Part shown: in pieces, positions 1-64,000 of the stretch
Position numbering within the stretch: position 1 is the stretch's first letter
Layout of the letters: every line of letters begins with the position of its first letter
DNA from: Octopus vulgaris
Lineage: Eukaryota
Reading direction: 5' to 3'
DNA: 64,000 nucleotides
Assembly: GCA_951406725.2 (NCBI GenBank)
Contig: OX597819.1
Location: 63,116,001 to 63,180,000 of the forward strand
Program-made: the position numbers and the translations under genes
The notes under the pieces: model-generated
Database searches by the model: none
The model's input: the letters and a program-made list of their open reading frames with translations, nothing else
What the model was told of the DNA's origin: nothing

Positions 1-799
1 TCTCTCTGCATTAGAGATATTTATATATTATCATTAGTCTCTGAAGATATCATCCTCAGTTGCCTTAATAAACTAATCTGGTCTTTTCAATCTTGCTGAA
101 GCTTGAGTAGAAACCAATTATTTTACAATATTGATGCTATTTACAACATCTCCATGTCAATACGTAACATAACATCCCTACATTTAGCATCTATATACTT
201 TGACGTTTCAAATGACATGATTCGTCGAAGCATCGCAGAATCTACTATTCAGTCGGAGTGATTGTGTTTCACAACTTATCCACCAGAGACAGTATATCAG
301 GTATACTGAAACTATCCTATTTAAGAATGCCCTGTTCAAAAACAATCTATATACATTACCCCAAAGTTTATGTGTCTCACAGTGGAGGAGTTTGTACAGA
401 GTAGAAACACCCCCTATTAAATACTGGAAGGGTTTTGAATACTAACACGAATTTCACAAGCTCTCTCACCTCCCGACGATGCGTTTTTTTATACTTTTTA
501 CTAAAACAATTTCTCGAAAGCCTCCAGTTACCGCTTAAGCCCCATATTTCGGTCATAAATATTGAAAGGTAATTGTGCAGTAAAAGTCTTGACTAAAAGG
601 CTGCTCGTTTTGAAACCAACTTAACGCTAGATAAAATCCTTCAGATAAAGTTCTAGATAAAGTTCTTCACGAAAATCGATATTATATATATACATTCCAA
701 CAGTAAAATTGCTTCGAAATGCCTGAAACCAATAGATCAAGTAAACATGACCGACAGGGACCTTCGATTCATGTTCCTCCAACCTCTTCAAACAACCAC

Positions 800-1462
800 T
801 TTTTCTCTCTAACTCTCTATCCTTCTCACCTCAGGCAAAAGTCTCGATCTTTATAAATGTGCTACGCATTCGCCAACAAATCATGTCCCTCTGCCCATGC
901 CAATTATCAGTTTCCTACGCTCATTCCCTCTATCACAAATTTGTTTAACTCTTCCGATACTTTGAAGTCTTCGGCCTTCTCGATGACCAGCACTACGCTT
1001 TGCAAAAGAAAAAAAATAGATGAAAGCACCAATTAACCGCTTATGTCATTGAGTTACCTCTCTTAAAAAATGCTGTTGGATTCGACATAAGAAAAATTGT
1101 TATGTAAATCTACATATACTAAAATACTGTGCCTGATGTGCGCATGTTCATAAATCACACATATGGGCTCCATTTTATTCCCCGTTCTTAGGTTGCATGA
1201 TTTGTGTCATGTCAACATCCTTGGTTATTAATTTCCACAGAACAAACTCACCCAAGATTTATGATTGCGTTCGATTATGGACCTCATTTTCTTTCAGCTC
1301 TGCATCAATGATTTACTTGCAGTCACCTACAGTAACATACATTCCTATGTAGAGGAAAACGCTATTTCCTCTATCTTAATTTTTCATATGCATGCGGCAC
1401 CAACATTCGATGAATATTTTTCAGGTCTAACCGTCACCGATTCCCGGAGGAGAGACCTATAG
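800..1462 (+). pseudogene. Highly decayed LINE reverse transcriptase fragment (CR1/Jockey/I-like)
   Basis: ORF 1265-1462 reads IFFQLCINDLLAVTYSNIHSYVEENAI, matching the pattern LFLLFINDL...IHSYADD of non-LTR RTs with a degenerate YADD. An upstream PISFL-like stretch lies near 900. Boundaries approximate. Confidence 0.45.
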
Positions 1463-1719
1463 AGATTTAAGTTTATCTCTTTCCATATCTCACCTTATGT
1501 TTAAACTAATGATCTATATATAAAATAAATCAAATTTGCAATTTCTATAACATTAGTGAAATAGTTGCTAAAATAACGACAGAAAAAAATCCTTTCAAAT
1601 TTCGTTATTTAGTCGTGTCGCTTTATTTTTTTTCTTCGTTACATGGTTCGATTTTGCTTGTGAGTTCTCCGGGATACACAAGCTAAATAAGAGTTGAGAT
1701 TTTTCAAGTTCTTCGTTGA

Positions 1720-1975
1720 TGGCATCGAGTATTGGTTAGAATGTTGCACCATTGATCGTAAAACCGGGGTTTCGATTTCCGAACTGTGTGGTGCGATGTG
1801 ATCTTGAGTTGCTCCCGTTCACTCGTCTCTAAAGGATTTCAAGCGATATTTGGAAAGTTAACTCTACGAAGGACCGGTATACATTTCAGGGTACCGATGT
1901 ACCTTTCCAGGTGCTGTACTCCCAGTAGCTTACAAGCCATTGAAGCCAGGTTAGACCACGGCTGTTTTGCATCCT
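1720..1975 (+). mobile_element. Degenerate tRNA-derived SINE (family C-like)
   Basis: A-box-like ...TTGGTTAG and B-box-like GGTTTCGATTTCC followed by TGTGATCTTGAG, the same layout as the heads at 8376 and 18628(-). Confidence 0.45.
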
Positions 1976-2512
1976 AAGGCAGAGATCCTTACAGAAATAC
2001 CTAAGCAAGCAAGTAATTGATGGAAACAATTACTAGTGTTGTTGCTGTTACATTTTTATTATTCATGAGTTGAGTCGACTCTTATTGGGCAAACCTATGA
2101 ACAAATACAATTATTTGCATATTGACTTTTATTTACGCCATTATGCATAGAACGGTATTTTATTATATGTAGATTTACATAACATCTTATCTAAACTGTG
2201 ATTCAAGAAGATCCTGGCTTTTTAAATATGTCAAAATGTTGCGTGAAACTCCTTTGTGGACTTGTGTTCAAGACAATTTTTGAAACGAGGCCCATTTGAG
2301 TACTACAGGTAACACGCAATCCAGTGCATCCTCTTACATATCCGTTCGACATCATCATAATCGGTAACATGCTTAGGTTGATTTCTTGAGACAGTTGTCA
2401 GGAGCCCCGATGGACGGAGACAAGACTTGCGAAATGGACGCTTAACAAATATCTAGCAATATTGTGTCGATATCTATCTATCTATCAATCTAACTATCTA
2501 TCTATCTATCTA

Positions 2513-2554
<42 letters not shown>

Positions 2555-2572
2555 TATATTGAATATATTCAT

Positions 2573-2600
<28 letters not shown>

Positions 2601-2603
<3 letters not shown>

Positions 2604-3022
2604 AAGAAATAGTCTTGGAGCGGTTTCCTGGGATATTATGGATATCCCTTCATCAGAGACAGTGTGAGAAGGTTAAACTGAGGAAATATTTGAGTTCGAA
2701 TTATTATGGAAAAGGAGATAGGGAATATACGATCATAATTCGAACTCAAATATATCCTCAATATAACCTTCTCACATCGTCTCTTATGAATGGATACCCA
2801 TATTATCCCGGAAATAGCAGTCAAATTATTTCCTTATAAATGACCTGAAAACTCCTCGCAGCCTTGGCTTTGTTATCGCATTCTCTCTAACACATATATG
2901 CACGCTAATACAAAACCCTAACTCGTATCACTATCGAACCAAGAGTTTAACTACGGTCTGTCCATAGCACTTACTTAGCGTTACCTGACACTCTTTGGGT
3001 CCTCTACATACCAATACTTCTC
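2601..3022 (+). mobile_element. Fold-back non-autonomous PLE-type element with two degenerate HHR motifs
   Basis: Inverted arms 2601-2704/2735-2838. The tail 2840-3022 is homologous (reverse complement) to 26255-26460. Flanked by (TA)n on both sides. Confidence 0.7.
2612..2660 (-). ncRNA. Degenerate minimal hammerhead ribozyme
   Basis: Minus strand: GTCT CTGATGA A GGGATAT-ccata-ATATCCC ag GAAA ccgctcca AGAC. Core, stem I and stem II present; stem III and cleavage triplet mutated. Mirror copy at 2779-2826(+) has CTTATGA. Confidence 0.6.
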
Positions 3023-3095
3023 ATATATATATATATATATATAAGATAGTTAAGAAATGCCCTGAAAGTGAAAATCGATAGGTATTCTCACTCAC

Positions 3096-3189
3096 CTTCT
3101 TGACACAAATTCATTATACTGCAATCGAACTGCGACTGGTAGATCGACATTCTGTGTCTGTTGGTACGCTTTCGATGTCTTGAAGAAAG
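3096..3189 (-). CDS. Candidate exon of unknown host gene
   Basis: AG acceptor at 3190-3191 (or 3179-3180), open frame FFKTSKAYQQTQNVDLPVAVRLQYNEFVSR, consensus donor AAG|GTGAGT at 3095. No homology support. Confidence 0.3.
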
Positions 3190-5185
3190 CTAATCATCGT
3201 AATATTTTAATTATTTGATTGATGGTTCAAATTTGACAATACTATGAATATTAAGATATTTAAATTTCCTATTGTAACCTCATATAAGCACAGATCAAAA
3301 ATGATCCATCGTTATGATTTGAACATGGAGACTGGCAAATTTCAGGGATCTGTCATAGAACAGCTCAAGCAACTTTATAAGTACAAACATGAAAAGGATC
3401 CATTCTGGTGATTATAATATGTAAACTGAAACTCATATTGTAAAAATGCTCAGTTAACTTCATTTGAATATCTGAGTCGGCAGTATCGAGCCCGCTATTC
3501 TAAAACACCACAAATAACTAAAGTGAACAAGAATAAAACCGATTGTTCCCAGTGATTAGAATATGTATCATATTAAGATCGACGCTTCTATTGTAAAACT
3601 TCCTTTGTAATCTCATATTAACGGAGATGAAATGATTTAGTCTGAGAGGAGTCATACTACATCTGCAGATTTTAAGCCGTATAAGTTAAGAAGTGACAAT
3701 TAGATTTATCCTGTTACACAAGTTGGTAGATGGGAATCGCCCGACATACATATATATATGATGCCTCGCTTATCTATCAATATCTTTAATTTTCTTCAAG
3801 GCATTCAAATTCATTGCTTGACGCCTACCATTGTAATATACATACATGAATTATATATGGCTTAAAATCAGAATAGAGCCTGGTATTTCATATGCTATTA
3901 CAGCGAATATGGTCCTGGCAAATCAAATGTGATTTTCAGTGACTCCATAATGTTAACAATTAATAAATTAATACAGACCTTACTGTATGAACAACGTGTA
4001 CGCATAATGTAGCAAGAATTATAACTAGCATAGGAAAAGACCATTACAACAGAGAGCTATTGATACATGTAAGGCAAACAATAACATACGAAACTAACAA
4101 CAAATATATTTATGATATTTGCTTCTGTGTCCTGTTTATATTTTCCGTTACTAAGTTATTCATAGAAACAGATAAATTCAAACATACACATACACTCACA
4201 CATATATATTAACACATTCACATACATACATTAGAAGTTAGTAAGTAATGGTAAATTCCCATTGAGACAAATGCTGATATTTGCTGTCATCATTATTTGG
4301 ATTTTCGGAAAATAAAATTGACAGTCACTTTTGAGTCAACTAATGAAATATTTACTTCGTTACAACACAAAAACTCTGCTCTCGTTAACTCGCCGTTCAG
4401 AGACGCAACATTTTTAAGAGTGATCATTATTCTGCCAATAACCACAAACAGCATATCATTACACTGATGTTAAATAGAAAAATAAATGTGTCTAGAGACA
4501 ATATCATGAATATTTAAGTGTTTTTCACTGCTATTAAATTCTCTAGCAACACAATAGCAAACGTAGTACAAATATGCAACCGGGAAGAAAAAAAGAGATT
4601 GGACGAGGTCTGAAATAAATTTCACATTTTCTCCAAGGAAATATGAGACAGAAAAGATAACATGTTTCTGCTTGATTGAGGTACTCAAAATCCGAAGAGT
4701 GAACAAGAAATGATTTACCAGAAGGGGTGTATGTGTGTATATATATTTCGTTTGGGGATTTGGTTTGCAAGATTCTTTATATGAGTTCGTGTGTTGAAGC
4801 ATATTCTGTTGTGTCTGGGGAGAGTCATTTTCTTTTTTGTGCCTTATAATATAACACACTCACCGGTAAAATTTCCACTTTTCTTATTTTTATTTTCCTA
4901 AAATTTTCATTGCGTCTTGCAACGTTTTCAATAGTCAAAACTACCTTTAACGTAGTTCTCGCGGAGATTCAGCGTGACACACTGTTTCACAAGGCTGGCC
5001 TTCGTATTTCTTACCCATGTATTTCTGACAAAGCGCTATCAGAACATATAATAGCTAATCAGCATATCCACATTTATATAGGACGAGTGAATTCGTATTT
5101 CCCTCCAAGTTAACCATGTGCGTCACAAGATAGTACTGCAGAAAAAAAAAGATCCGAAGTTTTGTTATCGAGGAGTGAAATAATC

Positions 5186-5666
5186 ATTACAGATATAGGG
5201 TAAAAATTATTAATTTAATAACATTAACAATTTAGTAGTTTTCGGTATGGAAAAGAGCCATATGCGGTAAAAACTCAGACAAAAAGTTTTTATATATATA
5301 TAATTATAACAATATGTGGTCAAGAAACTTGTTGCTAGACCCTTAAATATTATGTCGATGAAAGAAATGTTTTTTTATAATTCTAATCCAGAAACGCGTC
5401 CATAATTAATTGAAGACTGTTTGATTTCATTATTTTTCTTCTGTATACCTATGTGAGTTACAAATAAATGTTATCCGTGGAGACATGTTTTGTAGAAAAA
5501 AGAAATAGCAATCTTTTGACCCTTAATTATTGTTATAATTATATATTTAAAAAAAAACCATTTTGTATAAGTTTTTACCGAATCTGGTTCTTTTCCATAC
5601 CGAAAACTACTTCGTAAAATTGTTAATTTTATTAAATTAATAATTGTTTACCCTATATCTGTAATG

Positions 5667-5668
<2 letters not shown>
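5186..5668 (+). mobile_element. Fold-back element with internal HHR-like motif
   Basis: Inverted arms ~5186-5285/~5558-5668, ending at (TA)n. Internal ATTATG TCGATGA ... GAAA CGCG TC CATAAT at 5349-5406. Confidence 0.65.
5349..5406 (+). ncRNA. Degenerate minimal hammerhead ribozyme
   Basis: 6-bp stem I (ATTATG/CATAAT), palindromic stem III ACGCGT, GUC triplet; first core box mutated (TCGATGA). Confidence 0.55.
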
Positions 5669-5734
<66 letters not shown>

Positions 5735-6877
5735 TAATTATGCGGATAAACAAATTAAATATAATAAATATAACGGCTTGGGTATGCGATACAATATATA
5801 CATGTATGTACACAGGCAAAACGAGCGAAAGCAACGAGTGAAGACTTTCAGACCATATGTATTGGAGTATGCATATATAGATATTTATATTAGTATATCT
5901 CACTTGCATAGAGTCAAAATGACAGAGAAAACTGAAGGGGAGGAAGTGATGTGTTATAAGCCCAACACCTGTTTCTGGGGCATCGGCAATCAATCATAAT
6001 TTTGGCAGGTGTAGTTCATCACACTATGCAACCTGTAATTAAAACAGTCAATATTGGACAAAACGAGCCTCTGTCCTCAGGCTAGAAGACAATTCCGATC
6101 ATAGGGCTGAAATGTTCAAAGGTGTGTTACATGTGAGTCACTAATGTAATTTGTGAGGGATGTCACCTATACGTAACGTGTTCGAGTTGTAATACAATGT
6201 GTGTAGTTAGCATCTTTTAAAGACTGTTCGTAGAAAGAATCCATGTTCAGTGATGTCTTAAACAGGCATGAATAAAGAATATTTAGAATGCAAGTTTATA
6301 AAACGAAAACATTAAAATTTATTCAGTAGTGTGACGAGCACTAGCAAGTGATAACAAGGATCAATTTTACATATGAATGGAAACCAGATATATGTGTATG
6401 CAGGACAAAAAAATCGCATGGTGTATTATATACACTGAGGTTTCTATGAAGCAGTTTGAAAGCTGATATTAATCAAATAAGTTGCATGTAGTTGGCGATG
6501 GACAAAAAAAAAATGTTGAAGATAGCGATTTTGCTTCAATACCGTCAAATCAGCAGCTGCTCAAGCTATTCCAAAAGGCGCACAATGCCGCTGGGCGGAA
6601 GTTGCTACTTGTATTATTACGCCTCCAACTCTGATTGGCTGGAGTTTGCCAAAACGCAAGTGAACTAAGCCACAGCAACAAAATATATTTTTTCTGTCTC
6701 GCTACACTACGCCCCTGCAGACCGCAGGTCAATATAAACATGAAAGAGGAAAGAGGAAAAATGCAAAGCAAAGGAAGAAAAACTGCAAAGCAAAATATTC
6801 CAAACAATGACAAAAGAAAATATATTGCATACCTGAGGGAAAAAAACAATATGAATGCATTAAGAACAAAATGCATG

Positions 6878-6925
<48 letters not shown>

Positions 6926-7076
6926 GATGAGTGTATTTTTACCTTGTTAACAACACGGAAAAAATAAATAAATAGTAACCAGGGCAGCAAAATCTCACAA
7001 GTATCAGTGGAATTTTCGAAACATGTGTCGAAAGTAAAAATATTTGATTACACTTGCGTTAAACTCCATTTATTTA

Positions 7077-7129
<53 letters not shown>

Positions 7130-7189
7130 GTATATCCACAGGGTGCGTAAGATATGGCGTTCCTCTGAAGTATTTCCTCCAGGAACTCA

Positions 7190-7312
7190 CATTTATTACC
7201 CACAAAGGGCTACACACAGAGGGGTCAAACAAGGACATACAAACGGATTAATTTGATTATATCGACCCCAGTGTGTAAATGCTACTTATTTAATCGACCC
7301 CGAAAGGATGGA
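7190..7312 (-). mobile_element. SINE family A, 3' fragment
   Basis: Reverse complement of the 3' half of the copy at 58044-58270 (ATCGACCCCAGTG..., TTTAATCGACCCCGAAAGGATG). Confidence 0.8.
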
Positions 7313-7315
7313 AAG

Positions 7316-7875
7316 GGATTCGGCAATGGTGTTCCGAACATTCATCAGGATGAAAAACAAAAACCCGTCAAAGGGCGGAGGAACTCTTGAGAGTCAACGG
7401 CCATCCAATAAATGTGTAATTTTTTTTTTCTTAAGGCTTAAGGCTGTATCATGCGCGGGGACATAGAAATAATCGGACTGAATACCCGATCGCGCGGTTA
7501 AACCATTGGGAGTGAAGGATTCCTAGCCTTTGTTAGGGCATCCTTCTAGGATAAGGTAACTCAGATAATTGGGATAACTCCGACATAAAACCTGCGGCTC
7601 AATGGTTACCGATGATGTTGACTTTTTCTTTTTTTCGGATTATGACTGCTGTTGCTTAGTGAGTGGGATTGACTCAGTGCACAGCCTTTCCTCACTTAAA
7701 AATATCTTCTTGCACAGGCATTGCACGATAACATTGTTCATTGATGGTGCTGTGAGTCTCAACTGAATGGCTGGCTGTAGCCTTAAAAAGCAAATAAAAG
7801 TCACATTCGACCACAGCACCAATAACAGTTAAACTTCGTGTAATGGCCATAATTGATAAAGAGGGGGCAGCCATT
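7316..7875 (+). mobile_element. RTE-related non-coding repeat
   Basis: Contains GTTAGGGCATCCTTCTAGGATAAGGTAACTCAGA...AAACCTGCGG, similar to motifs I recall from RTE-clade 5' UTRs. Ends in (TATG)n. Confidence 0.4.
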
Positions 7876-8028
7876 ATGTATGTATGTATGTATGTATGTA
7901 TGTATGTATGTATGTATGTATGTATGTATGTATGTACGTATGTATGTACGCATGTATGTATGTATATATTTATATATGTATATATGTATATATGTATGTA
8001 TGCACGTATGTATATGTATGTAAACGAC

Positions 8029-8185
8029 ATGCTTCTTTCACTTTCCGTCTATTGAATCTACTCGCAAGGCTTTGGTCGGCGCGTGGCTATAGAAAACTCT
8101 TGCACAAGGTGCCACGCTGTGGGACTGAACCCAGACCCATGTTGATGCGAAGTAAGCTTCTTACCACACACCCACGCCTGCGGCT
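8029..8185 (-). mobile_element. SINE family B, tRNA-like head only
   Basis: Reverse complement of the head seen at 61718 (GGGTTCAGTCCCAC..GTGGCACCTTG..AGACGGAAA). Confidence 0.75.
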
Positions 8186-8278
8186 CCACACACTTGCGCG
8201 CGCACACACACATACATACATATACACAAACACTCACACACACGCATACATACATATACAAACGCACACGCATACATT

Positions 8279-8345
<67 letters not shown>

Positions 8346-8375
8346 CTATATATATATATATATATATCGTTACAC

Positions 8376-8655
8376 AGTGCGCCTGGCCTTGTGGTCGGGT
8401 GCATAAAACACTCACGATCGCGATATCATGGGTTCGATTGCCGGACCGACTTTGTGCGCTTTGTGTCCTTGAATAAAACACTTTATTTGCTGCATCTCAC
8501 ACAGCTAACAATGCTTAAGCCTGCAAAGGACTAACCCTCAGTTCAGGCGACATTTTAGCCTGCTCACTTAGCCACCGGGGTAGCATCATTCGAATGGCAA
8601 AATGATGCAAAGTGCATGGTGACCATGTATAACAACGTCTGACATTCTGATCGAT
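8376..8655 (+). mobile_element. tRNA-derived SINE (family C-like head)
   Basis: TGGCCTTGTGG A box, GGGTTCGATTGCC B box, then GTGTCCTTGAATAAAACACT. Confidence 0.65.
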
Positions 8656-8732
8656 GACGTTATATACCGATGCCCAATATACAGATTATTTTATATGAGC
8701 ACACAAACACACACACACACCTATATACATAT

Positions 8733-8947
8733 ATCCTTGGTTGTTTGTTATTAGAGGGTATTTAATTCTAGAGATTAGATGATTTATAAAAGGTGGCCTT
8801 TATAGGTTTCTGATATTTTCCCCGATTTTGTCTTGATTCAAGTTACTTGATCACAATCAGAAGAATTTAGGATACAATTTTTCATTATTTACATACAACA
8901 GAACATAAGCTAAAAAACGCATGAAAACTTCTCTCACAGATACAGGC
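8733..8947 (+). repeat. Local direct repeat, copy 1 (copy 2 at 12984-13187)
   Basis: Shared CCTTTATAGGTTTCTGATATTTTCCCCGATTTT...TCAAGTTACTTGAT. Confidence 0.85.
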
Positions 8948-9023
8948 ACACACAGATACATACACGCCTGAAATACAACCACGCATGAGCATACACACAA
9001 ACAATCACACAGATACACACAAA

Positions 9024-9058
<35 letters not shown>

Positions 9059-9147
9059 CTTACAGACATACACATACGTAAACACAGATGCATTCAGATA
9101 TATCTATACACAGAACCATTGCATTAGCACATACACACCGGATACAA

Positions 9148-9990
<843 letters not shown>

Positions 9991-10291
9991 AAAGCTGTCG
10001 TGTGATTGTTTATAATTTTGTTTTCCGTTCTGTTTTGTCAAATCTTTAGTGTCCCTCCATTTTATTTTCCGTTTCTTTTCCAGTTGTGTATTGCTTCACT
10101 TGTGTTTTCTTATTAGAATGCTTTTTTTTCTTCCTTTTTCATGTCTAATTTGATAAATTTCCCTTGGCAATATTATGGACATTATTTTCTTTGATGGCAC
10201 CCTCTGTGTATATACATGTCTCACCGCAGGTACGTACATACAAGCAAGTATATACGCAAGTATTTCTCTGTGCGTATGTGTGTTTACGTGA

Positions 10292-10341
<50 letters not shown>

Positions 10342-10502
10342 GTGTGTGTTTGTATACACATATGTATATACGTATATGTATACATATGTGTGTCTATATG
10401 TATATGTATGTATATATATATATATATATAAATGTGTGTGTTTGTATACACATATGTATATACGTATATGTATACATATGTGTGTCTATATGTATATGTA
10501 TG

Positions 10503-10551
<49 letters not shown>

Positions 10552-10887
10552 TTATGCACATACATGTAAACAGATATGAATGCGTATGTATACATCCGTG
10601 TGTAAATGTATATGCATACATTTTTGTGAGTTAATCTCTTTTTTATATATATATATTCGTGACTACGCGCGTGCGAGATTGTGAGATGAATAGTTAGATA
10701 CTTTTACATACATTTAAATAAATACATTCACATTTTAAGAAGGAAAAGCTACCTGTATTCTGTATTTCGTATGTATGTATGCATACATTATATAGCGTGT
10801 ATATATATGCAAATGTATATAAATATATATATATACAAAGACTGTGTGTGCGAATATATGCAAGTACCACTGTGCATGTAGCTATAC

Positions 10888-10947
<60 letters not shown>

Positions 10948-10948
10948 T

Positions 10949-11007
<59 letters not shown>

Positions 11008-11030
11008 TGATAGATAGATAGATACATACA
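10888..11030. repeat. (GATA)n microsatellite
   Basis: Directly visible; also at 26822-26900, 44820-44900 and 46228-46340. Confidence 0.95.
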
Positions 11031-11477
11031 TGCATAGATTGATAAACAGATTGATAGATAAGCAAGTTGGTAGACAAATAGACTGATACATGGATGGATA
11101 AACAGATAGGTAGGTAAATAGGTAGATAGATTGATAGATAGGTAAATAGTTAGACCAATAGAGAGATAGACAAGCAGGCAGGCGGGCGGACAGATAGATA
11201 CATATAGATAACTACATGGATGTATAGATTGATAGACAGAAACAATGATAGATCGTTATAGAGTTGGAATTGGGGAATATAAAAAGAGAAATTCGTTGAG
11301 TTAGTCATTGTTGCATCGCTGGACAGATTAAATAGATGTGTAAAGAAATTGTGGTATGTTTACGATTTTAACTGCTTTCATTTTATACACGTATATATAT
11401 GTATATATATGTGTGTGTGTGTGCGCGCGCGTGTATGTATACAGAGATGTATGTATACACACAGACACTTACATATA

Positions 11478-11534
<57 letters not shown>

Positions 11535-12514
11535 GTATATATGTATATGTATATCTATACATGCATACATATACAGAACATTGCATCGAAAGCTAGCCGG
11601 CGGAGAATCTGTCCACCCACACATATATTTATATACATAAGTATATATACGTATTAGGCAGAAGCTTAAGTGTATGTATATTTATTTATGTATGTGTGTG
11701 TATGTGTAACAATGAATGCATAGTTCGTGTATAGGTTTTAAATTTGTTGTTTTTTCTATGGAGCCCGTCCTTACGTCTTGGTTTAATGATGTGAAGCTGA
11801 GGAGACATAAATCTCTGCTAGGCTAAGACACTAGGTTATCGCAAGAAACAACTGCATATTCTTCTTACGAGTCTTCATTGCTTCATTGCAGAATCGATAA
11901 ATTGTTGAATATAGTATTTGTCCCAATATGGTAGTTTCATTTCTAGTTTAAAACCTGAAGTTTGCCATCCGATATATTTTTCCTTGGCAATACTGCTCAC
12001 AATGTGTTTTGGTGAAAGATACATTGAAAGCTCAGCGAAAGATGACGAATTCAAAATTGCGAGCTCGCGGTTCCAAGTCGACATTTTTATTTCATCTCTT
12101 TCAACATCTATCATCAAACAGACTCTTAATCATATTATCCTATTATGCCCCATCCGACACTGAACAAAGATTAAAAATAAGTTCCCTCCAAACACCGACC
12201 ACTTCCTTTCTCATAATGTGTTGCCCATATAGATTTCATCATTTTCTATTAGAAACCTTCGCCTCTCCCTCTCTCTTTCTCTCTCGTACGCGCACACACA
12301 CACTTTCTTTCTCCCCCCCCTCTCTCTCTCTAACTCTCTCCCTAACTATATGCCTATAAGAGAAAAATCATGTATTGGAGAATTGAGATAGGTTAACTTA
12401 GGGAACTCAGAACTTGACCAAGAATGGAGAAGAAAGAGCTCCGCTGATACATACCGTTATGATGTGATAAATTAGAAAGACCCCGGCTCAAAAGAAATTT
12501 GCATACTAATCACA

Positions 12515-12571
12515 ATGTATTCTGAACATATCTACTAACCCCAAGATTCAGAGTTCGATTCCAGATAGTGA

Positions 12572-12637
<66 letters not shown>

Positions 12638-12810
12638 TAATAATGATGAGGATGATGATAACATCAAAAAATACCTTAGGAATGAGATCCCAGGTTCGAA
12701 ATTTCCCCAAGACATCTGATGAAGGCGGGAGGATATATCAGCCGAAACGGTGTATTAACAAAAAACAAGATGAGGACAAATATCCGTCAAATGTAAATAT
12801 CGTAAATGAT
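12515..12810 (+). mobile_element. Short element with two B-box-like motifs, internal (AAT)n and an HHR (mutated copy)
   Basis: GAGTTCGATTCC at 12551, GGTTCGAAATTT at 12693, CTGATGA at 12716, GCC GAAA at 12741-12747. The 3' part matches 49081-49220. Confidence 0.75.
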
Positions 12811-13189
12811 ATATCAAAACCTGATGAATGACCCAGTAGGGTAGTTCCCAAGTGCCAGCTGTATTGGAGACTGGCAGTGTTCAAGGGAAAGACAGAGAGG
12901 CAAAGAGAGAGGCAAAGAGAGAGTAAGGGATTAAGACTGAGAGAAAGAGAGTGAGAAATATATAAATAACACATACATACATTTATCCTCGGTTGTTTGT
13001 TGTTTAAAGGCATTTAATTCAAGATATAAAAGGTGACCTTTATAGGTTTCTGATATTTTCCCCGATTTTCTCTTGAATCAAGTTACTTGATTACAATCAA
13101 GAGAATTTACGATACATTTTTTCTTATTTACATGAATACAACATATACACGCGCATACGTACGGAAACTTTTCTCGCGGACACAGGCGG

Positions 13190-13865
13190 AGTGATTAAGA
13201 GAGAGAGCCTTGCAAATAGACTTAATAGATAGAAACTGAAAGAAACTCATTGTGTATATAAATCTTTAAAAATAAGGATAAAATCGATATTATCAAGTGG
13301 CCAGCATGGGAATAAATACCATACAAAGGTAATAATTTTTTCCAACTATAAATAAGGGTATCTGAGAGACATCACCATGCCGAAATAGCAGTCCAACCTT
13401 GACTCTAAAAACCTTCTAAAATGTTCATATCGCACCATGAGATAAGACAGATAGACAAAATAAACTAGCAAAAAGATATTACTGGATAATTCAAGCTAGA
13501 AATCCAGGATCTTGAATTATCCAGTAATATCTTTTTGCTACTTTATTTTGTCTCTGTCTTATCTGATGGTGCGATATGAACATTTTAGATGGTTTTTAGA
13601 GTCAGGGCTGGACTGCTATTTCGGCATGGTGGTGTCTCTCAGATACCCTTATATATGTATATATTGGGGCGGTGTTCGTCCCCCACCGCTAATAGCTGAT
13701 GTTGGTGCTTTTACGTCCTCGTAACTAAGCGGTCGGGCAAAAAGACCGATAACATAAGTACCAATTTAAAATAAATACAATATATACTGCCACCAGTTCA
13801 TTCGACTAAAAATTTCCCACGGCGGTGTAACCAGCATGGACGCATTTTAATGACTGAAACAAGTA
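13190..13865 (+). mobile_element. SINE family B copy split by a fold-back insertion
   Basis: End of head (AGAAACTGAAAGAAACTC) at ~13230-13250 and tail (AGCGGTCGGGCAAAAAGACCGAT...ATGACTGAAACAAGT) at 13670-13865, flanking the insertion. Confidence 0.6.
13262..13656. mobile_element. Fold-back element with HHR-like motif in each arm
   Basis: Arms 13347-13495/13511-13656, ~15-nt loop. CTGAGA GACAT-cacc-ATGCC GAAA TAGCA GTC at 13362-13393 lacks one core base. Confidence 0.7.
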
Positions 13866-14582
13866 AGAGAGAGAGAAAGAGAGAGCGACAGACAACGGAA
13901 TTTGGTGAGTATGGGAGATCATTTAGGAGCACAACATGCATAATGTAAGGATTTCCATCAACATTTTTAGCCTTGTTTACTTGAAACAGCTGTTGGTCAT
14001 TCTGCACATTGGGAGTGACCGAGAATGGGAGAAAAGGAACAGTGAAAGCGGACGTTTCCGTGGAATTCACTGCTAAAAGACTCATAATTGATTAGAAGAA
14101 TGAAAGAGGAATCAAGAAAAATGACTGAGAACCTTTGGATCAGGTACCAAAACAGGCTGCATTTTGATAGTCGAGAAAGGAGTGTGATGTACGAACGCAA
14201 GTGCGCACACCAAGTCCAAGCAGTGATCCAAGATTGGCGCTTGTGAATGAAAGCCATTCTGTCTAGTGACTTAGAGCAATTCTCATGGTGTTGAGAGCTT
14301 GCTTTTTCTTAGACGTAAGGGACAGGAAGGCATTGGGGAATTTTGTTCAATGTAGGAAATAGGGGTGTTTTGAAGGATGATTTCATTCAACCACTGGCTG
14401 TTTCCTATAGGGTAGAAGTGAAGCATATATACATGTACCTATCTATCTATCTATCTATACATTTTTGTATCTATAATATATGTATCTTTACTTACACATA
14501 CATATATTATACGTCTATTCACGTAGCAAGCAGTGCAGCTGACTGAACAAGTGCACTCTTATTCTCAAATCATTAAGAACCC

Positions 14583-14621
<39 letters not shown>

Positions 14622-14844
14622 TGTTTGCACGCTTGTTGGCATATATATATACATACATAACCACTACCGGCAATCATGCATTAATACACTTGTACGTTTA
14701 TAAGCATATATGATTGAATGAGTGCCCATGTAAGTGTGTGTGTGTGTGTGTGTACGTGTGTGTTTTGCGTGTGAGTGTATGTGTGTCCGTGTATGTCTGT
14801 GTGCTTCTGTTTATGTACTCCTGTGTATCTACGTGTGCTGACTT

Positions 14845-15070
14845 AGTTTTTCAGCGAGGCACTTAACATCACATCGCTTTGAAATAGTAATGAGGAAAAC
14901 CTGTTACTTAAGCCGTATCTTACTAACTGAATGATCTGTTTTAGGATCTCTTCAGACCTCATTAATGTCAAGTTTAAAATCTGACGTCCTTTGATCATGG
15001 CGAGGCTCTGCCTCGTTTTCGTGATCGGATTATTGTCGTCTCCATTAGCTTTAAACATTAGATTCTAAGC
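14845..15070 (-). repeat. Diverged inverted-pair copy 1 (copy 2 at 22055-22270 +)
   Basis: Shared TTAATGAGGTCTGAAGAGATCCTAAAACA and flanks; ORF 14843-15058 is intact in this copy. Confidence 0.8.
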
Positions 15071-15407
15071 TGTTGCAGGAGGTAATTTGCCAATAAAACG
15101 ATTATATTTCCTCCTTTTTTTTTCCGTTTATTTTCTTTTTTCTTTTCTTTGTACTCACGTTTTTATTTTATTTTATTATCATTATTTGTTGCTGTTAAGT
15201 TATTTTTCTGTCTGAATTTCAATTTAATTCATCTGTCACATTTTTTTCTTTCTGCATGAAATGCAATGGACTATCTACAAAAAAAAAATTTGCATTCATA
15301 TACATACATATACTACATTCATTCATACATACATACATACCTGCATACATCTGTACATACATACATATGAATACATATGTTTATGGATGTGTGTGTTTGT
15401 GTATGTA

Positions 15408-15443
<36 letters not shown>

Positions 15444-15448
15444 CGTTT

Positions 15449-15506
<58 letters not shown>

Positions 15507-16061
15507 ATGTATATATGATGCATGTATATATAATTATTAAATTGAACAAAAAGAGACACCTTTTAACACGAAACAAAATGTAATGATTTATGCGCAGAAT
15601 ACATAAACACACACACACGCACAAATATATATATATATATGTATGTATGTGTGTGCGTGTGTGTCTGTATGCATGTGTATATATATATGTAAGTATATGT
15701 ATATAAATATATATATGTGTGTGTGTATGTGCGTGTGTGTATATGTGCGTGTGCTTTATATAGTGGATCGATAATTTCGCAGTAATTTGGAGGCACGAAA
15801 ACGTAACAACACGTAGGAGTGGTCGCCCAAGAAAGAGGTGGTAAGTCTGCAAACAGAGTTGCTTGGCGTTAATGTATGACGTTGCTTTAAGTTGCACGAT
15901 GTGGGTTGTCTCGTGTTGCTTGCATGCACAATGTTATATTGCAGACACTGAGGTAGTGTTGTATTATCATGCAGTCAGTTGGTAAGTAATTTATTACATT
16001 TTGCTTGGAGGGTGTGGCCATAATAATTAAACACTTTGTGCAAGTGACGCTAACAGATATA

Positions 16062-17046
16062 CACAGGGTGGGTGAGAAATAAGTAGACATTAAAAAATTG
16101 GTGATAAAATTCATATTCCTTTTACAAATTTATTATAAGAAATGATACATGTTCTTTTTTACATTTGAAAATGAAAGTAAAACTTAATATTTCAACGTAA
16201 ACACCGCTGGCTTCAACCAGTTTCCTCGAACGGCCAGGGATGGAATGAATAACCTTCTGAAGGATGCCGTCTGGGATATCATTGAGAACCTCTTGAATCC
16301 CGTTTCCAAATTCTCCAGCGTGCGAGGTTTTGTCATGTACACCTCCTCTTTTGTGCAACTCCACGGGTAAACATCACATGGAGTTAGATCTCAACATCTT
16401 GGAGTTCTGGACGTCTGCGGTCACAGTCATCAGGATTTAGCTCCTGCACGTAATTGGGCTTTCACGGTCGAAGATTCCATTCTTTATGCAACTCCGTACG
16501 CGTTGTGTGTCTTCATGGTCCACTTTCACGAACTGCTTGATTTTTGCGGGATCGGGATGTGGTTGAACGGCCACTTTTTATTGCATCGTTCACAGAGCCC
16601 GTGGTCAACAGCTTTGCATGACAAAGTTTAATTGTATCTAGATATAGTGTTGCATGTTTACCTTTCCATGCACGCCATCATCTCTGAAGCAAACCAAAGG
16701 AATTCCACACTTCATAGCGTGCTGCTATCTTAGCTCATTCCTGAACAGTCAAACGACAGCCCATCTGGGAAATAAGAAATAAGACAATAAGAAAATAGAA
16801 AAATCCCCGTTAGTATTGTCTGTTCAAAAATATTTTCGTCAGTTCGTCAGTGATACTAAAAATTCTGTAAGCAATTTCTAATGCCTACTTACATTCCACC
16901 AACTGGTGCTTACGTTATATGAAGTTTTACTTTCATTTTCCAAATGTAATAAAGAACATGGATCATAAGTTATAATAAATTAGTAAAAGGAATATGAATT
17001 TTATTACCAATTTTTTAATCCCTACTTAATTTTTATCCACCCTGTG
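16062..17046 (-). mobile_element. Tc1/mariner-superfamily remnant (maT/DD37D-like) inside a larger inverted duplication
   Basis: TA-CACAGGGTG...CACCCTGTG-TA ends. Minus strand DLTPCDVYPW (cf. SPDLTPCDFFLWG) and C-terminus ...IPDGILQKVIHSIPGRSRKLVEASGVYVEI. Confidence 0.75.
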
Positions 17047-17322
17047 TATATCTGTTAGCGTCAATTGCCAAAGCGTATATTTATTATGGCCACACCCTCC
17101 AAGCAAAATGTAATAAATTACTTACCAATGGACTGCATGATAATACAACACTACCTCAGTGTCTCTAACTCTGTTTCCAGACAAACCACCTCTTTCTTTG
17201 GGGACCACTCCTACGTGTTGTTACATATTCGTGCCTCCAAATTACTGCAAAATTATCGATCCACTACATAAAACACGCGCACATACACACACGCACACAC
17301 ATATAAATATATACATATACTT

Positions 17323-17357
<35 letters not shown>

Positions 17358-17387
17358 CACATATATATATATATATATATATACACA

Positions 17388-17421
<34 letters not shown>

Positions 17422-18327
17422 TGTGTGTGTGTGCGTTCCTGTGTACCTGTCATTATGTGTGTGTTTGGTTAAGTGTTAGGATGTTTGATGAATTGCCATG
17501 TGATCTTCATTCCGATTCTTTACATTCTGATTTCAGTTCTAGGGAATTTCACCCGAAGAAATTTCGATTTAACTCATCTCATAAGGCTTGTTTGTATATT
17601 TTTTAAAGTTAGACGTTAAATAAGGAGTTGACTTTCTAGTGCGTTTAGAAAACCTTTAATCAGTCTTTTTTATTATTAAAAAAAAAATGCTGACATGGTA
17701 CGCTTATTATTGTCCATTCTGCGAATTTTTCTTCCCCCAAATTTTCCTATTCGGCAAAATTTTTGCAGTGAATTTTCCGCACACTTCTGAGTTCAGATAA
17801 CACTTAATCTTATGTTACTTTAATTATTTCAGCGCCGATAAGTGTTATAATATGAACGGTATTGCATTTATACCCCTTCCTGTCTGTCTGTCTCTCTCTG
17901 TCACTCTCTCCGCCGTTTTTCTTTTAGTGCTTCACTTTTGTCTTTCACTCTATCTCCCTCTTTCTGTAATAATAATTATCCGCTTTGTGACCTGAATCGA
18001 AGATGGATGAACTTTGTCAGCGAAAACAATTGGCTAAGACATGCCCTATGTCACAACTGCGCCCCAGCATTTCACTCAGAACCTGCATGGCATGTTTCAC
18101 GCACTCACGTATATGTTGGAATGTGTGAATGTGTGTGTACGTGTAAGCTTATACACGGCGACTGGTTGGCTTCCCTGCTGACCGTAGAATTGGCCGTTGT
18201 AGGGTTCATGTTTGTGAGATAGTAAGGCAAACACATATGGAGTATTGTGGAGAAAATTCATTCAAAATAAAGGGAATAATAGAGTGCGAGGTGTATCAAT
18301 CAAGATTTTGGAGTGGAATGTTGTAAT

Positions 18328-18628
18328 TTGTTCCTTCTCGAGCCATACCTGGCTCATAAGGGCCGGTTTCCCGGTTTCATTGGGGTATAAGTTCCCGACC
18401 TGGACGAGATGCCGGTCCGTCGCAGGTGAGCTGCTAGATGCAGGAGGAAGGAGTGAGAGAAAGTTGTGGTGAATTAGTCAGCAGAAGTTCGCCATTACCT
18501 TCTGCTGGAGCCGCGTGAAGCTTATGTGTTTCGCTCATAAACACACACATCGCCCGGTCTGGCATTCGAACTCGCGATCCCTCGACCGCGTGTCAACTGC
18601 TCTAACCACTAGACCACGTGACTCCACA
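18328..18628 (-). mobile_element. Full-length tRNA-derived SINE (family C) with TSD
   Basis: 5' GTGGAGTCACGTGGTCTAGTGGTTAG (A box), GAGTTCGAATGCC (B box). 17-bp TSD GAGTGGAATGT(T/A)GTAAT at 18311-18327 and 18629-18645. Confidence 0.9.
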
Positions 18629-20109
18629 GAGTGGAATGTAGTAATGTTTAAATCCTGTAACCGCAAATAACTAATGTAATAAGGAACTTCTTTCAGGAAG
18701 GTATATTTTCTTATATGAGACATTGGTAATCCTCATACACATTCAGTTTCTTGTGAATGGCGCATGTATATGAACATGTATATGAACACCATAACTGATA
18801 CATGATAGTTTTTTCATTGGGTTTACTATCAAGCTGCGTTACATTTGTACTGGAATCGTCGGTGATGTCTACGAAATTTACTATGCTAAGCTTATTAACG
18901 ATCGCCCTATTCTTTGTCGAAGACCAGTGTTATTCTCTCATGCATAGTATAATTAATATTATTAACATCCAAATTAATATGCGCTCTAGAGATGCCAAGG
19001 GCGGTTATTTGTATTGATTTCAAAATTAAAAGATTATATTCAACGAATTCAACTTGAGCGATCTTAGAATCATAGCAAATGTTATTAGTAATATTCGTTT
19101 TAATTCTATTGAACCAACTAATTACTATACCACCATTATTCTATAGCTGGCATTTGGTTGCATTTCTAATATTATAATTAATTTTCTTTAGATATTACTT
19201 CAAACTGATGCAATTAATCTGTATTTGGTATCGAAGAAAAGTTATCTTTGTAAACCAATCTCATAATATATTTCTTTATGTTATTGAGATTTTATCCAAT
19301 TTCAATTTTAGCTAATTTTTTGACAATAGCCGTTTTGGAATATTAGGAGATGTCATTAAGTATTGTATATATGTGCTATCTTTCTTTAGAAAGAGAATAT
19401 TCTATAATATTCACTGCTATCTATTTACGTATCTAACTATCCGCAAATAGTTTTAGGAATATTTTTGTGTGCGCTAACGTCGTTGTCGAAAGAGTTAATG
19501 GGCGCACGGAAGCGTGTGTTAGCTAACATGTCTAAGAGGTCACGTTTGAAAGGTTTAATTTGTTTAAACCTCTGTACTCTTGCTCGTGTTTAATACGCTA
19601 GAGGTACTGTGGTCATTTCCGTGATATCAAATTTGCGGAAGACTGCTTTCTATCGAATGCACTTAATTATATCCTTTGCTTTCTCAAGAAAAAAATAATA
19701 AAAACGTTAGGAAAAAGATGAGGCTGAAGCAACGGAATAATATCAGTCTAATCATTATATAGTCCAATAGTATTATGTAGTCCATTATAATAGTTTAAAC
19801 ACAAGTCTAAGTTCACTCGGTTTGACATCGTTACATTTATTTCATTGATTTCTTAAGCGGTTTTGACATTGCCTGAGTGTAAAGTCATAAACGTTTGAAA
19901 AATTTCCGATGGATTTTAAGCGCTTGGAACGACCACCTTGGGGTAAAAATGACAGAAATGGCTATGTGGTAAGCTATTGCTTCACAATCACGTGGTTCTG
20001 GGTTCAGTCCTACAGCGTGGCACAACAGCCTCGGGACGACCAAAGCTTTCTGAGTGAGTTTTGTAGACAGAAACTGAAAGAAGCCCGTCGCATATATATA
20101 TATATATAG

Positions 20110-20535
20110 CAATAATAAATCTCTGAGCGAGATATAAGCAGTAGCAGCACGACATGGTGAAGTATATTTGCTACCTAAATGTGGCTGATCCATAAGGGAT
20201 GATGCTACTGTTGTTCATAACTCCAGGAAGACATCTCCTCCAGCTGGCTAACGACATATTCTTTGTGCCCGATCAGTTTTTGCGAAAGGAAATCATCGTT
20301 CCTATCTCTAGCCTTACGTCATACACACGGACCCTGGTTTCTGAATAGTATCCCGTCATCAGCGTGTAACAATCAGGCTAGAGATAGGAACGATGATTTC
20401 CCTTCCCAAATACTGATCGGGCACTGACAGTGAGTCGTTAGCCAGCTGGAGGAGATGTCTTCCTGGGGCTATAAACAACCGTAGCATCGTCCCATATGGG
20501 TCAGCCATACTTAGGTGGCAAATATACTTCACAAT
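20110..20535 (-). mobile_element. Fold-back element with HHR in the loop
   Basis: Arms 20157-20314/20375-20532, 60-nt spacer. Confidence 0.85.
20325..20367 (-). ncRNA. Minimal type I hammerhead ribozyme
   Basis: ACACG CTGATGA cgggatactattca GAAA CCAGGG TC CGTGT: perfect 5-bp stem I, intact core, GUC triplet; stem II weak. Confidence 0.75.
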
Positions 20536-21248
20536 ATATATATATGTGTATGTGTGTATGTGTGTGTGTTTGTGTGTTTGTGTGTTCATTTGTGTGTATG
20601 TGCGTGTGTTTGTGTGTTTTTCACCACCACCGCTGGACAATCGATACTGTTGTGTTTCCGTCCATGTAACAGTTCGGTAAAATAAACGTTTAGTATAAGC
20701 ACCAAGCTTAAAAATAAAGAACCGGTGTCGATACATTCGACTAAAGTTTTTCACAGCGGTGCCCCAGCGTGGCTGCAGTCTAATGAATGAAGCAAGCAAA
20801 CGATAAGATAATTAAAAAAACGTATAAGAATTTTGAAATTTTGAAATTGATGGGTCAGTTCATTCAAGACACGTAAGTAGTCATATATAAGGAACATTTA
20901 TTAAATCCCTTATTAACCTTTTACAACTTTTTGACCTAAAAATAACCGTTACTACTAAACATAAAATCATAAGTTTCTTAGATGGGAGACTAGATTAGTG
21001 TAGGTCTATACTAGTAGAATTTTTATTGTACATCAAATGAAGAAACAATGTCGTCTCTTAATATTTGCTCTTGTAACCGGCTTATAGTTTTGAAAACTTA
21101 GTCAGTAATATTTTTAAGTGGATTAATAAAATTTCTTTGAATAAAATCGAAAAAAAGAACCGATTCCTGTAATGAATGGTTATAAGAAAATTCCGAAAAG
21201 ATAGGGCTTGCAGGAAAAAGAAATGAAGAAGCAAATCAACCTACTTAC

Positions 21249-21352
21249 ACGCGCATGGAACAGTAGAAAAGTTCAGTATGTCAAGTTCTGTATGTTCGTT
21301 ATAAACATTCCAAAAGACGGAGCTTTGTATCTTGCTTAGAAACCAGTTAAGT
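21249..21352 (-). CDS. Candidate exon of unknown host gene
   Basis: TTCTTCCTGTAAAG| acceptor, open frame LNWFLSKIQSSVFWNVYNEHTELDILNFSTVPCA, donor |GTAAGT. Confidence 0.3.
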
Positions 21353-21518
21353 CTTTACAGGAAGAATTCAAAAAATTTGTTGTAGAAAATAATGCAGAAG
21401 CAGACACACAGACACACACACATACACGTCAATATGAGATGCTTACCTGTAACAATACTGTAATACTGTACTTTTCCGACTTTCTACAACATATCTACGT
21501 TAAGCAAAATATGCAGAA

Positions 21519-21554
<36 letters not shown>

Positions 21555-22399
21555 CAAATATATACATATTTGATATATTTGATAACATCACACCTTATCA
21601 CATGTTTGCAATATTACAATAAATGCACCATCTATGAGAACGCTATGAACACTTTACTTGCCGCAACGCATATTTTATGCATGCACTTCTTTCAATATCT
21701 ATCGAATAACACAGTGCCGAAATATGGAACCAATCGCTTCGCCTGAATCTCAAAGTACCACCATCCAGCACAAAACTACACCGTTACCAAGTGCGTCATC
21801 ATATTTTCAATTATGAATCTTATTTATATGTACATTTAGCCTCTTCTAAATTACACCTAATCATTCATCCAATAGGTTTTATTTTACTTATGCTTTCCAT
21901 TTCATATCAATATACACTTTGTATTCATACATGGATACAAGGAGGGTTGAGAAAACGAACCAGAAATATAAAGAAATAGAGAAAACTAGATGGAGAGCAA
22001 AAAGTATGACTAAAGTATTTGTTTCATTGATAAATTGTTTCATGCTTACTGTTTAAAAACTAATGCCTAGTGCTAATGGAGATGCCAATAATCCGATTAT
22101 GAAAGCGAGGTTGAAAACTCGACATGGTCAAAAGACTTCAGATTGCAAATTTGGCGTTAATGAGGTCTGAAGAGATCCTAAAACACATCGTTCACTTAGC
22201 ACATTATGGTTTAAAGATGGTTTGTCTCCTTGTTATTTGAAAGCGATGCTATATTAAAGCATTGCAGAAAAATCGCGAATCCTTACACAAACAAATGCAC
22301 ACACTGCAACATACATACATATATACATATATACACACATACATACAATATACATACATACATACATACATACAAACATACATATATACATACATACAT

Positions 22400-22935
22400 A
22401 ATGATTCGGGATAGAGAAGAGAAACTGTGCACAGTTGTGGAAATTAGCAGTCCAGTGGATGTTAACGTAAAACTGAAGGTCAGTCAGAAAGAGAACACCT
22501 ATGCTGAATTATTGAGAAATCTGCAGTTACCCTATCCAAATTACAAGTTCAAGTTTATACCTGTAATTATTGGGGCCCTGGGATATATAACACACTGCCT
22601 AAATACCAATCTTAAAGAATTAGGCTTCTCAAAACCAGAATGGGGAAAGCTAATTTGAAGACTGAAGACTCCTTCTATCACTGGAACTGTAAACATCTGT
22701 AAAACTTTCCTGAAGTTTATCATTTAAATATATATGAGCATATCTCGATATGCAAACATATGCATGAGAATACACACATAAAACATAGAAATCTACACAT
22801 ACATACATACATACATACAAACATACAAAAATACCCTGTTGTTGATGCTGAAATTCCAAGGAAGGAGCCTTGGATCTAGGTTAGAAACTGGTTCGTTATC
22901 TATTGGCAAGAAAGCTTGAAATAAGCAGAATGACA
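22400..22935 (+). mobile_element. 5'-truncated RLE-type non-LTR retrotransposon 3' end (R2/R4/NeSL group)
   Basis: DREEKLCTVVEISSPVD...KENTYAEL...FIPVIIGALG restriction-like endonuclease motif; internal stop; embedded in (CATA)n. Confidence 0.8.
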
Positions 22936-24564
22936 TACACAAATACATGCATACATAAATGCATACATACATAGTATATACATACATGCTTACATACATG
23001 CATACATACACACATACATAGTACACACGTACATACATACATACACACACACGTATACATACATACATACATACATACATACATGCATACATACATACAT
23101 ACACGCATGCATACATAGTATGAATCGTCATAGTGATCAACTGAGCTTCGGATGTGATTATCTCTTCGAAAATCAAAATTTAATAGGATGAATATAGGAA
23201 ACTGCAGTGAAACCTGCTGCGTCTATTCCCAGATAATAAATAAATTCCCAGTTATAACAATAACAATTGGAACACTTAGTTTCTTAGTAGATTCCTACGT
23301 GAAAGTCTGGAATAGCGAGGGTTTGCAGAAAACGATATCAACCAGCTAACTCGCTATAATGGGAAAGGTAAAAATATTGAGATCAAAATGGAAAATCGTT
23401 CTTGTTATCTACATTCCAGCTAGGGAACTTTGTATGCTTCTTGGAAACGAGTTCCTTCTTTACTAGAAGACTTCAAATAGTTAAAAGTAGTAGCGAACAT
23501 GCACATAACCACTCATACGTACATACACACAAACTTTTATACGTACAATTAAATAAGCTTACACATAATTAATTGACTGGTAACCACAGCTGCTGCTGCT
23601 GCTTCTTATTGCTGAGTGCATGTGGTAAGGGGATGGGAGAGAGTGTCTACAATAAGATGACAGAGAATGTGAAAATTCTACTTGAGCGAAGACAACTCCT
23701 TCAGGATTTCCTCATCTTGGGGTTTTTTTCCTTCGTCTGATTGAAAGATTTTATGGTGTTTCCATATTTCCATAAAATCCAAATAAATTTAAATACGTAT
23801 AAAAAACTGGTCTTAATTTTTCGATACTTAAGTAACGGCACGCCCCTTATTAAAATTCTTTTCTCGAGCCCTAGTACACATCAGGTTTCCATGTTTTATA
23901 AGTATCCAACAACACACCATTCCTCCCCCATACCACACCCCGCTGTTGAGAACGGCGGTCCATTACTAGGTGAAAGCCAGTAATTTTAAGGTGAAGGGAT
24001 AAGTCACTTACATAGACTTAAGTACTTGACTGGTACATTATTCTATCGGTTTCGAACGGAAGAACGGAATGGACCTCGGCGCTAATTATTTTGTACGACG
24101 TGGTAATGTTTTTTTCCAGCTTACCGCCTTCCCTTAGTACAAATTAATACATCTAATAACTGTTTAACTCTATTAATCCCTTACTATTATTAATTTACTA
24201 TCCCCTACTACTCCTGTGTCTACAACTACGACCCAAGCCTGTTAACTGAGTAAATTGCAGTCTTAACTGTGAGATAATACTGATTCGCCACTGGTGTTTC
24301 ACCGCTTTTGTTTACAAAGCTTTATCGTTACTTATAATATACATTTACCAGTGTGGTTAATATTAGGTCATGCTACATACAAGCGAAAACTGTACTATAT
24401 TAATTGATAGTTAAACAGTAATATAGTTAATTGTAACATCTAATGCATATACAAAGAAAAAAAAGTATTGCATTAATTTTTGCTATAATTTAATAAACAT
24501 TTTAAATTTAAAAACTAGTATTCATTTCATTATTGTGTAAACAACATACAATTTTAGAAAGAAA

Positions 24565-24667
24565 GTGTTTTACTCACGAGCACAACGCTTCGCCCGGTTC
24601 AGGATTCGAAACCTCACTGTTACGATCATGATGCTGACACCCTAACCACTAGGCCATGCGCTTCCAC
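24565..24667 (-). mobile_element. SINE family C head
   Basis: GTGGAAGCGCATGGCCTAGTGGTTAGGGTG...GGTTTCGAATCCTG. Confidence 0.75.
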
Positions 24668-24709
24668 TTTTGGTATTATACTTAGTGACAAAAAAATAAC
24701 TTTGCTTAC

Positions 24710-24963
24710 CAGTTGTATCATTCTGGTAGAGAAAATATTGTATGTACTAATACAGGCTGAGCGTATCATACTCGATAATCTTTGGGAAATAGATCGGTTA
24801 GCAAATGGGAAGAGGAATGTAACTTTAGGCGCAAAATAATATCTTCCGAACGGTAAAGGCCAATTTTTAATCGTAAGTTTGGAAGCAAATGTCGCATTAT
24901 TAATGAGACATATGCTGTCAAATCTATATCTCTTTGAGGGAAAAGTAGATTCGCTACGCGATG
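24710..24963 (-). CDS. Candidate exon, weak REJ-module (polycystin-1-like) resemblance
   Basis: AATTCTACAG| acceptor, 254 nt open (…FASKLTIKNWPLPFGRYYFAPKVTF…), CTG|GTAAGC donor; non-repetitive composition. Confidence 0.35.
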
Positions 24964-25087
24964 CTGTAGAATTATGTTTCATTTAATGTTTACAGTTTAC
25001 TCCATAACATTAAATGCAAGTAATATATAAGCATATCCATTTGTATATGCATAAACACACACATGCACATACACACAAACACACATA

Positions 25088-25392
<305 letters not shown>

Positions 25393-25414
25393 TATGTATA
25401 CATACACATATATC

Positions 25415-25870
25415 GTAGCTGCACCCTCATTACATGACAAAAATCATTGTTAAAACGACTTACTGAAATGATTCCTTATTGATGCCATGTGATGCCCTTA
25501 TATGACTTTTAAGCCCAGCCAAAATTTTACACATTTTGTTACATACTGCACAGCTGTTCTGGCTGGTAGGAGAAACAGGTACCACTATATGCAGTCTCTT
25601 AACGTGTCTTCTCAGACCTCCAGCTGAGAGGCACACCCTTCCATATTTTACACATGTTTTGTTGTGAATTGTAATAGCCACATAACTGTTTATCATGGGT
25701 CGATTCCTGTGAGATTTTTGATGGCTGACCAGGCCTTCACGATTCAAACACCTCCCACAAACCACACACACTCCTTTTAAGCTCCCTCCTAATTCTCTCA
25801 TACTTCACTCTCTCCCTCTCAAACCCTGAATAACCACTATGCCCTGTCTTCCTCCGTCCACCTCGGTCTA
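25415..25870 (-). mobile_element. RTE-clade LINE 3' end with C2H2-like fingers
   Basis: CVVCGRCLNREGLVSHQKSH / GRVCLSAGGLRRHVKRLH / CAVCNKMCKILAGLKSHIRASH, preceded out of frame by GFERERV; typical of RTE ORF C-termini. Confidence 0.6.
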
Positions 25871-26464
25871 TATTTTATCATATATGCAAAACTCCACATA
25901 TTCACTTCCCGAGTTTCCTTTTCGATACAATATGTGCGATTCTTTATTTATTCTACTGTACACTACGTATTTGCTTTCATATTTTTTAATTAATGTGTTA
26001 TACAGCGCATCTCTGTACTATATTTTTATTAATATATTAATTTTTAGGCGTGAAAATGCTTATTTTACCACAAAAATAATTAAAATCTTTAAAAAATATA
26101 AATACCTATCGGCCGCAGAAACCTGGGATATACTAAGGAGTCCGCGATATAAATTTACATATACTAACCAGAAAAATCCGCGATGTACTGGGGGTGCGAT
26201 AGGTAAACCGAGATATTGAGGGTGATTACCATATATATATATATATACGGAGGTGATGAGAGGTAATGGTATCATTGAGATCCAAAGGTGTCAGGTAATG
26301 CTGAATAAATGCTATAGATAGAGCATAGTTAAGTTCTAGGTTCGGTGATTAAGCGAATAATGGTTCAAAGCTGGTCTTATGTCAGCGTGTGTATATAAAA
26401 TATTTTTTCGTAATAAGATAAAAAAAAAGCAAGGCTGTGTAGATTTTAGAACGATTATAGATAG

Positions 26465-26512
26465 GTCTTACAGCTGTTTCCATGTTATTTATTATATTCC
26501 TTCATCGGAGAC
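26465..26512 (-). ncRNA. Minimal hammerhead ribozyme (core mutated)
   Basis: GTCT CCGATGA ... GAAA CAGCTG TA AGAC; palindromic stem III ACAGCTGT. Confidence 0.65.
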
Positions 26513-26662
26513 GGTGTGAGAGGACGGTTAAGCAATAGTTAATTTAGATAAGATTAATTTGTCACAATTAATCGGTTGCTATAATAAAACTCCGAGTATC
26601 GGATGTTGGGGCGGAAGCCCGCACCGGCATCTCTTCAGTTATCGAGGCAATCAAAATATCTG

Positions 26663-26723
26663 GATAACTGAAGAGATGCATGTGCGGGTTTCTGCCCCGA
26701 CATCCGAAACTCGGAGTTTTATT
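26663..26723 (+). ncRNA. Type I hammerhead ribozyme
   Basis: GATAA CTGAAGA GATG...CATC C GAAA CTCGGAG TT TTATT; intact core, GUU triplet. The mirror copy has GATA instead of GAAA. Confidence 0.65.
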
Positions 26724-26821
26724 ATGGCAACCGAATAATTGTCACATATTATATTACAGATAAATTCCTCTACTTATATAATATCGAGGTTTCTGTCATT
26801 ATTTTGTTGTCTTACCATTAG

Positions 26822-26852
<31 letters not shown>

Positions 26853-26853
26853 A

Positions 26854-26898
<45 letters not shown>

Positions 26899-26914
26899 GT
26901 CTGTCTGTCTGTCT

Positions 26915-27125
26915 ATATGTAATTAATCCTTCCGAAACGGGGAAAGCCACAAGAAAAACAAACAATGCGAGGACGTGGTACATGCAAAGTATTAAAAGAC
27001 ACTCAGCGAAGGAAAGAAAGGTTGTTTTACGTTTCGAGCAGAGTTCTTCGTCAGAAACAGGAGGCAGAGGAAAGCCCAAGAGAAAAGGAAGACGGAGGAA
27101 AAAATCGCCAACAATCCACATGTCT
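26915..27125 (-). mobile_element. Short HHR-bearing element
   Basis: Contains the HHR at 27023-27059. Its 3' end (…GTCCTCGCATTGTTTG…GGATTAATTAC) resembles the stub at 39112-39160(+). Confidence 0.6.
27023..27059 (-). ncRNA. Minimal type I hammerhead ribozyme
   Basis: TGTTT CTGACGA A GAAC-tct-GCTC GAAA CG TA AAACA: 5-bp stem I, intact core, ACGT palindromic stem III, GUA triplet. Confidence 0.8.
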
Positions 27126-27565
27126 TACATTTTGAAATCATATATATATATATAAACAAAGTTATTTTATTCTACATGGGTTAAAATATAGAAAATCGAA
27201 GTTGAAAATACATTGGTATCCACTTAGATTATTTTTATTTTCTCTGATTTTCAAAAGTGGAGATAGAAAGCCGTGAAACTATGCTGCAACTGCATTGCAC
27301 CTGAGTAGAATTGAAAAATTGTCTTGTTTTTATAGAGAGAACATGTCTTAAATTAGTATCCGTTTTGAGTAAGGTTTGATTGTTCGAGGAAAATTATATG
27401 ATCAGGTTTAGAAACTTTCGTAAGATCTCCGCTACGTCCGTTCGTTAATGCCATGTGACAATATGTTTGGTGTCGTTAATTGGAGCTGTCACGGCCGAGT
27501 GGACATGTTAGAGGCAATTCTTACAGTCAAGGCTATTTGAGTTTTATCTGTCAAATGTAGTAGAG

Positions 27566-30082
27566 CAGGCATATTAAAATGAGCGTGCCACGAGGGTCAT
27601 ATGGGTCACATTTGTGTTGCCATGATGGCCGTACTCGCTTCATTTATAATTGAAGTCATTTAATAAAAATTATTGCAGTATATTTTTCTTATTTACACTG
27701 AGAAACATAATATGATTTGGCCACATTCAAGACGGCAAAGTAATGAAGTAGTTTAACAAAAGAAAGCAGAAACGAAATTTTAAACGGCAACTTAGATTTG
27801 AATATAACAGCAACAAATACATTGTACAAAAATTACAATAGTTCAAAATGAATATTTATTTACGACTGTTCAAACAGTTTTAGTGTTTTGACCTGAGGCT
27901 TGACATCTCGTTTTGCAGACAATTTTTGGTATGTCTGGCTGAAATGTCTGTGCTGCTCTGAGTTTGATCAGAGATGATAATTGTTGATCAGTCTGCCTTG
28001 TTCTCTGAGAAGTCTTTGTTGATTTCATGAAGGAAAATAACTGCTTACACACATAGGTAGAACCAAACATTCCTGTAAACCTTGTGGAAAACTCTCTCAG
28101 GTTTTTTAAATTTTCAGGTAGGCATGCAAAGACACCACGTATCCCCGCTTCAAAATACTTTGCTGTGAGTGAAGAATTCGACTGCGTTTCTAATAGTTTC
28201 ATCTGCAGGCTTTTTTCTACCTTAGCAATATCAAAGGTGAATGGTGCTGAGAATAAAGTAAACTGATGTTCAAAAGATGAGAAATCACGAAATCGTTCCT
28301 GAAATTCTGTTGATAACAATTCCAGGTGACTGTTATACTTAGCAAAGCTAAGTATAATCTCAGCAAAGTATAGTATAGAATCAGTATCAGCAGCATTTTT
28401 CAGCTCTTTGCACTTAGGAAAATGAACTGAAGTTTTATTTAACGACTGTGATTTCCATAAGCTTAATTTTGGAATGATACACTTGATGTCATCATACAAC
28501 TGAGCAATGAGTTTGCTTTTACCTTGTAATTTCAAATTGAGATCAGTTAATTGTGAAGTATTGTTCTCAGCAAAATCCAGATCCTGGGGCCCACTCTCAT
28601 CCTTTATTTCATCGTCAAACACATAATTATTTTTTGTCTCAACAAGCAAAATATTTTCAGCACTTTGTGGCATGACAGCCAGCGGACCTCTGTGAAATAT
28701 GGAACTAATTATCCATATCTTCCAACAACTGGCTGAAGGGACGGTGGTTGAGAGCACGGCCTTTGATATAGTTCATTGTCTTTGTGACTAAACTAAGCAC
28801 ATGATCCAATTTCAAAATCATTGAACACAAATTTTGCTGATGAATAATGCAATGAAAGTGTGCAAATGATGAATCCGTATGCAAATTGTCTATTTATGTT
28901 CGTAACTTGGCAGCAACACTATTATGTTTGCCAAGCGACGGTAGATAAGCATGCAAATTTACTCGAATCAAAACTATAGTCATGCAGAAGCTTTTCGACT
29001 TACTCAAATATGTCCTGGCTTTTTGTTGTGGCATGTATGGAGATCAGTTCAATTAGTTCATAACAAAGCTGTGCCCTTCCAGTGATGTCAACTGTCTCAT
29101 CAATAGCAATAGAAAGATTTTCAAATCTTGATGATGCGGCTTTCAAATGCTGTTTTAAATCACCTGACATTTCATCAATCCGCTCAGCAAGTGTTCCTGA
29201 TTAATGAAATATCTTTGAATAAGCGTGCCTTCTCTGGGCACACAATTTCAGCTGTTTTTACAAGTTATTGCTTTACGAAATCTCCTTCACTGCAAGATTT
29301 CCAGTTCATGGCGATCATTCGGCTGAGTTCGTAGCTTGCAGTAACGGAAGCGACATTTCCTTTCTGATTTTTCCTAAAACAAGTCTGTTGTTGTTCTGTG
29401 GATAGCCTTCAATTCCACGAGTCTCGAAACACACATTGGATATTCATATTTATCGAAAGATGGATGTTTCGATTCATAATGTCTTTTAAAGTTGTACTCT
29501 TTCGGCGTGGCAAATGCTGTTGTTGCCAATTAAACGATGTATTTATCTAACCACCGTTGTGCAAAACTACTGTAACTCCCAGTTTTCTTGAAACACTCGC
29601 CCTTCTTCGTTTAGCTTTGTTTTTCTCTTTGCCGGAGAAGCTCTAGCCATTTTAAAGACGTAATAGATTTGTAAGGTTACTCACCGGAAATGCGTCTACT
29701 CCCTGGAAATGCAGCACACCGAGGCAGAATCGCAGGACACAGACAATGCAAGGCTTGAATGCACTCTCTTAACTCAAGTCCACCAGATGAGAATTTAACG
29801 AATGACGAAGAGAAGGGAGAATGCACTCGTATGAACGTTGGCAGGTATATACCACTATGTGCAAACTTCTGTAACGTTCGATGTACGAAACATCTGGAAC
29901 CTCGGATTAGCAGTTGCTGATAGGAGCCTCGAGTAATTGTATAACTTTATTCTTGCCTGTAATCAAACCCAGATCCGATGAGCCCAGTGCGATCGTGGGG
30001 AAGGGGCGGCCGTTTGTACGGGCCGCAGGTGTGCTTACAATGGGCTGCATGCGGCCTGCAGGCTGTATGTTTGATAAGCTTG
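27566..30082 (-). mobile_element. hAT DNA transposon (Charlie/Buster type), decayed
   Basis: Ends CAGGCATATTAAA.../...TTTGATAAGCTTG with GCGGCC-rich subterminals. 8-bp TSD TAGTAGAG (27558-27565) / TAATAGAG (30083-30090) fits nnnTAnnn. Confidence 0.9.
27870..29650 (-). pseudogene. hAT transposase (GTF2IRD2/Buster-like), frameshifted
   Basis: N-terminus MARASPAKRK…EEGRVFQENWE; LNLKLQGK; EFQERFRDF; MFGSTYVCKQLFSFMK dimerization motif. Confidence 0.9.
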
Positions 30083-30929
30083 TAATAGAGGAAAATCTCG
30101 TGATTAGTAGTAGTCTTAGGAATGTTTGTAGGTTCCCCACTACGCCCGTGCGTTAACATGTGACAATATATTTTGCATCGAAAATCAAGGCTGACACGGT
30201 TAAATGAATATGTCTCGTTACAGTCCCAAAATAAGTTTCTCTAACTTTAATCTGTCGAGCGGTAGAGGGGATAGGAATCGTTTCAATGCAGTCTAGTGGT
30301 TGAATAACTATGTTTTGTGTCTATGTATGCAGGTATGAAATATAGAGCTACTAAGAGTCTTGTTCCTGACCATTCAACACTTATGTGTATATCAAGAATC
30401 TGCCAGTTAGCCGTCAGGATTGTGTCGAAAGTTTAGGTTGTTAGCTGTATAGATTCAGCATGTTAAGTAGTAGAATGATTTTGTGAGTGAACAGCTGTTT
30501 GTGAATAGAAATTGTTAACGTGCATTCAGTCTTCGTTTGTACTTTTCTATGAATATATTTTTTGTTTCTCTGTGCTTCGCCCGTGGTGTTGACTGAAGAA
30601 AGGTAAATTGGAAAGACTTGGTACTTGGGAGACATATTTATTGCACTTCTGTCTATGTGTCCACTGAGTGGTATCTGCCTCGTACAGGAGTCTCGTATTT
30701 GTTGTCTATGAATAGTAAGTTTGTTTCTAAGAGTGAGTTTCGTTTTGAAAAAGTAAGAACGGGAAAAATAATTATAGACAGAAAGAATCCCAATCCAAAT
30801 CAACAAATTCAATGCAAAAGAAGACGAAATAACAGAAAATACCAACGGATACATAATAACAAATTTGAAAGATCGCTTTTTAGACGCAACCGTCAGAACT
30901 CTCGACACCCGATGGTATCAACCGAAGAT

Positions 30930-31800
30930 CAGAAACCAAATACAATTAACCTTTAAAAATTTTTTTACTCAGTACAGGAAATTAATATTCTCTCTAAAGA
31001 CATAAAATTCACTCCAAACACCTACCTCCAATGAAATACACGACAATATATTACAGTTTTCTAACATGTTCCGCCTAATAGGAATTATTTGATTGAAATC
31101 AGGATAAATTACTTGTGAGAAACGAAAGCAATTACAAGCCCACGAAATGTAAGAATGAAGCACTTGCTAAATTTTGCAATTTTATATACACCTTCCCATA
31201 CACAGAACTACCACATCCTAAAATCAAACCCAATACCAGCCGAAAGTAATGGGAAATTATACATGAACTCGAAAACAATAACAACTTTATATTTGAAGAA
31301 GAAGATGCGGAAGTGCTATAATTATTCTGGATGTTGAACACTACAAAGGTGCTATATAACCTCTACTGCAAGATAAGGCCTATTACGAAAAGGTGAACAA
31401 TTACCAGATATTAAAAACGATGATAAAATTGAACACACTCAGTCACCGCCGTCAAACTGGCTTAACAAGTAAAAAAATGTGAGTATCTAATTCATTTTGA
31501 GTGCTACTTCTACGCTCTCCCCAAATTTAATAAGAACCAAACCATTAAGGTTACTTGTAAAGAATCAACTTCAAATTACTTAAACATACAACGGCCAACT
31601 GACCAAAGATTTAGAGCAAATGTAGCAGGTCCAAACTGTGAAGCAGACGGACTCAGCAGCTGTTTTAGATATATTATTAAAAGCTATTTTAAAACACATA
31701 CCGAGTTTTGCAAGAGACGATCTGAACTTGTTAAACCATCTCCGTTAATTCGTCAACAAAGATACCATTATTGTATCAGTTGATTTAATGAATCTAATAC
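30930..31800 (+). pseudogene. Penelope-like element reverse transcriptase, decayed and 3'-truncated
   Basis: Motifs in the expected order: EINILSKDIKFTP (30978), FYALPKFNK (31508), VAGPNCE (31622), LDILLKAILKHIPSFARDDLNLLNHL (31665), TIIVSVDLMNL (~31765); multiple stops and frameshifts. Confidence 0.8.
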
Positions 31801-32140
31801 GAATTTCTGGTCTCTTGTTTATAACTTCAGCAAGCAAATTACTTGCTGATGCAAACAGATAATAGATGGTCATGTTCAATGTGAACAGCGACAGCCTCAA
31901 ATTCTCCTTCCATTAACTAACAGAGTGTGTCATGAGCAAACATTTGCTTACAAGGAGAAATTGTTCTCCAAAGATGAAACACAACAGCGATTCGCATATG
32001 TACGTTCGAATCTGCCGCAAAATATTAAGAATTAGTTTGCGATTCATCGTTTCGATTCTCGCACTCCCTATCACCATCCGACCACACTACCGGATATACA
32101 TTCATACAACTTTGTTTCATGTATTTAAAATATGAACATA

Positions 32141-32988
32141 CGAGGTTGTATCAAAATTGTTCGAGGACTAGTTATGTTTAATTAAAAAAATAACTTATTT
32201 ACCTAAGTTCTGACAAAATATCCTTCGAAATTATCGACTTGTACAGCGACATACCGGTTCCATGAGCGAGTTCAGGACCTTCTGCGATTCGCCATATAAA
32301 AGTATTAAAACGGCAACCTTTGAGTTGCATTTTCATCTTGGGAAAGAGATTAAAGTCCACAGGTGTTAGATCTGTCGAATAGGGAGGTTGCGGAAGTATT
32401 GCCGTCTTGTTTTTTTTGGGAGAAACTTACGGGTGAGAAGAGCTCAATGACAGGTTGCATTGTTATCGTGAAGAAACCAATATTTTGCCCTCAACAGATC
32501 CTATTTCTTTTGCTGAACGTCTTCCTCGAACATTTCAAAACGTCGCAGCAGAAATCTCGATTGCTGGTCTGGCATTGGAGGACGGATTCTCGAAGTACAA
32601 TTCCAGAAGTGACTCGCGTGATAGCTCTTCCATATTGCTCATTGTCTTCCAGGGAAGTTCTTCCACATTTGAAGCAAACGTGCCATTCGAAATATAGCGT
32701 ACAACCCATTGCGTCGTTGCCATAAGCTTGCTGAAGTTTGTAGCAGACTTCCCAAGTTTATCGCAAACTTTCATGTTGGCTCTTTGTACCTGTCCATGAT
32801 ACAATCGCGGGCTACAGAACATAGTAATCACAAATCTCCAAATTTCACAACTTGCGAAGTAAACAACGTTTCCACTCGGTTCACTGCCTCACGAAAGTCA
32901 CTGCTAGCTCACGTTGCACACGCAACCGTGTGCTGTCATATGTTGCCGAGCTACAGAACTAGTTCGGGAAAATTTGTATACCGTCTCG
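32141..32988 (-). mobile_element. Mariner (DD34D) deletion derivative
   Basis: TA-CGAGGTTGTATCAAAA.../...TTTGTATACCGTCTCG-TA TIRs. Minus strand QRANMKVCDKLGKSAT, WFLHDNNATCH, PPYSTDLTPVDFNLFPKMK. Confidence 0.88.
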
Positions 32989-33694
32989 TAGAAATCTTAG
33001 TAGAAATCTTCCTTATATTCTTCATGATTCAATAGGATCACTCTCCTCTATGTATAAAATTCCTCAGTGTATTAAATTCCGATTTGTGATTGAATTTTTC
33101 ATAAGCAACTTGTAAATCGTTTTTTCACTTATAATAATATCTCTTTTGCTTCGTTTCATAAATTCAAGTATGGAAGAAATATAAATAAATTAAAAAACAA
33201 ACATAAGAACTAACAACAAGAACAACAGCAATAACAACACAAACGTACACAAATTATTGCTTTGAAGTAGACATATTCTCACAGTGCCTACCGAATTCCC
33301 GCAAGATTTCACAAGATTTTTGAATCCACAAAATTAAATATTTATTTAATTATTTAATTATTTTTTTGGAAGAAGTCAGCACACTGACGTTATTTTGTAA
33401 AAGGACGTATAAAGCTTAAAATTTTGATTGTTACGTTATTATTCGAGAGATGCAAAAGATACGAATCCTAAATTTCAACTTATCTATCAGGAATATTTTA
33501 CTAGTAATCCGAAATTAAGGTGGTGTTAAAAAATTTCAACAGTTCAAAGCCCTCTATATCTGTGTTCCTTTTACTTGTCTTCCTTTGTCACTTTCACTAT
33601 TTCATATTACATCAGCTATCAATATACATACACATACACACACAAAACACACACAACACACATACATACACACACACATTTATCCACATATATA

Positions 33695-33766
<72 letters not shown>

Positions 33767-33936
33767 CACACGTACACATACACCTCTCTATATATGTACA
33801 GACAGACATATCATCACATGTGTGTATGAAACTACACACATCCATGTATGTGCATATTCACTTCCATATACGTATATATGTATATACATGCATATATATA
33901 TATGCATGTATATATATATGTATATATTTGTATATA

Positions 33937-33967
<31 letters not shown>

Positions 33968-34021
33968 TTGTAATTTGTATATATATATATATGTATATAT
34001 TTGTGTATATATATATATATA

Positions 34022-34108
<87 letters not shown>

Positions 34109-34664
34109 TTATATTACTCACATGCTGCTCACCAGCTCTTATCGTGAAATCACAGACTTTTCAAATAAATTTATTTTGTTTGAACTTCAATGGGGGATTT
34201 AAATATTCATTGACAACTGCATTTTAATTTAAGTGACTCAAGTGGCCATAATTCTTTAAGACTATTAAGTGGAACATCACAGAAAAATATTAAGCTACCT
34301 ATATTTTCAAAATATTTTAAGTATCGCATATGGAAACGTATATTCATAATTTGCTTAATTTCCCTGTAATGTTTGTGGTTGTTGTTCCTTTCATCCATCA
34401 CGTTTATATTATTAAATCTTTACTGCCTTTGAACCATTTTTAATTGATGTCGATATTAGAACATATAGTTAGACACGTCTACTTATTGTCCCATAATAGT
34501 TTAGTATTGAATTCTCTACTTTAATAATTGGATCTTTACGTTCTGAGCTCAAGACTCACCGATGTCAACGCCCCCTTTTTATCCTTGCAGTCAAAGACGG
34601 TTAATAAACTAAGCAGGCATGAGTTGAGGTCAATATAGTTGCCTTTCACGTCTCCTAATAATTT

Positions 34665-34692
34665 CCTCCTCCTCCTCCTCCTCATCATCATC

Positions 34693-34732
<40 letters not shown>

Positions 34733-34743
34733 GTATTTTAGAA

Positions 34744-34818
<75 letters not shown>
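34665..34818. repeat. (CCT)/(ATC)n/(ATT)n microsatellite
   Basis: Directly visible; further (ATT)n at 35873-36125 and 36308-36380. Confidence 0.95.
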
Positions 34819-34819
<1 letters not shown>

Positions 34820-35872
34820 TATGTTTGACTTTTGCTTTGCATTTGTACAAGTTGGCTCCAAGTCTCACCCAGAGACCTCAAGAGACAACAGGTTGGAAGT
34901 TTATGTTGTTGTTATGCCTAGTGTGCCATATATATATATTTTTTTTTTGGTGTTGTACTAGTGAATGTCCAAAGAAAAAAACGAAAATTATGTTTGTTTT
35001 AAACCCTGAGATTACATTGAAAGTATTTTGCGTAGGATATGAGCAGTTCCCATGAGCACTATCTTATAAATTTCTGCCATTTTGGGGTTTCCTGGTATCT
35101 GAGTTAGGTAGCAATCAGCCCCTTTCACTATCATTCCCAGGGCACCTATGACAACAGGTATTGTTTTAGTTTTCAGGTTCCAAGTTTTGCTGATTTCTAT
35201 TTCAAGATCTTTATATTTGCTCAGTTTTTGGTAGGTCTTGACAGATACGCTTATATCGATTGGGACAGTCATATCAATGAGGAGGCATGTTCTTTGTCTG
35301 ACGTTTTTCAATATGATGTCTGGCCTATTTGCATCTATCTTTCTGTCAGTTTGAATGGTGAAGTTCCAGAGGAGTGAGATGTGGTCATTTTCAAGCACTG
35401 GAGGTGGTTTGTGGGGCAAATCCAGGTTTTTCATGGGACAAATCCTATTTTTTTGCAAATTACCCAGTGAATATATTGTGCAGCTCTATCATGCCTGTTG
35501 AAATACTCTGTAGGCGCTAGAAGACTGCACTTGGAGACAACATGATCAATGGTTTAATTTTGTTGTTGACATACACGACATGTTGGGCTACTGCCGTTCT
35601 TTAATATGTCGGCCTGGTAGTTTCTTATTGGTAGGCATTGATCTTGACCTGCTATGATAAACCGTTCTGTTTCAGATTTTAAGCCAGAGGCCATTAGCCA
35701 TTGTTGGGTCACGGCTTTGTCAACATTTGCATTATTCGTTCTCTTTGGGTATTTGCCATAGAGAGGTTTTTCTTGCCATTTATTATTCAGAATATCTAAG
35801 GCCGCAGTTTTAGCACGGGTTTTCATGCGCTTAGCTTTTTCTGTGCTTGTTTCTTGTATATCTAATTCCGAA
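34819..35872 (-). mobile_element. R4/Dong-like non-LTR retrotransposon, 5'-truncated, in (TAA)n
   Basis: CRVCQQQN*TIDHVVSKC zinc knuckle, RHD, NRPDIIL...LIDMTVP...KLSKYKDL...IPVVIGALG RLE domain; (TAA)n on both sides. Confidence 0.9.
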
Positions 35873-35928
<56 letters not shown>

Positions 35929-35981
35929 TACTATTACTATTATTATTATTATTATTATTATTAGTACTATTACTATTATCA

Positions 35982-36012
<31 letters not shown>

Positions 36013-36048
36013 TACTATTATTATTATTATTATTATTATTACTATTAC

Positions 36049-36093
<45 letters not shown>

Positions 36094-36125
36094 TACTATT
36101 ATTATTATTGTTATTATTATTATTA

Positions 36126-36307
36126 AGTGAGAGAACAGTGCATGCCATCAAAGTGACACTGGGGTAAAATATACGAAGCCCAGTATGCCCATCATGACTA
36201 CCTGTCTGATAAGGTACACCAGGCATATGCATCACAACTATATGTGTGCGATATGATCTCATATCAAGATAAACAGCGCATGACCTTGCAGGTGAGGCCC
36301 AGTTAGA
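36126..36307. mobile_element. Short non-coding insert between (TAA)n tracts
   Basis: ~180 bp of complex sequence bracketed by (ATT)n; family not identified. Confidence 0.45.
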
Positions 36308-36378
<71 letters not shown>

Positions 36379-36380
36379 CA

Positions 36381-37589
36381 TTTTCTGTTTAGCACAGGTT
36401 TTATTGGAGCTCCAGGATTCTTGCATGCGTAGCGGAATTGCTACCTGCAGCCCACGGTACCATGTTATTTGATCTTTTCAGTTAATATTTTCCTGTTTGT
36501 TCTGACCCTGCCAAGGATGCAAACCTTTTGTAACAGTTCTACTGTGTACTCTGTTCCAATTTACTTTATATTTTTCTTGATGCCTTCTGATACACTACCC
36601 AAGGATCCTAAAATAATTGGCACTATCTTCACCTATATTTTCCATAGCCGGGCTATTTCGTACTTAGGAGGGTTGTAGCTGTCTGTCTTTTCGCCTTCTT
36701 TCTTGACTATTCGTGGGTCAAAGGAGCATGCAACAGCAGCTATATAACATACGTGGTGCACATCGTCTACCACCACTAGATCCGGGCTGTTATGCTCCTG
36801 ATCTATTTGGATTCGCAAATCCCAGAGGATTTTGCTAGTCTCCGACTCAGCCACTCTCTGCGGTTTGTGCTCTTACCACATCTTGCCACCATCTAACCTC
36901 AACTTTTCACAGTTTCCAATGGAGCCCTTTCGTTACCTGGTCGTGTCGCCATAACTTGTAATGATTTTGAGCAAGTCTAGGGCATTCGTTCATGATATGG
37001 GTAAATGATTTTATCCACTCTATTGCAGATGCGGCACAGCACTGACACATGCTCATTCCTAAGGTAGACCCGCCAGTTTGTAGCCAAAGCTTGGTCTTGC
37101 GTTGCCAGTATAGTGCTCTAGGTCTCTTTTTTTAGGGTTTCTTTCAACAGCCAAAGCCACTTGCTTTTTCCAGCATCTTCTTGCGTAATTCTTCTTCATG
37201 TCCCTTTTCTACTTCTTCCTTTGTTTTCCTTTATTTCTCTGCCCTAAGTATCCCTCGTTCCTAACTGTCACCAGTAGAGTTTCTTTAATTTGAGCTAGGT
37301 ATCTCATTAAGTTCTCAAGTCCGATACGCACGCGGTGTTCCACACATATCAGTCCCCTTTCCCTATTGCTCTCTTCATGTATTGGCGATCTGTATCTGCA
37401 CGTGGATGATGGTCTCCATGGATCGTTAGGAGTTTTCTTGACTTCCTGTCCATCTCCTTTATCTCCTCCTCTGTCCATTTCAGGATTCCAGTGCCAAACC
37501 GAACTACTGCGACTGCGCACGAGTTTATTGCCGAAATTATGTTTTTAGCATTCAGCTTTGAAGCCAGTATTTTCTCACTCGCCGCAGGT
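36381..37589 (-). mobile_element. Second, older R4/Dong-like LINE fragment
   Basis: KILASKLNAKNIISAINSCAVAVVRFGTGILKWTEEEIKEMDRKSRKLLT (post-RT), WRHDQV, KILWDLRIQ…SPDLVVVD, VPIILGSLG; many frameshifts. Confidence 0.85.
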
Positions 37590-37638
37590 ATCATCATCAT
37601 CATCATTTGAACAAAGTACTGTGCATTGACATGAAAGT

Positions 37639-37775
37639 CTTACGTGTCGTAGCTTTACGTGTTATAGCCTTACATGCCGTAGTCTTACGTGTTATAGCCT
37701 TACATGTCGTAGCCTTACGTGTCGTAGCCTTACGTGTCGTAGCCTTACGTGTTGTAGCCTTACATGTCATAGCCT
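37639..37775. repeat. 15-bp minisatellite (TTACGTGTCGTAGCC)n, ~9 units
   Basis: Directly visible; explains the RKATT/VVALR ORFs. Confidence 0.9.
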
Positions 37776-38070
37776 TGAGGCATAACATTTTAAAAATTCT
37801 ATCAGTTTCAAAATATTTATTAGTTGATACAATTTTAGGCGATTTACTCTCATGACCGAGAAATACCGTAATGGTAATATAACTGAGGTTAACATTTCTG
37901 TAATATGTACTTCACAGAATATATGGAGCAGTTCAGTCATCAATTAGTGCCAACATCTAACTGTAAAGAGACATAAAACTTATATGGTCAACCTCTTCAT
38001 CTTTTTGTCCAAACGCGCGCGCTCACACACGTACACTCACACACACACGCACACACATACACACACACAA

Positions 38071-38103
<33 letters not shown>

Positions 38104-38179
38104 TATAAATCTCCAGAGCTGCTACCATGCTGGGATATTGCCGTTAGCTTTGCTACACATTCACTATTTGAAACTTCTA

Positions 38180-38217
<38 letters not shown>

Positions 38218-38375
38218 TTTATTTTGTTTGTTAGGAAATAAAAATTACGGCGTCACAGGGGGTCAAATTATTCTCAATGAGGAAATATATAATTTTCCAT
38301 TTAGAGATAGTAGGCCCCTTCATCACACCATATAAAATAATTTTAATTTAATTTAATACTTACCACATATATCTG

Positions 38376-38462
38376 GGCTACATGTGTTTCTTGCGGTTCC
38401 TTTTCCGGTTCCTTAACCACGCCGTATTTTGCAGGAACCGTTCTAACCCCAATCATCAGGCC
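38376..38462 (-). ncRNA. Type I hammerhead ribozyme with extended stem II
   Basis: GGC CTGATGA TTGGGGTT..CGGTTCCT-loop-AGGAACCG..AACCGCAA GAAA CACATG TA GCC; intact core, GUA triplet. Confidence 0.8.
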
Positions 38463-38543
38463 TCCACATCACTTTATCATACTTTGATACTAAAAACTAT
38501 ATTTTAATTTTAAACATATAAGTATACTTATAACACACACACA

Positions 38544-38601
<58 letters not shown>

Positions 38602-38737
38602 GATAGATAGAGAGATAGATATATATATAGATAGATATATAGATAGATAGATAGAAAGACAGATAGATAGATAGACAGATACATAGATAGATAAACAAAT
38701 AGATAGATAGATACATACATATATACATATATATATT

Positions 38738-38915
38738 TTATTCTTTTATTTGTTTCAGTCATTTGACTGCGGCCATGCTGGAGCACCGCCTGTAATCGAA
38801 CAAATCGACCCCAGGACTTATTCTATCGATTCCTTTTGCCGAACCGCTAAGTTGGAAGGTAAACACACCAATATCGGTTATTAAGCGATGGTAGGGGGAC
38901 AAACACAGACACACA
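38738..38915 (-). mobile_element. SINE family B tail
   Basis: TTTCAGTCATTTGACTGCGGCCATGCTGGAGCACCGCC...GCCGAACCGCTAAG. Confidence 0.85.
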
Positions 38916-38963
38916 AACATACATATATGTATCTATCTATATATCTAGCTAGCTAGCTAGATA

Positions 38964-39040
<77 letters not shown>

Positions 39041-39074
39041 ATAAGAGATATATACACACACACACATATATATT

Positions 39075-39109
<35 letters not shown>

Positions 39110-39961
39110 ATGTTCTCGTGTTGTGTTTTCTCTTTGTGTTTTCATGCTTGGATTAACTATATATATATACACACACATCCATACCTTCATCCATACGCAA
39201 TTGCCTGCTTGTCGTCAGGTTTCTTTTCCCAGGCATCAAACGCTAGCTGATGGACAGCAATAGTCAATGTTTAACCTTTCCATATTACATGTGAATATAT
39301 AAAATTCAGTGAACGGAAGATTTTTATCTACTTCGATATCAAACATTCTAATGTTAAATAAATAACAAGAATTGCATACTATGTTATGTGATATGCACTC
39401 GTTTGTTTTTGAAGTTTCCTTTTAAATGTCGCCATCATTAGACATTTGATACAATGATCATCTGTAAAATTTAGCTTATGTATAATGCAGTTTGTTTTCC
39501 TCTAAGGAACGCAAGTAATATACCCCCTCATACTTCAAATTGCTTAGGCATCCTCTCTCATTTTTTCTTACCTTTTTCTATCTATATACATGTATACATA
39601 AGGGATCGAGCTGGCCGTATCGTGAGAAAGCCGGGCGAAACGATTACCGGCATTCCGTTCGTCTTTCCGCTCTGATTTCAAATTCCGTCGAGGCCAAATT
39701 TGCATTTCATTCTTTCGAAGTTGATGAAATAGTTAATGAAACAGTTGATCACGGCGGTGAAAGTAATTGACGTATACCCTTCTCCGAAATTGCTGGCTTG
39801 GTACCAAAATTTAAACTATAACTTCTGGCTGACCAAAGCCTTGGGGAAGTCGTTTTCGACTTTGTCATCCTCCCGCGGTTGATAAAATTATCGACTAGTC
39901 ACTCACCCCATCCCGAAATTGCTTGGCTTGGTTGATGCCAAAATTTGGAACTAATATATCT

Positions 39962-40189
39962 CTTTTACTATATTACACGTTTCAGTCACTTGACTGCGGC
40001 CATGCTGCAGCAGCACCTTTAGTCGAAAGAATCGACCCCCAAGACTTATTTTTTATAAGCATAGTACTTATTCTATCGGCCTGCTTTGCCGAACTGCTAT
40101 GTTACGGGGACGTAAACACACGAACATCATTTCAAGCGATGTTGGGGGGACCAACATAGACACAAAGACACGCACACATAAATATATGC

Positions 40190-40223
<34 letters not shown>

Positions 40224-40263
40224 GTATATATACATACAACTAATCTATCTATCTATCTATCTA

Positions 40264-40302
<39 letters not shown>

Positions 40303-40467
40303 GTCGGGCTTCTGTCAGTTTCCGTCTACCTATTACACTCACAAGTCTTTGGTCAGCCCGAGGCTATAGTAGAAGACACTTGCCCAAGGTGACACGCAGT
40401 GGGACTGAACGCTAAACCATGTGGTTGGGAAGCAAGCTTCTTACCAATCAGCCACGCCTGTGCCTAC
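39962..40467 (-). mobile_element. Full-length SINE family B (CORE-like, internal microsatellite)
   Basis: tRNA-like head, CACCTTGGGCAAGTGTCTT (MIR/CORE-like motif), internal (TA)/(CA)n, conserved tail. Confidence 0.88.
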
Positions 40468-41629
40468 ATATATATATACGTATATTTCAGTTTTCGTCTA
40501 GCAAATCGACTCTCCCAAGGCTTTGGTCGACCAGAGGTTATGGTGGAACACACTCTCCCAAGGTGCCACATAGTGTGAGTGAACCCACAACCATGTTGGT
40601 GAGAAGTAAATTCTTGCTGCAGAGCCACGCCAAGGTAGACAGACAGGTGCTTAAAAGATTTTAAAAACTAAATTTATATCTACCGCTATAAACTTTCGTT
40701 TGTACTGAAGTACCGGTGGGTATCTTAGCATTAACTAATTATGTATTTTATATCACAAAAAAAAAAAAAAGCCAATAGATTTCCACTCGTAGCCGCATAA
40801 CCACTCAACCAACCCATTGTATTTCTATCGAGGTATAAAATCTAGACTCATAAATATAAATAATGTTTTACAATTAATTGATAACATCACATTAAAAACT
40901 TTGCAATTAACTTTTCCATATCTTCCAGACACCATATATTATAGTGTTACATTCTTAATAATTCTTTTATTTCTTCACCTCCTCTTTAACTTATTTTTCT
41001 TATCTCACTATTAATCGCTATTTTGTAAACAGACCGTTATATAAGTTCTCATTTAAACAACATATTACACAATAAATTCTTTCTATATTACTCATACCCG
41101 CTACTTTTGGTTATCTTCCAATCATATCTACATCTTTTGATTTAGATGCTTTTTTAATCGATACATATTGTTCACATTTAATTTTTCTGTACTATTATCT
41201 TTTCTTTCTTCTTTCTACATCATTCTTCTTATCTAAACTTTTCCCATTATCTTCTTATTCTCTACCCATTTTCTTTTCTTTCATCAGTTACATTGCTGTA
41301 GTTTATATACCTATATACGGCGATTTTAACTACGGCTCTACCTAATAACATATAACATTTGCGAGTATTTAATGACTTTTGTAAGGTGCTCTAAATCATA
41401 TGACTATAACACATATTCATTATTAAATCACAATTATCGAAGGAGCCAAGGGCCAAAACTAAGGATTTGTATTAAGTTTCGGTTTTTATTAAACTATGTT
41501 TGTGTCCAACAGTGTGGTTCCAGGGTCAGTCCCACTGAGTGGCAACTAGGGCAATTGTCTTCTGCCAGTGCCTCAGGCCGACTCAAGCCTCGTGAGTGCA
41601 TTTGACAGGCGGTAACTGAAAGAAACCCA

Positions 41630-41699
<70 letters not shown>

Positions 41700-41724
41700 A
41701 TATATATATATATGTATATGTATG

Positions 41725-41759
<35 letters not shown>

Positions 41760-41760
41760 G

Positions 41761-41817
<57 letters not shown>

Positions 41818-41850
41818 ACATATATATATGTATATATATGTATATATATA

Positions 41851-42000
<150 letters not shown>

Positions 42001-42215
42001 AGGTTTGGAGATGATGTACAGGTATTATATATTAGAAGAAATGAGGTAATCAGAAGATCGGATGGTTCATATTTACAGATATTTATTTATATATTACATT
42101 TTTTTACTTATATATATATCATATCATTCAGATCATATCATTCAGATTATTAGCACTTTCTCCCATTCTAGTGGGGTTTTCAAATATATATATATATATA
42201 AGACGAAATAGAGTG

Positions 42216-42351
42216 AAAAACTAGAGAAGACTTGTGTTATAGGGATAAAAATATATTTAAATCGTTATGTTAGTAAAATGTTATAAAATTTTCCGAACAT
42301 AATGATTTAAATATATTCTTTAACCATATAACACGAGTCTTCTGTAGTTTT
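42216..42351. repeat. Inverted repeat, ~56-bp arms
   Basis: AAAACTAGAGAAGACTTGTGTTATA...TTTAAATCGTTATGTT / AACATAATGATTTAAA...TATAACACGAGTCTTCTGTAGTTTT. Confidence 0.8.
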
Positions 42352-42715
42352 CTGAGAGAAGACGACAATGGTGTCGAGAACCTTCGAATATGTTCCCAGC
42401 ACTACCATCTCCTCCTCTTGCTGTGTGAGTCACTCCTTAGTTGGGACAATCCCCCACTCTACAATCTTATCCGTATTTTTTGCCATGTTTCAAATAAAAA
42501 AATTAAAAACTCCAAAACAATAGTTCACACATTTCAAAAACAAAAGAGAGAAATCAAAAGAAAACGAAAGGGAAGAAAAGAAAAAGCAAGCAGTTCAATA
42601 AGAAAGTCATGATAGAAGAAGAAAACAACAGTTCAACAAAACACAGTAAAAACCTTATGGGCATTCAGGTACTCCAAGCCCTATGGTACTCCGATTAGAA
42701 CCTGGACTGCTCCAC

Positions 42716-42996
42716 TTGAAATACAGCTTTCCAATTATTGGTAAATGTAGTTGTAAAAATACACACTATTTACAAACAGCGAATAACTTTTGGTGGCATG
42801 ATACGTAACCAAACTATACTTCTCACAATGAGAAAAAAAGTTAACTTAATGTGAACTCTTGAAATACAGCTTCGCAATAAATGGTAAATGTTATTGTAAA
42901 AACATACACTATTAAAAAGTGAACAACTTTTGTTTGAAGGATACGCACCCAAACTGTACTTCTCACTATGAGAAAAAAATTTCACTTAATGTGAAC
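42716..42996 (+). repeat. Diverged ~140-bp tandem duplication
   Basis: Both units run CTTGAAATACAGCTT...TACTTCTCAC..TGAGAAAAAAA..ACTTAATGTGAAC. Confidence 0.85.
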
Positions 42997-43259
42997 AACA
43001 TTGCTGAACCGCAAGCAAAGACCAGCATCCTGAATCCAGTGAGGACTCCTTGTTTGTAAAAAATATAACCACAGACAACAACCCCTACTTGACCCAAGAG
43101 ACAAAAGTCATACCTTGCAGCAGATTCTTTTGGCACGCTAAACACTGCCGGCTATCTTCTTCAGTGCACAACACAATAACGCATGCGTACACTGACAACA
43201 GAGACTCATGGGAAGTAGGGTAGCAAGCCACTTACCACACAGCCACTCCTACGCCCCCA

Positions 43260-43308
<49 letters not shown>

Positions 43309-43310
43309 GG

Positions 43311-43910
43311 TGGCCCTCCGTCGGTTACGAAATCGAAGGTTCCAGATTATCCGATGAACGGAACTGCCTGCTCGTGTGAAATTAATGTGCACGTGGCTGA
43401 GCACTCTACAGACACATGTACCTATTTCTTTACTATTCATAAGGGGCTAAACACAGAGAGGACAAACAAGGAGAGACAAACGGATTAAGTCAACTATATC
43501 GACCCCAGTGCGTAACTGGTACTTATTTAATCGAATCCGAAAGAATGAAGTTGACCTCGGCGGGATATGAACTCAGAATGTGGCGGCAGGTGAGACATCG
43601 CTAAGCATTTCGCCCGGCGTGCTAACGTTTCTGCCATATCACCGTCACATGTAGCCTTAATGTAATTAAGGCACATGTACCCTTAATGTAATTCTCAGGG
43701 TGATTCAGAGTAACAAAGAGTGTGATAAGGCTGGCCCTTTGAAATGCAGGTACAGTAGAAACAGGAAGGAAGAGTGAGAGAAATTTGTGGTGAAAGTGTA
43801 CAACAGGGTTCGCCTTCATCCTCTGCCGGAGCCCTGTGGACTCACAGCGTCCGGTCTGGGAATCGAAACTATGATCGTACGACCGCGAATCCGCTGCACT
43901 AAACTCTAGA

Positions 43911-43915
<5 letters not shown>
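43311..43915 (-). mobile_element. SINE family C variant with nested SINE A (43423-43646, -)
   Basis: tRNA head at ~43850-43915; the tail resumes at 43311-43422 beyond the nested copy. Confidence 0.75.
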
Positions 43916-43953
<38 letters not shown>

Positions 43954-43964
43954 TACACATATAT

Positions 43965-44099
43965 ATAGGGCTGGCTTTGTGTTAAGTAGCTTGCTTACCA
44001 ACGGCATGGTTTCGGGTTCTGTCACACTGCGTGACACTGGGGGTAAATGTATTCTACTATAACCACGGGCCGAAGAAAGCTTTGTGAGTGAACCCCATC

Positions 44100-44186
<87 letters not shown>

Positions 44187-44262
44187 CGATGGTGGTGCTA
44201 TTAAGTTAGACATGGCCTGGGCCAATAATGGCCGAAACCTATCAAAGTATCAAAGTATCAAA

Positions 44263-44300
<38 letters not shown>

Positions 44301-44454
44301 GTGTGTCTGTGTCTGTGTGTGTGTGTCTGTGTGTTTGTGTGTGTATGTTTGCATGTATGTGTTTGCATGCCACTTGAGAATCGATGTTTATGTGTTTACG
44401 TCCCTGTAACCACATGTCTTCGTCTTTTGTTCTTATCGTAAACTCTCCCTATAT

Positions 44455-44518
<64 letters not shown>

Positions 44519-44732
44519 GTATGTTGTACATATGTTTGTGTGTCTGTGTTTGTCCCCCCAACATCGCTTGACAACCGATGCTGGTGTGTTTACGTCCCTG
44601 TAAATTAGCGGTTCGGCAAAAGTGCCGGATAGAATAAGTACTAGACTTACAACGAATAAGTCACAGGATCGATTTGCTCGACTAAAGGCTGTGCTCCAGT
44701 ATAGCCGCAGTCAAGTGACTGAAACAAGTAAA
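43965..44732 (+). mobile_element. SINE family B with expanded internal microsatellite
   Basis: Head 43965-44100 and tail 44535-44732. Confidence 0.75.
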
Positions 44733-44757
44733 ATAATATCTCTCTCTCTCCCTATAC

Positions 44758-44821
<64 letters not shown>

Positions 44822-44826
44822 CTATC

Positions 44827-44901
<75 letters not shown>

Positions 44902-46267
44902 ATATATATATATATATATATATTAGCATAAAGAATATATGAACTCCTTTTCTTAATGTCACTCAATAAATCTCGCTGAAACTAACTAAATTATTTGAAG
45001 CATAGCAAATGTTTATGAGGACCGGGAATGAAAACTTTTCCCAATATGGATGGATAGAGACGAAGATCAGCAAGCTCTGTTATCAAGGAAGTTTTCTCCC
45101 AGAATGACATAAACTCAAAACACATTTGTTCGAGCGTTAAATTGATAGCGTCCTTTCGCTCGCTATATAGGATATCATATTTCAATTGATCTGGTACATT
45201 TGTTACATATCGGACAAATTACATTGCAGTAGATGTTCCGCGTTCTTGGTTCGGAGTTCATATCCATCCAAGGTTAACTTTGATAAATTTGACTCTTATT
45301 CCTCCAGAGGCGAGAAACCAAATGTGCCAGTCAAATATTGATGAGACAGAATCCATAGGATCCCCTTCAGTATTGATAGCTTTATGCCTAAACCTGTAAT
45401 CAAACATCAAGCATTTACCTCGGTGTTGTGTCGGTCATGACCAACAGTTGTTATGAATTGTTGAGCGTCGGCAATTCCACGCTTCTTTATTATATCTAAT
45501 CGAAATTATATATTAAAAATATAAGATATTATCAATAAAATTGTGTAGATAGTTATTATCAGATATAGCAGTATGTATATCTAAGGAAATTTCTTTCAAG
45601 TTATATGCTACTAGAACAATTATACCATTAGTATTACCAATATTTTTTTATGATACCACACAAGGTATCTCAATTCAAGCTTTAATATATGTATGTATGC
45701 ATGTATTTATCTATCTATTTATCTATTATCTATCTGTTTGTCAGTCCGTCCGTCTGTGTCGGTTTGTCAGAGAATCTATCAGTATATATACATACATACA
45801 TACATACATACACAAATATATATATATATATATATATAGATAGATAGATAGATATATAGATATAGATATATACACACACATATATATATTTATAGTGAGT
45901 GAGAGAGAGAGAGAGAGAGAGAGAGTGAGAGAGAAAGAAAGAGAGAAAGAGTTTGTGTTTGTTGTAATATACAGGATTGAATACTGAGAAAAAAGTCGTC
46001 AGAATTTTGGAAAAAAATCCTTTTATTTCTTCATTATTATTAGCGCTTTCGTTCCTCTCTAGAACTTGTCAAACACGATTTTGTGAATGTACAAACAGCT
46101 TGTTCATTTATATAAAACAGATATTTGGGGGGTTTCGTTTAGAAGAGAACATTGTTTTTGTTTTTTTGCGTGTGGTTCCAAGGAAATCGAGATGGATAGA
46201 TAGAAATATAGCAATGGAGTTAGGCTGATAGATTGATAGATAGATAGACAGATAGATAGATAGATAT

Positions 46268-46340
<73 letters not shown>

Positions 46341-46604
46341 CAGATGGGTGGAGGGAAAGAGAGAGAAAGGGTATCCAACTTCCTATTCATTCATTCATTT
46401 ATTTAATTATTTTTACCTTTACCATTGTATTGGAATGATTTTAAGGATGGTCACCACTTAAAAAACAGGTGTGGTTTGGTCATCACTGAAAGTCTTTTTG
46501 CTTTCTTTCTCTCTCTCTATTTCTCCTCTGTTCCCTTTCTTCTTTTCTTCTTTCCTTTTTGTTTCCTTTTTCCTCATTTCTTTCTTTTTCTCATCTCTGA
46601 ATTA

Positions 46605-47678
46605 TATTAACTAAGTTCCCACCTTTTTTATGGATTTTGGAATTTATTGCGCTTTTAGATTTTGGAATCTATTTTTTTTTTTCGAGAATTCTATTTGTGA
46701 ATCATTTTGGAATCTATTTTGATTTTTTCTAGTTAATTTTAGTTTATTTTCAGATCATCAAAATAGAAAATCAAGTTAAGAAAAACGAGCATTTTTGACA
46801 CCTCCTTCTTTTTGCTTTTAATCAAAGTTCCAAGGCGGCGAAAACTACCCTCGACATTTGTACTCTGTATGGAGAGGGTGCCATAGCTGAAAGAAGCGCT
46901 CGTAATTGGTATGTCAAGTTCAAAAATAGAAATTTTGACCTCAAAGACGCACCTCATTTTGGCCGTCCAAATGAGTTAAATAAAGAGCGATTAAACCAAC
47001 TTTTGCACGAAAATTCTCGTCAAACGTGAAGGGAACTGGCAGAGAAAATGGAATGCTCCCACACTGCTATAGCGAAGCATCTTCACTCAATGGAAAATAT
47101 TCAGAAGTATGGAGCATGGGTTCCGCGTGCTTTAAGTGATAACAGCAAAAATCAACGAGTCACAATCTCCGCTGGTTTGCTTGCTCGTCACCGCTCAACT
47201 CATGGATTCAAGCAAGAACACTATGTTGAACTGATGGAACGACTCAACACGGCTATTCAAGAGAAAATACCTAATCGGCATCATGGAGTTCTTCTGCTGC
47301 ACGGCAACGTCCGCCTTCATATTGTCATTATAACTAAGGAAGTCATTCAAACGCATGAATCGGAAGTGCTGCCACACCCGCCGTACTCTCCTGATTTGGA
47401 ACCAACGGATTTCAACCTCTTTCGATCTCTTTCAAATGCTGTCTGCGGAGTTTCGTTCAATATTGCTGCACAATTGAGAGAGCTGGGTTGGATCAATTTT
47501 TCGAGTCGAAATCGGGTGATTCTGCCAACGAGGTATGGCAAATCTTGTGGAATATTGGGAAGAAATTGTAAACAATAAGAGTGAATACATTATTGATTAA
47601 TTAGTTGTTATTTTGTATTAAACATTAAAAAAAATTTAAATTAAAAAAAACAGCGGGAACTTAGCTGCCAACCTAATA
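46605..47678 (+). mobile_element. Mariner (DD34D) remnant
   Basis: KYGAWVPRAL, LLHGNVRLH, HPPYSPDLEPTDFNLFRSL; right TIR GGGAACTTAGCTGCCAACCTAA-TA, partial left TIR AACTAAGTTCCC. Confidence 0.9.
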
Positions 47679-47875
47679 TTTAGAATATACCCCTTCCAAA
47701 CGTGCATTTTTGGAGGGAATTTTTTGATAAAGTGTGGTTCTGCATGAAAATACATTAGTATAATATTTGCAAATTAACAATTTGAAAAAAATCAGTCAGT
47801 GAATTAAATAAAACGAACACACACATATATACGGACACACACATAACTATGTATGTATGTATGTATGTATGTATG

Positions 47876-47942
<67 letters not shown>

Positions 47943-48145
47943 AGATGGGCCACATTTGGAATAAAGAATTCAAATACTCCACTTTACCTTCAAATATTCA
48001 ATTTTAGGGAGGATTCCTTGATGAAGTGTGTGTGCATGTGTGTGCGTGTGCATGTTTCTATGTGTGTGTGTGGTTGGGAATATGTTCATGTTTATACTGT
48101 CTACATTCGATCACGTCTTTTTCAATTCCATTATTTTGCGTTAGA

Positions 48146-48220
<75 letters not shown>

Positions 48221-48545
48221 AATAGATAGATATACATACACACATGTGCGCACATAGATACACACACATACATATAATTAAGAGAGTCTGTTAGATAGAT
48301 AAACAGAGAGCTAGATGGAGTGATTCATAGAGAAATAGACAGATAGATTGATAAATGATAGAATATGTATATAAGTACAACTAATTTTCATGTAATGTCG
48401 TTTTCATTGAAAGACATTCCATGAAATCACTTTTCATCAGTAAAAATTTTGATAGAAATATTTTGTAATAATATTATTTCTGAGAAGAAAAAAAATGTTA
48501 GCAATCGTGTTCTTTGTGATTTTTGTTTAATACAATTTTGCGTAC

Positions 48546-48669
48546 ATCAAAACATCAGAACAACCAATCTGACAATATAATACAAATTCAGTAGGTCCTC
48601 CTGTCTCTGCTTGATATCGATTATTTTTAACCATAGCTCTGATATAGTTTGTGTCGGGAGAAGACGTAA
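48546..48669 (-). CDS. Candidate exon of unknown host gene
   Basis: TTTGCTTACAG| acceptor, phase-1 open frame TSSPDTNYIRAMVKNNRYQAETGGPTEFVLYCQIGCSDVL, weak donor |GTACGC. Confidence 0.35.
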
Positions 48670-49074
48670 CTGTAAGCAAATTCTTAATGGTTTCTTGAAC
48701 GTTAGCGACAAACTGTCAACAATGTGATACATGAGAAATGTGTCATGTATTCATCATGCAAAATCTGATTGTCTGCTGATAGAATTAAAATTGAAAAACA
48801 AGAGACCACGTTCAGAATACTGAAGCGTAAAATTGCAATATGTTGGGAGATCATTGAACTCAGATGGGCAGATATCACTTACTAGCTTGGTATGACACAG
48901 CATTCACGTGATAATGAATCCAAAAATGGAATATTCCAAATGAGAATGAGTTACTGGTGTGAAGTATCTTGAAGATGAAGAGCATACAGATGGCATAAGA
49001 GAGAGTAAGTGTTTTTATTCAAGTGCATGATGAAAATGGTCTCTAAGTTTTCAAATCACAAAGGTGTATACATG

Positions 49075-49248
49075 AAAATCCAGGTTCGAAATTTCCCCAA
49101 AACACCTGATGAAGGCTGGTGGTGTTGGCGCCGGTGGTGGTGGTGGGGGTATCAGCCGAAACGTTGTGTTAACAACAAATAAGATAAGGACAAATATCCA
49201 TCGAATGTAAATACTGTACATAATTCCTCATCTCTTAAATATAGAACT
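49075..49248 (+). mobile_element. B-box + HHR element (second copy)
   Basis: CAGGTTCGAAATTTCCCCAA, HHR and tail all match 12690-12810. Confidence 0.8.
49101..49170 (+). ncRNA. Minimal type I hammerhead ribozyme
   Basis: AACAC CTGATGA A GGCTGGT-(GGT-rich loop)-ATCAGCC GAAA CG TT GTGTT: 5-bp stem I, 7-bp stem II, AACGTT palindrome, GUU triplet. Confidence 0.85.
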
Positions 49249-50169
49249 GCAGTGCTGTTGTTAAGGGGAAGAGATATTCAAAATATTGACATCAATTATT
49301 GATTGGTACTTTTGTGTTATCGACTCTGGATGAAGAGAAGGCAGATTTCAATTCTTAAGATTTCAAATCATAACTTAAATCGGTTTAGCTTCAGATAAAT
49401 GTGTCAGATCAATTGCCTTTCAGTATCCGAAATGCATACTACAAGACCATTGGTTCGAAATGTTTATCTGGAGCTATAACGATTCTGTCAACTTGCTTGA
49501 AATATAATATCCTGCATAAAAAGTGACAAAATTCTAATAGTTTAACTGTCGCACAAATATCATATGCTACATGACGCATTTTGCATTAATCTCCACACGA
49601 GTATAACATGTTTATTCTGTATCGCCACATTCATTAAATGGTTCAGTGATGGAACATCTAATGATGTAGCATGGAGTTTCAAAGTAACTACACCTTGTCT
49701 CTCACCTATCTGGCCGCTTCATTTCTCTAATAAAATTGCACTCAAAGCAGTAAAGATAATATTTCTTCTATTGATACAAGTGATTATATGACGCACCTCA
49801 CCCAATAAAAACCAGGTTTACTGTCACGCTGAGGACTCAGCTATTTAATTTAAAGTTTCCTGGGCGATTATAAAGCGACTATTGTTCCGTGAATCCATGA
49901 ATAGTAATGGAAAGAATCATTAACATATTTGACAGAAATATAATTCAATATAATTCTACCACTACGTGCTGTTTCCTTACATTTATGAACATAAATTTAT
50001 ATATATATACTAATATAGGCTGAAGTTTTTTTACAGAAAAAATTTCATCAAAAGGTGGCAGCATATTAAAATACCTTAAAAGTTTAAAATTATAAACAAC
50101 TTATAAACAAGGGCAAAAGAAAATTGGCACGGAAAAATTTTCTTTTACCATTGTTTATAAGTTATATAA

Positions 50170-50210
<41 letters not shown>

Positions 50211-50337
50211 CACATACACACTTAGAAATACATATGCACCTCCCACACACAGAGGCAGTCAGACAGACACACGCACACGCATACACGCTCATACGCATAT
50301 ATATAATTATAACTTGTCTCTTTGTCTGTCTCTTAAG

Positions 50338-50382
<45 letters not shown>

Positions 50383-52336
50383 TGTGTACTGTCTGTCTGC
50401 AACAAGAGAAACAGTGTGAAAGAAATAGAAACATATATTCTATGTTGTGTATCATATTTAGATAATTGGTTCTCATAATACATCCATCATTTAAGATAGA
50501 TTATCATAACTAAATATTAGATAGTAATCTTTACATAATATTTCAAATATAATTGTTGGTTTCATTGAGTTTAAATGCAAACCTACTTGCAAGCGGAATC
50601 GCATTTACATTATGTGATTATATGGAGAAAGAATTTATTGCAAAATCAAACAATAAAGACCTTATTGAAGGAATTGGAATGCCATAATAAACAATTAATG
50701 GACATTGTTTATATTTCTTACAAGCTGCATATAAAATAAGTGTTATTGTATAATAGACCACCTTAACTTTCTAAAAGTTATATACACTCCATAAAAACTA
50801 TTGGAAACATACGAAAGTACTCCTATCAAATTATAACGTATTATCGCGAGTACAAATTGCTATTTCTTACCAAATGCTACCCATGGTAATTTGAAAGCTT
50901 GCAGAATTTACTCAAATAATTCAGCTTGGTAATACAAAATATCTTCGCTATTAATTCTATGACATAGTTATATTGCCTTGTGTTATTTTACCAGTAAATG
51001 GTATTTAGTACTGCGAATCTTCATACAGAGATAATAAATTCTGCCATATTTTGAAATTGTTGTTATTGCTCTTTCGTTAATTGAAAGACATTTCAGTTTT
51101 ATCGTTGAAACTTCACTGCTTATAGTTTTCAAATTGTCTACGAACATGACGGTTTTGCCACATGACTACATGTTCTTTATGAACATGCAATCATCACACA
51201 TAACAAGCTTATTATGTATAAGCAGTTTCAAAGAAATTAGATATTTTATCGTGTTGGAACCACAAAAACTGCATTATCTCACCTATAAAAATATAATTCA
51301 GTCTATAGAAGCTACTAACTGCCAACTAATCTCTACAAACCACAGGAAAATTAATGTGCAAACATTATAGAAGAATATTATCATATCTGGGTTATGGCTA
51401 CTACTAAATATATAGGCATGTTTGTATCACTCCGCCACACTTGGGTTTTCTCCCTTGTCTACCATTTGTCCTACAGACATATCAACCTATAATCCCTTGG
51501 ATATAGCTGTCTCTACTCATGTACGCCTGTCGAAATGTATTTCCTTAGCAAAAACTCTAATTATGGTTCCAAGAGCTTAGTCTCCAAAATGTCATCCCTC
51601 GGATATCTGATAATTCCTTCCTAGCCACGTTCGTTCATTACGACTATCAAAAGATCTGCAACCGTTATCATTTCATTTCCTCTCAACCGTACACACGGTA
51701 AGACGCTTCTTTTAATTTAAACAAAATTAGATGCTACCAATGTTGTTGGATCTAAAATTGAGTTTACAGAAGAAAGATAAATAACAATGGAAAGATCATT
51801 ATTGAAATTGATTTAGAAACCTACAAACAACTAAATTTGCTTTTTAGAAATGTCCTTCGTAACTCAAAAGCTTGTCGTCACTGAATAACTAAGTGAAAGC
51901 ACGATTGAACAGTTTCATTAATTTGCAAATAAGATTAGTGCGAAAATGTATTCTTCATATTCCATCTTGAACGTTATCTGGAAAATTGTATAAATGGAGC
52001 GAGGAATAAGGATAACGTTTTCACCTAGAACGTATTTTATTGGACAAATGATACCAAGGGAAATCGTTTGTTGCCATAGAAAGTAGAAAAATCAGTTTTC
52101 TAATCCTTTATATTTTGTTTGTGATATCTTTAATTCCGTTTTGAACGTCATTCCTATACAAACCTTTTGTTGAAGTTATTAGTACAGAATTTACATTTGT
52201 GATGGTAGCATCGAGTTGTTTTGAGAAGTGCATTACTGGCTAGTTTGAAAATTGGTGCAGCAACATATTTTGAATGATTCTCATAGGGTTTTTGAAGATT
52301 TAAAAATAAGCACAAAAAAATTATTTTGTTACTCAC

Positions 52337-52420
52337 AGCTTGATAAAATCAGTCTCCATTTACCACACAAATAACACAATAATGTAATAAATTGAATTAA
52401 AACTGTCATTAAAAATATAG
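52337..52420 (-). CDS. Candidate hydrophobic exon (signal peptide or TM helix)
   Basis: TTGTTACCTTGTAG| acceptor, 84 nt, phase 1-1, IFLMTVLIQFITLLCYLCGKWRLILSS, donor |GTGAGT. Confidence 0.4.
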
Positions 52421-52647
52421 CTACAAGGTAACAACAGCAATAACTTCAATATTCTCAATTATCGTACTTAGCATCACGCACATTAAAACCGAAGGCGTCT
52501 ACAGGATTCAAAGAAGCACGTCACCAGTATAGTTGTAATCAGAATATACTGACCTTCAAAAACAGAATGCTGTTGAGATACTCGTGGTGTCATACTGCAT
52601 ATCGAAAGGCATACTTCTACGTATCTGAGTGTACAGTATACTTCTCA

Positions 52648-52873
52648 CGAGCTGCCAGAAAGGTTAGCACGTCGGGCGAAATGGTTGGCGGTATTTCGTC
52701 TGCCGCTACGTTCTGAGTTCAAATTCCGCCGAGGTCGACTTTGCCTTTCATCTTTTCGGGGTCGATAAACTAAGTACCAGTTACGCACTGGGGTCGATGT
52801 AATCGACTTAAACCCTTTGTCTGTCCTTGTTTGTCCCCTCTCTGTGAAGCCCCTTGTGGGTAGTAAAGAAATA
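52648..52873 (+). mobile_element. Full-length SINE family A
   Basis: GAGCTGCCAGAA...GAGTTCAAATTCC (B box)...AAAGAAATA; TSD-like AGTATACTTCTCACGAG / AGTATATTTTTCATGAG. Confidence 0.9.
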
Positions 52874-53754
52874 AGTATATTTTTCATGAGATTGTTTTCA
52901 CACACACACACACACATAAAACACACAGATACACACGTACATGCGCATGCACACGCACACACTAACACACAAACTCACATGCGCATGCACACACAAACAC
53001 AAACACAAACCCACACGCACATGCAGCCCCCACACACACATAAACAGATACACACGTACATGCGCATGCACACACACATGCGCATGCACACACACATGCG
53101 CATGCACACACACACACTAACACACAAACTCACATGCGCATGCACACACAAACACACACACAAACCCACACGCACATGCAGCCCTCCTCCCACATAAACA
53201 CGTATGTACATCTGGAGCATTCATCGTATGGATCTTACGCACATAATCATTCGACTCTGTGCACAGGTACCAGTTGGGATTATACAGAAACAACAGCACA
53301 AATAATATTAACTAATCATACAAAACTCTGCAATGTCATCGATCTCTAGAAGAATGAAGTAACTTATACGACCAATGTGAATCCAGCATGTGTATGAAAA
53401 TATAACCTGCAAAACTATATATTTAGCGTCATTAATTTTCCTTTTCATATCTCAGCAAGGACGAACCAGGGACATTCGTTATATTCTAACATAATTATTT
53501 AAGAAGAAGGAATCCCAACAATATAGCGTTATAAATATAGATATGTCTGTCCTTAGCAAACAATATCTCTCTCTTCCTTTTCCCGTTGATTTGTTATCCG
53601 TGGCAAGTAATTGCATGAGTACCGCCATTGAATTTGCATACATGTTTGTCTACCTCATAAGTGTTAGAGACACGTGACAAATAATGCTCTACTGGTGAGA
53701 TTCAGTAATGGCTTCAAGTTTTGCCAAAAGGGCAGCTGTTTGGTGGGAGGAGAT

Positions 53755-54027
53755 AAGTCGATTACATCGATCCCAGTGTTCAACTGGCACTTAATTTATC
53801 GACACCGAAAGGATGAAAGGCAAAGTTGATCTCGGCGGATGTCAGAACTTAGCGATGGGCGAAATACCGCTAAGCATTTTCTACAACTGGTATCTAATTT
53901 ATTGACCCCGAAATGATGAAAGACAAAGTCGACCTTTGCGGAATTTGAACTCAGAACGTAGCAACGGGCGAAATGCCGCTAAGCATTTCGTCTAGCGCGC
54001 TAACGATTCTACCAGCTCGCCGCCTTA
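53755..54027 (-). mobile_element. Two tandem partial SINE A copies
   Basis: Repeated GAAAGGATGAAAGGCAAAGT...GGGCGAAAT.CCGCTAAGCATTT. Degenerate copies also at 24000-24130, 39607-39815, 54940-55135 and 63394-63515. Confidence 0.8.
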
Positions 54028-57000
54028 ATGCGGTTTAATAATACCAATATGTTGCTGTGACTGCTAAAATATACGACTTGACGTCTTCTCCCGGCATTAC
54101 CTCATTCCAACTGTAATTAATCGTGACCCTGGCGTATTTGCTTTCAAGATTTCTCCTTGAATATGAATGTTCATCCTTGATTTTGTTTCGTCGACTTAAG
54201 ATTTTTAGAAAAAAATAGTCATCTCTTCACAAAATTGTTAGAATTACGAAAGCGACGAAATGGTTGAATCGTTACGAAGTCGGATACAAGTCTTTGTGGA
54301 ATCTCTTCTGGCGTTGCGTTCTGATTTCAAATATCACCGAAGTCGACTTTGCCTTACATACTTTCAGGGTCGGTATACAAGCACCTTCTAAGTATTGGGG
54401 TCGATATAATCGTGTAGCCCACACGAACATGAATATCAGGCCCAGTGCCTATAGCATAAAGAATATTAATAGAATCTCGGTCAATTAAATTCATCGAGCT
54501 TTTTTTAAAAGAAATAACTATTTCCGATACTATTTTCGAAATGAATTAATGACTTCTGTCGTCCAGTTGGTATATTTGCCAAACAGAGGCGACGAAATAT
54601 GCAAATTATTTCTGAAAGAGAGATTAACCAAAACATTAACACTTGTTCTCATAGTTCATAAAATTTATATGTTACACCAGCAGACAGTTTGTTTTAGGGT
54701 GACTGAAGGTGGGGTGGCGAGAAGAAAGCGGTGAGCTGGAATAAGATATTGTCTAGCTTTGATTGAATTTTTCCCCTAATTAATTGATAATTAATTCTAA
54801 CAATTGCAATATATGACGAAATATGCAACTTCTGTCTAAAACTAAGATTATCCGAGACACAACACGTGTTTTTAATTGTTAATAAATTCATGTTACTTAA
54901 ACAGCTTGTAACTTCTGGTATTATACTTCAATGCTAATGCGGAGAGCTGGCAGAATTGTTACCGCATAAAGTTCTTAGCGGCATTTCTTTCCGTTCTTTA
55001 CGTTCTGAGTTCAAATTCCGCAGAGATCAATTTTACGTTCCATTCTTTCGATGTCTAAAAATATAAGTACAATTTGAACATAGGGGTTGAGGCAAACGAC
55101 TTCTCTTCTCTTCAAAGTTGCTGGCTTTGTTTCAAAATGATAAAATATTATACTTCAATGCTCTCAAGGCAGCCAGCTGCCATAATTATTAGAGCGTCGG
55201 AAAATGTTTTCCACTATCACATTGCATTCTGACTTCAGATCCTGCCATGACCAATCTTGCCTTTCAACCATCTGGGATCGATAACATAAATCCTCAAACA
55301 AAAACTGGGAACGATCGTATCAATTGTCTTGCCCCTTCACCATCGCGCAAAGGTTTTGGTCTTGACATTAAATTATAAACCATGATACTTCAATGGTTTC
55401 TATGGTGTATTTCCGTAAGGATTTTTCATAAATGTACTTCACTGGTTACCTGACAGGTAGCCTAGATTCCGCGATTCTCAAGAAAGTGGGGCAATATAAA
55501 CATACTTCACATATATAGATAATAACTATAATACTAACGAACAATATAAATATAACACACGCAGATATACATCGAGTTTCCTTCAACGACTTTAATGTCC
55601 AGAACAGACACAAGAGGTAGAGAGTATCGGTAGTTCGACGGTGAAGCTTCAATTGAATCCTGAATTTCGGCGTCAGTGGAAGGATCAGACTTTCACAGAT
55701 ACCAGTAAACCTAAAATGACTCTCCGGCACAATCAGCTTTACAAAATATGTGGGCAAACCGTACCATTTGAATAAGCGGTTCAAACCATCTGTCGGTGTT
55801 CTATACAGTTTCCGTGTCAAAAATTTAATTCAAGTCTTTGGTAGACACGAGGCAATAGATGGAAGACTAATGTCATATATATCAAGCATTGAGATAGAAC
55901 ATAGAACTGCATCTTTGTTAAGCAAATGTCTCATCCTTCAGCAATGTCGCACCTACGCACGTGTGTAATGTATAATGATAAATAGTTAAAAAAAAAAAAG
56001 AAAGAGTTGAATGACGCACAAGAACAAATGAAGAGTTTAGATGTAACATATTTAACCAACATAAAATAAGAACAGTCATGAACAGATAATATATATCAGA
56101 CCCATCATGAATTATTTTATTCCTGCCTGAGACCACAAATATGTCTACAAATAAGAGACTAAACAGACAAAATATTGTAAATGACATCATCATTGTCTGC
56201 GCATCGACTACGCCAACATACAATGAATGAAACAAATATACTGAAATCAGAAAAAAGAACACCTGGATATATGATAGAATACATTTGTTAGTTTAGCAAG
56301 CTCCAAACTAGACAGCTCGTGCCATGAACATATTCAATCATGCTAAAACAACACAAAATATTTACAATATCACAAAACATTTTCTAAGACAAGATCTTAA
56401 AAACAATTTAGATAAAAATGCATCACAACGTTTACATGAAAAAGCAGACTAGACACACTCTCGTTTCCTCTGGTTATTTATATTAAATTTCTTAAATCGA
56501 GGTTGAAACTGTAGTCATTGAAGAAACGTTTGTGGTCAATCAACATGTTAAAAATTACTACCAAATATCCATCAGACCTCATTTCGACCGTTAGAGGTAT
56601 TCTTATCTGGAAAAGTAGAATCAGTATCAACAACAAACACAATAACATCTTCAAAAGCAACAACAAACCCAACATCTTTGAAAGTGAATTATGTGATAAC
56701 TGACATTAACTGCCGCTTCCCCGTCTGTGTCCATTTACGTTAGTAAAATCTGCTGCTGACAATACTAACTACAGACATGGTGGACTAAACTTGACAGCGA
56801 TATGAATTGAACATGCTTCAGACGCTGTCACTCTAACCCATTTAATGAAGAATGCTATGCTCGGTACTCACTTAAAATTAGTGCAGTGGTAAGTATACAT
56901 GCGTAGTTCACTGTATAAGTGTATAATTTCCCGTTGTTTAGTTTCCTGCATGCATCAAATCTATCATGGCGGAACAAGATTCTACATCAACACTAGGAAA

Positions 57001-57080
57001 AAAAATAACGAACAAAACCAAAGCCAGAGAGCGTGGTTATCAGATATGGTAAGAGAATGAAGTCCTGTAATATTGTTTTC

Positions 57081-59921
57081 GTATTTTTCAGTTTTTTATC
57101 TTATATTTGTCTTATCAACATCTAGTGAAGTAACAAGACTAAAAATATGTGGTTGACCAATATCAATGACTAGAGAACAATGACGAATAAATCAGCTTGG
57201 TTGGTGATCAGGAATGATAAAAACAGGAGATAGTGTGTCTGGTAAGAAGCATTGGCCACTTTAAGTTCTATACTTCGATATTTTGATAGAATGGTTGATA
57301 TTTTCGTCTAACTTAGACTTGGAGAATCAAAAGTTTCAAAAGCAAAACAATATATTTAGTAAATTTCTTATAAATAATTATTACTGAACAACATCAATTA
57401 AAAATATATATATCATTAATAAAAGACAAAGCTAAACTAAAAACAGTTTTATAAATCGGTGAAGATAGGAAGAAAACTGTTGTGCGGTTAATGAAATATA
57501 TCTTTCATCTGTTACCTGGTCCAGTCATTAGACTGCGGCCATACTGGTGCACCAGCTTGAAGAATTTTAGTCAAACGAATCGAGTCCAGTACTTAATTAT
57601 TTAAGCGTGGTACGTATTCTATCGAAGCCTTTTGCCGAACCGCTAATTTACAGGGATATAAACACACCAGGACTGGCTGTGAAGCAGTGGTGGGAACAGA
57701 CACGACACAATGAGACATACACACACACAAATACACGCACACACACACACTCACACACACTCACACACTCTCACTCACTCTCTCACACACATGCGACGGA
57801 CTTCTTTCAGTTTATGTCTACCAAATCCATTCACAAGACACCAGGGTATACTACAAGACACCTGCCAAAACTGACACCCAGTCGGAACCATGTGCTTGGC
57901 AAACACATGTCTTACCTCACAGTCACGGCTGCGCCTATATACATATTTATTTTAAAAAATGAATCGTCACTTAATTGTATTCTTGTATATTGCTCTCATA
58001 TTTTGACACAAATACAACAAGTTCAGGGGAAGATGTTAAGACGGCGAGCTGGCAGAAACGTTAACACGTCGGGCGAAATGCTAAGGGGTATTTCGTCTGC
58101 CGTTACGTTCTGAGTTTAAATTCCGCCGAGGTCGACTTTGCCTTTCATCCTTTCGGGGTCGATAAATTAAGTACCAGTTACGCACTGGGGTCGATGTAAT
58201 CGACTTAAACCCTTTGTCTGTCCTTGTGTGTCCCCTCTATGTTTAGCCCCTTGTGGGTAATAAAGAAATAGGTAAGACGATTATATCAATTGCGGTGGGC
58301 AACTGATACTTTACCTATCGACCCTAAAGAATGAATGGCAAAGTTAAACTCGGAGAAAATTGATCTCAAAACGTAAGGACGGACGAAATGTCGCTAAGCA
58401 TTTTAACCGACGTGTTAACGATAGTCTTAGCACGCAACCTTCTGTTCTTTTATATTGAAGAGACATCACTCCGTCGCTGCATTGCACGTGTTTCTTTCTC
58501 TCCACACATACACGCACTCGCTCATACACAGACACTCGCTCAAACACATACATATAAGAATATATACAGTGCTGGATCTTCGTCATTCGGTGATGCAGGG
58601 TTAGTTATTCACTCAATTGAACTAACTGCTCTTTTCGGAAGGTGTATTTTTCAGTTTTTATCTTATATTTGTCTTATCAACATCTAGTGAAGTAACAAGA
58701 CTAAAAATATGTGGTTGACCAATATCAATGACTAGAGAACAATGACGGATAAATCAGTTTGGTTGGTGATCAGGAATGATAAAAACAGGATATAGTGTGT
58801 CTGGTAAGAAGCATTGGCCACTTTAAGTTCTATACTTCGTTATTTTGATAGAATGGTTGATATTTTCGTCTAACTTTTATCTGACTTGGAGAATCATAAG
58901 TTTCAAAAGCAAAACAATATATTTGGTAAATTTCTCGTAAATATTTATTACCGAACAATATTAATTAAAAATATACATGTCCTTAATAAAAGACAAAGCT
59001 AAACTAAAACAGTTTTATAAATCTGTGAAGATAGGAAGAAAACTGTTGCGTGGTTAATGAAATATATCTTTCATCTGTTACCTGGTCCAGTCATTAGACT
59101 GCGGCCATACTGGGACACCAGCTTGAAGAATTTTAGTCGAACGAATCGAGTCCAGTACTTAATTATTTAAGCGTGGTACGTATTCTATCGAAACCTTTTG
59201 CCGAACCGCTAAATTACAGGGATATAAACACACCAGAACTGGCTGTGAAGCAGTGGTGGGAACAGACACGACACACTGAGACATACACACACACACACAC
59301 ACAAACACACGCGCACAGACACTCACACACACACACACACACATGCGACGGACTTCTTTCAGAATATGTCTACCAAATCCATTCACAAGACTCCAGGCTA
59401 TACTACAAGACACCTGCCAAAACTGACACCTAGTCGGAATCAGTCACGGCTGCGCCTATATACATATTTATTAAGAAAAAATGAATCGACACTTAATCGT
59501 ATTCTTGTATATTGCTTTCAAATTTTGGCACAAATCCATCAAGTTCAGGGGAAGATGGTAAGACGATTATATGAACTGCGGTGGGTAACTGATACTTTAC
59601 CTATCGACCCTAAAGAATGAATGGCAAAGTTAAACTCGGAGAAAATTGATCTCAGAACGTATGGAAGGACGAAATGTCGCTAAGCATTTTAACCGACGTG
59701 TTAACGATACTGTCAGCCCGCAACCTTCTGTTCTTTTATATTGAAGCAACATCACTCCGTCGCTGCATTGCACGTGTTTCTCTCGTTCTCCACACATACG
59801 TACACTCGCTCATACTCAGACACTCGCTCAAACACGTACATATAAGAATATATACAGTGCTGGATCTTCGTCATTCGGTGATGCAGGGTTAGTTATTCAC
59901 TCAATTGAACTAACTGCTCTT
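57081..59921 (+). repeat. ~1.3-kb tandem duplication (57081-58633; 58644-59921), each unit containing a SINE B copy (-)
   Basis: Near-identical units from GTATTTTTCAGTTTTT... to ...GAACTAACTGCTCTT. Confidence 0.95.
58044..58270 (+). mobile_element. Young SINE family A inserted in duplicate copy 1 only
   Basis: TSD G(T/G)TAAGACG at 58035-58043 and 58271-58279; empty site GATGGTAAGACGATTAT in copy 2. Confidence 0.95.
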
Positions 59922-60285
59922 GAGCACACACAAACTATCACAACGTCTAACAAGCCTGTTTTTATTCATATATAATTACAGATATATTTCACGCGATGGG
60001 CTTCAGTAAAGTTTCCGTCTAATTAATTTCGTGGCAAAGCGTGTGCTGAACCAAACAACAAAGCTTATACAAAAATCGTCTGGTCCTAATATGACACGGG
60101 CAGGAATCGAACACGATAATCGTCGTTGCGAAGAACATTTATGCATTCAGCCATAGAACCCCCCCCACACACACACACAAACACACACAAAGACGCGCGC
60201 ACACACACAAATACACAGACACACACATATTTTAATATATATATACATATATACATGTATATATATGTATATATGTATATACCTA

Positions 60286-60337
<52 letters not shown>

Positions 60338-60701
60338 AAATATATATATATGTATAATCTATATAGATTATACACACATATATATATATACATAGATATA
60401 TGCATATATATATATATATATATATGAATATATATTTATATGTATATATCTATATATATATATATATGTACATATATATATTTATATATATATGTATATA
60501 TATATATGTATATATGTATATATGCATATATCTCTCTCTATATATATGTATAATCTATATATATGCGTGTATATATATGTATATATGTATACATATATAT
60601 ATGTATATATATATATATGTATGCATATATATATATATATGTATATATATATGTATATATGTATGCATATATATATTTATACACGTACATATATGCATAC
60701 A

Positions 60702-60765
<64 letters not shown>

Positions 60766-61286
60766 CATACATATATAGATATATGTATATGCGTGTGTGA
60801 ATGCATACGCACACATATATATTAGTGATTGAGAGAAAAAAAGAAAGGGAAAACACACAGACAGATTTATGATGCATATATCTCGATATTATTGGAGGTA
60901 AAACCTTCAGCCATTAACGAAAGACAAATAGAATCTAACGCATCTCCTACATATATCAGCATTATCTAAATTATCTGTCAGCTTATGCCTTCAGGTATAT
61001 AAACAATTTGTTCAAGAATGTGTGACATGTTGTCTTAAAGAGACAATGCATTTAATCTACAGACAATTACGAAGTCAAATCAAAGTACAATCATTATTAC
61101 ACCTACACAACAAAGCGGAGCACGTTGATGAACATATATAGGATGTTGAAGGTTGTACACACACGTATATCCATACATGCACAACATATCTATATATTAC
61201 TTATATATATATATATCTTACTATATGTAGAAAGATAAATATATCAGTGATATACATACATACATACATATATATATATGTAGATA

Positions 61287-61681
61287 TCTTTATATATAAA
61301 AGTGAGGTTGTGTGCTGTCTGCCTCCTACGATTTAGATTCCTAACTGCTCCCACATTTTGCGGTGCAGTTTAACCAAAACCGGGTATCTTATAGTCGTGA
61401 TTCATATCGAGCCCTTCTGGGTATTAGCGCGCTTCTACGATGAGTCTACGATTAAAAAAAAAATTACCATCAGTCTTTCCCATTTTTAATGCATTTTTGG
61501 CATATATAAGGGAAGTAACTCTCTAAAACTTTATTATTAAATCTCAGAACGTAAAAAGCTACAGTAACACCACACCCCTTTGTGGTTAGCCATATTGAGA
61601 TGGCTATTATACTTTACATCTCTAAAAATGCTTATATAGTTATTTCCCTTACAAACCTGAGCAACGCCGGGCGATACTGCT

Positions 61682-61683
<2 letters not shown>
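61287..61683 (+). mobile_element. Non-autonomous Helitron
   Basis: A|TCTTTATATATAAAAG 5' end, subterminal hairpin CCTGAGCAACGCCGGG, 3' end CTTG|T (CTAG variant), no TSD. Confidence 0.75.
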
Positions 61684-61717
<34 letters not shown>

Positions 61718-61720
<3 letters not shown>

Positions 61721-61854
61721 CTTGCTTACGAACCACATGGTTCCGGGTTCAGTCCCACTGCGTGACAACTTGGTCAAGTGCTTTCTACTATAGCCTCGGG
61801 CCTTGTGAGTGGAATTGGTAGACGGAAACTGAAAGAACCCTGTCGTATATATGC

Positions 61855-61899
<45 letters not shown>

Positions 61900-62117
61900 T
61901 CTCTGTTTGCGTGTCTGTGTTTGTCACCCCAATATCGCTTGACAACCGATGCTGGTGTGTTTATGTCCCCGTATCTCAGCGGTTCGAGAAAAGAGTACCG
62001 ATAGAGTAAGTACTAGGCTTTCAAAGAATAAGTCCTGGGGTCGATTTGCTCGACTAAAGGCGGTGCTCCAGCATGACCACAGTCAATTGGCTGAAACAAG
62101 TAAAAGAGAAAAAGAGT
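61718..62117 (+). mobile_element. SINE family B (near full length)
   Basis: GGGTTCAGTCCCACTGCG head, internal (TA)n, tail ending GAAACAAGTAAAAGAG. Confidence 0.88.
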
Positions 62118-63349
62118 AATATATATATAGGGAGAGTGTATGAGACAGAGGGGTTGAGAGGTGTAGTTGTGGCTTTGTGGTGAGATGTATGCTTCCCAAT
62201 CATATGGGTCCGGGTTAAGTCTTACTGCGTGGCACCTTGGGCATGTGTTTATTTAGCGTGGGGCAGACCAAATCTTTGGGAATGGGTTTCGTGGACATAT
62301 GTATTCTTTATGTATTCTTTATATTTGTTTAAATCATTTGCCTGCAGCCATGCTGGAGCATCGCCTTTATTCGAAAAAAATTTCTTTGTAAGTACATATT
62401 CTGTCGGATTCATATTTGTCGCACAACATCAGTCGCCAAGCGATGGTAGTGGTGGGAACACAAACACAGACACATAAATACACATACACACACTCTTGTA
62501 TTTTTCTACATATAATAATAATATATTTGGCGAGGTCCGTACCCCCTTGACACTTATGTGAGCATATATTCCTGTAAATTTGGTACGACTCTATACACTG
62601 TCTCTCTCTCCTACATTTCTCTGCTTTTCACACTTTGCTTTCTACTTTGATCTGTCCCCTTCTCTCTCTCTCTCTCTCTCTCTACTTCTCTCCCTTTTCT
62701 CTTTTCTTGCCTCTGATTCTTTGGTCTACTCTTCCCCCACTCTTACATTTCTCTGTCTTTCTTACTTTGCACTCACAAGTCAATCTTTGACACCCACTCC
62801 TTCTCCCCTCTCTAATTCCTTCTTTCTCTCTCTTCTCTCCCCTTTGTTGCCTTCGTCCCTCTTTTTTCTCTCTCTCTTTGTTTCCTTTGCCCCCTTTCTT
62901 TTCTCTTTCTTCTCTCATGTGACCGCTGGTCAAAATCAGCCTTTTGGCCTTCGACCACAGCCATGAGAACATCTGTTGTCTTCGTCTGCCGATAAAGGCA
63001 TTTTCCCAAAATACGCCAGCTAAACTTGTACTGTTATTAGTCGTAAGACACCTGCTGTTTTCGTCCTATTTTTACCATTATTGCTTCTTGTATTTCATTT
63101 TTGTTTTTTGTATTTTATATTCGTGTGGCATCGTCCGTTTTTCTGTCCCTATTTCGTATACATTCGATCCTTCTTCCAAGAAATCTAATGCTCGTAGCTT
63201 AGTTTTTCTAATGCTCGTAGCTTAGTTTTCCTGGGGGCTGGCCGGATCGGAGCGATCTCAAGATTAATCAGCCGAAATTGCTACGATGATCCGGTTCTTG
63301 ACTGAAGATTGAGTGTTTTGCGTTCTTGTCCCAGTTTGTATTTTTCTAC

Positions 63350-63384
<35 letters not shown>

Positions 63385-63779
63385 TATATATATGCTCTGA
63401 GTTCAAATTCCGATGAGGTCGACTTTGCCTTTCACCCTTTCGGGATCGATAAATTAAGTACCAGGTTGATCTATTCGACTGGCCTCCTCTCCCCAAATTT
63501 CGGGCCTTGTGCCTAGAATAGACAGGATAAGAATTCCTCCTGGCAAAGCTCCATTCACTTTGGGTAATGGAAAAGAACCACCTTCTTCCACGTGATATTA
63601 ATTACACACACACACACACACACACATAGGGACATATATATCTGTGTGTGTATGTGTGCATGTGTGTGTGAGTGTGTGTTTGAGGGTGCATGCGTGTTTG
63701 TTTTGCGCGTAGTTATGGATGTATTCCGTCAATTCGTCGAATGTTTAACGACTTTCATTTTGTTGTCCTCTATTGTGCA

Positions 63780-64000
63780 CCTCTTCCTCCTCTCTCTCTC
63801 TCTCATCTCCTCCTCCTCCTCCTACTCTCTCTCTTCTCTTCCACTTCCTCCTCATCCTCTCTCTCTTCTTCTCCTCCTCCTCCTCCTCTTCCTCTCTTTC
63901 TTCTCTTCCACTTTCCTCCTCCTCCTCTCTCTCTTCTCCTCCTCCTCCTCTTCCTCTCTTTCTTCTCTTCCACTTCCTCCTCGTCCTCTCTCCTCCTCCT
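63780..64000. repeat. Polypyrimidine (CT/CCT) tract
   Basis: Directly visible; a similar tract lies at 62600-62915. Confidence 0.9.

Follow-up and report, generated by a model that had tools for sequence, protein, structure and literature searches.

The stretch at 49072-49249 of the window (by which we mean the whole 64,000-nt stretch of Octopus vulgaris DNA analysed, contig OX597819.1) is the broken-off end of a common coding retrotransposon of the Penelope/Poseidon type, with reverse transcriptase (RT) and GIY-YIG domain. In the full terminal repeat (pLTR) of this family a tRNA-derived head stands upstream. Judging from the sequences, we put at roughly 65% the probability that this Pol III-type head marks the start of the element's RNA, that the RNA runs on into the open reading frame (ORF), and that SINE-like copies follow from it. 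Pol III promoters are known in SINEs. A preliminary description had taken the stretch for a SINE with a Pol III-like promoter box fused to a hammerhead, perhaps parasitic on PLE machinery. Is it such a SINE, or a by-product of the element to which it belongs?

The window copies and the hammerhead

The window holds two copies of the family (Table 1), both solo, with no tandem hammerhead units of the kind that defines non-LTR retrozymes. The copy at 49072 extends to the long one of the family's 3' ends, and codon 37 of its frame is a stop (49180-82). Its hammerhead, described as the cleanest in the window, is plainly visible in the sequence: stem I comprises 5 bp (49101-05 with 49166-70), and the core CUGAUGA at 49106-12, with an extra A at 49113, is accompanied by GAAA at 49158-61 and GUU at 49163-65. 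The 7 bp claimed for stem II are reached when G-U pairs are counted (7-8); Watson-Crick pairs number only 5. Stem III is an ACGU palindrome with zero loop and so can form only in a dimer, a dimer-only form that PMC4209133 describes for PLE repeats. The reported expansion of the stem II loop with GGT repeats is likewise seen, as a 24-nt GGT-rich insertion. Because this insertion supplies a competing helix, the predicted fold of the copy is not a hammerhead (z -1.08); "cleanest" is thus true of the core letters but not of the fold. The family-majority hammerhead lies near the hammerhead fold (constrained -11.2 versus MFE -12.6), compared with -9.5 versus -27.4 for the window copy, a gap overstated by leaving loop II unfolded. 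Rfam scans of the window, the locus and a near-majority copy gave neither hammerhead nor tRNA matches. The core is intact in the window copy, and all core motifs are kept in 14 of 67 other family copies, a loss expected under neutral CpG decay. The lone window copy is likely inert.

Table 1. Features of the two family copies in the window.
Feature	Position	Strand	Remarks
5'-truncated pLTR, Penelope/Poseidon-type element	49072..49249	+	no head, no (AAT)n; corresponds to ORF residues 1-64
First in-frame ATG of the element ORF	49072..49074	+	window copy starts at this ATG
Sequence formerly proposed as B box, GGTTCGAAATTTCC	49083..49096	+	codons 4-9 (QVRNFP), protein code by the ORF majority
Minimal type I hammerhead within the reading frame	49101..49170	+	predicted cut after 49165; architecture as outlined in PMC4209133
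GGT-rich loop II expansion, +24 nt	49121..49150	+	copy-specific by alignment; absent from other family copies compared
3' half of tRNA-derived head	12532..12575	+	true B box 12553-12561; A box lost through 5' truncation
(AAT)n linker, second copy	12576..12662	+	
ATG, degenerate hammerhead and short-class 3' end, second copy	12682..12806	+	

The second copy announced near 12690 is present (12682-12810); in its hammerhead U16.1 is replaced by G, and stems I and II contain mismatches. Elsewhere in the window, another hammerhead-like core, unrelated to the PLE family, lies on the minus strand at 38330-38500, a B-box match falls inside a different tRNA-like head at 60104-60150 (minus strand), and long self-complementary stretches occupy 2597-2841, 13348-13656, 20154-20535 and 26555-26751.

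The proposed promoter box is coding sequence

The B-box consensus is GWTCRANNC. Tried as a B box, GGTTCGAAATTTCC does not match this pattern; the family's real B box, in the second copy, does. In 69 of 69 copies GGTTCGAAATTTCC has a T at the B box's invariant C; it is coding sequence and not a promoter box adjoining the hammerhead. GWTCRANNC strings alone mean little, since the window contains 14 where 22 are expected. The copy at 49072 is also without the tRNA-related head and its A and B boxes. Both findings that the preliminary description had itself named as fatal to a ribozyme SINE apply to this copy: it has no B box, and it is a piece of a longer PLE.

The parent element

The genome searched comprised 2.8 Gb in 227 contigs. 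The copy number, proposed earlier as a check, proved high: one 24-mer of the hammerhead region has 4043 exact matches, its reversed control none. The suspected tie to a PLE was borne out, as the hammerhead pLTR sits both before and after an ORF for RT and GIY-YIG. It directly precedes the ORF body, at varying lengths, in 30 loci chosen for that junction, and the head follows coding sequence with an RT domain in L026 and 40 further loci. Pfam placed RVT_1 above cut-off in the coding sequence adjoining the head and gave no GIY-YIG match; the C-terminal GIY-YIG-type domain was read from the translation and homologues. RT-bearing copies examined are mostly broken, with no intact active copy among them; L070 retains an open frame of 569 aa.

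A majority ORF built from 228 aligned pieces (mean identity 91%) has 837 codons, RT followed by the GIY-YIG-type domain, and its first ATG lies inside the pLTR. Numbered from there, GGTTCGAAATTTCC occupies nt 12-25, the hammerhead core begins at nt 35, with nt 70 as the last base of GUU. Met next occurs at 103, after a motif kept in homologues, and the majority ORF is 57% identical to P0003 over 823 aa, the hammerhead-coded peptide being common to both. When the genome was searched with P0029 for headless sisters of the family, the matches were mostly loci of the PLE family itself.

The full pLTR reads, in order, 74-nt tRNA-derived head, (AAT)n, ATG and hammerhead, with two alternative 3' ends; copy ends fall into two groups, 47 of 93 at ORF nt 120-129 and 37 at 150-169. 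As in Penelope/Poseidon elements, the pLTRs occur in partial tandems and with inverted 5'-truncated partners, and they carry a minimal hammerhead with an optional tail of 30-40 nt. From the domain order and the absence of a linker zinc finger in the translation, we infer membership of the Penelope/Poseidon clade.

Several loci show further peculiarities. On the minus strand of L032 (4427-5697), one head-bearing unit is followed by five headless units of 188-197 nt in retrozyme-like fashion; this is the one tandem array among 30 loci (matched three times), and hammerhead dimers could form in it. In L128 (1520-1545) and many other copies, duplication of a 9-nt unit at the first of the 3'-end sites is frequent and preserves the frame. 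In L005, L102, L103, L108 and L187 the 3' end of another retroelement abuts the (AAT)n linker upstream; that of L102 we take, from its translated C-terminal domain, to be Dong/R4-like.

A tRNA-derived head

Within the 74-nt head the A and B boxes are correctly spaced (regex control). It lies about 100 nt upstream of the position of GGTTCGAAATTTCC and is missing from the 49072 copy. The A box sought in the family consensus is therefore present, in this upstream head, and has been lost from both window copies; a Pol III promoter is tenable at family level through the head, and not through GGTTCGAAATTTCC.

The head is colinear, end to end, with host tRNA genes. Among 25 distinct tRNAs of six amino-acid types the best match is tRNA-Arg(TCG) (z 7.7), followed by Arg(TCT) (z 7.5) and Ala (z 7.2), scores too close to single out one source isotype. 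ARAGORN found no tRNA in the window or the head-bearing loci, and neither it nor Rfam called the head a tRNA; aligning with tRNAs yet unscored by these programs, the head is tRNA-derived rather than a tRNA gene. Among 31 downstream regions of related PLEs, none contained the A/B-box pattern. The OK, OR1 and OR2 SINEs are likewise tRNA-derived heads known from an octopus genome. Ohshima and Okada reportedly assigned these SINEs a tRNA-Arg origin in 1994. OR2 is also cited in the text of PMC4758252.

Copies stop at the head

Where do copies end on their 5' side? We sampled 92 head occurrences along contig C1 in order of position, 90 of them belonging to the first 100 in the list of matches; in 77 the hammerhead tail lies within the locus. 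The 5' end falls at -7 to +4 in 51 of them, inside the head in 31, in the 3' UTR beyond it in 9 and at -9 in 1, so that 51 of the 61 sampled copies reaching the head start stop there, spread across 11 nt and not at a single base. Automatic classes (32 head, 31 AAT and 30 tail of 93) misfiled several long-(AAT)n copies and were not used for counts. Exact 24-mer matches number 4071 for the head, 4043 for the hammerhead and 791 for the UTR just upstream.

Oligo(A) adjoins element sequence directly in 14 of 47 loci (31-position window, hand tally). G(-6) accounts for ten of these junctions; -5, -4, -1 and +4 account for the rest, and none is upstream of -6. In 4 of 16 loci inspected the A-run is preceded by sense ORF pieces, ending at unit nt 328 (L456), 301 (L462), 396 (L343) and 672 (L459); five of the 16 have the inverted arm. 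We interpret the junctions as places where a template whose 5' end lay at -6 was joined either to the A-tailed 3' end of an RNA or to untemplated bases. Sense ORF pieces before A-runs at -6 would then mean that head-started RNA reaches at least 670 nt into the unit, as deduced from DNA; the head is thus the likely starting point of the template RNA, which would continue into the ORF.

An ordinary PLE carrying a silent tRNA-SINE relic in its 3' UTR might imitate such a start, its RNA coming from Pol II or read-through and a hairpin at the boundary stalling RT or folding it back. The boundary hairpin exists (-9.1 kcal/mol, the second most stable 30-nt window of 512), and fold-backs at the head boundary occur in 14 of the 92 copies, so RT stalling is a real rival. 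D. virilis Penelope, moreover, has a LINE-like internal promoter according to PMC2377424. Against this, a stronger hairpin in the ORF causes no pile-up: 10 of the 36 RT-bearing copies examined extend that far, and 1 of these stops there. The oligo(A) junctions at -6, too, lie on the far side of the inner stem, which would not be RT's first contact. The ORF-hairpin test and the junctions favour an RNA end at the head, and we regard the relic explanation as unlikely.

By-products or an independent SINE

The preliminary model, an independent ribozyme SINE parasitising the PLE, would have its own master copies. Short head-started copies do exceed UTR-linked ones about 5:1 and, equipped as they are with promoter boxes and RT start sites, could include sources; the head followed by five headless tandem units in L032 is compatible with it. 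The same head, however, stands in ORF-linked pLTRs, and three non-CpG variants are equally common among ORF-linked copies (66) and short ones (116; p 1, 1 and 0.24; samples from different searches). Divergence is also similar in the two classes, 5-7%; CpG differences between them (p 0.003 and 0.005) were set aside as sampling bias. With the proposed box being coding sequence as well, we consider this model improbable. Of the hallmarks of a tRNA-derived SINE, the family has the head with A and B boxes and no separate non-coding lineage. If RT starts internally near the pLTR end, the upstream repeat of a head-started transcript gives short copies, and a separate SINE is unneeded. The SINE-like copies are thus likely by-products without a lineage of their own; short copies could act as minor sources.

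Which polymerase?

The putative start at -6 lies 13 nt before the A box, the distance expected for a tRNA-type promoter. The 2587-nt majority unit contains no TTTT (T4), where 4.5 would be expected from base shuffling (P 0.009) or 2.9 from synonymous shuffling (P 0.026). Among related ORFs of at least 400 aa from 80 loci, 1 of 41 is T4-free, as is 1 of 12 T-poor ones. This single T4-free relative, L345, is the closest metagenome relative; its ORF exceeds 2 kb, it is headless and its 3' UTR has T-runs. T4 can therefore be absent without Pol III, and the argument loses force accordingly.

Three RNA-seq runs and one contig set were mapped to L148. Reads cover both strands equally, at a depth that follows copy number (up to about 15-fold on the ORF body), and they revealed neither a discrete RNA start nor a cut site; this lack of stranded signal would also suit a silent relic. 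Raw reads on L148 contain no splice joint, so a Penelope-type intron is unsupported.

We consider Pol III transcription of the element likely from its sequence, and are less sure that Pol III makes the coding RNA. The labour may instead be split, with short oligoadenylated Pol III RNAs from the head yielding the SINE-like copies while Pol II or read-through transcription supplies the protein and the long copies. This possibility, a serious contender that overlaps our preferred explanation and fits most data, accords with A-tailed sense pieces ending only at nt 301-672 and with Kojima's argument that such elements cannot grow beyond about 1.3 kb because of limited Pol III processivity (PMC10886601). 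The T4-free state of the entire unit speaks against it, as does L128, in which a head-started repeat is followed by the ORF body.

Discussion

Under the preferred reading, transcription would start at the -6 base and continue into the ORF. The element's RT would begin at an internal site, roughly 125 or 155 nt past the start of the ORF, in the manner reported for PAc in vitro (PMC11167929), and at the upstream repeat it would run off the RNA 5' end after about 300 nt, producing thousands of SINE-like copies; earlier drop-off would leave headless copies such as that at 49072. Cleavage by the hammerhead is predicted 70 nt past the ATG and would require a dimer or the assistance of a protein. A bolder version, which we hold tentatively and rather doubt, has Pol III transcribe the whole mRNA of about 2.9 kb from the captured tRNA promoter; this mRNA would be translated cap-free from its (AAU/AAC)n leader and would yield thousands of SINE-like copies by internal RT starts. 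Such RNA being uncapped, its translation would need to be cap-independent.

Among the closest counterparts is PAc of Anolis. As described in PMC11167929, it shares RT with a C-terminal GIY-YIG-type domain, partial tandems, an ORF start overlapping the hammerhead with the cut site downstream of the ATG, two 3' ends that define the tail, and two matching internal RT start sites. The octopus element differs from that description in the tRNA-derived A/B-box head and (AAT)n leader of its pLTR and in its ATG, 34 nt before the core and not at stem II. Its ribozyme departs in nothing from the minimal hammerheads of metazoan pLTRs as PMC4209133 portrays them: short stem I, an extra base between 9 and 10.1, G10.1-C11.1, a zero-loop palindromic stem III, and mostly solo truncated copies. 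In schistosome SM-alpha a Pol III-type promoter likewise stands upstream of a hammerhead, but as presented in PMC6765202 that is a non-coding tandem repeat with a canonical hammerhead and no ORF linkage. The TRIMp3 elements Cassandra, Helenus and Ajax also have a small-RNA-derived Pol III promoter in the terminal repeat, probably from SINE insertion; according to the account in PMC10886601 they are non-coding LTR elements of 311-1263 bp, whereas the octopus repeat belongs to a coding PLE.

Hammerhead-bearing pLTRs as such are already known (PMC4209133; PMC8557442; bioRxiv 10.64898/2026.07.22.740005), and an octopus repeat annotation, as described in PMC13282606, lists Penelope families without hammerheads. 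Our literature searches turned up no coding PLE equipped with a tRNA head; the family may be listed in Repbase, Dfam, SINEBase or supplements, among them the repeat library of PMC13282606. Non-coding TRIMs are already known to have Pol III heads in their terminal repeats, and PMC10886601 argues that their coding partners need Pol II.

Should only the silent relic be real, the stretch would be an ordinary PLE end. Under our preferred reading, in which the RNA of a coding PLE begins at a tRNA head, the element would form an exception to the Pol II requirement that can be put to the test, and would illustrate one route by which SINE-like families arise; oligo(A) junctions offer a genomic means of mapping PLE RNA ends. 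If the bolder version were true, an autonomous coding retrotransposon would unite the equivalent of a LINE and its SINE in one transcript.
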